Below are positions 1 to 64,000 of a stretch of 64,000 bases of DNA, piece by piece. The position numbers and the translations under genes are program-made. The notes under the pieces were generated by a model. It was not told where the DNA came from and made no database searches. It saw only the letters and a list, made by a program, of their open reading frames with translations. Origin of the DNA: Eledone cirrhosa (lineage: Eukaryota); NCBI GenBank assembly GCA_964016885.1, contig OZ024742.1:15996001-16060000 (forward strand), written 5' to 3'. Position 1 is the first letter of the stretch; each line of letters opens with the position of its first letter.

Positions 1-65
1 GAACAATTATATGAAAGACGTAAAATAAGAAAATTATAAAAATTAACTTACTTACTAAAATTTCA

Positions 66-146
66 CTCCAACTAATTAGTTTCTGAAAGGGAATAAACAT
101 GGTTTCCAAATGGAACACATGGAGAAGGCCTTTCGTCATCAGGGAA
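66..146 (-). ncRNA. Type I hammerhead ribozyme, family A (minus-strand copy)
   Basis: Reverse complement of the 906-986 motif: tcatcag at 136-142, tttc at 80-83, palindrome actaattagt at 71-80. Confidence 0.65.
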
Positions 147-905
147 GTCTATTCTCAGCTAAGTTCCCAGGCAATGCGTGGACACAGGGAACTTATACAA
201 AAATAATTCAGTGGATGGAAAAAAGCAAGCGTGGACTAAGTTCCAAGACATTGAAAAAATCACTGCCTACTTGGTCGGTGGCAAATTCAAAAGAATCAAT
301 CACGTGACATCGAGGTTAATCAGTGAGGAATGGGGTGTTAAGATGACAGTAGCCGAATTATTACTATGAACTATAGTAGCAGTTTTGGTAAATTTTTGCT
401 CAACAAAATAATTTGGAGATAATTATAAAGAATTAGTATATCTACCAACATATATATATACAGATGCAAGTAAGTTAATTTTTATAATTTTCTTATTTTA
501 CGTCTTTCATATAATTGTTCTGCAACCCCATGCATTGAACCACAAAGTTACTAAGACAAAACTTATATATTTGCTAGCATAGGTATGCATCTGTATATAT
601 ATGTTGGTAGATATACTAATTCTTTATAATTACCTCCAAATTATTTTGTTGAGCAGAACTTTGCCAAAACTGCTACTATAGTTCATAGTAATAATTCGGC
701 TACTGTCTTCTTAACACCCCACTCCTCACTGATTAACCTCGATGTCACGTGATTGATTCTTTTGAATTTGCCACCGACCAAGTAGGCAGTGATTTTTTCA
801 ATGTCTTGGAACTTAGTCCACGCTTGCTTTTTTCCATCCACTGAATTATTTTTGTATAAGTTCCCTGTGTCCACGCATTGCCTGGGAACTTAGCTGAGAA
901 TAGAC

Positions 906-986
906 TTCCCTGATGACGAAAGGCCTTCTCCATGTGTTCCATTCGGAAACCATGTTTATTCCCTTTCAGAAACTAATTAGTTGGAG
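906..986 (+). ncRNA. Type I hammerhead ribozyme, family A, extended helix II
   Basis: ttcc-CTGATGA(910-916)-c-gaaagg...cctttc-a-GAA-ACTAATTAGT (palindrome)-T-ggag. Helix I is UUCC/GGAG (4 bp, one G.U), GUU site at 982. Confidence 0.65.
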
Positions 987-1043
987 TGAAATTATAGTAA
1001 GTAAGTTAATTTTTATAATTTTCTTATTTTACATCTTTCATAT

Positions 1044-1092
1044 CTATATATATATGTATATACATATATATATGTATATATATACATATATA

Positions 1093-1148
<56 letters not shown>

Positions 1149-1296
1149 ACCAATATATGTAAGCATGTATATATGTTAGTTTATGTCTCTCTCTCTATAT
1201 ATATATATACATGTGTGTGTGTGTGTGTTTACACACCAACATATATACGTGCGTGTGAGTATATATAGCTGTATACAGGAGATATACACTACACAA

Positions 1297-1370
<74 letters not shown>

Positions 1371-1550
1371 ATGTATATGTATGTATGTATGTATATGTAT
1401 GTATGCATGTATATATATATGTATGTATGTATATATATGTAATATATGTATGTATATATATGTATGTATGTATATATATATATGTATGCATATACATGTA
1501 TGTATGTATATATATATGTGTATATATATATATATGTATATATATATATA
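1044..1550. repeat. Compound (TA)n/(CA)n/(TATG)n microsatellite
   Basis: Directly visible; source of the YI/HT/CV-rich pseudo-ORFs. Confidence 0.95.
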
Positions 1551-2280
1551 AACGGAAAAAATGAAACGAAATTTCATTTCCCACTCTTAGTACGGCTGGC
1601 AGTTAAATATAAGTATGTACACGTACATACATATATGTATACAGACATACAGTAGTATGTATATATACATACATGCACACATATATATATATGTAAGTAT
1701 GGATTCACCGAACATTTATTATAATTCTCGGTGTGTTTGTAAACAAACATCCCGTATTAAGCCTCGTTTGTTCAACACTGACAAAGGAACGCTGTACTAG
1801 TTTCAATCTTATTAGCTATCGTCAGTAACGTATACCTTCCTGCCAGATTGTTGAATGTATACACTTACCTTATGCACATTAACGGCTGAGTAGCCCAATT
1901 TGCATATCGAGTGGGTTAATCGGCCGGGTGCACCGAAAACGATAAACGGAAAAAATGAAACGAAATTTCATTTCACACTCTTAATACGGCTGTTACTTAA
2001 ATATAAGTATGTACACGTACATACATATATGTATACAGACATACAGTAGTATGTATATATATATATACATACATGCACACATATATATATATGTACGTAT
2101 GGATTCACCGAACATTTATTATAATGCTCGGTGTGTTTGTAAACAAACATCCCGTATTAAGCCGTAGTGTCCAGCAAACATCGTTGCTCGTTTGTTCAAC
2201 ACTGACAAAGGAACGATGTACTAGTTTCAAGCCGATTAACCCACTCGATAACCTACTCAGCCGTTAATATGCATAAGGTA
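1551..2280 (-). mobile_element. HHR-bearing repeat family B, ~1.6 tandem monomers plus a short inverted tip
   Basis: aacggaaaaaatgaaacgaaatttcatttc at 1551 and ~1946; ctagtttcaa at 1797 and 2221 (424 bp apart). 2231-2280 is inverted relative to ~1866-1925. Same family at 16740-17470 and 57601-57827. Confidence 0.75.
1789..1831 (-). ncRNA. Hammerhead ribozyme, family B, degenerate copy
   Basis: Minus strand reads acgtta-CTGACGA-t-agct-aata-agat-t-GAA-ACTAGT-A-cagcgt. Mismatches in the first helix I pair and in helix II relative to the 17158 copy. Confidence 0.65.
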
Positions 2281-2281
2281 A

Positions 2282-3045
2282 TATAGACTTGGGAGTAACC
2301 GTGGACAGCAACATAAGCTGGGCCACGCATATAAGCAGCAAAGTTGACATGGCTCGCAGAATGTGTTCCTGGATCCTCAGAACCTTCCAGTCGAGAGATT
2401 CCTACACCATTATCCTTCTCTTCTCCACTTTTGCCCGACCACACCTTGAATACTGTTGTCCACTGTGGTCTCTCCACACGAAACAAAGTATCATGAAACT
2501 TGAAGCTCCCCAAAGGGCAAACACGAAAAAATAGATGGCATGTCAGACCTTGACTACTGGGGTCGACTAGAAAAGCTGAAACTTTACTCACTCCAACGTC
2601 GCCGTGAGCGTTATATTATCTGCATGATGTGGAAAATGTTTCATCAGCACTGCCCAAATGATGTTGGCATCACCTTCAAAATACACTCAAGGCTTGGGCC
2701 CCGTACTATCCGTCCCAAACAAAAATCTAAATCGCAACTCATAACAACAATACGGCACAATTATTTCACCTCAATTGGCCCTGCTCTCTTCAACATCACA
2801 CCAGGACACGTCAAAACAGAAACTGACCACACGAAATTCAAGAAGTCTTTGGACAAATTCCTCCAAGTAATCCCGGACAAACCACCCACACCCGGATATG
2901 TCTCCGCAAACAGTAATTCTCTTCTGGGATGGGCCATGGTGCCCAAATCCTGAATTGAAACACTTCGCCAGGTGGTGCTATTAAGTTAGACATGGCCTGG
3001 GCCAATACTGGCCAAAACATTTCAAAGTTATTCAAAGTTATAAAG

Positions 3046-3047
<2 letters not shown>
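2282..3047 (+). mobile_element. 5'-truncated CR1-like LINE, RT C-terminus and 3' end, frameshifted
   Basis: DLGVTVDSNISW..HI, RPHLEYCCPLWS and LKLYSLQRRRER motifs (ORFs 2289-2534, 2540-2953); short tandem ttcaaagtta tail. Confidence 0.85.
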
Positions 3048-4632
<1,585 letters not shown>

Positions 4633-4731
4633 ATACTCACAAACATATTTACGTGCATGTGAGTACATACATCTATGTAGAGGTGATTAAGTGGGTATAT
4701 ACACCATCCTGTATCAAAGAAGAAACAACAA

Positions 4732-4763
<32 letters not shown>

Positions 4764-4988
4764 CAGTCAAATAGTCGAACAATTTTCATCATAAAATTTA
4801 TTTCCCTAATGGTGAGAATTTAAAAGGAAACATTTAAAGAGTTTCTTACCTCTATAGATTCACATACGTTAACCAGAAATATAATCACTACCATTTCTAC
4901 ATGTTTAAACATATATCAATATATATGAAAATACATATGTGTAAATTTAATAGAGCCAAAGTGGTGCTCCAGACTGAGCTTAACCTTT

Positions 4989-5303
4989 CTGTTGTTGTTG
5001 TTGTTGTTGTTGTTGTTCTTCTTCTTCTTCTTCTTCTTCTTCTTCTTCTTCTTCTTCTTCTTCTTCTTCTTCTTCTTCTTCTTCTTCTTCTGCCCACTTG
5101 TTCCTGAGAGGGTCGTGGGAGGCAGAGTACTCAACCAGAACTTCCAGTGAGTCCTGTCAGAGGCAGCAACCGTGTCCAACTGATCCGACAGGATCCCCAA
5201 TCGAGATCAACCGAGTTTATAGTTTTGCACGTAAAATAATCTGTCCTGAGACATTCTAACCCCATGTCCGTAGTATTAGAGCTGTGATCTCTCAATTCTG
5301 AGA
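4989..5303 (-). mobile_element. Probable RTE-type LINE 3' tip with (AAG)n(AAC)n tail
   Basis: Minus-strand peptide LDTVAASDRTHWK resembles the RTE ORF end (A.DR..W) and runs straight into a trinucleotide tail at 4989-5090. Confidence 0.55.
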
Positions 5304-5352
5304 TGTATGTATGTATGCATGTATGTAGGTATGTAGGTATGTATGTAGGTAT

Positions 5353-5833
5353 GTCAGGTCGCTCTCGAGTGCTACTGGTAACATGTAACCCAGTACAACC
5401 TGTCACATGGTCGGGTCGTCGACGACTAAACCGGTAACCCCACCAAGCTTGCTTGGTGAGGAGGGCGAAGGTACTCAGTCAACGGCCATCCAAATATTGT
5501 TTTTCTTTTTTTTCACCTGGAAGCGAAAGACCCCCAATTATTGTCACAACACCCTTCTATAGGAGGGAAACTGGAAAAAAAACAAAAAACCCTGCAGCTT
5601 CAGAAGCATGCGATGATGTTGACCAGTTCTCCTTTTCAGGTAATGTTTTCGATGCTCAGAAAGTGGGATTGGTCGAGTACAAGGCCTTTCTCCGCTTAAA
5701 AAAAACCTTCAAAGCACAGACATTGCTTGTTCAGGATATGTTACAGGTTCATATGGCTGGCCGTAGCCTAAAAGTGCACCATTTCCTGTAATCTAACAAG
5801 CAATTGTAATACTCTTAGCAGAGTTTGCAGCCA
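5353..5833. mobile_element. Non-coding structured retroelement (family S) between (TATG)n tracts
   Basis: Shares the gtc(a/g)ggtc...tactggtaacatgt...gactaaac start and the actc..gagt..gcagcca terminal hairpin with 6701-7298, 15264-16061, 52813-53418 and 60111-60717. Confidence 0.7.
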
Positions 5834-5886
5834 TGTATGTATGTGTGTATGTAAGTATTTATGTATGTATGATTTATGTATGTATG

Positions 5887-6608
5887 TTCTGGTTTTATAA
5901 TTTCACAAAGTTTTACCAATAGAGAGAGAGTCGATTTCTAACATAAACACAAGACTCTCTCATTGGAATTTACACAACATCAACTAGGTAGATATGTATG
6001 TATGTATGCATGCATGTGTAGATATGGATGTTATTGTATGTGTGGATGTGTATGTTTGAGTTGTATGTGTGCATGTGTATATGCTTTGCATCTGTACATG
6101 TGCATATGCAGTTATTAGATGCAACATTTTTGGAATGTTTTACATATTTTTACTGTTTCATTAATGGATTGCTCTTGTAATTTCCTAACTAGTTGTGTTC
6201 TTTCTGTTCCTGTGAAGCCTAGCTTCTCAAGATTTGTATTGAGGTAGTTACTAACATATCCAAGTGCCCCAATAATCACAGGCATAAATCTGAAGGTGTA
6301 ATCAGGGTAGAGTATCTGCAGATTTCTCATCAGTTCTGCATAAATATTCTCCTTTTCACTAATCTTTGATATTATATTGGCATCTGCTGGGCAGCTAATT
6401 TCCACTACTGTGCATGCTTTCTTCTCCCTGTCCCATATCATAATATCTGGTCTGTTATGCCTGCATTTTATTGGGGCTTTTACTGGAACATTCCACCAGT
6501 ACTCTTTCATATTATGTACATGGATGTCTTCCACATTTCTGTAGCTTTTAATGTTTTTATTATCGAGGCTATCTTTTTTACGAACTCTATTGTACAGGCC
6601 ACTACATC

Positions 6609-6610
<2 letters not shown>
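5887..6610 (-). mobile_element. R4/Dong-type (RLE) non-LTR retrotransposon, 3' fragment
   Basis: ORF 6115-6534 has KCRHNRPDIMIWD..VVEISCP, the PD-(D/E) restriction-like endonuclease motif. The 3' UTR abuts a TATG repeat. Confidence 0.88.
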
Positions 6611-6639
<29 letters not shown>

Positions 6640-6700
6640 TGTATGTATGTATGTATGTATGTATGTATGTATGTATGTATGTATGTATGTATGTATGTAT

Positions 6701-7298
6701 GTCAGGTCACCAGTTGGTGCTACTGGTAACATGTATCCCAGTACAACCTGTCTCATGGTCGGGTCATTGACGACTAAACTGGCAACCCCACCAAGGTTTC
6801 TTGGTGAGGATGGTGACTTTGGACATCCTGCAGGACTAAAAACAAAACCTGTCAAAGGAGCTCTTAAGAGCCAATGGCCATCCAAAATCACCGGGAGAGA
6901 TGACCCCTTAGCCTTTGTCAAGGCAGAATTCTAGAAGGAAAACTCTGATATAACACCTGCAACCCTGATTGTATCCAATGATGTTGACTTGTTCTTCTTT
7001 TTGGTAAATATCATCTTGGTTAAGAGAGTGGGACTGGCTTTGTGCAGTGCCTTTGCTCACTATAAAGGCTTCACGGAACAGGCATTGCTTTATATCTGAA
7101 GATCTCTCTGCACTTGTCGTCACATGGTACCATGGGCTCAGCATTATGTGTCAATAATCGTCACAAGTGTAGTGTTTGTACCAGAGTTTTCAAGTCGCTG
7201 GCTGGAATAAAAAGTCACAATCGTTCAGCGCATCGGTAGGGGTTCTCCTACATGGATATAAAGTGGTGGCCGTACTCGAAAACGAGTTGGCAGCCACC
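6701..7298. mobile_element. Family S non-coding element (~600 bp) bounded by (TATG)n on both sides
   Basis: Near-identical to 60111-60717; terminal hairpin ggtggccg-tactcg-aaaa-cgagt-tggcagccacc. Confidence 0.8.
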
Positions 7299-7365
7299 AT
7301 GTATGTATGTATGTATGTATGTATGTATGTATGTATGTATGTATGTATGTATGTATGTATGTATG

Positions 7366-9778
7366 TTCTTCTGGTTTCATAATTTCACAAAGTTTTACCA
7401 ATAGAGAGAGAGTCGGTTTCTAACATAGACACAAGATTCTCATTGGAATTTACACAACATCAACTAGGTAGATATGTATGTATGCATGCATGTGTAGATA
7501 TGGATGTTATTGTATGTATGGATGTGTATGTTTTGAGTTGTATGTGTGCATGTGTATATGCTTTGTATCTGTACTGTGCATGTTTTCTTCTCCCTGTCCC
7601 ATATCATAATATCTGGTCTGTTATGCCTGCATTTTATTAGGGATTTTACTGGAACATTCCACCAGTACTCTTTCATATTATGTACGTGGATGTCTTCCAC
7701 ATTGTTGTAGCTTTTAATGTGTTTATTATCGGGGCTATCTTTTTTACGAACTGCATTGTACAATGTTTAGGCCACTACATCATGCCTCATAGGTAGATAG
7801 TACCGAGATGACATTTTTCGACAGCTGCTGATGACATGGGTGATATCCTCGATGTTAGTTCTGCAGAGTCTGCACTTGTTATCACATCTAGGTGTTTTGC
7901 CTGCATCCCTATCTCTTTTGTGAATCAGGTATTTCGTGCGAATCTCCTGTTCCTGTATTGCAAAAGCGTATCCTTCAAAGTGGGAGCCAATATAGCGGTT
8001 GTTGGTCCAAGATAGACTACTTTCCTTATCTATATTACTCTCACTCTGGAACTTTCTGGCAACATATCCATGCATGATTTTTTGCTGATAGGCATGCAGT
8101 TTTCCATCCATGGATTCACTGCGATCCTGCTGAGCGACTTCCCTGGGTGTGAGTTTTTGATTATCACACAGGGAATACCTCTCGAGGAGTTCCTTCCCAA
8201 CTCTCATGAACTTATCTGTTTCATGCAGATAGACTTGCTCGAGAGACGGGATCCTACGCTTCGAGGTTCGTAGATGTTGTCGGAGGGATATGATGCGACA
8301 ATCAAATGCTGTCTGGGCTGATGTTAGGCCTCTCCTCCCTGCTTATGTTTCAAGTAAAGGCGGTCTATGTCACTGTTGATGTGGAAGTTTCCGGTGTTGT
8401 TTAGTATTTTTCGAGTTCCAACATCAATCGCTCGGATTTCGTCTATCATCCAATTGAGTATTCCAAACGTTGGTGTTAGGACAGGCACAGCAAACACATT
8501 GTGAGCCACTGTTTTGTTTTGCGCAGAGAGTTCCGATGACCAAATCTTTCTTAATCGGGTGTAGTATTCCCTGGTTACGCGTTCCTTATTACAGTTACCA
8601 TTATAGGATATGTTCTCATCTATCCCCAGGTATCTGTAACAGTCCTCAACAGATATTGGTGAAATAGTTAGGCCATTGATGACAATGTTGCTAGATTGGG
8701 TTGTTGTTTTCCCCCGCTTTACAGTCATATATGAGCATTAATCTTGGCCAAACTCCATTCTGATATCCTTTGAGAACGTTGTAACCAGGTCAAGATTTTT
8801 CTTCATCCCATCCATGTTCTTGGCATAGAGTTTCAGATCGTCCACAAATAAATTATGGGTTAGGTTCGTATTTCTGTCCTCCTGTGAGCCAATGATGTAT
8901 CCCTCACATTTCTTGAGCAGAAAGGACAAGGGGTTTAATGACAAGATGAATAATATCACAGAGAGACTGTCCCCCTGAAATATACCCCTGCAATATTTTA
9001 TTTTATCAGTGAAAATAGAGTCCTCCCCTCTGTCTTTAACCTTAGGATAGTAGCACAAGAAGAAGACAGCCTCTCTATGACTGACAATAATGTCTGGGAC
9101 TTTAGCAAGTTGGAGGGCCTCTATCATCCAAGAGTGGGGAACAGAATCGAAAGCTTTCCTGTAGTCCAGCCAGACTGTAGCCATATTCCTCCTCAGTTGT
9201 CGCACCTCCGACATCACAGTTTTGTTGGCACATCGCCAAACCCCTTTCTTTCCAGTTGTTTGTTCATCTGTGATGATGTTATTATTTTCACAGTGATCTT
9301 GGAGGAATAGGTTCAGGCAGGCTGTATACATCTTATACATCAGGTACTGGCATGCAATGGGTCGGTAGTTTTTTGCCAAGTGGGTGTCTTTGTTCTTGGG
9401 GACCAGTAACGTTTGCGCTAATGTCAACCATTCTGGTATAAGTGTATCTCCCTTAAGAACATGTTGGTAGAGGTCAGTAAGATACCTCCGATAGAATATT
9501 AGTTTTTTGTACCAGTAGCCGACAATCATGTCTCTTCCTGGTGTTTTCTTATCTCGCAGTTTTCCTATCACAGTCTCAAGGGTACCCTCACTTATTTCGT
9601 ATGTTTTTGTTGTAGTGTAGGAGCAATAGATCTTTCGGATTTCTCTTAGCCACACTGCATCTTGGTTGAAATTCTTCTTTTCACACCATATTTTTCTCCA
9701 AAAGGAATCTATGTCTTTCTGGGATGGGGCCTCAGTGACACTTATTATTTTGCCCTTCATATCTCTATAGACCGATGT
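7366..9778 (-). mobile_element. R4/Dong-type RLE retrotransposon, decayed (RT, CCHC zinc knuckle, RLE)
   Basis: NYRPIAC, WLDYRKAFDSVPH, GIFQGDSLS, LFVDDLKLY (8738-9778); CRLC..EDITHVISSC and RHD (7767-8207); RPD (7464-7763). Frameshifted, and both ends lie in (TATG)n. Confidence 0.92.
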
Positions 9779-9850
9779 TATGTATGTATGTATGTATGTA
9801 TGTATGTATGTATGTATGTATGTATGTATGTATGTATGTATGTATGTATG

Positions 9851-9940
9851 TTTTCTCTTTCTCTTAATTTCGAGTATATTTTTTTGACCGGCCACCTTCC
9901 TGGTGGCAAGGTTGTAAAAGAAAAGAAATTGTCATCCCTT
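9851..9940 (-). mobile_element. 3' UTR tip of a second RLE family, between (TATG)n tracts
   Basis: Matches 60807-60899, which is attached to an RLE-coding fragment. Confidence 0.75.
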
Positions 9941-10084
9941 ATGTATGTATGTATGTATGTATGTATGTATGTATGTATGTATGTATGTATGTATGTATGT
10001 ATGTATGTATGTATGTATGTATGTGTGTATGTATGTATGTGTGTATGTATTTATGTATGTATCTATATATATATATATATATAT

Positions 10085-11711
10085 GTCAGCCCGGAGGTGC
10101 GGGTGGGGTTGTCGTTCTGCTGCAAAAACATCTGGGTCTCGCAACACAGATGGTACATTTGGACCCGGAGGGTCGACTAGTGGTTCTGGACCTTGGCAGT
10201 GGTAAAAGCGGAGCGTTTAGGTTGGCGGCCGGACTTCTTCCATCGTCTGGAGACTTTTCTAGGGACGTCCCGCTCCTTGTTATTAGTGGGGGACTGGAAT
10301 GGTATCCTAGATGCACGTTGGGACTACGTAGGGGCCTGTCCCGATAGAGAGGGGTGTAACAGCCTCAAAGGGTTAATCGGTCGATTTGACCTGGCCGATA
10401 GATATCGACTAGATTTTCCGACTGCGCCAACCTGGACTTGGGCAAATCGTAGCGGATCATCTAGGTCGTACCTAGATAGGTTCTTAGTTAGAATTAAGGA
10501 TAAGGACTTTTTAAGTTGTCCAAAAATGCGCATGGTTGGCTATTCAGACCACAAATTAGTGACCTGCATGGTCAACCTTGACAGAACTCATAGACAGGGA
10601 CCCGGTTACTGGAAGCTCAACTTGTCCTTACCGGCAAGTAAGGCTTACAGGGACAGGAGTAGCACTTTAGTTAAGGAGCGGTTGACGGGCACCATCATCA
10701 ACAGCAGGTGGTGGGGATCTCTCAAAAGAGAGATTAGAGTAGTCTCTATAGAATTTAGTAAGGAGTTAGCCTCAAATAGAAATAGGAAGGAAAGAGAGCT
10801 GGTAGATAGTGTAGAAGAGGCAATTAGAAGCGGCGACGTGGCCAGAGTGCTAGCGTCGAGAACGGCCCTGGGCCAGTTCTTCGACGCGAAACACGAAGGC
10901 TGCATCGTCCGAAGCAAAATACGTGCTCTGGGAAACGAGGGGACCAAAGCTGTTAGCTGGGCCCGCGTGACAGAAGCCAAAAGAGGGAGCAGATCCACTA
11001 TCCGGTCTTTGCGAGACCAGGATGGACGGGTGATCCTTGAACCTAAGCAGATGTGCGAGGCTTTTCAAAAGCACTTTGCCGGATTGTTCGGAAGGGGCGG
11101 GGAGCCGGTTGGGGATGTGGACTTCGGTCCATACCTCGACGGCCTGCCGCGTCTCTCGGACAGGGAGGCGAAGTCCTGCGAGGAGCCGATTTCAGCCGCT
11201 GAGATAGAGGACGTGCCCAACTAATGCGGCAAACGCAAATCCCCGGGTCTCGATGGTCTTCCATACGAACTATATCTAGCTATGCCGGACTTGTTCCCCG
11301 ATCTCCTCGAGGCGGTCTACTGCAACTGGCAACAGAACGGGAGCATTCCCTGTGCTATGACCAAGGGCGTAGTCACGCTAGTGAGGAAGGACGAGAACAA
11401 GGGGGACGATATAAATAATTTCAGGCCCATAACTCTGCTAAATACAGAGTTACAGATTTTGGCCAAGGTGCTAGCAAAGAGGTTGGCGCTTGTCGTGGGT
11501 AACTTGATGGGAGATGCGCAGACATGTGCTATCCCGTCCAGGTCCATCCACGACAACCTCCACCTCATGCGATACATCATAGAGAGGGTTGGGAACGAAC
11601 CCGGCTTTGGTGGGGCTCTGATCAACTTGGATCAATCTAAGGCATTTGATAGGGTCGACCATGGTTACCTGGATGCGGTGCTAGCGGCTGCAGGCTTCGG
11701 ACCCGTTTTCA
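10085..11711 (+). mobile_element. L1/Tx1-clade LINE ORF2 fragment (APE endonuclease and N-terminal RT), frameshifted
   Basis: GDWN, TWTW, SYLDRFLV, SDHKLV, GPGYWKLN (10193-11224); PGLDGLPYE, FRPITLLN, LDQSKAFDRVDH (to ~11711). Confidence 0.92.
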
Positions 11712-12598
11712 TAAATAAATTTCCCCTTCTTTCAGTAAATGAAAATACTCGGCATGGCTTAATTCGCCATGGGGCCCGGGGCGCGGCCGTTGTTTTAACC
11801 GCCAAATAGTACCTTTAAATTACAGAACAAATCGGAACTATTATATAATTAATTGTTAAACTGTTGAACTTTAAATTTTCTAACCTCTTTAATATTGAAT
11901 ATTGATTATTAAATTTTTTTAACTTCATGCTAGAAGTCTAAACACTGTAAAACACTGACTCCCAATATATTCATCTCCGCTAAGATGCGGGTCCCTGTGA
12001 ACATTTTCTCGCGCCACTCCTGGCTTGACTGTGGTCTGACATTAATATCGACCTTTCTTCCTCTTCCTTCCTTTCTATCTTCCTTCTTGTAGCCATTAAC
12101 CCTTACTTTTCTACTTCTCTCTTCCCTTCCTTCTCTCCTCTCCTCCTCCCGCAGACTTATCTTCCTTCCCCCTCTTGCTTGCCTATATCTGACCAGTAGT
12201 AGTTACCTTCCTCTTTTAGCTGACATTAACCCTGACTTCTCTTCTTCTTTCTTCCCCCTTCTTCTCCTTCCTTTCTTTCTTTCTTTTACCTTGTGTCATG
12301 GGATCGACGTTAACCTATGCTCCCATCTCTTTCTGTTTTCGTTCATCTGACCGGTAGCAGCATACTATAAAATTTAGCCACGTCACTCCAGGGCGACCGG
12401 CTGAGGTTGAAGGAACAGAATAGCGGTCGCCCTCGGGTCCCGATTTTCAGCCCCATGGATTTTACCTATTACATTCACGTATTATATTTCGAATACCTGA
12501 TGATATCACCGGATTCATACGGAACCCGGTCATTGAAATGATCATAGTATAATAAACCTTTCAAGGATTTACACAAATCCAGCCTCCTGTCATTTCAT

Positions 12599-12600
<2 letters not shown>
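11712..12600 (+). mobile_element. Putative Penelope-like terminal region / pLTR (family C)
   Basis: Pyrimidine-rich tract, TATAAAA at ~12366, agggcgaccg/cggtcgccct hairpin, HHR, AATAAA at 12551, then (TA)n. Boundaries approximate. Confidence 0.5.
12493..12550 (+). ncRNA. Type I hammerhead ribozyme, family C
   Basis: atac-CTGATGA(12497-12503)-t-atcaccgg...ccggtcat-t-GAA-ATGATCAT (palindrome)-A-gtat; AUA site at 12546. Confidence 0.8.
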
Positions 12601-12666
<66 letters not shown>

Positions 12667-12670
<4 letters not shown>

Positions 12671-13110
12671 TAAATCATGTCTATAGAATTATTATTATTA
12701 TTGGATATCTAAAAATTACGGATGAAACCATGGTAGAGATATAGTTACGGTATGTGCACATTTCTTCTAAGTTTGAATTTACACCTAATTCTGTATGGTT
12801 GATTGTATATTTGGTCAGTTTCTACATGCTGTCGAAATGTTGGATAAATACTCTATTGAGGCCGCCGCGAAGAGGCTACGTTCGGTTATTTGTCGGAGAT
12901 TTCTTCATAGGAGCCTTTATCCTTATAGCTTGGTCTAATTGATTTTTTATATGGTTAATTATGCTGATTGGCAGAGGAAATGGTATATATTTTATTTATC
13001 TAATAATTCTATAGACATGATTTATGATATATTGCTCTGATTATTTAATTTATTAATTATTCATAGAGCCACAAAGTAACCGGTTGTAACATATATAACT
13101 TTATGTATAT
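12667..13110. repeat. Unclassified dispersed repeat with a 28-bp inverted tip
   Basis: ~12700-13028 is homologous to ~56985-57318. 12667-12694 is the reverse complement of 13001-13028. Confidence 0.7.
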
Positions 13111-13357
13111 GTAAACCTTTATATATATAAAAACAAATAACGAAACGAAATTAAATTTCGTTTCGCTTCTAACTCACTTTTGTATGACTGACGCTTAAAC
13201 AATTAAGTTAAAGTGTACATCTACATATGTATACGGAAGTATTAGTATGCATATAAATACACACATGTATACATATGTACATGTACTCAGCTTTTCACTA
13301 GACACTTTACAGTGAGTGTCAGCTAGTCTGTATGTAACCACACAGGCGGACCGGGTT

Positions 13358-13394
13358 TTGCTGATGAGATGTAATAACATCGAAACTAGTCCAA
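13358..13394 (+). ncRNA. Hammerhead ribozyme, family D, copy 1 (helix I clipped to 3 bp by the inversion junction)
   Basis: ttg-CTGATGA-gatgt-aata-acatc-GAA-ACTAGT-C-caa. Confidence 0.8.
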
Positions 13395-13822
13395 TATTCC
13401 TGTCTGGCCCTCTGGAGAATAGAGGAAATGTGTTTCCTTGAAAACTCGTATGACTCTAAAACCCGGTCCGCCTGTGTGGTTACATACAGACTAGCTGACA
13501 CTCACTGTAAAGTGTCTAGTGAAAAGCTGAGTACATGTACATATGTATACATGTGTGTATTTATATGCATACTAATACTTCCGTATACATATGTAGATGT
13601 ACACTTTAACTTAATTGTTTAAGCGTCAGTCATACAAAAGTGAGTTAGAAGCGAAACGAAATTTAATTTCGTTTCGTTATTTGTTTTTATCGTTTCCGCT
13701 GAACCGGTGCGTACAATGACTCACGTTCTATGCAAATTAGTCTACCCACTACTAATTTTCATAGAAAAAGCATATAACGATATGTGCTTTTACAATTCTC
13801 CAGAGAAGCCGGAAGATGGGTA

Positions 13823-13867
13823 AATATTGCTGATGAGATGTAATAACATCGAAACTAGTCCAATATT
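13823..13867 (+). ncRNA. Hammerhead ribozyme, family D, copy 2 (textbook core)
   Basis: aatattg-CTGATGA-gatgt-aata-acatc-GAA-ACTAGT-C-caatatt: 7-bp helix I, 5-bp helix II, palindromic helix III, GUC site at 13860. Confidence 0.92.
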
Positions 13868-14085
13868 CCTGTCTGGCCCTCTGGAGAATAGAGGAAATGT
13901 GTTTCCTTGAAAACTCGTATGACTCTAAAACCCGGTCCGCCTGTGTGGTTACATACAGACTAGCTGACACTCACTGTAAAGTGTCTAGTGAAAAGCTGAG
14001 TACATGTACATATGTATACATGTGTGTATTTATATGCATACTAATACTTCCGTATACATATGTAGATGTACACTTTAACTTAATT

Positions 14086-14179
<94 letters not shown>

Positions 14180-14222
14180 ATATATATATATACATATACG
14201 TATATATATATGTTTATATGTA

Positions 14223-14277
<55 letters not shown>

Positions 14278-14397
14278 GGTGTTGGATGCTTAAAGCGTCC
14301 GTATGCGGTAGGTCGTATGAGCAGTCGATAATCTCATAGAGCATAGTATGATATGACAAAAAAAGAGAATCAGTGTTGCGACGAATGGAATTTAATG

Positions 14398-14493
14398 GAC
14401 ATATTACAATCGTTTCTCTGGCGACCAGCTCGAGATACGATCGATCTGATGATCGAACCTGACTCTGAAAATCGCAAGGTCCTCAGATACGTC
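14398..14493 (-). ncRNA. Hammerhead ribozyme, family E (long helix II)
   Basis: Reverse complement of the 15110-15205 motif: tcctcag at 14480-14486, tttc at 14413-14416. Confidence 0.75.
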
Positions 14494-15109
14494 TTGATTC
14501 TACGAAGCATATTTTCCTTGTGTCCTTTTACATCACTATCCTTCGCCTGTCGGCTTAGATCCTGTTGTTGTCGAAGGTATTTTTGATAAATCAAAAATAC
14601 CTTAGAAATAACCTTTTTTTGAAAGGCTGTTCCAAGCATTCATTTAAAAACGTTCTTTGTACAAAGTTTTTTTACTTTTGAAATATGTATGTTTTAAGGT
14701 ATCTTGAGGCTGTGTTCTTGAAACGTTATGCTAAATATTTTTCTAATTTGTTTAAAAAATTCCCTCCAAGCATTAATTACGGTGATTGTCGCATACAATA
14801 CAGCTGCGGGTGTGGACGTGATCGGTATGGACGAGGCCGCCTAAAGACAGAGAAGACGTCGAAGTGCCGTTGGAAGTTCAAGCATACAACCTATTACCTA
14901 CTACAGTAGTAATTCCGATCTAAGAAACAACTTTGATTGACAGGTGCAGGATGAAAAGAACCAAATAGTGGACAACCATGAGTGGCTAGAAATATCGATG
15001 ACGTGTACAATTCTTGACCACTCATAGAATGACAACAACAGGATCTAAGCCGACAGGCGAAGGATAGTGATGTAAAAGGACATAAGGAAAATCTGCTTCG
15101 TAGAATCAA

Positions 15110-15205
15110 GACGTATCTGAGGACCTTGCGATTTTCAGAGCCAGGTTCGATCATCACATCGATCGTGCCTCGAGCTGGTCGCCAGAGAAACGATTGTAAT
15201 ATGTC
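15110..15205 (+). ncRNA. Hammerhead ribozyme, family E (long helix II)
   Basis: gacgtat-CTGAGGA-c-cttgcga...tcgccag-a-GAA-ACGATTGT-A-atatgtc: 7-bp helix I with one G.U, near-palindromic helix III, GUA site at 15198. Confidence 0.78.
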
Positions 15206-15263
15206 CAATACATTTCATCGTCGCAACACTGATTCTCTTTTTTTCTATGATATATATATATAT

Positions 15264-16061
15264 GTCGGGTCACTCTTGAGTGCTATTGTTAACACATAAC
15301 CCAGTACAACCTGATACATGGTCGGGTCGTCGGCGACTAAACCGGCAACCCCACCAAGTTTATTTGGTGAGGAGGGTGATTTTGGACACCTTGCAGGACA
15401 AAAAACAAATCCTGACAAAGGGCCATTCAAAAGTGTGTAAATATGTATATACACATGTACATATGTATGTATATGTATATGTGTATATGCATAGGTGCAT
15501 GTGTATGTATATGCGCGGGGACATAGAAATAGTCGGGCTGGACACCTGATCGCGCGTTTAAACCACTGGGAGTGAAGAACCCCTAGCCTTTGTCAGGGCA
15601 TTCTTCTAGGAGAAGGCAACTCAGGTAACTGGGATAACTCCGATATAAAACCTGCGGCTCAGTAGTTACCGATGATGTTGATCTTTTCTTCTTTTCGGGT
15701 TATAGCTACTGTCGCTCAGAGAGTGGGATTGACTCAGTGCACAATTTTTCCTCACTTTAAAAATATCTTCACGCAGAGGCATTGCACGATAGAATTAATT
15801 AATCATTATTAATAATTGGGCGGTGGATTGGCAGTATCGGTAGAGGGTCGGACGCCATGCTTTGACGCATAGAGTTACGGCCCTTGCCATTCTGAGTTCA
15901 AATCCCGCCGAGGTTAACTTTACCTTTCATCCTTACGGGGTCGATAAAATAAAGTACCAATAATGCACTGGGTAATTGCTGGCCTTGTGTCAAAAGTAGA
16001 AACAACTATTAATAATGGTATATCGTGCAATGGGCATACTCGATAACGAGGGGCAGCCATC
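15264..16061. mobile_element. Family S non-coding element interrupted by a SINE
   Basis: Colinear with the reverse complement of 52813-53418, except for the insertion at 15817-16006. Confidence 0.75.
15817..16006 (+). mobile_element. tRNA-derived SINE with Nin/Deu-like core and a 10-bp TSD
   Basis: A-box-like tggcagtatcggtag, B-box gagttcaaatccc, core cctttcatccttacggggtcgataaaataaagtacc. TSD tattaataat at 15807-15816 and 16007-16016. Confidence 0.85.
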
Positions 16062-16066
16062 ATATA

Positions 16067-16103
<37 letters not shown>

Positions 16104-16107
<4 letters not shown>

Positions 16108-16501
16108 GGTGTGGGATTCTTAAAGCGTCCGTAAGCGGTGTGCCGTTTGAGCACTCGATGTTCTGACAGAGAAGAGTATAATATCACATAAGGAAGGGAG
16201 AATCAGTGGTGCGAAGAATAAGATTGATTAGACATATTACAATCGTCTCCCCGGCGACCAGCTTGAGACACGATCGATGCGATGATCAGACCTGACTCTG
16301 AAATCGCAAGATCCTCAGATATGTCTCGATTCTACATTTGGAAACTCTGCTTCGTAGAATCGAGACATATCTGAGGATCTTGCGATTTCAGAGTCAGGTT
16401 TGATCATTGCACCGATCGTGCCTCGAGCTGGTCGCCAGGGAAACGATTGTAATATTACTAATAAATCTTATTCGTCGCACCACTGATTCTCCGTCTCTTA
16501 T

Positions 16502-16506
<5 letters not shown>
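16104..16506. mobile_element. Family E repeat, second inverted pair
   Basis: ~16198-16334 is the reverse complement of ~16354-16490. The minus-arm HHR (16231-16325) has GAAA changed to GAGA. Confidence 0.75.
16367..16455 (+). ncRNA. Hammerhead ribozyme, family E
   Basis: atat-CTGAGGA-tcttgcga...tcgccagg-GAA-ACGATTGT-A-atat. Confidence 0.7.
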
Positions 16507-16589
<83 letters not shown>

Positions 16590-16678
16590 TATATATATAT
16601 ATGTATAGGAAAATGTATAACCCCGACGGCAGAGCTCAAGCCGTTTCGACGGCTATATATACATGTATATATATATAT

Positions 16679-16710
<32 letters not shown>

Positions 16711-16739
16711 ATATATATATATATATAATATATTTATAT

Positions 16740-17470
16740 CTAGTACAGCGTTCCTTTGTCAGTGTTGAACAAACGAGTAACGATGGCTGCTAGACACTGT
16801 ACGGCTTAATTCGGGATATTTGTTTACAAACACACCGAGCATTATAATAAATGTTCGGTGAATCCATACGTACATATATATATATATGTATGCATGTATA
16901 TATATATATATATATGTATATACATATATATACTACTGTACGTCTGTATACATATATGTATGTACGTATACATACTTATATTTAAGTAACAGCCGTACTA
17001 AGAGTGAGAAATGAAATTTCCTTTCATTTTTTCCGTTTATCGTTTTCGGTACCCCGGCCGATTAAATCACTGGATATGCAAATTAGGCTGCTCAGCCATT
17101 AATATGCATAAGGAAAGTTTATACTTTCAGACGTTCAACCATCTGGCAGGAAGGTATACGTTGCTGACGATAGCTAATAAGCTTGAAACTAGTACAGCGT
17201 TCCTTTGTCAGTGTTGAACAAACGAGCAACGATGGTTGCTAGACACTACGGCTTAATACGGGATGTTTGTTTACAAACACACCGAGCATTATAATAAATG
17301 TTCGGTGAATCCATACGTACATATATATATGTGTGCATGTATGTATATATATATATATATACATACTACTGTACGTCTGTATACATATATGTATGTACGT
17401 ATACATACTTATATTTAAGTAACAGCCGTACAAAGAGTGAGAAATGAAATTTCGTTTCATTTTTTCCCCA
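16740..17470 (+). mobile_element. Family B repeat, ~1.6 tandem 449-bp monomers
   Basis: tagtacagcgttcctttgtcag at 16741 and 17190; begins inside HHR helix III; (TA)n on both sides. Confidence 0.8.
17158..17200 (+). ncRNA. Type I hammerhead ribozyme, family B
   Basis: acgttg-CTGACGA-t-agct-aata-agct-t-GAA-ACTAGT-A-cagcgt: 6-bp helix I, GUA site at 17194. Confidence 0.85.
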
Positions 17471-17644
17471 TATATATAATACACATATATATATAATACA
17501 CACACATACATATATATATATGAATATAGACATAGAATATTCGAAAATATTCTGTATGTTTATAATAAACATTTTGAAGACCTAATCGCTATAGAATAGA
17601 ATACGTCACGTATTACAATTAGATTCTCGACAAAAGCAAGGGAA

Positions 17645-17687
17645 GTAATCTACGCGTTTCATTCTTGTTAGAAATCTTCAGGACTAC
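17645..17687 (-). ncRNA. Hammerhead ribozyme, family F
   Basis: Exact reverse complement of 18320-18362. Confidence 0.85.
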
Positions 17688-18319
17688 ATATCCAGTGCTT
17701 TTATCGAGAATGACACAGCTAGAGACTTATAGAATACTTAGCTGTGTACAGGAACTGGTTTGAAAGAGCGGTTGCCGGTCCGGCAGAAATTAGAAATTGG
17801 AATAAATGCTCTGAAATAGCGATATATATGTGAATATAGACATAGAATATTCGAAAATATTCTGTATGTTTATAATAAACATTTTGAAGACCTAATCGCT
17901 ATAGAATAGAATACGTCACGTATTACAATTAGATTCTCGACAAAAGCAAGGGAAGTAATCTACGCGTTTCATTCTTGTAAGTCTCTAGCTGTGTCATTCT
18001 CGATAAAAGCACTGGATATGTAGTCCTGAAGATTTCTAACAAGAATGATTACTTCCCTTGCTTTTGTCGAGAATCTAATTGTAATACGTGACGTATTCTA
18101 TTCTATAGCGATTAGGTCTTCAAAATGTTTATTATAAACATACAGAATATTTTCGAATATTCTATGTCTATATTCACATATATATCGCTATTTCAGAGCA
18201 TTTATTCCAATTTCTAATTTCTGCCGGACCGGCAACCGCTCTTTCAAACCAGTTCCTGTACACAGCTAAGTATTCTATAAGTCTCTAGCTGTGTCATTCT
18301 CGATAAAAGCACTGGATAT

Positions 18320-18362
18320 GTAGTCCTGAAGATTTCTAACAAGAATGAAACGCGTAGATTAC
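18320..18362 (+). ncRNA. Hammerhead ribozyme, family F
   Basis: gtagtc-CTGAAGA-t-ttct-aaca-agaa-t-GAA-ACGCGT-A-gattac: 6-bp helix I, GUA site at 18356. Confidence 0.85.
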
Positions 18363-18845
18363 TTCCCTTGCTTTTGTCGAGAATCTAATTGTAATACGTG
18401 ACGTATTCTATTCTATAGCGATTAGGTCTTCAAAATGTTTATTATAAACATACAGAATATTTTCGAATATTCTATGTCTATATTCACATATATATCGCTA
18501 TTTCAGAGCATTTATTCCAATATATATATATATATATGCATGTGTGTGTGTGTATGTATGTGTGTGTGAACAGTAATCAATCATTAATTTCCGGCAATAG
18601 ATCTCGTCTAAGATCTCGTTAGTCTAATTACTACCACAGACAGCTGTCTTTCCTAAATTAATAAGCGATATTACTGTTTGTCTTAGTAAAATATCAACGA
18701 AACACCGGTTTTCATTAAAAGTATTTTAAGTAACATAAAATGATTAGAAATTTCTAATATATCTTACGTGTTAGACATTGACAAACTACTGTATGTAACT
18801 GGGACGAGACGGTAATTGCTCGCTTACCGTACCGTGTAAGTATTG

Positions 18846-18983
18846 TAGTAGTAGTAGTAGAAGTAGTAGTAGTAGTAGTAGTAGCAGCAGAAGTAGTAGA
18901 AGTAGTAGCAGAGTAGTAGTAGTAGTAGTAATAGTAGTAGTAGTAGTAGTAGAAGTAGTAGTAGTAGTAATAGTAGTAGTAGT

Positions 18984-19018
<35 letters not shown>

Positions 19019-19103
19019 TAATAGTAGTAGTAGTAGCAGTGGTAATAGTAGTAGTAGTAGCAGAATTAGTAGTAGTAGTAATAGTAGTAGTAGTAGTAGT
19101 AGT
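18846..19103. repeat. (AGT)n/(AGC)n trinucleotide microsatellite
   Basis: Directly visible. Confidence 0.95.
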
Positions 19104-19359
19104 AGGAGTATTTAGTGCCATAGACTAGAACGCCCATTCACCAAGATATGCGCCCCATTCTTTTTAAATAAAATAAATTCAACTTACAGTTTGATAAGCT
19201 GACGAACCTAGTGTTTGACATTTTTTGCTTTGAACACACAAACAAAATTAATAAGCTTGCGCATTTTCTACTACACAATACACATTCACCCACGCCAAAT
19301 CTTATGACAAGATATAACACCATACGATCCTCTCCGCCATTTTGTTGAACAAGAATATA

Positions 19360-19780
19360 TTTAGTTTATCCTTCCACGGGTCGATAAAATGAAGTACCAG
19401 TCAAATACTGGGATTAATTTAATCAAATATGTTGGCATTGTACCTAAATTGTAAATCAATATTACTTTTGGTAAAGATGAGTTGCGATCTCACAATCACG
19501 TTTGACACCAACACAAAAACTGGTGGAGTAAAGAGTAATCATGTATTTCAATCCTCAGTTTCTACAGAGAAGTACGATTTCCAACGGCAATGGGAAGGAC
19601 ATCACCATTTTTAGGATAAATAATTGAGCAGCACTCAGCAAATCAGCAGAGTCATTAGAAAGGCGGATAGAAGATAGAATGCTTTGCAATATTCGTTCCG
19701 GCTCATAATGTGTCGGGGTTAACTTTGCTTTTCATATTTTGGGGGTCGATAAAAATGTACCAGTCCTGTATTGGGGTCGG
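19360..19780 (+). mobile_element. Two old SINE remnants of the same Nin-like family as 15817-16006
   Basis: gggtcgataaaatgaagtaccag at ~19378 and aactttgcttttcat..ggggtcgataaaaatgtaccag at ~19721-19763. Confidence 0.65.
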
Positions 19781-19939
19781 GTCTTTCTCTCTCTTTCTCT
19801 CCCATTTTTCTGGAAGCTTCTAAATGTCCAATATAAAGCTGTATGAATGGCACCTATACAACTCTATCAGGAGTTACGAGTCCGTACATACATTCAATTG
19901 AACCCTAAAAAAAAAGAAAAAAAAAGAAAGAGTCTAGAG

Positions 19940-20054
19940 CAAGGGTTCCCAAACTGGGACCCGTCGACCGCCTAGGGATCTGCAAAGATAGTTATGAAGG
20001 TCTGTGAGGTACGTTCAAAATTTCAAGTACTTTGTTAAACAAAGATACGTCCAC
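19940..20054 (+). mobile_element. hAT-Charlie-like MITE left end
   Basis: caagggttcccaaact resembles the CAGGGGTTCCCAAACT TIR and is preceded by gtctagag (NTCTAGAN target preference). The right TIR was not found. Confidence 0.5.
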
Positions 20055-20062
20055 CATGAAGT

Positions 20063-20417
20063 CAGGACGGGATTTAATGAAAGGCAAAAGGGGCAATTGC
20101 CCCGGGCCGCTGCAGTGGTGGGCCCCACAAGCGACGGCCATATCAATTTATTTGTGCCCTCAGATGGGCTTTTTAGTTTTAGGATGGTTAGAATTTTTAA
20201 ATTTAATACCTGCATGTATAACATTTCAATTCCAATTACATGTCCCAAGATAACTTTGATATGTAAAATTTGCGAGGGGAAGAGGTTCTGCGTATTCTAT
20301 TTTTTCTGTGTATGAACGGGCCCCCAGACCTGATGCTCCGGGCCCCCCAAGCTGAAGTGCCCCGGGCCCCCCAAACTGAAGTGCCCCGGGCCCCCCAAAG
20401 TTTAAAATCCAACCCTG
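20063..20417. mobile_element. hAT-type MITE
   Basis: Imperfect TIRs caggacgggattta / taaaatccaaccctg, subterminal gggcccc motifs, three ~24-bp internal repeats, 8-bp TSD catgaagt/tatgatgt (6 of 8 match). Confidence 0.75.
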
Positions 20418-20467
20418 TATGATGTATCAATTTTTCCCTCTTTCGTTTGTTATTCTAAATAAATAAC

Positions 20468-23400
20468 AGTTTGACACTAGATCTACTGATATAGTTTAAC
20501 AGTAGATGTTGGAGTTTGACACTAGATCTACTGATATAGTGTAGACAATAGATGTTGGAGTTTGACACTAGATCTACTGATATAGTGTAGACAGTAGATG
20601 TTGGAGTTTGACACTAGATCTACTGATATAGTGTAGACAATAGATGTTGGAGTTTGACACTAGATCTACTGATATAGTGTAGACAGTAGATGTTGGGGTT
20701 TGACACTAGATCTACTGATATAGTGTAGCCAGTAGATGTTGGAGTTTGACACTAGATCTACTGATATAGTTTAACAGTAGATGTTGGAGTTTGACACTAG
20801 ATCTACTGATATAGTGTAGACAATAGATGTTGGAGTTTGACACTAGATCTACTGATATAGTGTAGACAGTAGATGTTGGAGTTTGACACTAGATCTACTG
20901 ATATAGTGTAGACAGTAGATGTTGGAGTTTGACACTAGATCTACTGATATAGTGTAGACAATAGATGTTGGAGTTTGACACTAGATCTACTGATATAGTG
21001 TAGACAGTAGATGTTGGAGTTTGACACTAGATCTACTGATATAGTGTAGCCAGTAGATGTTGGAGTTTGACACTAGATCTACTGATATAGTGTAGACAAT
21101 AGATGTTGGAGTTTGACACTAGATCTACTGATATAGTGTAGACAATAGATCTTGGAGTTTAACACTAGATCTACTGATATAGTGTAGACAATATATGTTG
21201 GAGTTTGATACTAGATCTACTGATATAGTGTACACAATAGATGTTGGAGTTTGATACTAGATCTACTGATATAGTGTAGACAATAGATGTTGGAGTTTGA
21301 CACTAGATCTACTGATATAGTGTAGACAATAGATGTTGGAGTTTGACACTAGATCTACTGATATAGTGTAGACAATAGATCTTGGAGTTTAACACTAGAT
21401 CTACTGATATAGTGTAGACAATAGATGTTGGAGTTTGATACTAGATCTACTGATATAGTGTAGACGATAGATGTTGGAGTTTGATACTAGATCTACTGAT
21501 ATAGTGTAGACAGTAGATGTTGGAGTTTGATACTAGATCTACTGATATAGTGTAGACAGTAGATGTTGGAGTTTGATACTAGATCTACTGATATAGTGTA
21601 GACAATAGATATTGGAGTTTGACACTAGATCTACTGATATAGTGTAGACAGTAGATGTTGGAGCTTGACACTAGATCTACTGATATAGTGTATACAATAG
21701 ATGTTGGAGTTTGACACTAGATCTACTGATATAGAGTAGACAGTAGATGTTGGAGTTTGACACTAGATCTACTGATATAGTGTAGACAATAGATATTGGA
21801 GTTTGACACTAGATCTACTGATATAGTGTAGACAGTAGATGTTGGAGCTTGACACTAGATCTACTGATATAGTGTATACAATAGATGTTGGAGTTTGACG
21901 CTAGATCTACTGATATAGTGTAGACAGTAGATGTTGGAGTTTGACACTAGATCTACTGATATAGTGTAGACAATAGATGTTGGAGTTTGACACTAGATCT
22001 ACTGATATAGTGTAGACAATAGATGTTGGAGTTTGACACTAGATCTACTGATATAGTGTAGACAATAGATGTTGGAGTTTGACACTAGATCTACTGATAT
22101 AGTGTAGACAGTAGATGTTGGAGTTTGACACTAGATCTACTGATATAGTGTAGACAATAGATGTTGGAGTTTGACGCTAGATCTACTGATATAGTGTAGA
22201 CAATAGATGTTGGAGTTTGACACTAGATCTACTGATATAGTGTAGACAGTAGATTTTGGAGTTTGACACTAGATCTACTGATATAGTGTAGACAGTAGAT
22301 GTTGGAGTTTGACACTAGATCTACTGATATAGTGTAGACAGTAGATGTTGGAGTTTGATACTAGATCTACTGATATAGTGTAGACAGTAGATGTTGGAGT
22401 TTGATACTAAATCTACTGATATAGTGTAGACAATAGATGTTGGAGTTTGACACTAGATCTACTGATATAGTGTAGACAGTAGATGTTGGAGTTTGACACT
22501 AGATCTACTGATATAGTGTAGACAGTAGATGTTGGAGTTTGATACTAGATCTACTGATATAGTGTAGACAATAGATGTTGGAGTTTGACACTAGATCTAC
22601 TGATATAGTGTAGACAATAGATGTTGGAGTTTGGCACTAGATCTACTGATATAGTGTAGATAGTAGATGTTGGAGTTTGATACTAAATCTACTGATATAG
22701 TGTAGACAATAGATGTTGGAGTTTGACACTAGATCTACTGATATAGTGTAGACAGTAGATGTTGGAGTTTGATACTAGATCTACTGATATAGTGTAGACA
22801 GTAGATGTTGGAGTTTGATACTAAATCTACTGATATAGTGTAGACAATAGATGTTGGAGTTTGACACTAGATCTACTGATATAGTGTAGACAATAGATGT
22901 TGGAGTTTGGCACTAGATCTACTGATATACTGTAGACAGTAGATATTGGAGTTTGATACTAGATCTACTGATATAGTGTAGACAGTAGATGTTGGAGTTT
23001 GACACTAGATCTACTGATATAGTGTAGACAGTAGATGTTGGAGTTTGACACTAGATCTACTGATAGAGTGTAGACAGTAGATGTTGGAGTTTGACACTAG
23101 ATCTATTGATATAGTGTAGACAGTAGATGTTGGAGTTTGACACTAGATCTACTGATATACTGTAGACAGTAGATATTGGAGTTTGATACTAGATCTACTG
23201 ATATAGTGTAGACAGTAGATGTTGGAGTTTGACACTAGATCTACTGATATAGTGTAGACAGTAGATGTTGGAGTTTGACACTAGATCTACTGATATAGTG
23301 TAGACAGTAGATGTTGGAGTTTGACACTAGATCTACTGATATACTGTAGACAGTAGATATTGGAGTTTGATACTAGATCTACTGATATAGTGTAGACAGT

Positions 23401-26400
23401 AGATGTTGGAGTTTGACACTAGATCTACTGATATAGTGTAGACAGTAGATGTTGGAGTTTGACACTAGATCTACTGATAGAGTGTAGACAGTAGATGTTG
23501 GAGTTTGACACTAGATCTATTGATATAGTGTAGACAATAGATGTTGGAGTTTGACTCTAGATCTATTGATATAGTGTAGACAGTAGATGTTGGAGTTTGA
23601 CACTAGATCTATTGATATAGTGTAGACAATAGATGTTGGAGTTTGACACTAGATCTACTGATATAGTGTAGACAATAGATGTTGGAGTTTGACACTAGAT
23701 CTACTGACATAGTGTAGAAAATAGATATTGGAGTTTGACACTAGATCTACTGATATAGTGTAGACAGTAGATGTTGGAGTTTGACACTAGATCTACTGAT
23801 ATAGTGTAGACAGTAGATGTTGGAGTTTGACACTAGATCTACTGATATAGTGTAGACAGTAGATGTTGGAGTTTGACACTAGATCTACTGATATAGTGTA
23901 GACAGTAGATGTTGGAGTTTGACACTAGATCTACTGATATAGTGTAGACAATAGATGTTGGAGTTTGATACTAGATCTACTGATATAGTGTAGACAGTAG
24001 ATGTTGGAGTTTGACACTAGATCTACTGATATAGTGTACACAATAGATGTTGGAGTTTGATACTAGATCTACTGATATAGTGTAGACAGTAGATGTTGGA
24101 GTTTGACACTAGATCTACTGATAGAGTGTAGACAGTAGATGTTGGAGTTTGACACTAGATCTATTGATATAGTGTAGACAATAGATGTTGGAGTTTGACA
24201 CTAGATCTACTGATAGAGTGTAGACAGTAGATGTTGGAGTTTGACACTAGATCTACTGATAGAGTGTAGACAGTAGATGTTGGAGTTTGACACTAGATCT
24301 ACTGATATAGTGTAGACAGTAGATGTTGGAGTTTGACACTAGATCTACTGATATAGTGTAGACAGTAGATGTTGGAGTTTGACACTAGATCTACTGATAT
24401 AGTGTAGACAGTAGATGTTGGAGTTTGACACTAGATCTACTGATATAGTGTAGACAGTAGATGTTGGAGTTTGACACTAGATCTACTGATATAGTGTAGA
24501 CAGTAGATGTTGGAGTTTGACACTAGATCTACTGATATAGTGTAGACAATAGATGTTGGAGTTTGATACTAGATCTACTGATATAGTGTAGACAATAGAT
24601 GTTGGAGTTTGACACTAGATCTACTGATATAGTGTAGACAGTAGATGTTGGAGTTTGACACTAGATCTACTGATATAGTGTAGACAGTAGATGTTGGAGT
24701 TTGACACTAGATCTACTGATAGAGTAGACAGTAGATGTTGGAGTTTGACACTAGATCTACTGATATAGTGTAGACAATAGATGTTGGAGTTTGATACTAG
24801 ATCTACTGATATAGTGTAGACAATAGATGTTGGAGTTTGACACTAGATCTACTGATATAGTGTAGACAGTAGATGTTGGAGTTTGACACTAGATCTACTG
24901 ATATAGTGTAGACAGTAGATATTGGAGTTTAACACTAGATCTACTGATAGAGTAGACAGTAGATGTTGGAGTTTGACACTAGATCTACTGATATAGTGTA
25001 GACAATAGATGTTGGAGTTTGACACTAGATCTACTGATATAGTGTAGACAGTAGATGTTGGAGTTTGACACTAGATCTACTGATATAGTGTAGACAGTAG
25101 ATGTTGGAGTTTGATACTAGATCTACTGATATAGTGTAGACAATAGATGTTGGAGTTTGACACTAGATCTACTGATATAGTGTAGACAATAGATGTTGGA
25201 GTTTGACACTAGATCTACTGATATAGTGTAGACAATAGATGTTGGAGTTTGACACTAGATCTACTGATATAGTGTAGACAGTAGATGTTGGAGTTTGACA
25301 CTAGATCTACTGATATAGTGTAGACAGTAGATGTTGGAGTTTGACACTAGATCTACTGATATAGTGTAGACAGTAGATGTTGGAGTTTGACACTAGATCT
25401 ACTGATATAGTGTAGACAGTAGATGTTGGAGTTTGATACTAGATCTACTGATATAGTGTAGACAATAGATGTTGGAGTTTGACACTAGATCTACTGATAT
25501 AGTGTAGACAGTAGATGTTGGAGTTTGATACTAGATCTACTGATATAGTGTAGACAGTAGATGTTGGAGTTTGACACTAGATCTACTGATATAGTGTAGA
25601 CAGTAGATGTTGGAGTTTGATACTAGATCTACTGATATAGTGTAGACAGTAGATGTTGGAGTTTGATACTAGATCTACTGATATAGTGTAGACAGTAGAT
25701 GTTGAAGTTTGATACTAGTTCTACTGATATAGTGTAGACAGTAGATGTTGGAGTTTGATACTAGATCTACTGATAGAGTGTAGACAATAGATGTTGGAGT
25801 TTGACAGTAGATCTACTGATATAGTGTAGACAATAGATGTTGGAGTTTGACACTAGATCTACTGATATAGTGTAGACAGTAGATGTTGGAGTTTGATACT
25901 AGATCTACTGATATAGTGTAGACAGTAGATGTTGGAGTTTGACACTAGATCTACTGATATAGTGTAGACAGTAGATGTTGGAGTTTGATACTAGATCTAC
26001 TGATATAGTGTAGACAATAGATGTTGGAGTTTGACAGTAGATCTACTGATATAGTGTAGACAATAGATGTTGGAGTTTGACACTAGATCTACTGATATAG
26101 TGTAGACAATAGATGTTGGAGTTTGACAGTAGATCTACTGATATAGTGTAGACAATAGATGTTGGAGTTTGACACTAGATCTACTGATATAGTGTAGACA
26201 GTAGATGTTGGAGTTTGATACTAGATCTACTGATATAGTGTAGACAGTAGATGTTGGAGTTTGACACTAGATCTACTGATATAGTGTAGACAGTAGATGT
26301 TGGAGTTTGATACTAGATCTACTGATATAGAGTAGACAGTAGATGTTGGAGTTTGACACTACATCTACTGATATAGTGTAGACAATAGATGTTGGAGTTT

Positions 26401-29400
26401 CACACTAGATCTACTGATATAGTGTAGACAACAGATGTTGGAATTTGATACTAGATCTACTGATATAGTGTAGACAATAGATGTTGGAGTTTGATACTAG
26501 ATCTACTGATATAGTGTAGACAGTAGATGTTGGAGTTTGATACTAGATCTACTGATATAGTGCAGACAATAGATGTTGGACTTTGACACTAGATCTACTG
26601 ATATAGTGTAGACAATAGATGTTGGAGTTTGACACTAGATCTACTGATATAGTGTAGACAATAGATCTTGGAGTTTGATACTAGATCTACTGATATAGTG
26701 TAGACAATAGATGTTGGAGTTTGACACTAGATCTACTGATATAGAGTAGACAGTAGATGTTGGAGTTTGATACTAGATCTATTGATATAGTGTAGACAGT
26801 AGATGTTGGAGTTTGACACTAGATCTACTGATATAGAGTAGACAGTAGATGTTGGAGTTTGACACTAGATCTACTGATATAGTGTAGACAATAGATATTG
26901 GAGTTTGACACTAGATCTACTGATATAGTGTAGACAATAGATGTTGGAGTTTGACACTAGATCTACTGATATAGTGTAGACAATAGATGTTGGAGTTTGA
27001 CACTAGATCTACTGATATAGTGTAGACAGTAGATGTTGGAGTTTGACACTAGATCTACTGATATAGTGTAGACAGTAGATGTTGGAGTTTGACACTAGAT
27101 CTACTGATATAGAGTAGACAGTAGATGTTGGAGTTTGATACTAGATCTACTGATATAGTGTAGACAGTAGATGTTGGAGTTTGACACTAGATCTACTGAT
27201 ATAGTGTAGACAATAGATATTGGAGTTTGACACTAGATCTACTGATATAGTGTAGACAATAGATGTTGGAGTTTGACACTAGATCTACTGATATAGTGTA
27301 GACAATAGATGTTGGAGTTTGACACTAGATCTACTGATATAGTGTAGACAGTAGATGTTGGAGTTTGACACTAGATCTACTGATATAGTGTAGACAGTAG
27401 ATGTTGGAGTTTGACACTAGATCTACTGATATAGAGTAGACAGTAGATGTTGGAGTTTGATACTAGATCTACTGATATAGTGTAGACAGTAGATGTTGGA
27501 GTTTGACACTAGATCTACTGATATAGAGTAGACAGTAGATGTTGGAGTTTGACACTAGATCTACTGATATAGTGTAGACAATAGATATTGGAGTTTGACA
27601 CTAGATCTACTGATATAGTGTAGACAATAGATGTTGGAGTTTGACACTAGATCTACTGATATAGTGTAGACAATAGATGTTGGAGTTTGACACTAGATCT
27701 ACTGATATAGTGTAGACAGTAGATGTTGGAGTTTGACACTAGATCTACTGATATAGTGTATACAATAGATGTTGGAGTTTGACGCTAGATCTACTGATAT
27801 AGTGTAGAGAGTAGATGTTGGAGTTTGACACTAGATCTACTGATATAGTGTAGACGATAGATGTTGGAGTTTGATACTAGATCTACTGATATAGTGTAGA
27901 CAGTAGATGTTGGAGTTTGATACTAGATCTACTGATATAGTGTAGACAGTAGATGTTGGAGTTTGACACTAGATCTACTGATATAGTGTAGACAGTAGAT
28001 GTTGGAGTTTGATACTAGATCTACTGATATAGTGTAGACAGTAGATGTTGGAGTTTGATACTAGATCTACTGATATAGTGTAGACAGTAGATGTTGGAGT
28101 TTGACACTAGATCTACTGATATAGTGTAGACGATAGATGTTGGAGTTTGATACTAGATCTACTGATATAGTGTAGACAGTAGATGTTGGAGTTTGATACT
28201 AGATCTACTGATATAGTGTAGACAGTAGATGTTGGAGTTTGATACTAGATCTACTGATATAGTGTAGACAGTAGATGTTGGAGTTTGACACTAGATCTAC
28301 TGATATAGTGTAGACGATAGATGTTGGAGTTTGATACTAGATCTACTGATATAGTGTAGACAGTAGATGTTGGAGTTTGATACTAGATCTACTGATATAG
28401 TGTAGACAGTAGATGTTGGAGTTTGACACTAGATCTACTGATATAGTGTAGACAGTAGATGTTGGAGTTTGATACTAGATCTACTGATATAGTGTAGACA
28501 GTAGATGTTGGAGTTTGACACTAGATCTACTGATATAGTGTAGACAGTAGATGTTGGAGTTTGATACTAGATCTACTGATATAGAGTAGACAGTAGATGT
28601 TGGAGTTTGACACTAGATCTACTGATATAGTGTAGACAATACATGTTGGAGTTTGACACTAGATCTACTGATATAGTGTAGACAACAGATGTTGGAATTT
28701 GATACTAGATCTACTGATATAGAGTAGACAGTAGATGTTGGAGTTTGACACTAGATCTACTGATATAGTGTAGACAGTAGATGTTGGAGTTTGACACTAG
28801 ATCTACTGATATAGTGTAGACAGTAGATGTTGGAGTTTGACACTAGATCTACTGATAGAGTGTAGACAATAGATGTTGGAGTTTGACATTAGATCTACTG
28901 ATAGAGTGTAGACAATAGATGTTGGAGTTTGATACTAGATCTACTGATATAGTGTAGACAGTAGATGTTGGAGTTTGATACTAGATCTACTGATATAGTG
29001 TAGACAATAGATGTTGGAGTTTGGCACTAGATCTACTGATATAGTGTAGACAATAGATGTTGGAGTTTGACACTAGATCTACTGATATAGTGTAGACAAT
29101 AGATGTTGGAGTTTGACACTAGATCTACTGATATAGTGTAGACAATAGATGTTGGAGTTTGACACTAGATCTACTGATATAGTGTAGACAGTAGATGTTG
29201 GAGTTTGACACTAGATCTACTGATATAGTGTAGACAATAGATGTTGGAGTTTGACATTAGATCTACTGATAGAGTGTAGACAATAGATGTTGGAGTTTGA
29301 TACTAGATCTACTGATATAGTGTAGACAGTAGATGTTGGAGTTTGATACTAGATCTACTGATATAGTGTAGACAATAGATGTTGGACTTTGACACTAGAT

Positions 29401-32400
29401 CTACTGATATAGTGTAGACAATAGATGTTGGAGTTTGACACTAGATCTACTGATATAGTGTAGACAATAGATGTTGGAGTTTGACACTAGATCTACTGAT
29501 ATAGTGTAGACAATAGATGTTGGAGTTTGACACTAGATCTACTGATATTGTGTAGACAATAGATATTGGAGTTTGACACTAGATCTACTGATATAGTGTA
29601 GACAGTAGATGTTGGAGTTTGACACTAGATCTACTGATATAGTGTAGACAATAGATGTTGGAGTTTGATACTAGATCTACTGATATAGTGTAGACAATAG
29701 ATGTTGGACTTTGACACTAGATCTACTGATATAGTGTAGACAATAGATGTTGGAGTTTGATACTAGATCTACTGATATAGTGTAGACAGTAGATGTTGGA
29801 GTTTGACACTAGATCTACTGATATAGTGTAGACAGTAGATGTTGGAGTTTGACACTAGATCTACTGATATAGTGTAGACAATAGATATTGGAGTTTGACA
29901 CTAGATCTACTGATATAGTGTAGACAATAGATATTGGAGTTTGACACTAGATCTACTGATATAGTGTAGACAGTAGATGTTGGAGTTTGACACTAGATCT
30001 ACTGATATAGTGTATACAATAGATGTTGGAGCTTGACGCTAGATCTACTGATATAGTGTAGACAATTGATGCTGGAGTTTGACACTAGATCTACTGATAT
30101 AGTGTAGACAGTAGATGTTGGAGATTGACACTAAATCTACTGATATAGTGTAGACAATAGATGTTGGAGTTTGACACTAGATCTACTGATATAGTGTAGA
30201 CAGTAGATGTTGGAGTTTGACACTAGATCTACTGATATAGTGTAGACAGTAGATGTTGGAGTTTGATACTAGATCTACTGATATAGTGTAGACAATAGAT
30301 GTTGGAGTTTGACACTAGATCTACTGATATAGTGTAGACAGTAGATGTTGGAGTTTGACACTAGATCTACTGATATAGTGTAGACAGTAGATGTTGGAGT
30401 TTGATACTAGATCTACTGATATAGTGTAGACAGTAGATGTTGGAGTTTGATACTAGATCTACTGATATAGTGTAGACAGTAGATGTTGGAGTTTGACACT
30501 AGATCTACTGATATAGTGTAGACAGTAGATGTTGGAGTTTGATACTAGATCTACTGATATAGTGTAGGCAGTAGATGTTGGAGTTTGACACTAGATCTAC
30601 TGATAGAGTGTAGACAATAGATGTTGGAGTTTGACACTAGATCTACTGATATAGTGTAGACAATAGATGTTGGAGTTTGACACTAGATCTACTGATATAG
30701 TGTAGACAGTAGATGTTGGAGTTTGATACTAGATCTACTGATATAGTGTAGACAGTAGATGTTGGAGTTTGATACTAGATCTACTGATATAGTGTAGACA
30801 GTAGATGTTGGAGTTTGACACTAGATCTACTGATATAGTGTAGACGATAGATGTTGGAGTTTGATACTAGATCTACTGATATAGTGTAGACAGTAGATGT
30901 TGGAGTTTGACATTAGATCTACTGATATAGTGTAGACAATAGATGTTGGAGTTTGACACTAGATCTACTGATATAGTGTAGACAGTAGATGTTGGAGTTT
31001 GACACTAGATCTACTGATATAGTGTAGACAGTAGATGTTGGAGTTTGATACTAGATCTACTGATATAGAGTAGACAGTAGATGTTGGAGTTTGAGACTAG
31101 ATCTACTGATAGAGTGTAGACAATAGATGTTGGAGTTTGACACTAGATCTACTGATATAGTGTAGACAGTAGATGTTGGAGTTTGACACTAGATCTACTG
31201 ATATAGTGTAGACAATAGATGTTGGAGTTTGATACTAGATCTACTGATATAGTGTAGACAGTAGATGTTGGAGTTTGATACTAGATCTACTGATATAGTG
31301 TAGACAATAGATGTTGGACTTTGACACTAGATCTACTGATATAGTGTAGACAATAGATGTTGGAGTTTGATACTAGATCTACTGATATAGAGTAGACAGT
31401 AGATGTTGGAGTTTGACACTAGATCTACTGATATAGTGTAGACAATAGATGTTGGAGTTTGACACTAGATCTACTGATATAGTGTAGACAGTAGATGTTG
31501 GAGTTTGACACTAGATCTACTGATATAGTGTAGACAATAGATGTTGGAGTTTGACACTAGATCTACTGATATAGTGTAGACAATAGATGTTGGAGTTTGA
31601 TACTAGATCTACTGATATAGTGTAGACAGTAGATGTTGGAGTTTGACACTAGATCTACTGATATAGTGTAGACAGTAGATGTTGGAGTTTGACACTAGAT
31701 CTACTGATATAGTGTAGACAATAGATGTTGGAGTTTGACACTAGATCTACTGATATAGTGTAGACAGTAGATGTTGGAGTTTGACACTAGATCTACTGAT
31801 ATAGTGTAGACAATAGATGTTGGAGTTTGACACTAGATCTACTGATATAGTGTAGACAGTAGATGTTGGAGTTTGACACTAGATCAACTGATATAGTGTA
31901 GACAATAGATGTTGGAGTTTGACACTAGATCTACTGATATAGTGTAGACAGTAGATGTTGGAGTTTGACACTAGATCTACTGATATAGTGTAGACAGTAG
32001 ATGTTGGAGTTTGACACTAGATCTACTGATATAGTGTAGACAGTAGATGTTGGAGTTTGACACTAGATCTACTGATATAGTGTAGACAATAGATGTTGGA
32101 GTTTGACACTAGATCTACTGATATAGTGTAGGCAGTAGATGTTGGAGTTTGACACTAGATCTACTGATATAGTGTAGACAGTAGATGTTGGAGTTTGACA
32201 CTAGATCTACTGATATAGTGTAGACAGTAGATGTTGGAGTTTGACACTAGATCTACTGATATAGTGTAGACAATAGATGTTGGAGTTTGACACTAGATCT
32301 ACTGATATAGTGTAGACAGTAGATGTTGGAGTTTGACACTAGATCAACTGATATAGTGTAGACAATAGATGTTGGAGTTTGACACTAGATCTACTGATAT

Positions 32401-35400
32401 AGTGTAGACAGTAGATGTTGGAGTTTGACACTAGATCTACTGATATAGTGTAGACAGTAGATGTTGGAGTTTGACACTAGATCTACTGATATAGTGTAGA
32501 CAGTGGATGTTGGAGTTTGACACTAGATCTACTGATATAGTGTAGACAGTAGATGTTGGAGTTTGATACTAGATCTACTGATATAGTGTAGACAGTAGAT
32601 GTTGGAGTTTGACACTAGATCTACTGATATAGTGTAGACAATAGATGTTGGACTTTGACACTAGATCTACTGATATAGTGTAGACAATAGATGTTGGAGT
32701 TTGACACTAGATCTACTGATAGAGTGTAGACAATAGATGTTGGAGTTTGGCACTAGATCTACTGATATAGTGTAGAGAGTAGATGTTGGAGTTTGATACT
32801 AGATCTACTGATATAGTGTAGACAGTAGATGTTGGAGTTTGGCACTAGATCTACTGATAGAGTGTAGATAGTAGATGTTGGAGTTTGATACTAGATCTAC
32901 TGATATAGTGTAGACAGTAGATGTTGGAGTTTGACACTAGATCTACTGATAGAGTGTAGACAGTAGATGTTGGAGTTTGACACTAGATCTACTGATAGAG
33001 TGTAGATAGTAGATGTTGGAGTTTGATACTAGATCTACTGATATAATGTAGACAGTAGATGTTGGAGTTTGACACTAGATCTACTGATATAGTGTAGACA
33101 ATAGATGTTGGAGTTTGACACTAGATCTACTGATATAGTGTAGACAGTAGATGTTGGAGTTTGACACTAGATCTACTGATATAGTGTAGACAATAGATGT
33201 TGGAGTTTGGCACTAGATCTACTGATATAGTGTAGAGAGTAGATGTTGGAGTTTGATACTAGATCTACTGATATAGTGTAGACAGTAGATGTTGGAGTTT
33301 GGCACTAGATCTACTGATATAGTGTAGACAGTAGATGTTGGAGTTTGATACTAGATCTACTGATATAGTGTATACAGTAGATGTTGGAGTTTGATACTAG
33401 ATCTACTGATATAGTGTAGACAGTAGATGTTGGAGTTTGACACTAGATCTACTGATATAGTGTAGACAGTAGATGTTGGAGTTTGACACTAGATCTACTG
33501 ATAGAGTGTAGACAATAGATGTTGGAGTTTGACACTAGATCTACTGATATAGTGTAGACAATAGATGTTGGAGTTTGACACTAGATCTACTTATATAGTG
33601 TAGACGATAGATGTTGGAGTTTGATACTAGATCTACTGATATAGTGTAGACAGTAGATGTTGGAGTTTGACACTAGATCTACTAATATAGTGTAGACAGT
33701 AGATGTTGGATTTTGACACTAGATCTACTAATATAGTGTAGACAGTAGATGTTGGAGTTTGACACTAGATCTACTGATATAGTGTAGGCAGTAGATGTTG
33801 GAGTTTGACACTAGATCTACTAATATAGTGTAGACAATAGATGTTGGAGTTTGACACTAGATCTACTGATATAGTGTAGACAGTAGATGTTGGAGTTTGA
33901 CACTAGATCTACTGATATAGTGTAGACAATAGATGTTGGAGTTTGACACTAGATCTACTGATATAGTGTAGACAATAGATGTTGGAGTTTGACACTAGAT
34001 CTACTGATATAGTGTAGACAGTAGATGTTGTATTTTGACACTAGATCTACTGATATAGTGTAGACAATAGATGTTGGAGTTTGACACTAGATCTACTGAT
34101 ATAGTGTAGACAGTAGATGTTGGAGTTTGACACTAGATCTACTGATATAGTGTAGACAATAGATGTTGGAGTTTGACACTAGATCTACTGATATAGTGTA
34201 GACAGTAGATGTTGGAGTTTGATACTAGATCTACTGATATAGTGTAGACAGTAGATGTTGGAGTTTGACACTAGATCTATTGATATAGTGTAGACAGTAG
34301 ATGTTGGAGTTTGATACTAGATCTACTGATATAGTGTAGACAATAGATGTTGGAGTTTGACACTAGATCTACTGATATAGTGTAGACAGTAGATGTTGGA
34401 GTTTGACACTAGATCTATTGATATAGTGTAGACAATAGATGTTGGAGTTTGACACTAGATCTACTTATATAGTGTAGACGATAGATGTTGGAGTTTGACA
34501 CTAGATCTACTTATATAGTGTAGACGATAGATGTTGGAGTTTGACACTAGATCTACTGATATAGTGTAGACAGTAGATGTTGGAGTTTGACACTAGATCT
34601 ACTGATATAGTGTAGACAATAGATGTTGGAGTTTGACACTAGATCTACTGATATAGTGTAGACAGTAGATGTTGGAGTTTGATACTAGATCTACTGATAT
34701 AGTGTAGACAGTAGATGTTGGAGTTTGACACTAGATCTACTAATATAGTGTAGACAGTAGATGTTGGATTTTGACACTAGATCTACTAATATAGTGTAGA
34801 CAGTAGATGTTGGAGTTTGACACTAGATCTACTGATATAGTGTAGGCAGTAGATGTTGGAGTTTGACACTAGATCTACTAATATAGTGTAGACAATAGAT
34901 GTTGGAGTTTGACACTAGATCTACTGATATAGTGTAGACAGTAGATGTTGGAGTTTGACACTAGATCTACTGATATAGTGTAGACAATAGATGTTGGAGT
35001 TTGACACTAGATCTACTGATATAGTGTAGACAATAGATGTTGGAGTTTGACACTAGATCTACTGATATAGTGTAGTCAGTAGATGTTGGAGTTTGACACT
35101 AGATCTACTAATATAGTGTAGACAGTAGATGTTGGAGTTTGACACTTGATCTGCTGATATAGTGTACACAATAGATGTTGGAGTTTGACACTAGATCTAC
35201 TGATATAGTTTAACAGTAGATGTTGGAGTTTGACACTAGATCTACTGATATAGTGTATACAATAGATGTTGGAGCTTGACGCTAGATCTACTGATATAGT
35301 GTAGACAGTAGATGTTGGAGTTTGATACTAAATCTACTGATATAGTGTAGACAATAGATGTTGGAGTTTGACACTAGATCTACTGATATAGTGTAGACAG

Positions 35401-38400
35401 TAGATGTTGGAGTTTGACACTAGATCTACTGATATAGTGTAGACAGTAGATGTTGGAGTTTGACACTAGATCTACTGATATAGTGTAGACAGTAGATGTT
35501 GGAGTTTGACACTAGATCTACTGATATAGTGTAGACAGTAGATGTTGGAGTTTGACACTAGATCTACTGATATAGTGTAGACAATAGATGTTGGAGTTTG
35601 ATACTAGATCTACTGATATAGTGTAGACAGTAGATGTTGGAGTTTGATACTAGATCTACTGATATAGTGTAGGCAGTAGATGTTGGAGTTTGACACTAGA
35701 TCTACTGATAGAGTGTAGACAATAGATGTTGGACTTTGACACTAGATCTACTGATATAGTGTAGACAATAGATGTTGGAGTTTGACACTAGATCTACTGA
35801 TATAGTGTAGACAGTAGATGTTGGAGTTTGATACTAGATCTACTGATATAGTGTAGACAGTAGAAGTTGGAGTTTGATACTAGATCTACTGATATAGTGT
35901 AGACAGTAGATGTTGGAGTTTGATACTAGATCTACTGATATAGTGTAGACAGTAGAAGTTGGAGTTTGATACTAGATCTACTGATATAGTGTAGACAGTA
36001 GATGTTGGAGTTTGACACTAGATCTACTGATATAGTGTAGACGATAGATGTTGGAGTTTGATACTAGATCTACTGATATAGTGTAGACAGTAGATGTTGG
36101 AGTTTGATACTAGATCTACTGATATAGTGTAGACAGTAGAAGTTGGAGTTTGATACTAGATCTACTGATATAGTGTAGACAGTAGATGTTGGAGTTTGAT
36201 ACTAGATCTACTGATATAGTGTAGACAATAGATGTTGGAGTTTGACACTAGATCTACTGATATAGTGTAGACAGTAGATGTTGGAGTTTGATACTAGATC
36301 TACTGATATAGTGTAGACAATAGATGTTGGAGTTTGACACTAGATCTACTGATATAGTGTAGACAGTAGATGTTGGAGTTTGATACTAGATCTACTGATA
36401 TAGTGTAGACAGTAGAAGTTGGAGTTTGATACTAGATCTACTGATATAGTGTAGACAGTAGATGTTGGAGTTTGACACTAGATCTACTGATATAGTGTAG
36501 ACGATAGATGTTGGAGTTTGACACTAGATCTACTGATATAGTGTAGACAATAGATGTTGGAGTTTGACACTAGATCTACTGATATAGTGTAGACAATAGA
36601 TGTTGGAGTTTGACACTAGATCTACTGATATAGTGTAGACAATAGATGTTGGAGTTTGATACTAGATCTACTGATATAGTGTAGACAGTAGATGTTGGAG
36701 TTTGACACTAGATCTACTGATATAGTGTAGACAATAGATGTTGGAGTTTGACACTAGATCTACTGATATAGTGTAGACAGTAGATGTTGGAGTTTGACAC
36801 TAGATCTACTGATATAGTGTAGACAATAGATGTTGGAGTTTGACACTAGATCTACTGATATAGTGTAGACAGTAGATGTTGGAGTTTGACACTAGATCTA
36901 CTGATATAGTGTAGACAATAGATGTTGGAGTTTGACACTAGATCTACTGATATAGTGTAGACAGTAGATGTTGGAGTTTGACACTACATCTACTGATATA
37001 GTGTAGACAATAGATGTTGGAGTTTGACACTAGATCTACTTATATAGTGTAGACGATAGATGTTGGAGTTTGACACTAGATCTACTGATATAGAGTAGAC
37101 AGTAGATGTTGGAGTTTGATACTAGATCTACTGATATAGTGTAGACAGTAGATGTTGGAGTTTGACACTAGATCTACTGATATAGTGTAGACAATAGATG
37201 TTGGAGTTTGACACTAGATCTACTGATAGAGTGTAGACAATAGATGTTGGAGTTTGGCACTAGATCTACTGATATAGTGTAGATAGTAGATGTTGGAGTT
37301 TGATACTAGATCTACTGATATAGTGTAGACAGTAGATGTTGGAGTTTGACACTAGATCTACTGATATAGTGTAGACAGTAGATGTTGGAGTTTGACACTA
37401 GATCTACTGATATAGTGTAGACAGTAGATGTTGGAGTTTGAGACTAGATCTACTGATAGAGTGTAGACAATAGATGTTGGAGTTTGACACTAGATCTACT
37501 GATATAGTGTAGACAATAGATGTTGGAGTTTGATACTAGATCTACTGATATAGTGTAGACAGTAGATGTTGGAGTTTGATACTAGATCTACTGATATAGT
37601 GTAGACAGTAGATGTTGGAGTTTGATACTAGATCTACTGATATAGTGTAGACAGTAGATGTTGGAGTTTGACACTAGATCTACTGATATAGTGTAGACAA
37701 TAGATATTGGAGTTTGACACTAGATCTACTTATATAGTGTAGACGATAGATGTTGGAGTTTGATACTAGATCTACTGATATAGTGTAGACAGTAGATGTT
37801 GGAGTTTGATACTAGATCTACTGATATAGTGTAGACAGTAGATGTTGGAGTTTGACACTAGATCTACTGATATAGTGTAGACAATAGATGTTGGAGTTTG
37901 ATACTAGATCTACTGATATAGTGTAGACAATAGATGTTGGAGTTTGACACTAGATCTACTTATATAGTGTAGACGATAGATGTTGGAGTTTGATACTAGA
38001 TCTACTGATATAGTGTAGACAGTAGATGTTGGAGTTTGACACTAGATCTACTAATATAGTGTAGACAGTAGATGTTGGATTTTGACACTAGATCTACTAA
38101 TATAGTGTAGACAGTAGATGTTGGAGTTTGACACTAGATCTACTGATATAGTGTAGACAATAGATGTTGGAGTTTGACACTAGATCTACTGATATAGTGT
38201 AGAGAGTAGATGTTGGAGTTTGACACTAGATCTACTGATATAGTGTAGACAGTAGATGTTGGAGTTTGAAACTAGATCTACTGATATAGTGTAGACAACA
38301 GATGTTGGAATTTGATACTAGATCTACTGATATAGTGTAGACAGTAGATGTTGGAGTTTGATACTAGATCTACTGATATAGAGTAGACAGTAGATGTTGG

Positions 38401-41400
38401 ACTTTGACACTAGATCTACTGATATAGTGTAGACAATAGATATTGGAGTTTGACACTAGATCTACTGATATAGTGTAGACAATAGATGTTGGAGTTTGAC
38501 ACTAGATCTACTGATATAGTGTAGACAGTAGATGTTGGAGTTTGATACTAGATCTACTGATATAGTGTAGACAGTAGATGTTGGAGTTTGACACTAGATC
38601 TACTGATATACTGTAGACAGTAGATATTGGAGTTTGATACTAGATCTACTGATATAGTGTAGACAGTAGATGTTGGAGTTTGACACTAGATCTACTGATA
38701 TAGTGTAGACGATAGATGTTGGAGTTTGATACTAGATCTACTGATATAGTGTAGACAGTAGATGTTGGAGTTTGACACTAGATCTACTGATATAGTGTAG
38801 ACAATAGATGTTGGAGTTTGACACTAGATCTACTGATATAGTGTAGACAACAGATGTTGGAATTTGATACTAGATCTACTGATATAGAGTAGACAGTAGA
38901 TGTTGGAGTTTGATACTAGATCTACTGATATAGAGTAGACAGTAGATGTTGGACTTTGACACTAGATCTACTGATATAGTGTAGACAATAGATTTTGGAG
39001 TTTGACACTAGATCTACTGATATAGTGTAGACAACAGATGTTGGAATTTGATACTAGATCTACTGATATAGAGTAGACAGTAGATGTTGGAGTTTGACAC
39101 TAGATCTACTGATATAGTGTAGACAGTAGATGTTGGAGTTTGATACTAGATCTACTGATATAGTGTAGACAGTAGATGTTGGAGTTTGACACTAGATCTA
39201 CTGATATACTGTAGACAGTAGATATTGGAGTTTGATACTAGATCTACTGATATAGTGTAGACAGTAGATGTTGGAGTTTGACACTAGATCTACTGATATA
39301 GTGTAGACGATAGATGTTGGAGTTTGATACTAGATCTACTGATATAGTGTAGACAGTAGATGTTGGAGTTTGACACTAGATCTACTGATATAGTGTAGAC
39401 AATAGATGTTGGAGTTTGACACTAGATCTACTGATATAGTGTAGACAACAGATGTTGGAATTTGATACTAGATCTACTGATATAGAGTAGACAGTAGATG
39501 TTGGAGTTTGATACTAGATCTACTGATATAGAGTAGACAGTAGATGTTGGACTTTGACACTAGATCTACTGATATAGTGTAGACAATAGATGTTGGAGTT
39601 TGACACTAGATCTACTGATATAGTGTAGACAACAGATGTTGGAATTTGATACTAGATCTACTGATATAGAGTAGACAGTAGATGTTGGAGTTTGACACTA
39701 GATCTACTGATATAGTGTAGACAGTAGATGTTGGAGTTTGACACTAGATCTACTGATATAGTGTAGACAATAGATGTTGGAGTTTGATACTAGATCTACT
39801 GATATAGTGTAGACAGTAGATGTTGGAGTTTGATACTAGATCTACTGATAGAGTGTAGACAATAGATGTTGGAGTTTGATACTAGATCTACTGATATAGT
39901 GTAGACAGTAGATGTTGGAGTTTGACACTAGATCTACTGATATAGTGTAGACAATAGATGTTGGAGTTTGACACTAGATCTACTGATATAGTGTAGACAA
40001 TAGATGTTGGAGTTTGATACTAGATCTACTGATATAGTGTAGACAGTAGATGTTGGAGTTTGACACTAGAGCTACTGATATAGTGTAGACAGTAGATGTT
40101 GGAGTTTGACACTAGATCTACTGATATAGTGTTGACAATAGATATTGGAGTTTGACACTAGATCTACTGATATAGTGTAGACAATAGATGTTGGAGTTTG
40201 ACACTAGATCTACTGATATAGTGTAGACAATAGATGTTGGAGTTTGACACTAGATCTACTGATATAGTGTAGACAGTAGATGTTGGAGTTTGACACTAGA
40301 TCTACTGATATAGTGTATACAATAGATGTTGGAGTTTGACGCTAGATCTACTGATATAGTGTAGACAATAGATGTTGGAGTTTGACACTAGATCTACTGA
40401 TATATTGTAGACAGTAGATGTTGGAGATTGACACTAGATCTACTGATATAGTGTAGACAGTAGATGTTGGAGTTTGACACTAGATCTACTGATATAGTGT
40501 ACACAATAGATGTTGGAGTTTGACACTAGATCTACTGATATAGTGTAGACAATAGATGTTGGAGTTTGACACTAGATCTACTGATATAGTGTAGACAGTA
40601 GATGTTGGAGTTTGATACTAGATCTACTGATATAGTGTACACAATAGATGTTGGAGTTTGATACTAGATCTACTGATATAGTGTAGACAGTAGATGTTGG
40701 AGTTTGACACTAGATCTACTGATATAGTGTAGACAGTAGATGTTGGAGTTTGATACTAGATCTACTGATATAGTGTAGACAGTAGATGTTTGGAGTTTGA
40801 TACTAGATCTACTGATATAGTGTAGACAGTAGATGTTGGAGTTTGACACTAGATCTACTGATATAGTGTAGACAGTAGATGTTGGAGTTTGACACTAGAT
40901 CTACTGATATAGTGTAGACAATAGATGTTGGAGTTTGATACTAGATCTACTGATATAGTGTAGACAGTAGATGTTGGAGTTTGACACTAGATCTACTGAT
41001 ATAGTGTAGACAGTAGATGTTGGAGTTTGACACTAGATCTACTGATATAGTGTAGACGATAGATGTTGGAGTTTGATACTAGATCTACTGATATAGTGTA
41101 GACAGTAGATGTTGGAGTTTGACACTAGATCTACTGATATAGTGTAGACAATAGATGTTGGAGTTTGATACTAGATCTACTGATATAGTGTAGACAGTAG
41201 ATGTTGGAGTTTGACACTAGATCTACTGATATAGTGTAGACAATAGATGTTGGAGTTTGATACTAGATCTACTGATATAGTGTAGACAGTAGATGTTGGA
41301 GTTTGACACTAGATCTACTGATATAGTGTAGACAGTAGATGTTGGAGTTTGACACTAGATCTACTGATATAGTGTAGACGATAGATGTTGGAGTTTGATA

Positions 41401-44400
41401 CTAGATCTACTGATATAGTGTAGACAGTAGATGTTGGAGTTTGACACTAGATCTACTGATATAGTGTAGACAGTAGATGTTGGAGTTTGATACTAGATCT
41501 ACTGATATAGAGTAGACAGTAGATGTTGGAGTTTGACACTAGATCTACTGATATAGTGTAGACGATAGATGTTGGAGTTTGATACTAGATCTACTGATAT
41601 AGTGTAGACAGTAGATGTTGGAGTTTGACACTAGATCTACTGATATAGTGTAGACAGTAGATGTTGGAGTTTGATACTAGATCTACTGATATAGAGTAGA
41701 CAGTAGATGTTGGAGTTTGACACTAGATCTACTGATAGAGTGTAGACAATAGATGTTGGAGTTTGACACTAGATCTACTGATATAGTGTAGACAGTAGAT
41801 GTTGGAGTTTAATACTAGATCTACTGATATAGTGTAGACAATAGATGTTGGAGTTTGACACTAGATCTACTGATATAGTGTAGACAATAGATGTTGGAGT
41901 TTGACACTAGATCTACTGATATAGTGTAGACAATAGATGTTGGAGTTTGACACTAGATCTACTGATATAGTGTAGACAGTAGATGTTGGAGTTTGACACT
42001 AGATCTACTGATATAGTGTAGACAATAGATGTTGGAGTTTGACACTAGATCTACTGATATAGTGTAGACAGTAGATGTTGGAGTTTGACACTAGATCTAC
42101 TGATATAGTGTAGACAGTAGATGTTGGAGTTTGACACTAGATCTACTGATATAGCGTAGACAATAGATGTTGGAGTTTGACACTAGATCTACTGATATAG
42201 TGTAGACAATAGATGTTGGAGTTTGATACTAGTTCTACTGATATAGTGTTGACAGTAGATGTTGGAGTTTGATACTAGTTCTACTGATATAGTGTAGACA
42301 ATAGATGTTGGAGTTTGACACTAGATCTACTGATATAGTGTTGACAGTAGATGTTGGAGTTTGATACTAGTTCTACTGATATAGTGTAGACAATAGATGT
42401 TGGAGTTTGACACTAGATCTACTGATATAGTGTAGACAGTAGATGTTGGATTTTGACACTAGATCTACTGATATAGTGTAGACAGTAGATGTTGGAGTTT
42501 GACACTAGATCAACTGATATAGTGTTGACAGTAGATGTTGGAGTTTGACACTAGATCTACTGATATAGTGTAGACAGTAGATGTTGGAGTTTGACACTAG
42601 ATCTACTGATATAGTGTAGACAGTAGATGTTGGAGTTTGACACTAGATCAACTGATATAGTGTTGACAGTAGATGTTGGAGTTTGACACTAGATCTACTG
42701 ATATAGTGTAGACAATAAATGTACGAGTTTGATACTAGACCTACTGATATAGTGTAGATAGTAGATGTTGGAGTTTGACACTAGATCTACTGATATAGTG
42801 TAGATAGTAGATGTTGGAGTTTGACACTAGATCTACTGATATAGTGTACACAATAGATGTTGGAGTTTGACACTAGATCTACTGATATAGTGTAGACAGT
42901 AGATGTTGGAGTTTGATACTAGTTCTACTGATATAGTGTAGACAGTAGATGTTGGAGTTTGACACTAGATCTACTGATATAGTGTAGACAGTAGATGTTG
43001 GAGTTTGACACTAGATCTACTGATATAGCGTAGACAATATATGTTGGAGTTTGACACTAGATCTACTGATATAGTGTAGACAATAGATGTTGGAGTTTGA
43101 TACTAGTTCTACTGATATAGTGTTGACAGTAGATGTTGGAGTTTGATACTAGTTCTACTGATATAGTGTAGACAATAGATGTTGGAGTTTGACACTAGAT
43201 CTACTGATATAGTGTTGACAGTAGATGTTGGAGTTTGATACTAGTTCTACTGATATAGTGTAGACAATAGATGTTGGAGTTTGACACTAGATCTACTGAT
43301 ATAGTGTAGACAGTAGATGTTGGATTTTGACACTAGATCTACTGATATAGTGTAGACAGTAGATGTTGGAGTTTGACACTAGATCAACTGATATAGTGTT
43401 GACAGTAGATGTTGGAGTTTGACACTAGATCTACTGATATAGTGTAGACAGTAGATGTTGGAGTTTGACACTAGATCTACTGATATAGTGTAGACAGTAG
43501 ATGTTGGAGTTTGACACTAGATCAACTGATATAGTGTTGACAGTAGATGTTGGAGTTTGACACTAGATCTACTGATATAGTGTAGACAATAAATGTACGA
43601 GTTTGATACTAGACCTACTGATATAGTGTAGATAGTAGATGTTGGAGTTTGACACTAGATCTACTGATATAGTGTAGATAGTAGATGTTGGAGTTTGACA
43701 CTAGATCTACTGATATAGTGTACACAATAGATGTTGGAGTTTGACACTAGATCTACTGATATAGTGTAGACAGTAGATGTTGGAGTTTGACACTAGATCT
43801 GCTGATATAGTGTAGACAATAGATGTTGGAGTTTGACACTAGATCTACTGATATAGTGTATACAGTAGATGTTGGAGTTTGATACTAGATCTACTGATAT
43901 AGTGTAGACAGTAGATGTTGGATTTTGACACTAGATCTACTGATATAGTGTAGACAGTAGATGTTGGAGTTTGATACTAGATCTACTGATATAGTGTAGA
44001 CAATAGATGTTGGAGTTTGACACTAGATCTACTGATATAGTGTAGACAATAGAAGTTGGAGTTTGACACTAGATCTACTGATATAGTGTAGACAATAGAT
44101 GTTGGAGTTTGACACTAGATATACTGATATAGTGTAGACAATAGATGTTGGAGTTTGACACTAGATATACTGATATAGTGTAGACAGTAGATGTTGGAGA
44201 TTTACACTAGATCTACTGATATAGTGTAGACAGTAGATGTTGGAGTTTGACACTAGATATACTGATATAGTGTAGACAGTAGATGTTGGAGTTTGACACT
44301 AGATCTACTGATATAGTGTAGACAGTAGATGTTGGAGTTTGACATTAGATCTACTGATATAGTGTAGACAGTAGATGTTGGAGTTTGACACTAGATCTAC

Positions 44401-47400
44401 TGATATAGTGTAGACAGTAGATGTTGGAGTTTGACACTAGATCTACTGATATAGTGTAGACAGTAGTCTTTGGAGTTTGACACTAGATCAACTGATATAG
44501 TGTAGACAATAGATGTTGGAGTTTGACACTAGGTCTAATGATAGAGTGTAGACAATAGATGTTGGAGTTTGACACAAGATCTACTGATATAGTGTAGACA
44601 GTAGATGTTGGAGTTTGACACTAGATCTACTGATATAGTGTAGACAATAGACGTTGGAGTTTGACACTAGATCTACTGATATTATGTAGACAATAGACGT
44701 TGGAGTTTGACACTAGATCTACTGATATAGTGTAGACAATAGACGTTGGAGTTTGACACTAGATCTACTGATATAGTGTAGACAATAGACGTTGGAGTTT
44801 GACACTAGATCTACTGATATAGTGTAGACAATAGATGTTGGAGTTTGACACTAGATTTACTGATATAGTGTAGACAGTAGATGTTGGAGTTTGACACTAG
44901 ATCTACTGATATAGTGGAGACAGTAGATGTTGGAGTTTGACACTAGATCTACTGATATAGTGTAGACAGTAGATGTTGGAGTTTGACACTAGATCTACTG
45001 ATATAGTGTAGACAGTAGTTGTTGGAGTTTGACACTAGATCTACTGATATAGTGTAGACAGTAGATGTTGAAGTTTGATACTAGTTCTACTGATATAGCG
45101 TAGACAGTAGATGTTGGAGTTTGACACTAGATCTACTGATATAGTGTAGACAATTGATGTTGGAGTTTGACACTAGATCTACTGATATAGTGTAGACAGT
45201 AGATGTTGAAGTTTGACACTAGATCTACTGATATATTGTAGACAGTAGATGTTGAAGTTTGATACTAGTTCTACTGATATAGCTTAGACAATAGATGTTG
45301 GAGATTGACACTAGATCTACTGATATAGTGTAGACAATAGATGTTGGAGTTTGATACTAGATCTACTGATATAGTGTAGACAGTAGATGTTGGAGTTTGA
45401 CACTAGATCTACTGATATAGTGTAGACAATAGATGTTGGCGTTTGACACTAGATCTACTGATATAGTGTAGACAATAGATGTTGGAGTTTGACACTAGAT
45501 CTACTGATATAGCGTAGACAATAGATGTTGGAGTTTTACACTAGATCTACTGATATAGTGTAGACAATACATGTTGGAGTTTGACACTAGATCTACTGAT
45601 ATAGTGTTGACAGTAGATGTTGGAGTTTGACACTAGATCTACTGATATAGTGTAGACAATAGATGTTGGAGTTTGACACTAGATCTACTGATATAGTGTA
45701 TACAGTAGATGTTGGATTTTGACACTATATCTACTGATATAGTGTAGACAGTAGATGTTGGAGTTTGATACTAGATCTACTGATATAGTGTAGACAGTAG
45801 AAGTTGGAGTTTGACACTAGATCTACTGATATAGTGTAGACAATAGATGTTGGAGTTTGACACTAGATCTACTGATAGAGTGTAGACAGTAGAAGTTGTA
45901 GTTTGACACTAGTTCTACTGATATAGTGTAGACAGTAGATGTTGGAGTTTGACACTAGATCTACTGATATAGTGTAGAAAATACATGTTGGAGCTTGACA
46001 CTAGATCTACTGATAGAGTGTAGACAGTAGAAGTTGTAATTTGACACTAGATCTACTGATATAGTGTAGACAGTAGATGTTGGAGCTTGATACTAGATCT
46101 TCTGATATAGAGTAGACAGTAGATGTTGGAGTTTGACACTAGATCTACTGATATAGTGTACACAGTAGATGTTGGAGTTTGACACTAGGTCTACTGATAT
46201 AGTGTACACAGTAGATGTTGGAGTTTGACACTAGATCTACTGATATAGTGTAGACAATAGATGTTGGAGTTTGACACTAGATCTACTGATAGAGTGTAGA
46301 CAGTAGATGTTGGAGTTTGATACTAGATCTACTGATATAGTGTAGACAAGAGATGTTGGAGTTTGATACTAGATCTACTGATATAGTGTAGACAATAGAT
46401 GTTGGAGTTTGACACTAGATCTACTGATATAGTGTAGACAATAGATGTTGGAGTTTGATACTAGTTCTACTGATATAGTGTAGACAGTAGATGTACGAGT
46501 TTGATACTAGTTCTACTGATATAGTGTAGACAGTAGATGTACGAGTTTGACACTTGATCTACTGATATAGTGTAGACAATAGATGTTGGAGTTTGACACT
46601 AGATCTACTGATATAGTGTAGACAGTAGATGTTGGAGTTTGATACTAGATCTACTGATATAGTGTAGACAATAGATGTTGGAGTTTGATACTAGATCTAC
46701 TGATATAGTGTAGACAGTAGATGTTGGAGTTTGACACTAGATCTACTGATATAGTGTAGACAATACATGTTGGAGTTTGACACTAGATCTACTGATATAG
46801 TGTTGACAGTAGATGTTGGAGTTTGACACTAGATCTACTGATATAGTGTAGATAGTAGATGTTGGAGTTTGACACTTGATCTACTGATATAGTGTACACA
46901 ATAGATGTTGGAGTTTGACACTAGATCTACTGATATAGTGTAGACAGTAGATGTTGGAGTTTGACACTAGATCTGCTGATATAGTGTAGATAGTAGATGT
47001 TGGAGTTTGACACTAGATCTACTGATATAGTGTACACAATAGATGTTGGAGTTTGACACTAGATCTACTGATATAGTGTACACAATAGATGTTGGAGTTT
47101 GACACTAGATCTACTGATATAGTGTACACAATAGATGTTGGAGTTTGACACTAGATCTACTGATATAGTGTAGACAGTAGATGTTGGAGTTTGATACTAG
47201 ATCTACTGATATAGTGTAGACAGTAGATGTTGGAGTTTGATACTAGATCTACTGATATAGTGTAGACAGTAGAAGTTGGAGTTTGACACTAGATCTACTG
47301 ATATAGTGTAGACAATAGATGTTGGAGTTTGACACTAGATCTACTGATAGAGTGTAGACAGTAGAAGTTGTAGTTTGACACTAGATCTACTGATATAGTG

Positions 47401-50400
47401 TAGATAGTAGATGTTGGAGTTTGATACTAGATCTACTGATATAGTGTAGACAATAGATGTTGGAGTTTGACACTAGATCTACTGATATAGTGTAGATAGT
47501 AGATGTTGGAGTTTGACACTTGATCTACTGATATAGTGTAGACAGTAGATGTTGGAGTTTGACACTAGATCTACTGATATAGTGTAGACAGTAGATGTTG
47601 GAGTTTGACACTAGTTCTACTGATATAGTGTAGACAGTAGATGTTGGAGTTTGACACTAGATCTACTGATATAGTGTAGACAGTAGATGTTGGAGTTTGA
47701 CACTAGATCTACTGATATAGTGTAGACAGTAGATGTTGGAGTTTGACACTAGTTCTACTGATATAGTGTAGACAGTAGATGTTGGAGTTTGACACTAGAT
47801 CTACTGATATAGTGTAGACAGTAGATGTTGGAGTTTGACACTAGATCTACTGATATAGTGTAGATAGTAGATGTTGGAGTTTGACACTTGATCTACTGAT
47901 ATAGTGTAGAAAATACATGTTGGAGCTTGACACTAGATCTACTGATAGAGTGTTAACAGTAGATGTTGGAGTTTGACACTAGATCTACTGATATAGTGTA
48001 GATAGTAGATGTTGGAGTTTGACACTTGATCTACTGATATAGTGTACACAATAGATGTTGGAGTTTGACACTAGATCTACTGATATAGTGTAGACAGTAG
48101 ATGTTGGAGTTTGACACTAGATCTGCTGATATAGTATAGATAGTAGATGTTGGAGTTTGACACTAGATCTACTGATATAGTGTACACAATAGATGTTGGA
48201 GTTTGACACTAGATCTACTGATATAGTGTAGACAGTAGATGTTGGAGTTTGACACTAGATCTACTGATATAGTGTAGACAGTAGATGTTGGAGTTTGACA
48301 CTAGATCTACTGATATAGTGCAGACAGTAGATGTTGGAGTTTGACACTAGATCTACTGATATAGTGTAGATAGTAGATGTTGGAGTTTGACACTTGATCT
48401 ACTGATATAGTGTAGAAAATACATGTTGGAGCTTGACACTAGATCTACTGATAGAGTGTTAACAGTAGATGTTGGAGTTTGACACTAGATCTACTGATAT
48501 AGTGTAGATAGTAGATGTTGGAGTTTGACACTTGATCTACTGATATAGTGTACACAATAGATGTTGGAGTTTGACACTAGATCTACTGATATAGTGTAGA
48601 CAGTAGATGTTGGAGTTTGACACTAGATCTGCTGATATAGTATAGATAGTAGATGTTGGAGTTTGACACTAGATCTACTGATATAGTGTACACAATAGAT
48701 GTTGGAGTTTGACACTAGATCTACTGATATAGTGTAGACAGTAGATGTTGGAGTTTGACACTAGATCTACTGATATAGTGTAGACAGTAGATGTTGGAGT
48801 TTGACACTAGATCTACTGATATAGTGCAGACAGTAGATGTTGGAGTTTGACACTAGATCTACTGATATAGTGTAGATAGTAGATGTTGGAGTTTGACACT
48901 TGATCTACTGATATAGTGTAGAAAATACATGTTGGAGCTTGACACTAGATCTACTGATAGAGTGTTAACAGTAGATGTTGGAGTTTGACACTAGATCTAC
49001 TGATATAGTGTAGATAGTAGATGTTGGAGTTTGACACTTGATCTACTGATATAGTGTACACAATAGATGTTGGAGTTTGACACTAGATCTACTGATATAG
49101 TGTACACAATAGATGTTGGAGTTTGACACTAGATCTACTGATATAGTGTAGACAGTAGATGTTGGAGTTTGACACTAGATCTGCTGATATAGTGTAGACA
49201 ATAGATGTTGGAGTTTGACACTAGATCTACTGATATAGTGTAGACAGTAGATGTTGGAGTTTGACACTAGATCTACTGATATAGTGTAGATAGTAGATGT
49301 TGGAGTTTGACACTTGATCTACTGATATAGTGTAGAAAATACATGTTGGAGCTTGACACTAGATCTACTGATAGAGTGTTAACAGTAGATGTTGGAGTTT
49401 GACACTAGATCTACTGATATAGTGTAGATAGTAGATGTTGGAGTTTGACACTTGATCTACTGATATAGTGTACACAATAGATGTTGGAGTTTGACACTAG
49501 ATCTACTGATATAGTGTACACAATAGATGTTGGAGTTTGACACTAGATCTACTGATATAGTGTAGACAGTAGATGTTGGAGTTTGACACTAGATCTGCTG
49601 ATATAGTGTAGACAATAGATGTTTGAGTTTGACACTAGATCTACTGATATAGTGTAGACAGTAGATGTTGGAGTTTGACACTAGATCTACTGATATAGTG
49701 TAGATAGTAGATGTTGGAGTTTGACACTTGATCTACTGATATAGTGTAGAAAATACATGTTGGAGCTTGACACTAGATCTACTGATAGAGTGTTAACAGT
49801 AGATGTTGGAGTTTGACACTAGATCTACTGATATAGTGTAGATAGTAGATGTTGGAGTTTGACACTTGATCTACTGATATAGTGTACACAATAGATGTTG
49901 GAGTTTGACACTAGATCTACTGATATAGTGTAGACAGTAGATGTTGGAGTTTGACACTAGATCTGCTGATATAGTATAGATAGTAGATGTTGGAGTTTGA
50001 CACTAGATCTACTGATATAGTGTACACAATAGATGTTGGAGTTTGACACTAGATCTACTGATATAGTGTAGACAGTAGACGTTGGAGTTTGACACTAGAT
50101 CTGCTGATATAGTGTAGACAATAGATGTTGGAGTTTGACACTAGATCTACTGATATAGTGTATACAGTAGATGTTGGATTTTGACACTATATCTACTGAT
50201 ATAGTGTAGACAGTAGATGTTGGAGTTTGATACTAGATCTACTGATATAGTGTAGACAGTAGAAGTTGGAGTTTGACACTAGATCTACTGATATAGTGTA
50301 GACAATAGATGTTGGAGTTTGACACTAGATCTACTGATATAGTGTAGACAGTAGAAGTTGTAGTTTGACACTAGTTCTACTGATATAGTGTAGACAGTAG

Positions 50401-51337
50401 ATGTTGGAATTTGACACTAGATCTACTGATATAGTGTAGAAAATACATGTTGGAGCTTGACACTAGATCTACTGATATAGTGTAGACAGTAGAAGTTGTA
50501 ATTTGACACTAGATCTACTGATATAGTGTAGACAGTAGATGTTGGAGCTTGATACTAGATCTTCTTATATAGAGTAGACAGTAGATGTTGGAGTTTGACA
50601 CTAGATCTACTGATATAGTGTACACAGTAGATGTTGGAGTTTGACACTAGATCTACTGATATAGTGTACACAGTAGATGTTGGAGTTTGATACTAGATCT
50701 ACTGATATAGTGTAGACAATAGATGTTGGAGTTTGATACTAGATCTACTGATATAGTGTAGACAGTAGATGTTGGAGTTTGACACTAGATCTACTAATAT
50801 AGTGTAGACAGTTGATGTTGGAGTTTGACACTAGATCTACTGATATAGTGTAGACAGTAGATGTTGGAGTTTGACACTAGATCTACTGATATAGTGTAGA
50901 CAGTTGATGTTGGAGTTTGACACTAGATCTTCTGATATAATGTAGACAGTAGATGTTGGAGTTTGACATTAGATCTACTGATATAGTGTAGACAGTAGAA
51001 GTTGGAGTTTGACACTAGATCTACTGATATAGTGTAGACAGTAGAAGTTGGAGTTTGACACTAGATCTACCGATATAGTGTAGACAGTAGATGTTGGTGT
51101 TTGACATTAGATCTACTGATATAGTGCAGACAGTAGAAGTTGGAGTTTGACACTAGATCTACTGATATAGTGTAGACAATAGATGTGGGGGTTTGACACT
51201 AGATCTACTGATATAGTGTAGACAATAGCTGTTGGAGTTTGACACTAGATCTACTGATATAGTGTAGACAATAGATGAAGTTTGTCACTAGATCTACTGA
51301 TATAGTGTAGACAATAGATGAAGTTTGACACTAGATC
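20468..51337. repeat. 46-bp tandem satellite, ~670 copies (consensus GAGTTTGA(C/T)ACTAGATCTACTGATATAGTGTAGACA(G/A)TAGATGTTG)
   Basis: Period 46 measured (gag at 21661 and 21707); uninterrupted for ~30.9 kb; no spacers; no ORF in the track. Confidence 0.98.
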
Positions 51338-52029
51338 ACGTCACTTTTTTCAAATGAAATATTTTAAATATGACATAAAATGTCAGCTACTATTGGCATT
51401 TCTGAACAATTTATACTCCAGAGAACATATTCCGAAATGTTATTGATATTTCAATATAAAATCCAGCTGCTTATTGGTATATGAGGTAATTAAAATGAGA
51501 CGAAAACAGAGAAAGGATTTATTATATCGATAACTATAGGAAAACAAAATATATGAACCAAAATATGAAAAACGAGAGGTGTAAAATGAATTAGAAGAAA
51601 GGGAGAGATAGCTGTATTTATATGTATATATGTAAAGAGAGAGAGAGAGCTAGTGAGAGCGAACTAGGGGGAGGGGCGCTAGAGAGAGGCAAAGAGAGAG
51701 AGGTAGAGATAGATAGAGAGAGGCAAAGAGAGAGAGGTAGAGATAGATAGAGAGAGAGAGAGAGATCATACCCATACAAACAGTGCTGAAAATTAATTAA
51801 AAAAGGTAGAAGTTTAAATATTGTGTATAAAATGTTCAGATTGTCCAATGTGTAGATGCTGATAATTAACAAATCCCGCGTGAAATGTACTTAATTCACA
51901 CATGTCATCATTGAACGATATTGTGAGACAATAACAACAGCAAGGAGAAGGATGAGGAGGAGGTGGAGAGTGGGTTTGGAGTATAACACGATGAAATAGG
52001 AGGAAGGGAGGAGGAGAATGAAGTGGGCT

Positions 52030-52440
<411 letters not shown>

Positions 52441-52571
52441 TATAAAGAAGAGCAGTGAGAGAACAAGCTAAAGTGGTGTAAGCAAGTACAAGGAGAAGAA
52501 AAAGGACAAAAGTGATGTGATTTCTGGACATCACTGGACAAAGACTACAAGTCAGATTGTTTGTTGAAACA

Positions 52572-52768
52572 GAAAATCGACGTTTTCATAAATAGTTTCC
52601 CTTGTTTTCACTCTTGTCTGTCTGTCTATCAATCTTTACACGAACAATGTAGTGAGACAGTCAGTCACAATATATCAACCGAAACAATTCAATGCAAATA
52701 AATAGCGTTCATTTAGTGGTCAACATCTAACTTAGGTACATCTACTGTTTAGAAAATAGGACAGTTAG
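52572..52768. repeat. Unclassified dispersed repeat
   Basis: Reverse complement of ~55805-56000; part of it is duplicated again at 56105-56186. Confidence 0.7.
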
Positions 52769-52812
52769 TGTATACATACATATTCACACACATACTTACA
52801 TACATACATACC

Positions 52813-53418
52813 TATCGAGTATGGCCATTGCACGATATACCATTATTAATAATTATTAATTAATTCCATCGTGCAATGCCTGTGTGTGAAGATATTTTTT
52901 AAAGTGAAGAAAGACTGTGCACTGAGCCAATCCCACTCTCTGAGCGACATTAGCTATAACCCGAAAAGAAGAAAAGATCAACATCATCGGTAACTATTGA
53001 GCCGCAGGTTTTATATCGGAGTTATCCCAGTTTCCTGAGTTGCCTTCTCTTAGAAGAATGCCCTGACAAATGCTAGGAGTCCTTCACTCCCAGTGGTTTA
53101 ACCACACGATCGGGTGTCTAGTCCGACTATTTCTATGTCTCCGCGCATATACATACACATGCACCTATGCATATACACATATACATATACACACATGTAC
53201 AGGTGTATATACATATTTACACACTTTTGGATGGCCGTTGACTCTTATGGGTTCTTCCACCCTTTGTTAGGTTTTGTTTTTTTTCCTGCAGGGTGTCCAA
53301 AATCCTCCTCCTCACCAAGTAAACTTGGAGGAGTGGCCGGTTTAGTCACCGACGACCCGACCATGCGACAGGTTGTACTGGGTTACATGTTACCAGTAGC
53401 ATTCAAGAGTGACCCGAC
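52813..53418. mobile_element. Family S non-coding element, opposite orientation, between CATA/CCTA repeats
   Basis: Reverse complement of 15264-16045 without the SINE. Confidence 0.75.
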
Positions 53419-53464
53419 ATATCTACCTACCTACATACCTACCTACTTACCTACCTACCTAAAT

Positions 53465-53557
53465 ACGTGCATCCGTACATTCAAACCAAGTTGATGTTGT
53501 TTAAATTCCAATGCAAGAGTCTTGTGTCTATGCTAGAAACCGGCTTGCTCTCTTTCT
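53465..53557 (+). mobile_element. R4/Dong-type 3' UTR remnant
   Basis: agttgatgttgtttaaattccaatg..gagtcttgtgtctatgctagaaaccg is the reverse complement of ~7410-7470. Confidence 0.7.
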
Positions 53558-53670
53558 ATATATTTTCGGTTCATTTTCATCGGCACAAGTTGAACAAGTT
53601 GGCCCCCAGCTAAAGAAACGTACGTACCTGGTATGGCACTGTTGTAGTAACTGGCCATAATGATTATCTC

Positions 53671-53769
<99 letters not shown>

Positions 53770-53837
53770 CTATCTTCAATGAACTTTTAACATGAGGTTC
53801 ACATGAAGATATGTCACTATCTTTACAACAATTATTG

Positions 53838-53898
53838 TATTTTATCTGACGAAAGCGTACTAAAATATTAGTACTCTTGAAATACGTATAATAAAATA
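53838..53898 (+). ncRNA. Type I hammerhead ribozyme, family G (single copy here)
   Basis: tattttat-CTGACGA-aagcgtactaa-aata-ttagtactctt-GAA-ATACGTAT-A-ataaaata: 8-bp helix I, 10 of 11 pairs in helix II, palindromic helix III, AUA site at 53890. Lies in a ~270-bp island between (TA)n tracts. Confidence 0.85.
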
Positions 53899-54052
53899 AA
53901 TATGGTTTTATAAAGATATTTTCCATTTATTAATATTATTGATATTAATGATATCCGGATAAACTCGTTGAGTGCTTCTAATCTGTTGTAAATTAGCTTT
54001 GTTGAATAATCAACAAACCAAATAACTCATTGTTTATATATATATATATATA

Positions 54053-54413
54053 TATATTAGTAAAAAGGAAAAGAAACTACTGACAAATTTTTCCCAGTGA
54101 AAATAATTTAATTAGGAATAAGTATAAATTAGTAATAAGTATTGTTAGTATTCAGTTTTAGTTTTAAGTTTTTACCGGTTGCGCATTTCTAATGCTTTTC
54201 AAAAATTATTTTGAGATAGATTAGAGCAAACATCACGAGCGCTCTATCTCAAAATAATTTTTGAAAAGCATTAGAAATGCGCAACCGGTAAAAACTTAAA
54301 ACTAAAACTGAATACTCACCAATACTTATTACTAATTTACACTTATTCCTAATTAAACTATTTTTCACTGGGAAAAATTTGTCAGCATTTTCTTTTCTTT
54401 TTTTCTAATATAT
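54053..54413. repeat. Fold-back: ~165-bp inverted arms around a ~23-bp spacer
   Basis: 54053-54220 is the reverse complement of 54244-54413, with mismatches concentrated distally. Confidence 0.85.
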
Positions 54414-54523
54414 CACAACTCGTGTGTCACACCTATTTTTTTAAAATATATATATATATATATAAAACTTAAGCCCTAAACCCCACTTTGGAGGAGTATA
54501 AGCTATATATACATATACATATA

Positions 54524-55774
54524 CAGGGTGCGGGCGGTATTTGAGGACACATATATTTTTAGTCATTATTTTATTTGACTAATTTTTATTGAACTTCCAT
54601 TTCAGAAAATAACAATGAAAATAACTATACTTACTAATGAAATGAAAAGTCATGTTGTGATTGTGGCTTTGAAGGGTAAGCATGGAGATTTAGAAATTTC
54701 TCGTTTTCTGAAAGTTGCAAGATCTTTTGTCCACAAGATTCGGTGTGAGTTAGAGAAAGAAGATGGAAGCGTATTTCCTGTATCAAAACGTAAACAAGAT
54801 TCCAAATGCTCTGATTCTATCTGGATACCTGAATTTATTCAGGAAGTTAAGGAAAACATTGATGACAATCCAGGAAAATCAACGAGGTCAATTGCAGAAA
54901 AAAACAATCAAAAATATTGTGCATGAAGACATCAGATACAAATCTTACGTGATGAGGAGAGGTCAATTCATGTCAGAAAAAACAAAAGAAGAGCGTTTAA
55001 TCAGATCCAAAAGACTTTTAAACAAACTTAAAAATCCATCAGAAGATGGTGTGATTTGGGTTTTCTCAGATGAGAAAAACTTTGACCAAGACCACAAAAC
55101 TAACTGAAGAAATGACAAGTAACTATGTGCAGACCCTTCTGAGGTTCCAAGAGTAATGCACACACAATTTCCTGCAGTGTCATGGTTTTGGGTGTTGTTA
55201 GCAATGAAGGACATGTGATGCCTCCTCACTTTTTTCCACAAGGCCTTAGGGTGAATGATGCTGCGTATATTGAGGTTCTGGATAAAGTTGTTAAGCCTTG
55301 GATCAACAGTGTATGCAATGGAAGGCCTTATGTCTTTCAACAAGATTCTGCACCATCATACAAGGCTCAAATAACACAAGAATGGATGGCTGACAATTTG
55401 CATGATCACATTACTCCCAACATTTGGCCTCCTAATTCTCCAGATGTCAATCCACTGGACTACTATGTATGGAGCATCGTTTAGAAAAATGTCAATGAAC
55501 ACCCCCATAACACCAAAGATTCTTTGAAAGCCACAATAATTCGAGTCTGTCCGATATGAACAAGGACCACTTAATCAGAGCTTGTAAACGATTTCAACCA
55601 CATGTAGAGGTAGTTATTGATGCTTATATGGTGGTTTTATTGGATGAAATTATTAAATTGATAATTTAGCTTTATGTTTATGTTATATTTATAAGAATAA
55701 AGTTTTATTCTGTTATTATATAAGGTTTTTTTTTTAAAACCATAAATCTGTCCTCAAATACCGTCCTCACCCTG
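54524..55774 (+). mobile_element. Tc1/mariner-superfamily DNA transposon, DD37D (maT) type, both TIRs present, transposase decayed
   Basis: 26-bp TIRs cagggtgcgggcggtatttgaggaca / tgtcctcaaataccgtcctcaccctg (24 of 26 match), TA on both sides. Confidence 0.92.
54615..55650 (+). pseudogene. DD37D transposase pseudogene
   Basis: VFSDEKNF, YVFQQDSAP and WPPNSPDVNPLDY with 37 residues between the second and third Asp; split over three ORFs. Confidence 0.9.
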
Positions 55775-55804
55775 TACATATAGGTGAGTGTGTATGTATA
55801 CATT

Positions 55805-56009
55805 AACTGTTCTATTTTCTAAACAGTAGACGTACCTAAGTTAGATGTTGACCACTAAATGAACTCTATTTATTTGCATTGAATTGTTTCGGTTGATATA
55901 TTGTGACTGACTGTCTCACTACATTGTTCGTGTAAATATTGATAGACAGACAGAAAAGAGTCAAAGCAAGGGAAACTATTTATGAAAACATCGATGGTTC
56001 TATATATAT

Positions 56010-56078
<69 letters not shown>

Positions 56079-56186
56079 TATATGTATACATATATATATA
56101 TGTATACATTGTTCGTGTAAATATTGATAGACAGACAGAAAAGAGTCAAAGCAAGGGAAACTATTTATGAAAACATCGATGGTTCT
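55805..56186. repeat. Dispersed repeat (partner of 52572-52768) with a local ~80-bp duplication
   Basis: acattgttcgtgtaaatattgatagacagac at 55921 and 56106. Confidence 0.7.
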
Positions 56187-56192
56187 ATATAT

Positions 56193-56224
<32 letters not shown>

Positions 56225-56225
56225 T

Positions 56226-56262
<37 letters not shown>

Positions 56263-56298
56263 ATAAATTTATATATACATATATATATATATGTATAC

Positions 56299-56381
<83 letters not shown>

Positions 56382-56528
56382 AATATATACAGATATATAT
56401 ATATATATGTATATACAAATATATACAAATATATATGTATACATATATATATATATATGTATATATATATATTTCGTTTTTGAATTTGTTTAGCAAGATT
56501 CTTTATCTGAAATCGTGTTTTGAAACCG

Positions 56529-56825
56529 ATATTGTTATACTTTGGGAGGGTCATGTTGCCAATAATGGCGTAGGATAGAAGAAAGGAAAGGCACAGAAAC
56601 AAAGAAAGGAATCCCCAGTCACTGAAGAGGTCACAGAGTGTGACGAAAGGACTATGACTATATATAAACAACTATCTGGTTGTGGAACCAACCAACCAAC
56701 CAGAAATTTATAAGTTTGTGGATTTGTAAATTTATAAATTTATAAATATATAATAAATTGAAGTGAAAGCAACTGGTGCGTGTGTTTCTTATTGGCAACA
56801 TGACCCTCCCAAAGTATAACAATAT
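56529..56825 (+). mobile_element. Solo Penelope pLTR (family H) with a short inverted tip
   Basis: 56563-56825 is the reverse complement of 61531-61794. 56529-56564 is the reverse complement of 56790-56825. Confidence 0.8.
56617..56659 (+). ncRNA. Hammerhead ribozyme, family H
   Basis: agtca-CTGAAGA-g-gtcaca-gag-tgtgac-GAA-AGGACT-A-tgact: 5-bp helix I, imperfect helix III palindrome, CUA site at 56654. Confidence 0.75.
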
Positions 56826-56984
56826 ATATATACATATATATATATAAAGATTTACATATACACAAACTAAACAAAGTCACAGATATATATGTTTTGGCAA
56901 CCATTTACGATGTGGCTCAATGAAGAATTCATAAATTAAATAATCATATTCCTGACAAGTTCGAAACTCGATATTTAATCCTTA

Positions 56985-57318
56985 ATAGGATATCTCAAAA
57001 CGCGAACGAAATCCGAGGGTAGAGACACAATCCTGGTAAGAGTGTACGCATTTCTTCTAACTCCAATTTTATACCTAATTGTGTATGGTTGACGATATAT
57101 TTAGTCGATTCCCACGTGCTGTTGAAATGTTGGGTACATATTCTATTGCGGTCGGCCGCGAAGAGGCTGCTGTCGTTTATTTATCAAATATTTCTTCATA
57201 GGAGCCTTTTATTCTTATAGCCTGGTCTAATTGAATTTTTATGTGGTTAATTATGCTAATTGGGAGAGGAAATGGTGTATATATTTTATCAGATGATTCT
57301 ATGGACATACTTGATGAT
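56985..57318. repeat. Dispersed repeat homologous to 12700-13028
   Basis: Shared blocks catttcttctaa, gccgcgaagaggct, tttcttcataggagccttt and gaggaaatggt. Confidence 0.7.
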
Positions 57319-57368
57319 ACATATATATATATATATATATATACATATATATACATATATATATATAC

Positions 57369-57439
57369 AGGAAAAAGTATGACCCCGACGGCAGAGCTCA
57401 ACAGTTTGAGCTCTGCCGTCGAATGTCATACTTTTTCCT
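57369..57439. repeat. Near-perfect 71-nt hairpin
   Basis: aggaaaaagtatgac-cc-cgacggcagagctcaa-cagt-ttgagctctgccgtcg-aat-gtcatactttttcct. The left arm also occurs at 16607-16640. Confidence 0.85.
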
Positions 57440-57525
57440 ATTTCCCACTCTACTACCCTAAGTATTGAGTACTCTGGTGCGTTATGGTCCATCTGGTTCC
57501 TTAACACAATTCCTTCGTTATATAT

Positions 57526-57600
<75 letters not shown>

Positions 57601-57603
<3 letters not shown>

Positions 57604-57823
57604 GGAAAAAATGAAACGAAATTTCATTTCCCACTCTTAGTACGGCTGTTACTTAAATATAAGTATGTACACGTACATACATATATGTATACAGACATAC
57701 AGTAGTATGTATACATATATACATACATATATATACATATATATATGTACATATGTGGGCATGTATGTATATATACATACTACTGTATGTCTGTATACAT
57801 ATATGTATGTACGTGTACATACT

Positions 57824-57827
<4 letters not shown>
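57601..57827. mobile_element. Family B terminal fragment with an inverted tip (no HHR retained)
   Basis: Matches 1551-1665; ~57775-57827 is inverted relative to ~57658-57710. Confidence 0.7.
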
Positions 57828-57866
<39 letters not shown>

Positions 57867-58274
57867 TTATATATATATATACACGTCTGTATGTATGTGT
57901 GTATGTTGGTGTGTCTGAAGGTTTATAGTTGTGTAGATTTCATTTGTATTCGTGTAATATATTATGATTCTTCATGTCGATTTTTCCGCCTAATAAATGA
58001 TGACAAGAATTTGACAAGAACAACACCACCAACACCGCCTCCATTTCAACGACGACAATACCCTCCAAGTCATCAATTAGTATATTGAATAAATTGTGCC
58101 TGAATATATTGTTGTATAGAAATCTGTTGTCTTTAAATAGACTTCACTTGTATATTCCTGTGTATTCTGATATTTGTGTATTCTTAGAATACAAAAAACA
58201 ATAAATTCCACTCACTATATTGACATATCACATGCTGGAACTCACAATGGCCCGCTCCCTAGACACACACACAC

Positions 58275-58305
<31 letters not shown>

Positions 58306-58406
58306 TGTATGTATGTATGTATGTATGTATGTATGTATGTATGTATGTATGATGTATGTATGTATGTATGTATGTATGTATGTATGTATGTATGTATGTA
58401 TGTATG

Positions 58407-60032
58407 TTCTTCTGGTTTTATAATTTCACAAAGTTTTACCAATAGAGAGAGTCGGTTTCTAACATAGACACAAGACTCTCTCATTGGAATTTACACAACA
58501 TCAACTAGGTAGATTATGTTTGTATGCATGCATGTGTAGATATGGATGTTATTGTATGTGTGGATGTGGATGTTTTGAGTTGTATGTGTGCATGTGTATA
58601 TACTTTGTATCTGTACATGTGTATATGCAGTTATTAGATGCAACATTTTTGGAATGTTTTACATATTTTTACTGTTCCATTAATGGATTGTACTTGTAAT
58701 TTCCTAACTAGTTTTGTTCTTTCTGTTCCTGTGAAGCCTAGCTTCTCAAGATTTGTATTGAGGCAGTTACTAACATACCCCAGTGCCCCAATAATCACAG
58801 GCATAAATCTGAAGGTGTAATCAGGGTGGAGTATCTGCAGATTTCTCATCACTTCTGCATAAATATTCTCCTTTTCGCTAATCTTTGATATTATATTGGC
58901 ATCTGCTGGGCAGCTAACTTCCACTACTGTGCATGCTTTCTTCTCCCTGTCCCATAACATAATATCTGGTCTGTTATGCCTGCATTTTATTGCGGTTTTT
59001 ACTGTAACATTCCACCAGTACTCTTTCTTATTATGTACATGGATGTCTTCCACATTGCTGTAGCTTTTAATGTGTTTATTATCGGGGCTATTGTTTTACG
59101 AACTGCATTGTAGAGTGTTTTGACCACTACATCATGCCTCATAGGTAGATAGTACTGCGATGACATCTTTGGACAGCTGCTGATGACATGGGTGATATCC
59201 TCGACGTTAGTTCTGCAGAGTCTGCACTTGTTATCACATCTAGGTGTTTTGCCTGCATCCCTATCTCTTTTGTGAATCAGGTATTTCGTGTTAATCTTCT
59301 GTCCTTGGATTGCAAAAGCGTATCCTTCAAAGTGGGAGCCAATATAGCGGTTATTGGTCCAAGATAGACTACTTTACTTATCTCTATTACTCTCACTCTG
59401 GAGCTTCCTGGCAACATATCCATGCATGATTTTTTGCTGATAAGTATGCAGTTTTTCATCCATGGATTCACTGCGATACTGCTGAGCGACTTCCCTGGGT
59501 GTGAGTTTTTGATTATCACACAGGGAATATTTCTCGAGGAGTTCCTTCCCAACTCTCATGATCTTATCTGTTTCATGCAGATAGACTTACTCGAGAGACG
59601 GGATCCTACGCTTCGAGGTTCGTAGATGTTGTCGGAGAGATATGATGCGACATTCAAATGTTGTCTGGACTGATGTTAGGCCTCTGCCTCCGTGCTTACG
59701 TTTCAAGTAAAGGCGGTATATGTCACTGTTGATGTGGAAGTTTCCGGTATTGTTTAGTATTTTTTGAGTTCCAACATCAACATCTGTCTGGGACTTTAGC
59801 AAGTTGGAGGGCCTCTATCATCCAAGAGTGGGGAACAGAATCGAAAGCTTTCCTGTAGTCCAGCCAGACTGTAGCCATATTCCTCCTAAGTTGTCGCACC
59901 TCCGATATCGCAGTTTTGTTGTTCAGCACATCCCCAAACCCCTTTCTTTCCAGTTGCTTGTTCATCTGTGATGATGTTATAATTTTCACAGTGATCTTGG
60001 AGGAAAAGGTTCAGACAGGTTGTATACATCTT
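58407..60032 (-). mobile_element. R4/Dong-type RLE retrotransposon, truncated, with an internal deletion
   Basis: RPD/EVSCP (58634-59053), CRLC knuckle, WLDYRKAFDSVPH. Lacks about 670 bp relative to 7366-9778 at ~59780. (TATG)n at both ends. Confidence 0.9.
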
Positions 60033-60110
60033 ATGTATGTATGTATGTATGTATGTATGTATGTATGTATGTATGTATGTATGTATGTATGTATGTATGT
60101 ATGTATGTAT

Positions 60111-60717
60111 GTCAGGTCACTAGTTGGTGCTACTGGTAACATGTATTCCAGTACAACCTGTCCCATGGTCGGGTTGTTGGCGACTAAACTGGCAACCCCA
60201 CCAAGGTTTCTTGGTGAGGAGGGTGACTTTGGACATCCTGCAGGACTAAAAACAAAACCTGTCAAAGGGCAAACGAGCTCTTAATAGTCAATGGCCATCC
60301 AAAATCACCGGGAGAGATGACCCCTTAGCCTTTGTCAAGGCAGAATTCTAGGAGAAGGAAAACTCTGATATAACACCTGCAACCCTGATGGTATCCAATG
60401 ATATTGACTTGTTCTTCTTTTTGGTAAATATCATCTTGGTTAAGAGAGTGGGACTGGCTTTGTGCAGTGCCTTTGCTCACTATAAAAGCTTCACGACAAA
60501 GGCATTGCTTTATATCTGGAGATCTCTCGGCACTTGTCATCACATGGTACCATGGGCCTGGCACTATGTGTCAATAATTATCACAAGTGTAGTGTTTGTA
60601 CAGAGTTTTCAAGTCGCTAACTGGACTAAAAAGTCACACTCGTTCAGCGCATCGGTAGGGGTTCTCCTACATGGATATAAAGTAGTGGCCGTACTCGAAA
60701 ACGAGTTGGCAGCCACC
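60111..60717. mobile_element. Family S non-coding element bounded by (TATG)n
   Basis: Near-identical to 6701-7298. Confidence 0.8.
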
Positions 60718-60806
60718 ATGTATGTATGTATGTACGTATGTATGTATGTATGTATGTATGTATGTATGTATGTATGTATGTATGTATGTATGTATGTATG
60801 TATGTA

Positions 60807-61284
60807 TTTTATCTCTTTCTCTTAATTTCGAGTATATTTTTTTGACCGGCCAGCCTCCTGGTGGCAAGGTTGTAAAAGAAAAGAAATTGTCATCCCTTGA
60901 ATCGCAAGAATATTTTGTAAATTTTGAAGGTGCCAGCAATCGCAGTATACTATGAATTAGGGACCTGCGCTCTTTGTCCGCAAATCCAAGTTCAGTCATA
61001 CTTTGGTCCAAGCGGGTTGGTATATAACCCGTAGCTCCAATAATGATGGGTATGAAGCTAAAGGTGTATCTTGGATACTGGATTTGTAAACTCCTCATCA
61101 ATGGTCCGTAGATGTACTCCTTCTCTGTATTTTTCTGACAACGTTTACATCAAGTGGGCAGCTGATCTCCACAACAGAACACGTTTTCAATGTGTGGTCC
61201 CAAACAACAATATCAGGCCGGTTGTGCTTTAATTTGGTGGCAGTTTTTATTTTCAGATTCCACCAGCATGCCTTAGTGCCATCT
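60807..61284 (-). mobile_element. Second RLE-family LINE 3' fragment
   Basis: Minus strand encodes WWNLKIKTATKLKHNRPDIVVWD..CSVVEISCP and FIPIIIGATG; (TATG)n at both ends. Confidence 0.85.
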
Positions 61285-61364
61285 GTATGTATGTATGTAT
61301 GTATGTATGTATGTATGTATGTATGTATGTATGTATGTATGTATGTATGTATGTATGTGTGTAT

Positions 61365-61480
61365 GTTCTTCTGGTTTTATAATTTCACAAATTTATTCCC
61401 AATAGAGAGAGTCGGTTTCTAACATAGACACAAGACTCTCTGATTGGAATTTACACAACATTAACTAGGTAAATATGTCT
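61365..61480 (-). mobile_element. R4/Dong-type 3' UTR tip
   Basis: ttcttctggttttataatttcacaa...actaggta, as at 7366 and 58407. Confidence 0.8.
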
Positions 61481-61696
61481 GCATGTCTGCATGCGTGCGT
61501 GTGTATGAGTATATATATATATATATATATATATTGTTATACTTTGGGAGGGTCATGTTGCCAATAAGAAACACACGCACCAGTTGCTTTCACTTCAATT
61601 TATTATATATTTATAAATTTATAAATTTACAAATCTACAAACTTATAAATTTCTGGTTGGTTGGTTGGTTCCACAACCAGATAGTTGTTTATATAT

Positions 61697-61741
61697 AGTC
61701 ATAGTCCTTTCGTCACACACTCTGTGACCTCTTCAGTGACT
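61697..61741 (-). ncRNA. Hammerhead ribozyme, family H, in the PLE pLTR
   Basis: Minus strand reads agtca-CTGAAGA-g-gtcaca-gagtg-tgtgac-GAA-AGGACT-A-tgact, about 205 nt downstream of the GIY-YIG stop. Confidence 0.8.
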
Positions 61742-61945
61742 GGGGATTCCTTTCTTTGTTTCTGTGCCTTTCCTTTCTTCTGTCCTACGCCATTTTGTTT
61801 CTGTGTGTGTGTTGTGTGCTCAGTTTGCGCATGCGCCACATCCGGGTGTCTGTGTGTGTTTGTGTTCATTTATCTATTTGTTTATTTATTTACATGTTGT
61901 TGGTTGGTTGTTTGTTCTATGTGTGTGTGTGTTTTCATTTTGTCC

Positions 61946-62428
61946 TTAATTGTAAGTTGTGATGTTGCTGTTCCACTCAAATTTTCTATTTAATTTTGGT
62001 TGTAATTCTTTTATGCTTACTGCCTCTGTAATTTGCCTAAACATTGCATCTTTTCTGTGTGTGGATTCTATTTTTATTTCTATGTTCTCTAATTTACCCT
62101 TGTGTTCTATCTTAGCATGTTGGTAGAGTACAGATGATTCTTTATTATCTTGAAGGTCTCGCCAGTGTTCATTTATCCGTTCCCCTATACTACGAGCTGT
62201 CTCACCTATGTACACTATATTTTTGTTTCTACATTGTCCTTCGGTACATCTTATGCTATACACTACATTTCTAGTTTTACAGTTAATATGGGGGCTTATT
62301 TTACAGGTTATACATTTCTTATCTATACATGAGGGGCTTTGGAATGGGTATGTCTTGCTAATAAGTGTTTTTACGGAGGTACCTGGTCTTTCTACTATCT
62401 TAATATTGTTGTAATAATATTGCCAGAA
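61946..62428 (-). pseudogene. PLE GIY-YIG endonuclease domain, 5'-truncated, no RT
   Basis: The frame is open upstream of the listed ORF: KIVERPG..CIDKKCITC..NCKTRNVVYSIRC..YIGETARSIGERINEH..HA..EH..EAVSI..P.LN. Confidence 0.9.
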
Positions 62429-62480
62429 TTAATAACAGAACACACTCACTGTTTGGTTGGTTTTCGCTTCTGTATCTTTT

Positions 62481-62917
62481 ATATCAGTTAATTTATTCGG
62501 TCCTCAATGTTTACCATTGACTGACCAACGGTCAAAAATACAGATATAATATAGACACAAACACATATATATAGTCTAAAAAAGTTCTTTCGTTGCACTG
62601 CTGCAACATCGTCAGTGGTGCTATTACGTTTCCTTCTGTTGTATTGTATGTCTACGCCATCTTTATTTAATCTGTTTATTTATTTATTTATTTATTTATT
62701 TATATATTTTTGTCTTCTTCTCTGAGCATGCGTTTGCGTGTGTGTATAGTGTTTGATGTGTGTACGTGTTTGCGTGACTGTGTTTTGGTTATTGTATTCT
62801 ATCTTAGTTTACTAGTGTGTGTTTATATGTGTTTGTTGTTATTGTGCGTGTGTATATATTTATTTATTTATTTATTTATAATGGTAAACATTGAGGACCG
62901 AATAAATTAACTGATAT
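62481..62917 (-). mobile_element. pLTR-like segment with 38-bp inverted ends and a degenerate HHR-like motif
   Basis: 62481-62518 is the reverse complement of 62880-62917. Minus strand reads CTGACGA-t-gttgca-gcag-tgcaac-GAAAGAACT at 62615-62583, but helix I does not pair. Confidence 0.5.
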
Positions 62918-62925
62918 AAATATAT

Positions 62926-63235
62926 ATCTATATATCTTATATATAAAGTGAAGTTGGGCGTTGTTTGGTGTACCGAACTTGCATGCTACACCGTTCATCC
63001 AATTTTCATGAAACCTCACACATATATAAAACTCAACGCGTAGAGTGGAATAGGCTACTTGAAAATTTCGAAAAATCGATAATCGGGACCCCAGAAGCCA
63101 AAAATCGATAGTTTCAAAAATCGATGAAACTCGACGCATGTGTGTATTTTGATCCGGGGATAAACGTGCGCTACATTAAATTTTCGAAAAATCGATAATT
63201 GGATCACCAGAGGCAAAAATCAGGACAACTCTAAC
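62926..63235 (+). mobile_element. Possible non-autonomous Helitron/Helentron-like 5' portion
   Basis: tctatatat..tataaag start, ccgttcatccaattttcatgaaa and gagtggaataggctac resemble such elements (from memory only); repeated ttcgaaaaatcgataa. Confidence 0.35.
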
Positions 63236-63444
63236 TTACTCTCTTCCCTCCCTTCCACCTCACTGGCGCAGCCACACCTCCTGCCTGCTGATAAAATACA
63301 TAGATAGATTAACACACACATATATAGTTATGTATATACTCTCTTTCCCTCTCTTCCACCTCACTGGCGCAGCCAAAACCTCCTGCCTGCTGATAAAATA
63401 CATACATAGATAAACACACACATATATAGTTATGTATATATGTA

Positions 63445-63485
<41 letters not shown>

Positions 63486-63511
63486 ATATATATGTGTGTA
63501 TGTATATACAT

Positions 63512-64000
63512 GTCGTCCCACTGCATCGTCATGCCTCACCATGTCGCATCCATGCTCTGTCAGCCACCATGCCCTCCCGTTCCCTCTCCAATACCCGCAC
63601 GACTTGGTCCTTCACGAGTGCCATGGTTCACCATGCGGAATCCCTGCAACCGTCAATCCCGGCCATCTCCCTTCCCTGCACGCCGTCGTCCCACTGCATC
63701 GTCATGCATCACCATGCCGCATCAATGCTCTGTCAGCCGCTATCCCCTCCTTGGCTCTTTCTTTTTCCTGCCCGCAGTGCTCCTTCAAGACTACCATGGA
63801 TCACCATGCGGCATCCTTGCCACCGTCCACTCCTGCCCTCTTCCTTGCCTGCTGGCCGTCGCCCCACTACATCTTCATGCCTCAGGATGCCGCCTCCATG
63901 CACTGTCAGCCACCATCCCATCCTCGGCCCTTTCTTTTGCCTGACCGCCGTGCTCCTTCAAGACTCCCATGGCTATCTATGCCGCATCAATTCCTTGCCA
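63512..64000. repeat. Degenerate C-rich ~173-bp tandem repeat, runs off the right edge
   Basis: gtcg(t/c)cccact(g/a)catc(g/t)tcatgc at 63512, 63685 and 63858. Confidence 0.75.

What the first reader, a model, noticed from the sequence alone, without database searches (positions are those of the whole stretch)
13127..14090. Family D: two tandem hammerheads 469 nt apart predict a unit-length RNA or circRNA
Seen: identical cores at 13361 and 13830, GUC sites at 13391 and 13860, and no credible ORF between them. Inference: double cleavage releases a 469-nt monomer with 5'-OH and 2',3'-cyclic phosphate ends that an RtcB-type ligase could circularise, as in retrozymes. This is the best-preserved test case in the window.
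Basis: partly seen in the sequence, partly recalled or inferred. Interest (0 to 1): 0.75.

Follow-up and report, generated by a model that had tools for sequence, protein, structure and literature searches.

The report
Penelope-pasted hammerhead retrozyme, first ribozyme damaged
This is one very young copy of a 469-base, protein-less repeat with about 900 exact copies of its predicted self-cutting RNA motif in this animal genome, likely pasted into TA repeats by a Penelope-type jumping gene (a known kind of element), but this copy's first ribozyme has lost one of its arms, so it is predicted to be a poor source of the proposed RNA circle.

Summary
Observation confirmed: identical hammerhead cores at 13361 and 13830, GUC sites ending 13391 and 13860, no ORF. 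The 469-nt unit is a real family: 901 exact intact hammerheads genome-wide, arrays up to about 50 units, covarying helices in related families. It fits an animal non-LTR retrozyme. The inversion joint lies 3 nt before core 1 and removed its helix I strand. Helix III is the weak, dimer-dependent type, so double cutting here is predicted to be inefficient; intact arrays are better test cases. Junction reads cannot prove a circle, because the joint equals the genomic tandem. In 22 of 25 two-armed insertions one end lies near unit position 299 and the other near 227, as in a Penelope-like element of the same genome. One adenosine (unit position 25) is changed to T, G or C in 54 copies against 0 and 1 at neighbouring adenosines, possibly a fossil copying error at a modified RNA base. 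No RNA data; no partner element found. The scan has reported this class, and a 469-bp family, before on other DNA.

The parts
13119..13126 (.). short TA tract at the left end of the insertion (target)
   Evidence: sequence; flank printed
13127..13359 (-). inverted arm: unit positions 67-299 on the minus strand; its 3' end (13127) is the 'long' end, unit position 299
   Evidence: 233 nt, 100% complementary to 13458-13690; mapping
13358..13359 (.). head-to-head joint of the two arms, 2-nt overlap, 3 nt upstream of core 1
13358..14090 (+). direct arm: 1.56 units (unit positions 436-469, 1-469, 1-230); its 3' end (14090) is the 'short' end
   Evidence: no difference from the reference unit anywhere in the locus
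13358..13398 (+). hammerhead 1: intact core (13361-13367), helix II (13368-13381), GUC 13389-13391; native helix I 5' strand missing
13392..13860 (+). 469-nt unit from cleavage site to cleavage site (predicted monomer or circle of the family)
13416..13416 (+). unit position 25 (also 13885): adenosine that is a family-wide substitution hot spot; unchanged in this copy
13652..13676 (+). perfect AT-rich hairpin inside the 70-nt 'tail' between the two preferred 3' ends; a similar hairpin precedes the 3' end in the related family at 17164 and 1825
13730..13737 (+). ATGCAAAT octamer, kept in most related units (28 of 31 listed rows, some from overlapping loci); candidate internal promoter element (label recalled, untested)
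13815..13873 (+). hammerhead 2, complete type I fold: helix I 7 bp + UA bulge + 6 bp, core 13830-13836, helix II 5 bp with AAUA loop, helix III 1 bp + CUAG, GUC 13858-13860
14089..14274 (.). (TA)n microsatellite at the right end (target)

Best explanation
The locus is a young, two-armed insertion of a 469-nt non-coding hammerhead repeat (an animal non-LTR retrozyme) that was likely copied into a TA tract by the reverse transcriptase and GIY-YIG endonuclease of a Penelope-like element, and whose own first hammerhead is predicted to be crippled. Shown: unit length, copy number, arrays, two-armed head-to-head layout, TA targets, two fixed 3' ends used one per arm, the same pattern in an autonomous GIY-YIG element of this genome, loss of helix I at hammerhead 1. 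Inferred: intact arrays elsewhere are transcribed; neighbouring hammerheads pair through the ACUAGU palindrome and cut at GUC; units are circularised by an RtcB-type ligase; the Penelope protein nicks both strands of a TA target and starts reverse transcription at unit position about 299 on one strand and about 227 on the other; each cDNA runs a variable distance through the cleavage joint (most likely round a circle, about 55%; otherwise along an uncut multimer); the two cDNAs are joined head to head. Arrays later also grow by DNA-level one- and two-unit duplications. This copy can at best cut site 1 (core 2 in the dimer fold) or site 2 (weak monomer fold); release of a monomer from it is predicted to be rare.
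For: 901 exact intact hammerheads (475+426; reversed control 0); 38,524 matches to the wider motif (control 0); arrays of 49.5+2.8 and 14.7 units. 26 of 33 loci are two-armed and 48 of 60 3' ends are followed by (TA)3 within 6 nt. 22 of 25 two-armed loci have one long and one short end, 0 have two alike, 3 have one other end; second set: 13 of 19 long+short, 0 alike, 6 with an end elsewhere. An autonomous element with GIY-YIG and RT hits ends at +164 (19 rows) or +224/225 (17 rows) of 43 rows, at TA (overlapping loci counted more than once). Non-TA target duplications of 12-16 nt at 3 of 23 loci. PMC8557442 describes partial tandem + inverted copy + one-sided tail + (TA)n bias for PLEs; PMC11167929 shows both strands nicked and two internal RT start sites making the tail. 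Helices covary: 8 of 18 pairs change on both sides, 91% paired against 78% in shuffles and 37-47% when slid. Circle fold -155 against -95.7 +/- 5.2 kcal/mol (60 shuffles). 1 of 56 arm 5' ends lies within 5 nt of the cleavage site; 18 of the 25 arms not forced by my selection cross it. 13 of 15 locus-private fixed variants are in both arms; 5 of 15 are A>G against 27 of 250 singletons (p = 0.02).
Against: No autonomous element with a pLTR homologous to this unit was found (7 stretches; all loci then held; 30 of 10,595 GIY-YIG candidates), so the partner is inferred from scars only. No cleavage, expression or circle was observed. PMC11167929 found uncut RNA to be the main PLE substrate in vitro and cleavage unnecessary. 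In the retrozyme preprint only 1 of 9 predicted dimers cut in vitro. Variants shared by only some units (30 in one arm, 12 in both arms, against 93 fixed and 278 single) and period-2 and period-7 patterns do not fit a single monomer circle without later duplication or conversion. The covariation rests on a few related lineages. Folding energies ignore tertiary contacts and proteins.
Confidence: 0.75

Rival explanations
1. One reading: both hammerheads cut, a 469-nt monomer leaves and is circularised.
For: Both cores and GUC sites are intact. The replacement strand can still form 7 of 8 pairs, 2 of them G-U. In a nascent RNA starting at 13358 the unit's own ends pair (0.67-0.92) and the two palindromes pair at 0.04-0.05, so core 2 could cut site 1. 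A second transcript in trans or a protein could help (PLE hammerhead was protein-assisted).
Against: Local helix I of hammerhead 1 is predicted at 0.06 or less, and 0 once the inverted arm pairs; duplex -4.9 against -8.9 kcal/mol near the core, -17.9 against -33.1 overall. With the inverted arm in the transcript the cross helix is predicted at 0. In the dimer fold site 2 needs the lost strand. If the octamer marks an internal promoter, transcripts would start after core 1 (inference).
Confidence: 0.15
2. The family moves as a mini-Penelope: the PLE protein copies uncut multimeric transcripts of arrays; the hammerhead is regulatory or acts later, and circles are not the template.
For: PMC11167929: hammerhead mutants insert normally, unprocessed RNA is the main substrate. 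Non-autonomous tandem Chlamys elements without canonical hammerheads exist. Mosaic and alternating unit haplotypes inside insertions. Weak helix III limits cutting.
Against: Hammerhead helices are kept by compensatory changes; the unit closes as a well-paired circle; locus-private variants are fixed in all units of both arms with an A>G excess (small numbers); one-unit DNA duplications explain many mosaics (L172, L174, L181).
Confidence: 0.3
3. The copies are orphan pLTR ends of a longer autonomous element not yet found, or a satellite spread at DNA level only.
For: PLE insertions are mostly 5'-truncated; DNA-level duplications are visible in arrays; only a small sample of PLE families was checked.
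Against: In all 33 loci the sequence upstream of the hammerhead is the unit itself or the joint, never an ORF; tandem units run end to end; dispersed copies have fixed 3' ends, TA targets and target duplications, which DNA-only spread does not give.
Confidence: 0.08

Closest known systems
Animal non-LTR retrozymes (Cervera and de la Pena 2020, PMC7229834; read parts 2-4 of 6 and passages; supplement not read)
   Same: Short non-coding tandem unit with one type I hammerhead per unit, GC under 50%, dispersed and arrayed copies, target duplications longer than 4 bp, well-paired predicted circle; hammerhead like axolotl HHR_Amex1 (one-pair helix III with palindromic tetraloop, dimer-dependent).
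   Different: Unit 469 nt, above the 170-400 nt tested there; the word 'inverted' does not occur in that main text, whereas two-armed inverted insertions with two fixed ends dominate here; expression and circles untested here.
Non-LTR retrozymes as non-autonomous PLE derivatives (Li, Clavereau, Pollet 2026, bioRxiv 10.64898/2026.07.22.740005; read parts 1-3 of 5)
   Same: Co-occurrence with active PLEs; unit lengths 51-972 bp cover 469; proposes PLE mobilisation.
   Different: They argue from pLTR homology in Xenopus; here no homologous pLTR was found, and the link is by insertion scars. By their rule (two consecutive units with complete hammerheads) this locus would not count as active.
EN+ Penelope-like elements: pLTR, inverted copy and tail (Craig et al. 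2021, PMC8557442, passages; Frangieh et al. 2024, PMC11167929, parts 1-3 of 4; Cervera and de la Pena 2014, PMC4209133, passages)
   Same: Partial tandem plus inverted 5'-truncated copy, tail on one side only, AT-rich or (TA)n targets, hammerhead upstream of the 3' ends.
   Different: No ORF; tail about 70 nt (30-40 nt described there; 60 nt in the PLE of this genome); canonical hammerhead with long bulged helix I rather than the minimal PLE type.

Membership tests
Type I hammerhead ribozyme (hammerhead 2) | Conserved core CUGANGA, GAAA, NUH with helices I and II | tested here: met
   Rfam HH9 E 1.2e-6 but under the curated cut-off; covariation
Type I hammerhead ribozyme (hammerhead 1) | Stable helix I closing the core | tested here: not met
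   native 5' strand replaced; pairing probability at most 0.06; 22.8 bits
Type I hammerhead ribozyme | Self-cleavage at the predicted site | not testable with these tools
   needs in vitro transcription
Non-LTR retrozyme | Short non-coding tandem unit with one type I hammerhead per unit | tested here: met
   469 nt, arrays to about 50 units, longest ORF 64 aa
Non-LTR retrozyme | Many dispersed copies, low GC, target duplication over 4 bp, no LTRs | tested here: met
   901 exact motifs; unit 37% GC; 12-16 nt duplications at 3 informative loci; PBS and PPT not searched
Non-LTR retrozyme | Predicted highly self-paired circle with the hammerhead free to fold | tested here: met
   69% paired, z -11.5, helix I 0.61-0.97
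Non-LTR retrozyme | Expressed as linear and circular unit-length RNA | not testable with these tools
   no run on record as RNA was offered (see Tried and rejected)
Non-LTR retrozyme, active copy (rule of Li et al. 2026) | Two consecutive complete hammerheads at the locus | tested here: not met
   only hammerhead 2 is complete here; met by other loci
PLE-mobilised element | Inverted 5'-truncated copy plus partial tandem | tested here: met
   26 of 33 loci
PLE-mobilised element | Tail at one end only (two fixed RT start sites) | tested here: met
   22 of 25 and 13 of 19 loci long+short, none alike
PLE-mobilised element | Homology to the pLTR of an autonomous partner | tested here: inconclusive
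   none; sample small
Autonomous PLE | RT + GIY-YIG ORF | tested here: not met
   no ORF in the unit
Viroid- or HDV-like RNA replicon | Ribozyme on both polarities | tested here: not met
   no CUGANGA on the minus strand of the unit; only the hammerhead core and Rfam families were sought

The most novel reading that the evidence does not exclude
The genome records the chemistry of the retrozyme RNA: adenosine 25, inside helix I, carries a base modification (m1A-like) that the Penelope reverse transcriptase misreads as T, G or C on some passes while two enzyme molecules, started at two fixed sites on the two nicked strands, run round an RNA circle. Genomic copies would then be a fossil map of an RNA modification and of rolling-circle Penelope retrotransposition.
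Probability: 0.25. Interest if true: 0.75.

Novelty: new member of a known kind. Interest (0 to 1): 0.45.

Why it matters
The family is useful for two open questions. First, who moves animal retrozymes: the papers read propose PLEs from co-occurrence and pLTR homology, while here the insertions carry the PLE two-start-site scar with a strict one-per-arm rule that an in vitro PLE system can test. Second, the hot spot at one adenosine is unexplained; if it is a misread RNA modification, inherited DNA would preserve an RNA mark other than A-to-I editing. My searches (search listings only) showed no paper on this for retrozymes; most subscription journals are not in the library.

Tried and rejected
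Expression: no RNA holder listed. Contigs of four runs laid on 13600-13990: X1 nothing; X3 689 contigs with many variants; X2 one 499-nt contig that closes the 469-nt cycle at depth 2.4, kind unknown, which fits a DNA tandem as well as a circle and is no evidence. Rfam at curated cut-offs: nothing. Partner search: negative; Pfam on the whole 1237-aa frame gave nothing, on its C-terminal parts weak RT and GIY-YIG hits. Cluster of six arm 5' ends at unit positions 433-441, just before the core, as in this locus: p = 0.13, not significant. Antisense hammerhead: none. Coding circle: rejected. Long arrays as proof of rolling circle: rejected, since one-unit duplications and 2- and 7-unit periods show DNA-level growth; dimeric circle templates stay undecided (L196 alternates in one arm only). 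Hot spot as plain A-to-I editing: disfavoured, T is as common as G; as an inherited subfamily variant: rejected, it is mosaic on at least six backgrounds. Newt satellite-2 snRNA-type promoter: recalled only; search and two look-ups gave no text. Rows dropped before the counts: L117 (duplicate of L116) and L129 (cut by the fetch, older subfamily); also L182 (under the identity limit); BIG1 was left out. The host was not identified; 'octopus-type' comes from earlier notes only. Empty-site test of this locus not done. Supplements of the papers were not read; those of PMC7229834 and the 2026 preprint may show inverted insertions.

Full report
Observation. The two cores start at 13361 and 13830 and the GUC triplets end at 13391 and 13860. 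The direct repeat is 264 nt at 100%. The unit has no ORF over 64 aa, also when read as a circle. A strict descriptor finds hammerhead 2 once and nothing in 100 shuffles; Rfam gives Hammerhead_HH9 at E 1.2e-6, under the curated cut-off.

Anatomy. Numbering the unit from the cleavage site, the locus is: TA tract, an inverted arm (unit 67-299, 13127-13359, minus strand), a 2-nt overlap, a direct arm (unit 436-469, 1-469, 1-230; 13358-14090), then (TA)n. The joint falls 3 nt before core 1. Hammerhead 2 has helix I of 7 bp, a UA bulge and 6 more pairs, helix II of 5 bp, and helix III of one pair around CUAG. Hammerhead 1 keeps the core but its helix I 5' strand is replaced by the end of the inverted arm: 7 of 8 pairs are possible but weak, predicted occupancy is 0.06 or less and zero once the 233-bp hairpin forms. 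PMC4209133 (passages) and PMC7229834 state that such helix III types cut poorly alone and work as dimers. In a dimer each core cuts the other's site. Core 2 could cut site 1 in a nascent RNA that starts at the joint (cross helix 0.67-0.92, palindrome 0.04-0.05) but not in one that includes the inverted arm; site 2 would need the lost strand or the weak monomer fold. Double cutting here is therefore predicted to be rare. This is a folding prediction, not an assay.

Family. The window lies in a 3.0-Gb genome. The junction region has 1,113 candidates (40 scored); the intact 45-nt hammerhead occurs 901 times and the wider motif 38,524 times, reversed controls 0. Arrays reach 49.5 units in one arm. 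Related families of 422-538 nt share the hammerhead, a hairpin before the 3' end and mostly an ATGCAAAT octamer. Over 15 distinct hammerheads, 8 of 18 pairs change on both sides (few independent lineages). The unit folds as a circle far below shuffles. This copy has no difference from the commonest unit of the largest array, so it is very young.

Insertion scars. 26 of 33 loci have two arms head to head; 48 of 60 3' ends run into TA. After dropping one duplicate and one cut locus, 22 of 25 two-armed loci have one end at unit 292-305 and one at 218-233, and none has two alike; a second set gave 13 of 19 with none alike. Three loci with non-TA flanks show 12-16 nt target duplications. A GIY-YIG fragment in the window (61949-62428) led to an abundant autonomous element (37,988 candidates) with long open frames, RT and GIY-YIG hits, hammerheads in its terminal repeats and inverted pairs; its ends lie at +164 or +224, at TA. 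This is the layout described for PLEs (PMC8557442), and PMC11167929 ties the tail to two internal RT start sites with both strands nicked and extended. No partner with a homologous pLTR was found, so PLE mobilisation is inferred from scars.

Template. Arm 5' ends do not pile up at the cleavage site (1 of 56) and 18 of 25 unselected arms cross it, so a simple cut monomer is not the template unless the enzyme jumps between ends. For a circle: 13 of 15 locus-private fixed variants are in both arms, and 5 of 15 are A>G against 27 of 250 singletons (p = 0.02, a test prompted by earlier notes). Against, or neutral: partly shared variants and 2- and 7-unit periods, many explained by one-unit DNA duplication, and the finding that uncut RNA is the main PLE substrate in vitro. 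I put the circle at about 55%.

Hot spot. Unit position 25 is variable within 5 of 24 unselected loci, more than any other site. Genome-wide it is changed in 54 copies (my count: 25 T, 23 G, 6 C, about 30 places) against 832 unchanged, while the neighbouring adenosines 27 and 28 are changed in 0 and 1. A sister subfamily repeats this: 144 against 7 (no denominator). The change is mosaic within loci on at least six backgrounds. Changes to all three bases, T first, are the m1A profile in 10.1101/648345 (passages). Against m1A: the base is predicted fully paired, G is nearly as common as T, neighbouring G residues also vary in some arrays, and the new base is usually the same within a locus, which needs later duplication, conversion or a multi-unit template. 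A structure-induced error a few bases into helix I is an equal rival. Unexplained.

Comparison and novelty. The family meets the sequence-level features of animal non-LTR retrozymes (PMC7229834; 10.64898/2026.07.22.740005); expression and cleavage are untested, and this locus fails the two-complete-hammerheads rule. My reading was written down before any note was seen. Earlier notes of the scan report the same class many times in this and other genomes, including a 469-bp family; a word search for the hot spot found none. These notes are leads, not support. Verdict: new member of a known kind, interest 0.45.

Noticed in passing
window 20468-51337: 46-bp satellite, 671 copies, 95% matches, strong G skew.
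   Followed up: no
window 61300-62428 (-), also 56622 (+): 3' end of an abundant young Penelope-like element: GIY-YIG with an upstream Cys cluster and a hammerhead in the terminal repeat; many copies with open frames over 1,100 aa stop to stop.
   Followed up: partly
window 16780-17470 (+) and 1550-2230 (-): Related hammerhead family, about 60% like this unit, 1.5-unit copies at TA; the copy at 1825 has a damaged helix I and II.
   Followed up: partly
window 17681 (-), 18026 and 18326 (+): A 310-nt tandem plus inverted hammerhead family.
   Followed up: no
window 14358-14572 and 15031-15244; 16106-16518: Another inverted-repeat family with CUGAGGA/CUGAUGA motifs right of the locus.
   Followed up: no
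window 62615 (-) and L035:839-2600: A second PLE family (51-68% protein identity to the first) with its own hammerhead.
   Followed up: partly
window 6100-9931 (-), 10181-11809 (+), 3086-4201 (+): Non-LTR retrotransposon fragments: RT, zf-RVT and endonuclease hits.
   Followed up: no
window 12661-13120: Left flank is itself a repeat (79% like 56985-57322) with a 32-nt inverted repeat; the element sits at its TA end.
   Followed up: no
L196, L197, L199, L119: Units alternate between two haplotypes along one arm: dimeric template or two-unit duplication.
   Followed up: partly
run X2 on 13600-13990: Single 499-nt contig closing the 469-nt cycle, with T at the hot-spot position 13885; depth 2.4 and kind of run unknown, so possibly an allele or error.
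   Followed up: no
L116 and L117: Two identical insertions 17.7 kb apart on C1: a recent segmental duplication or an assembly duplicate.
   Followed up: no
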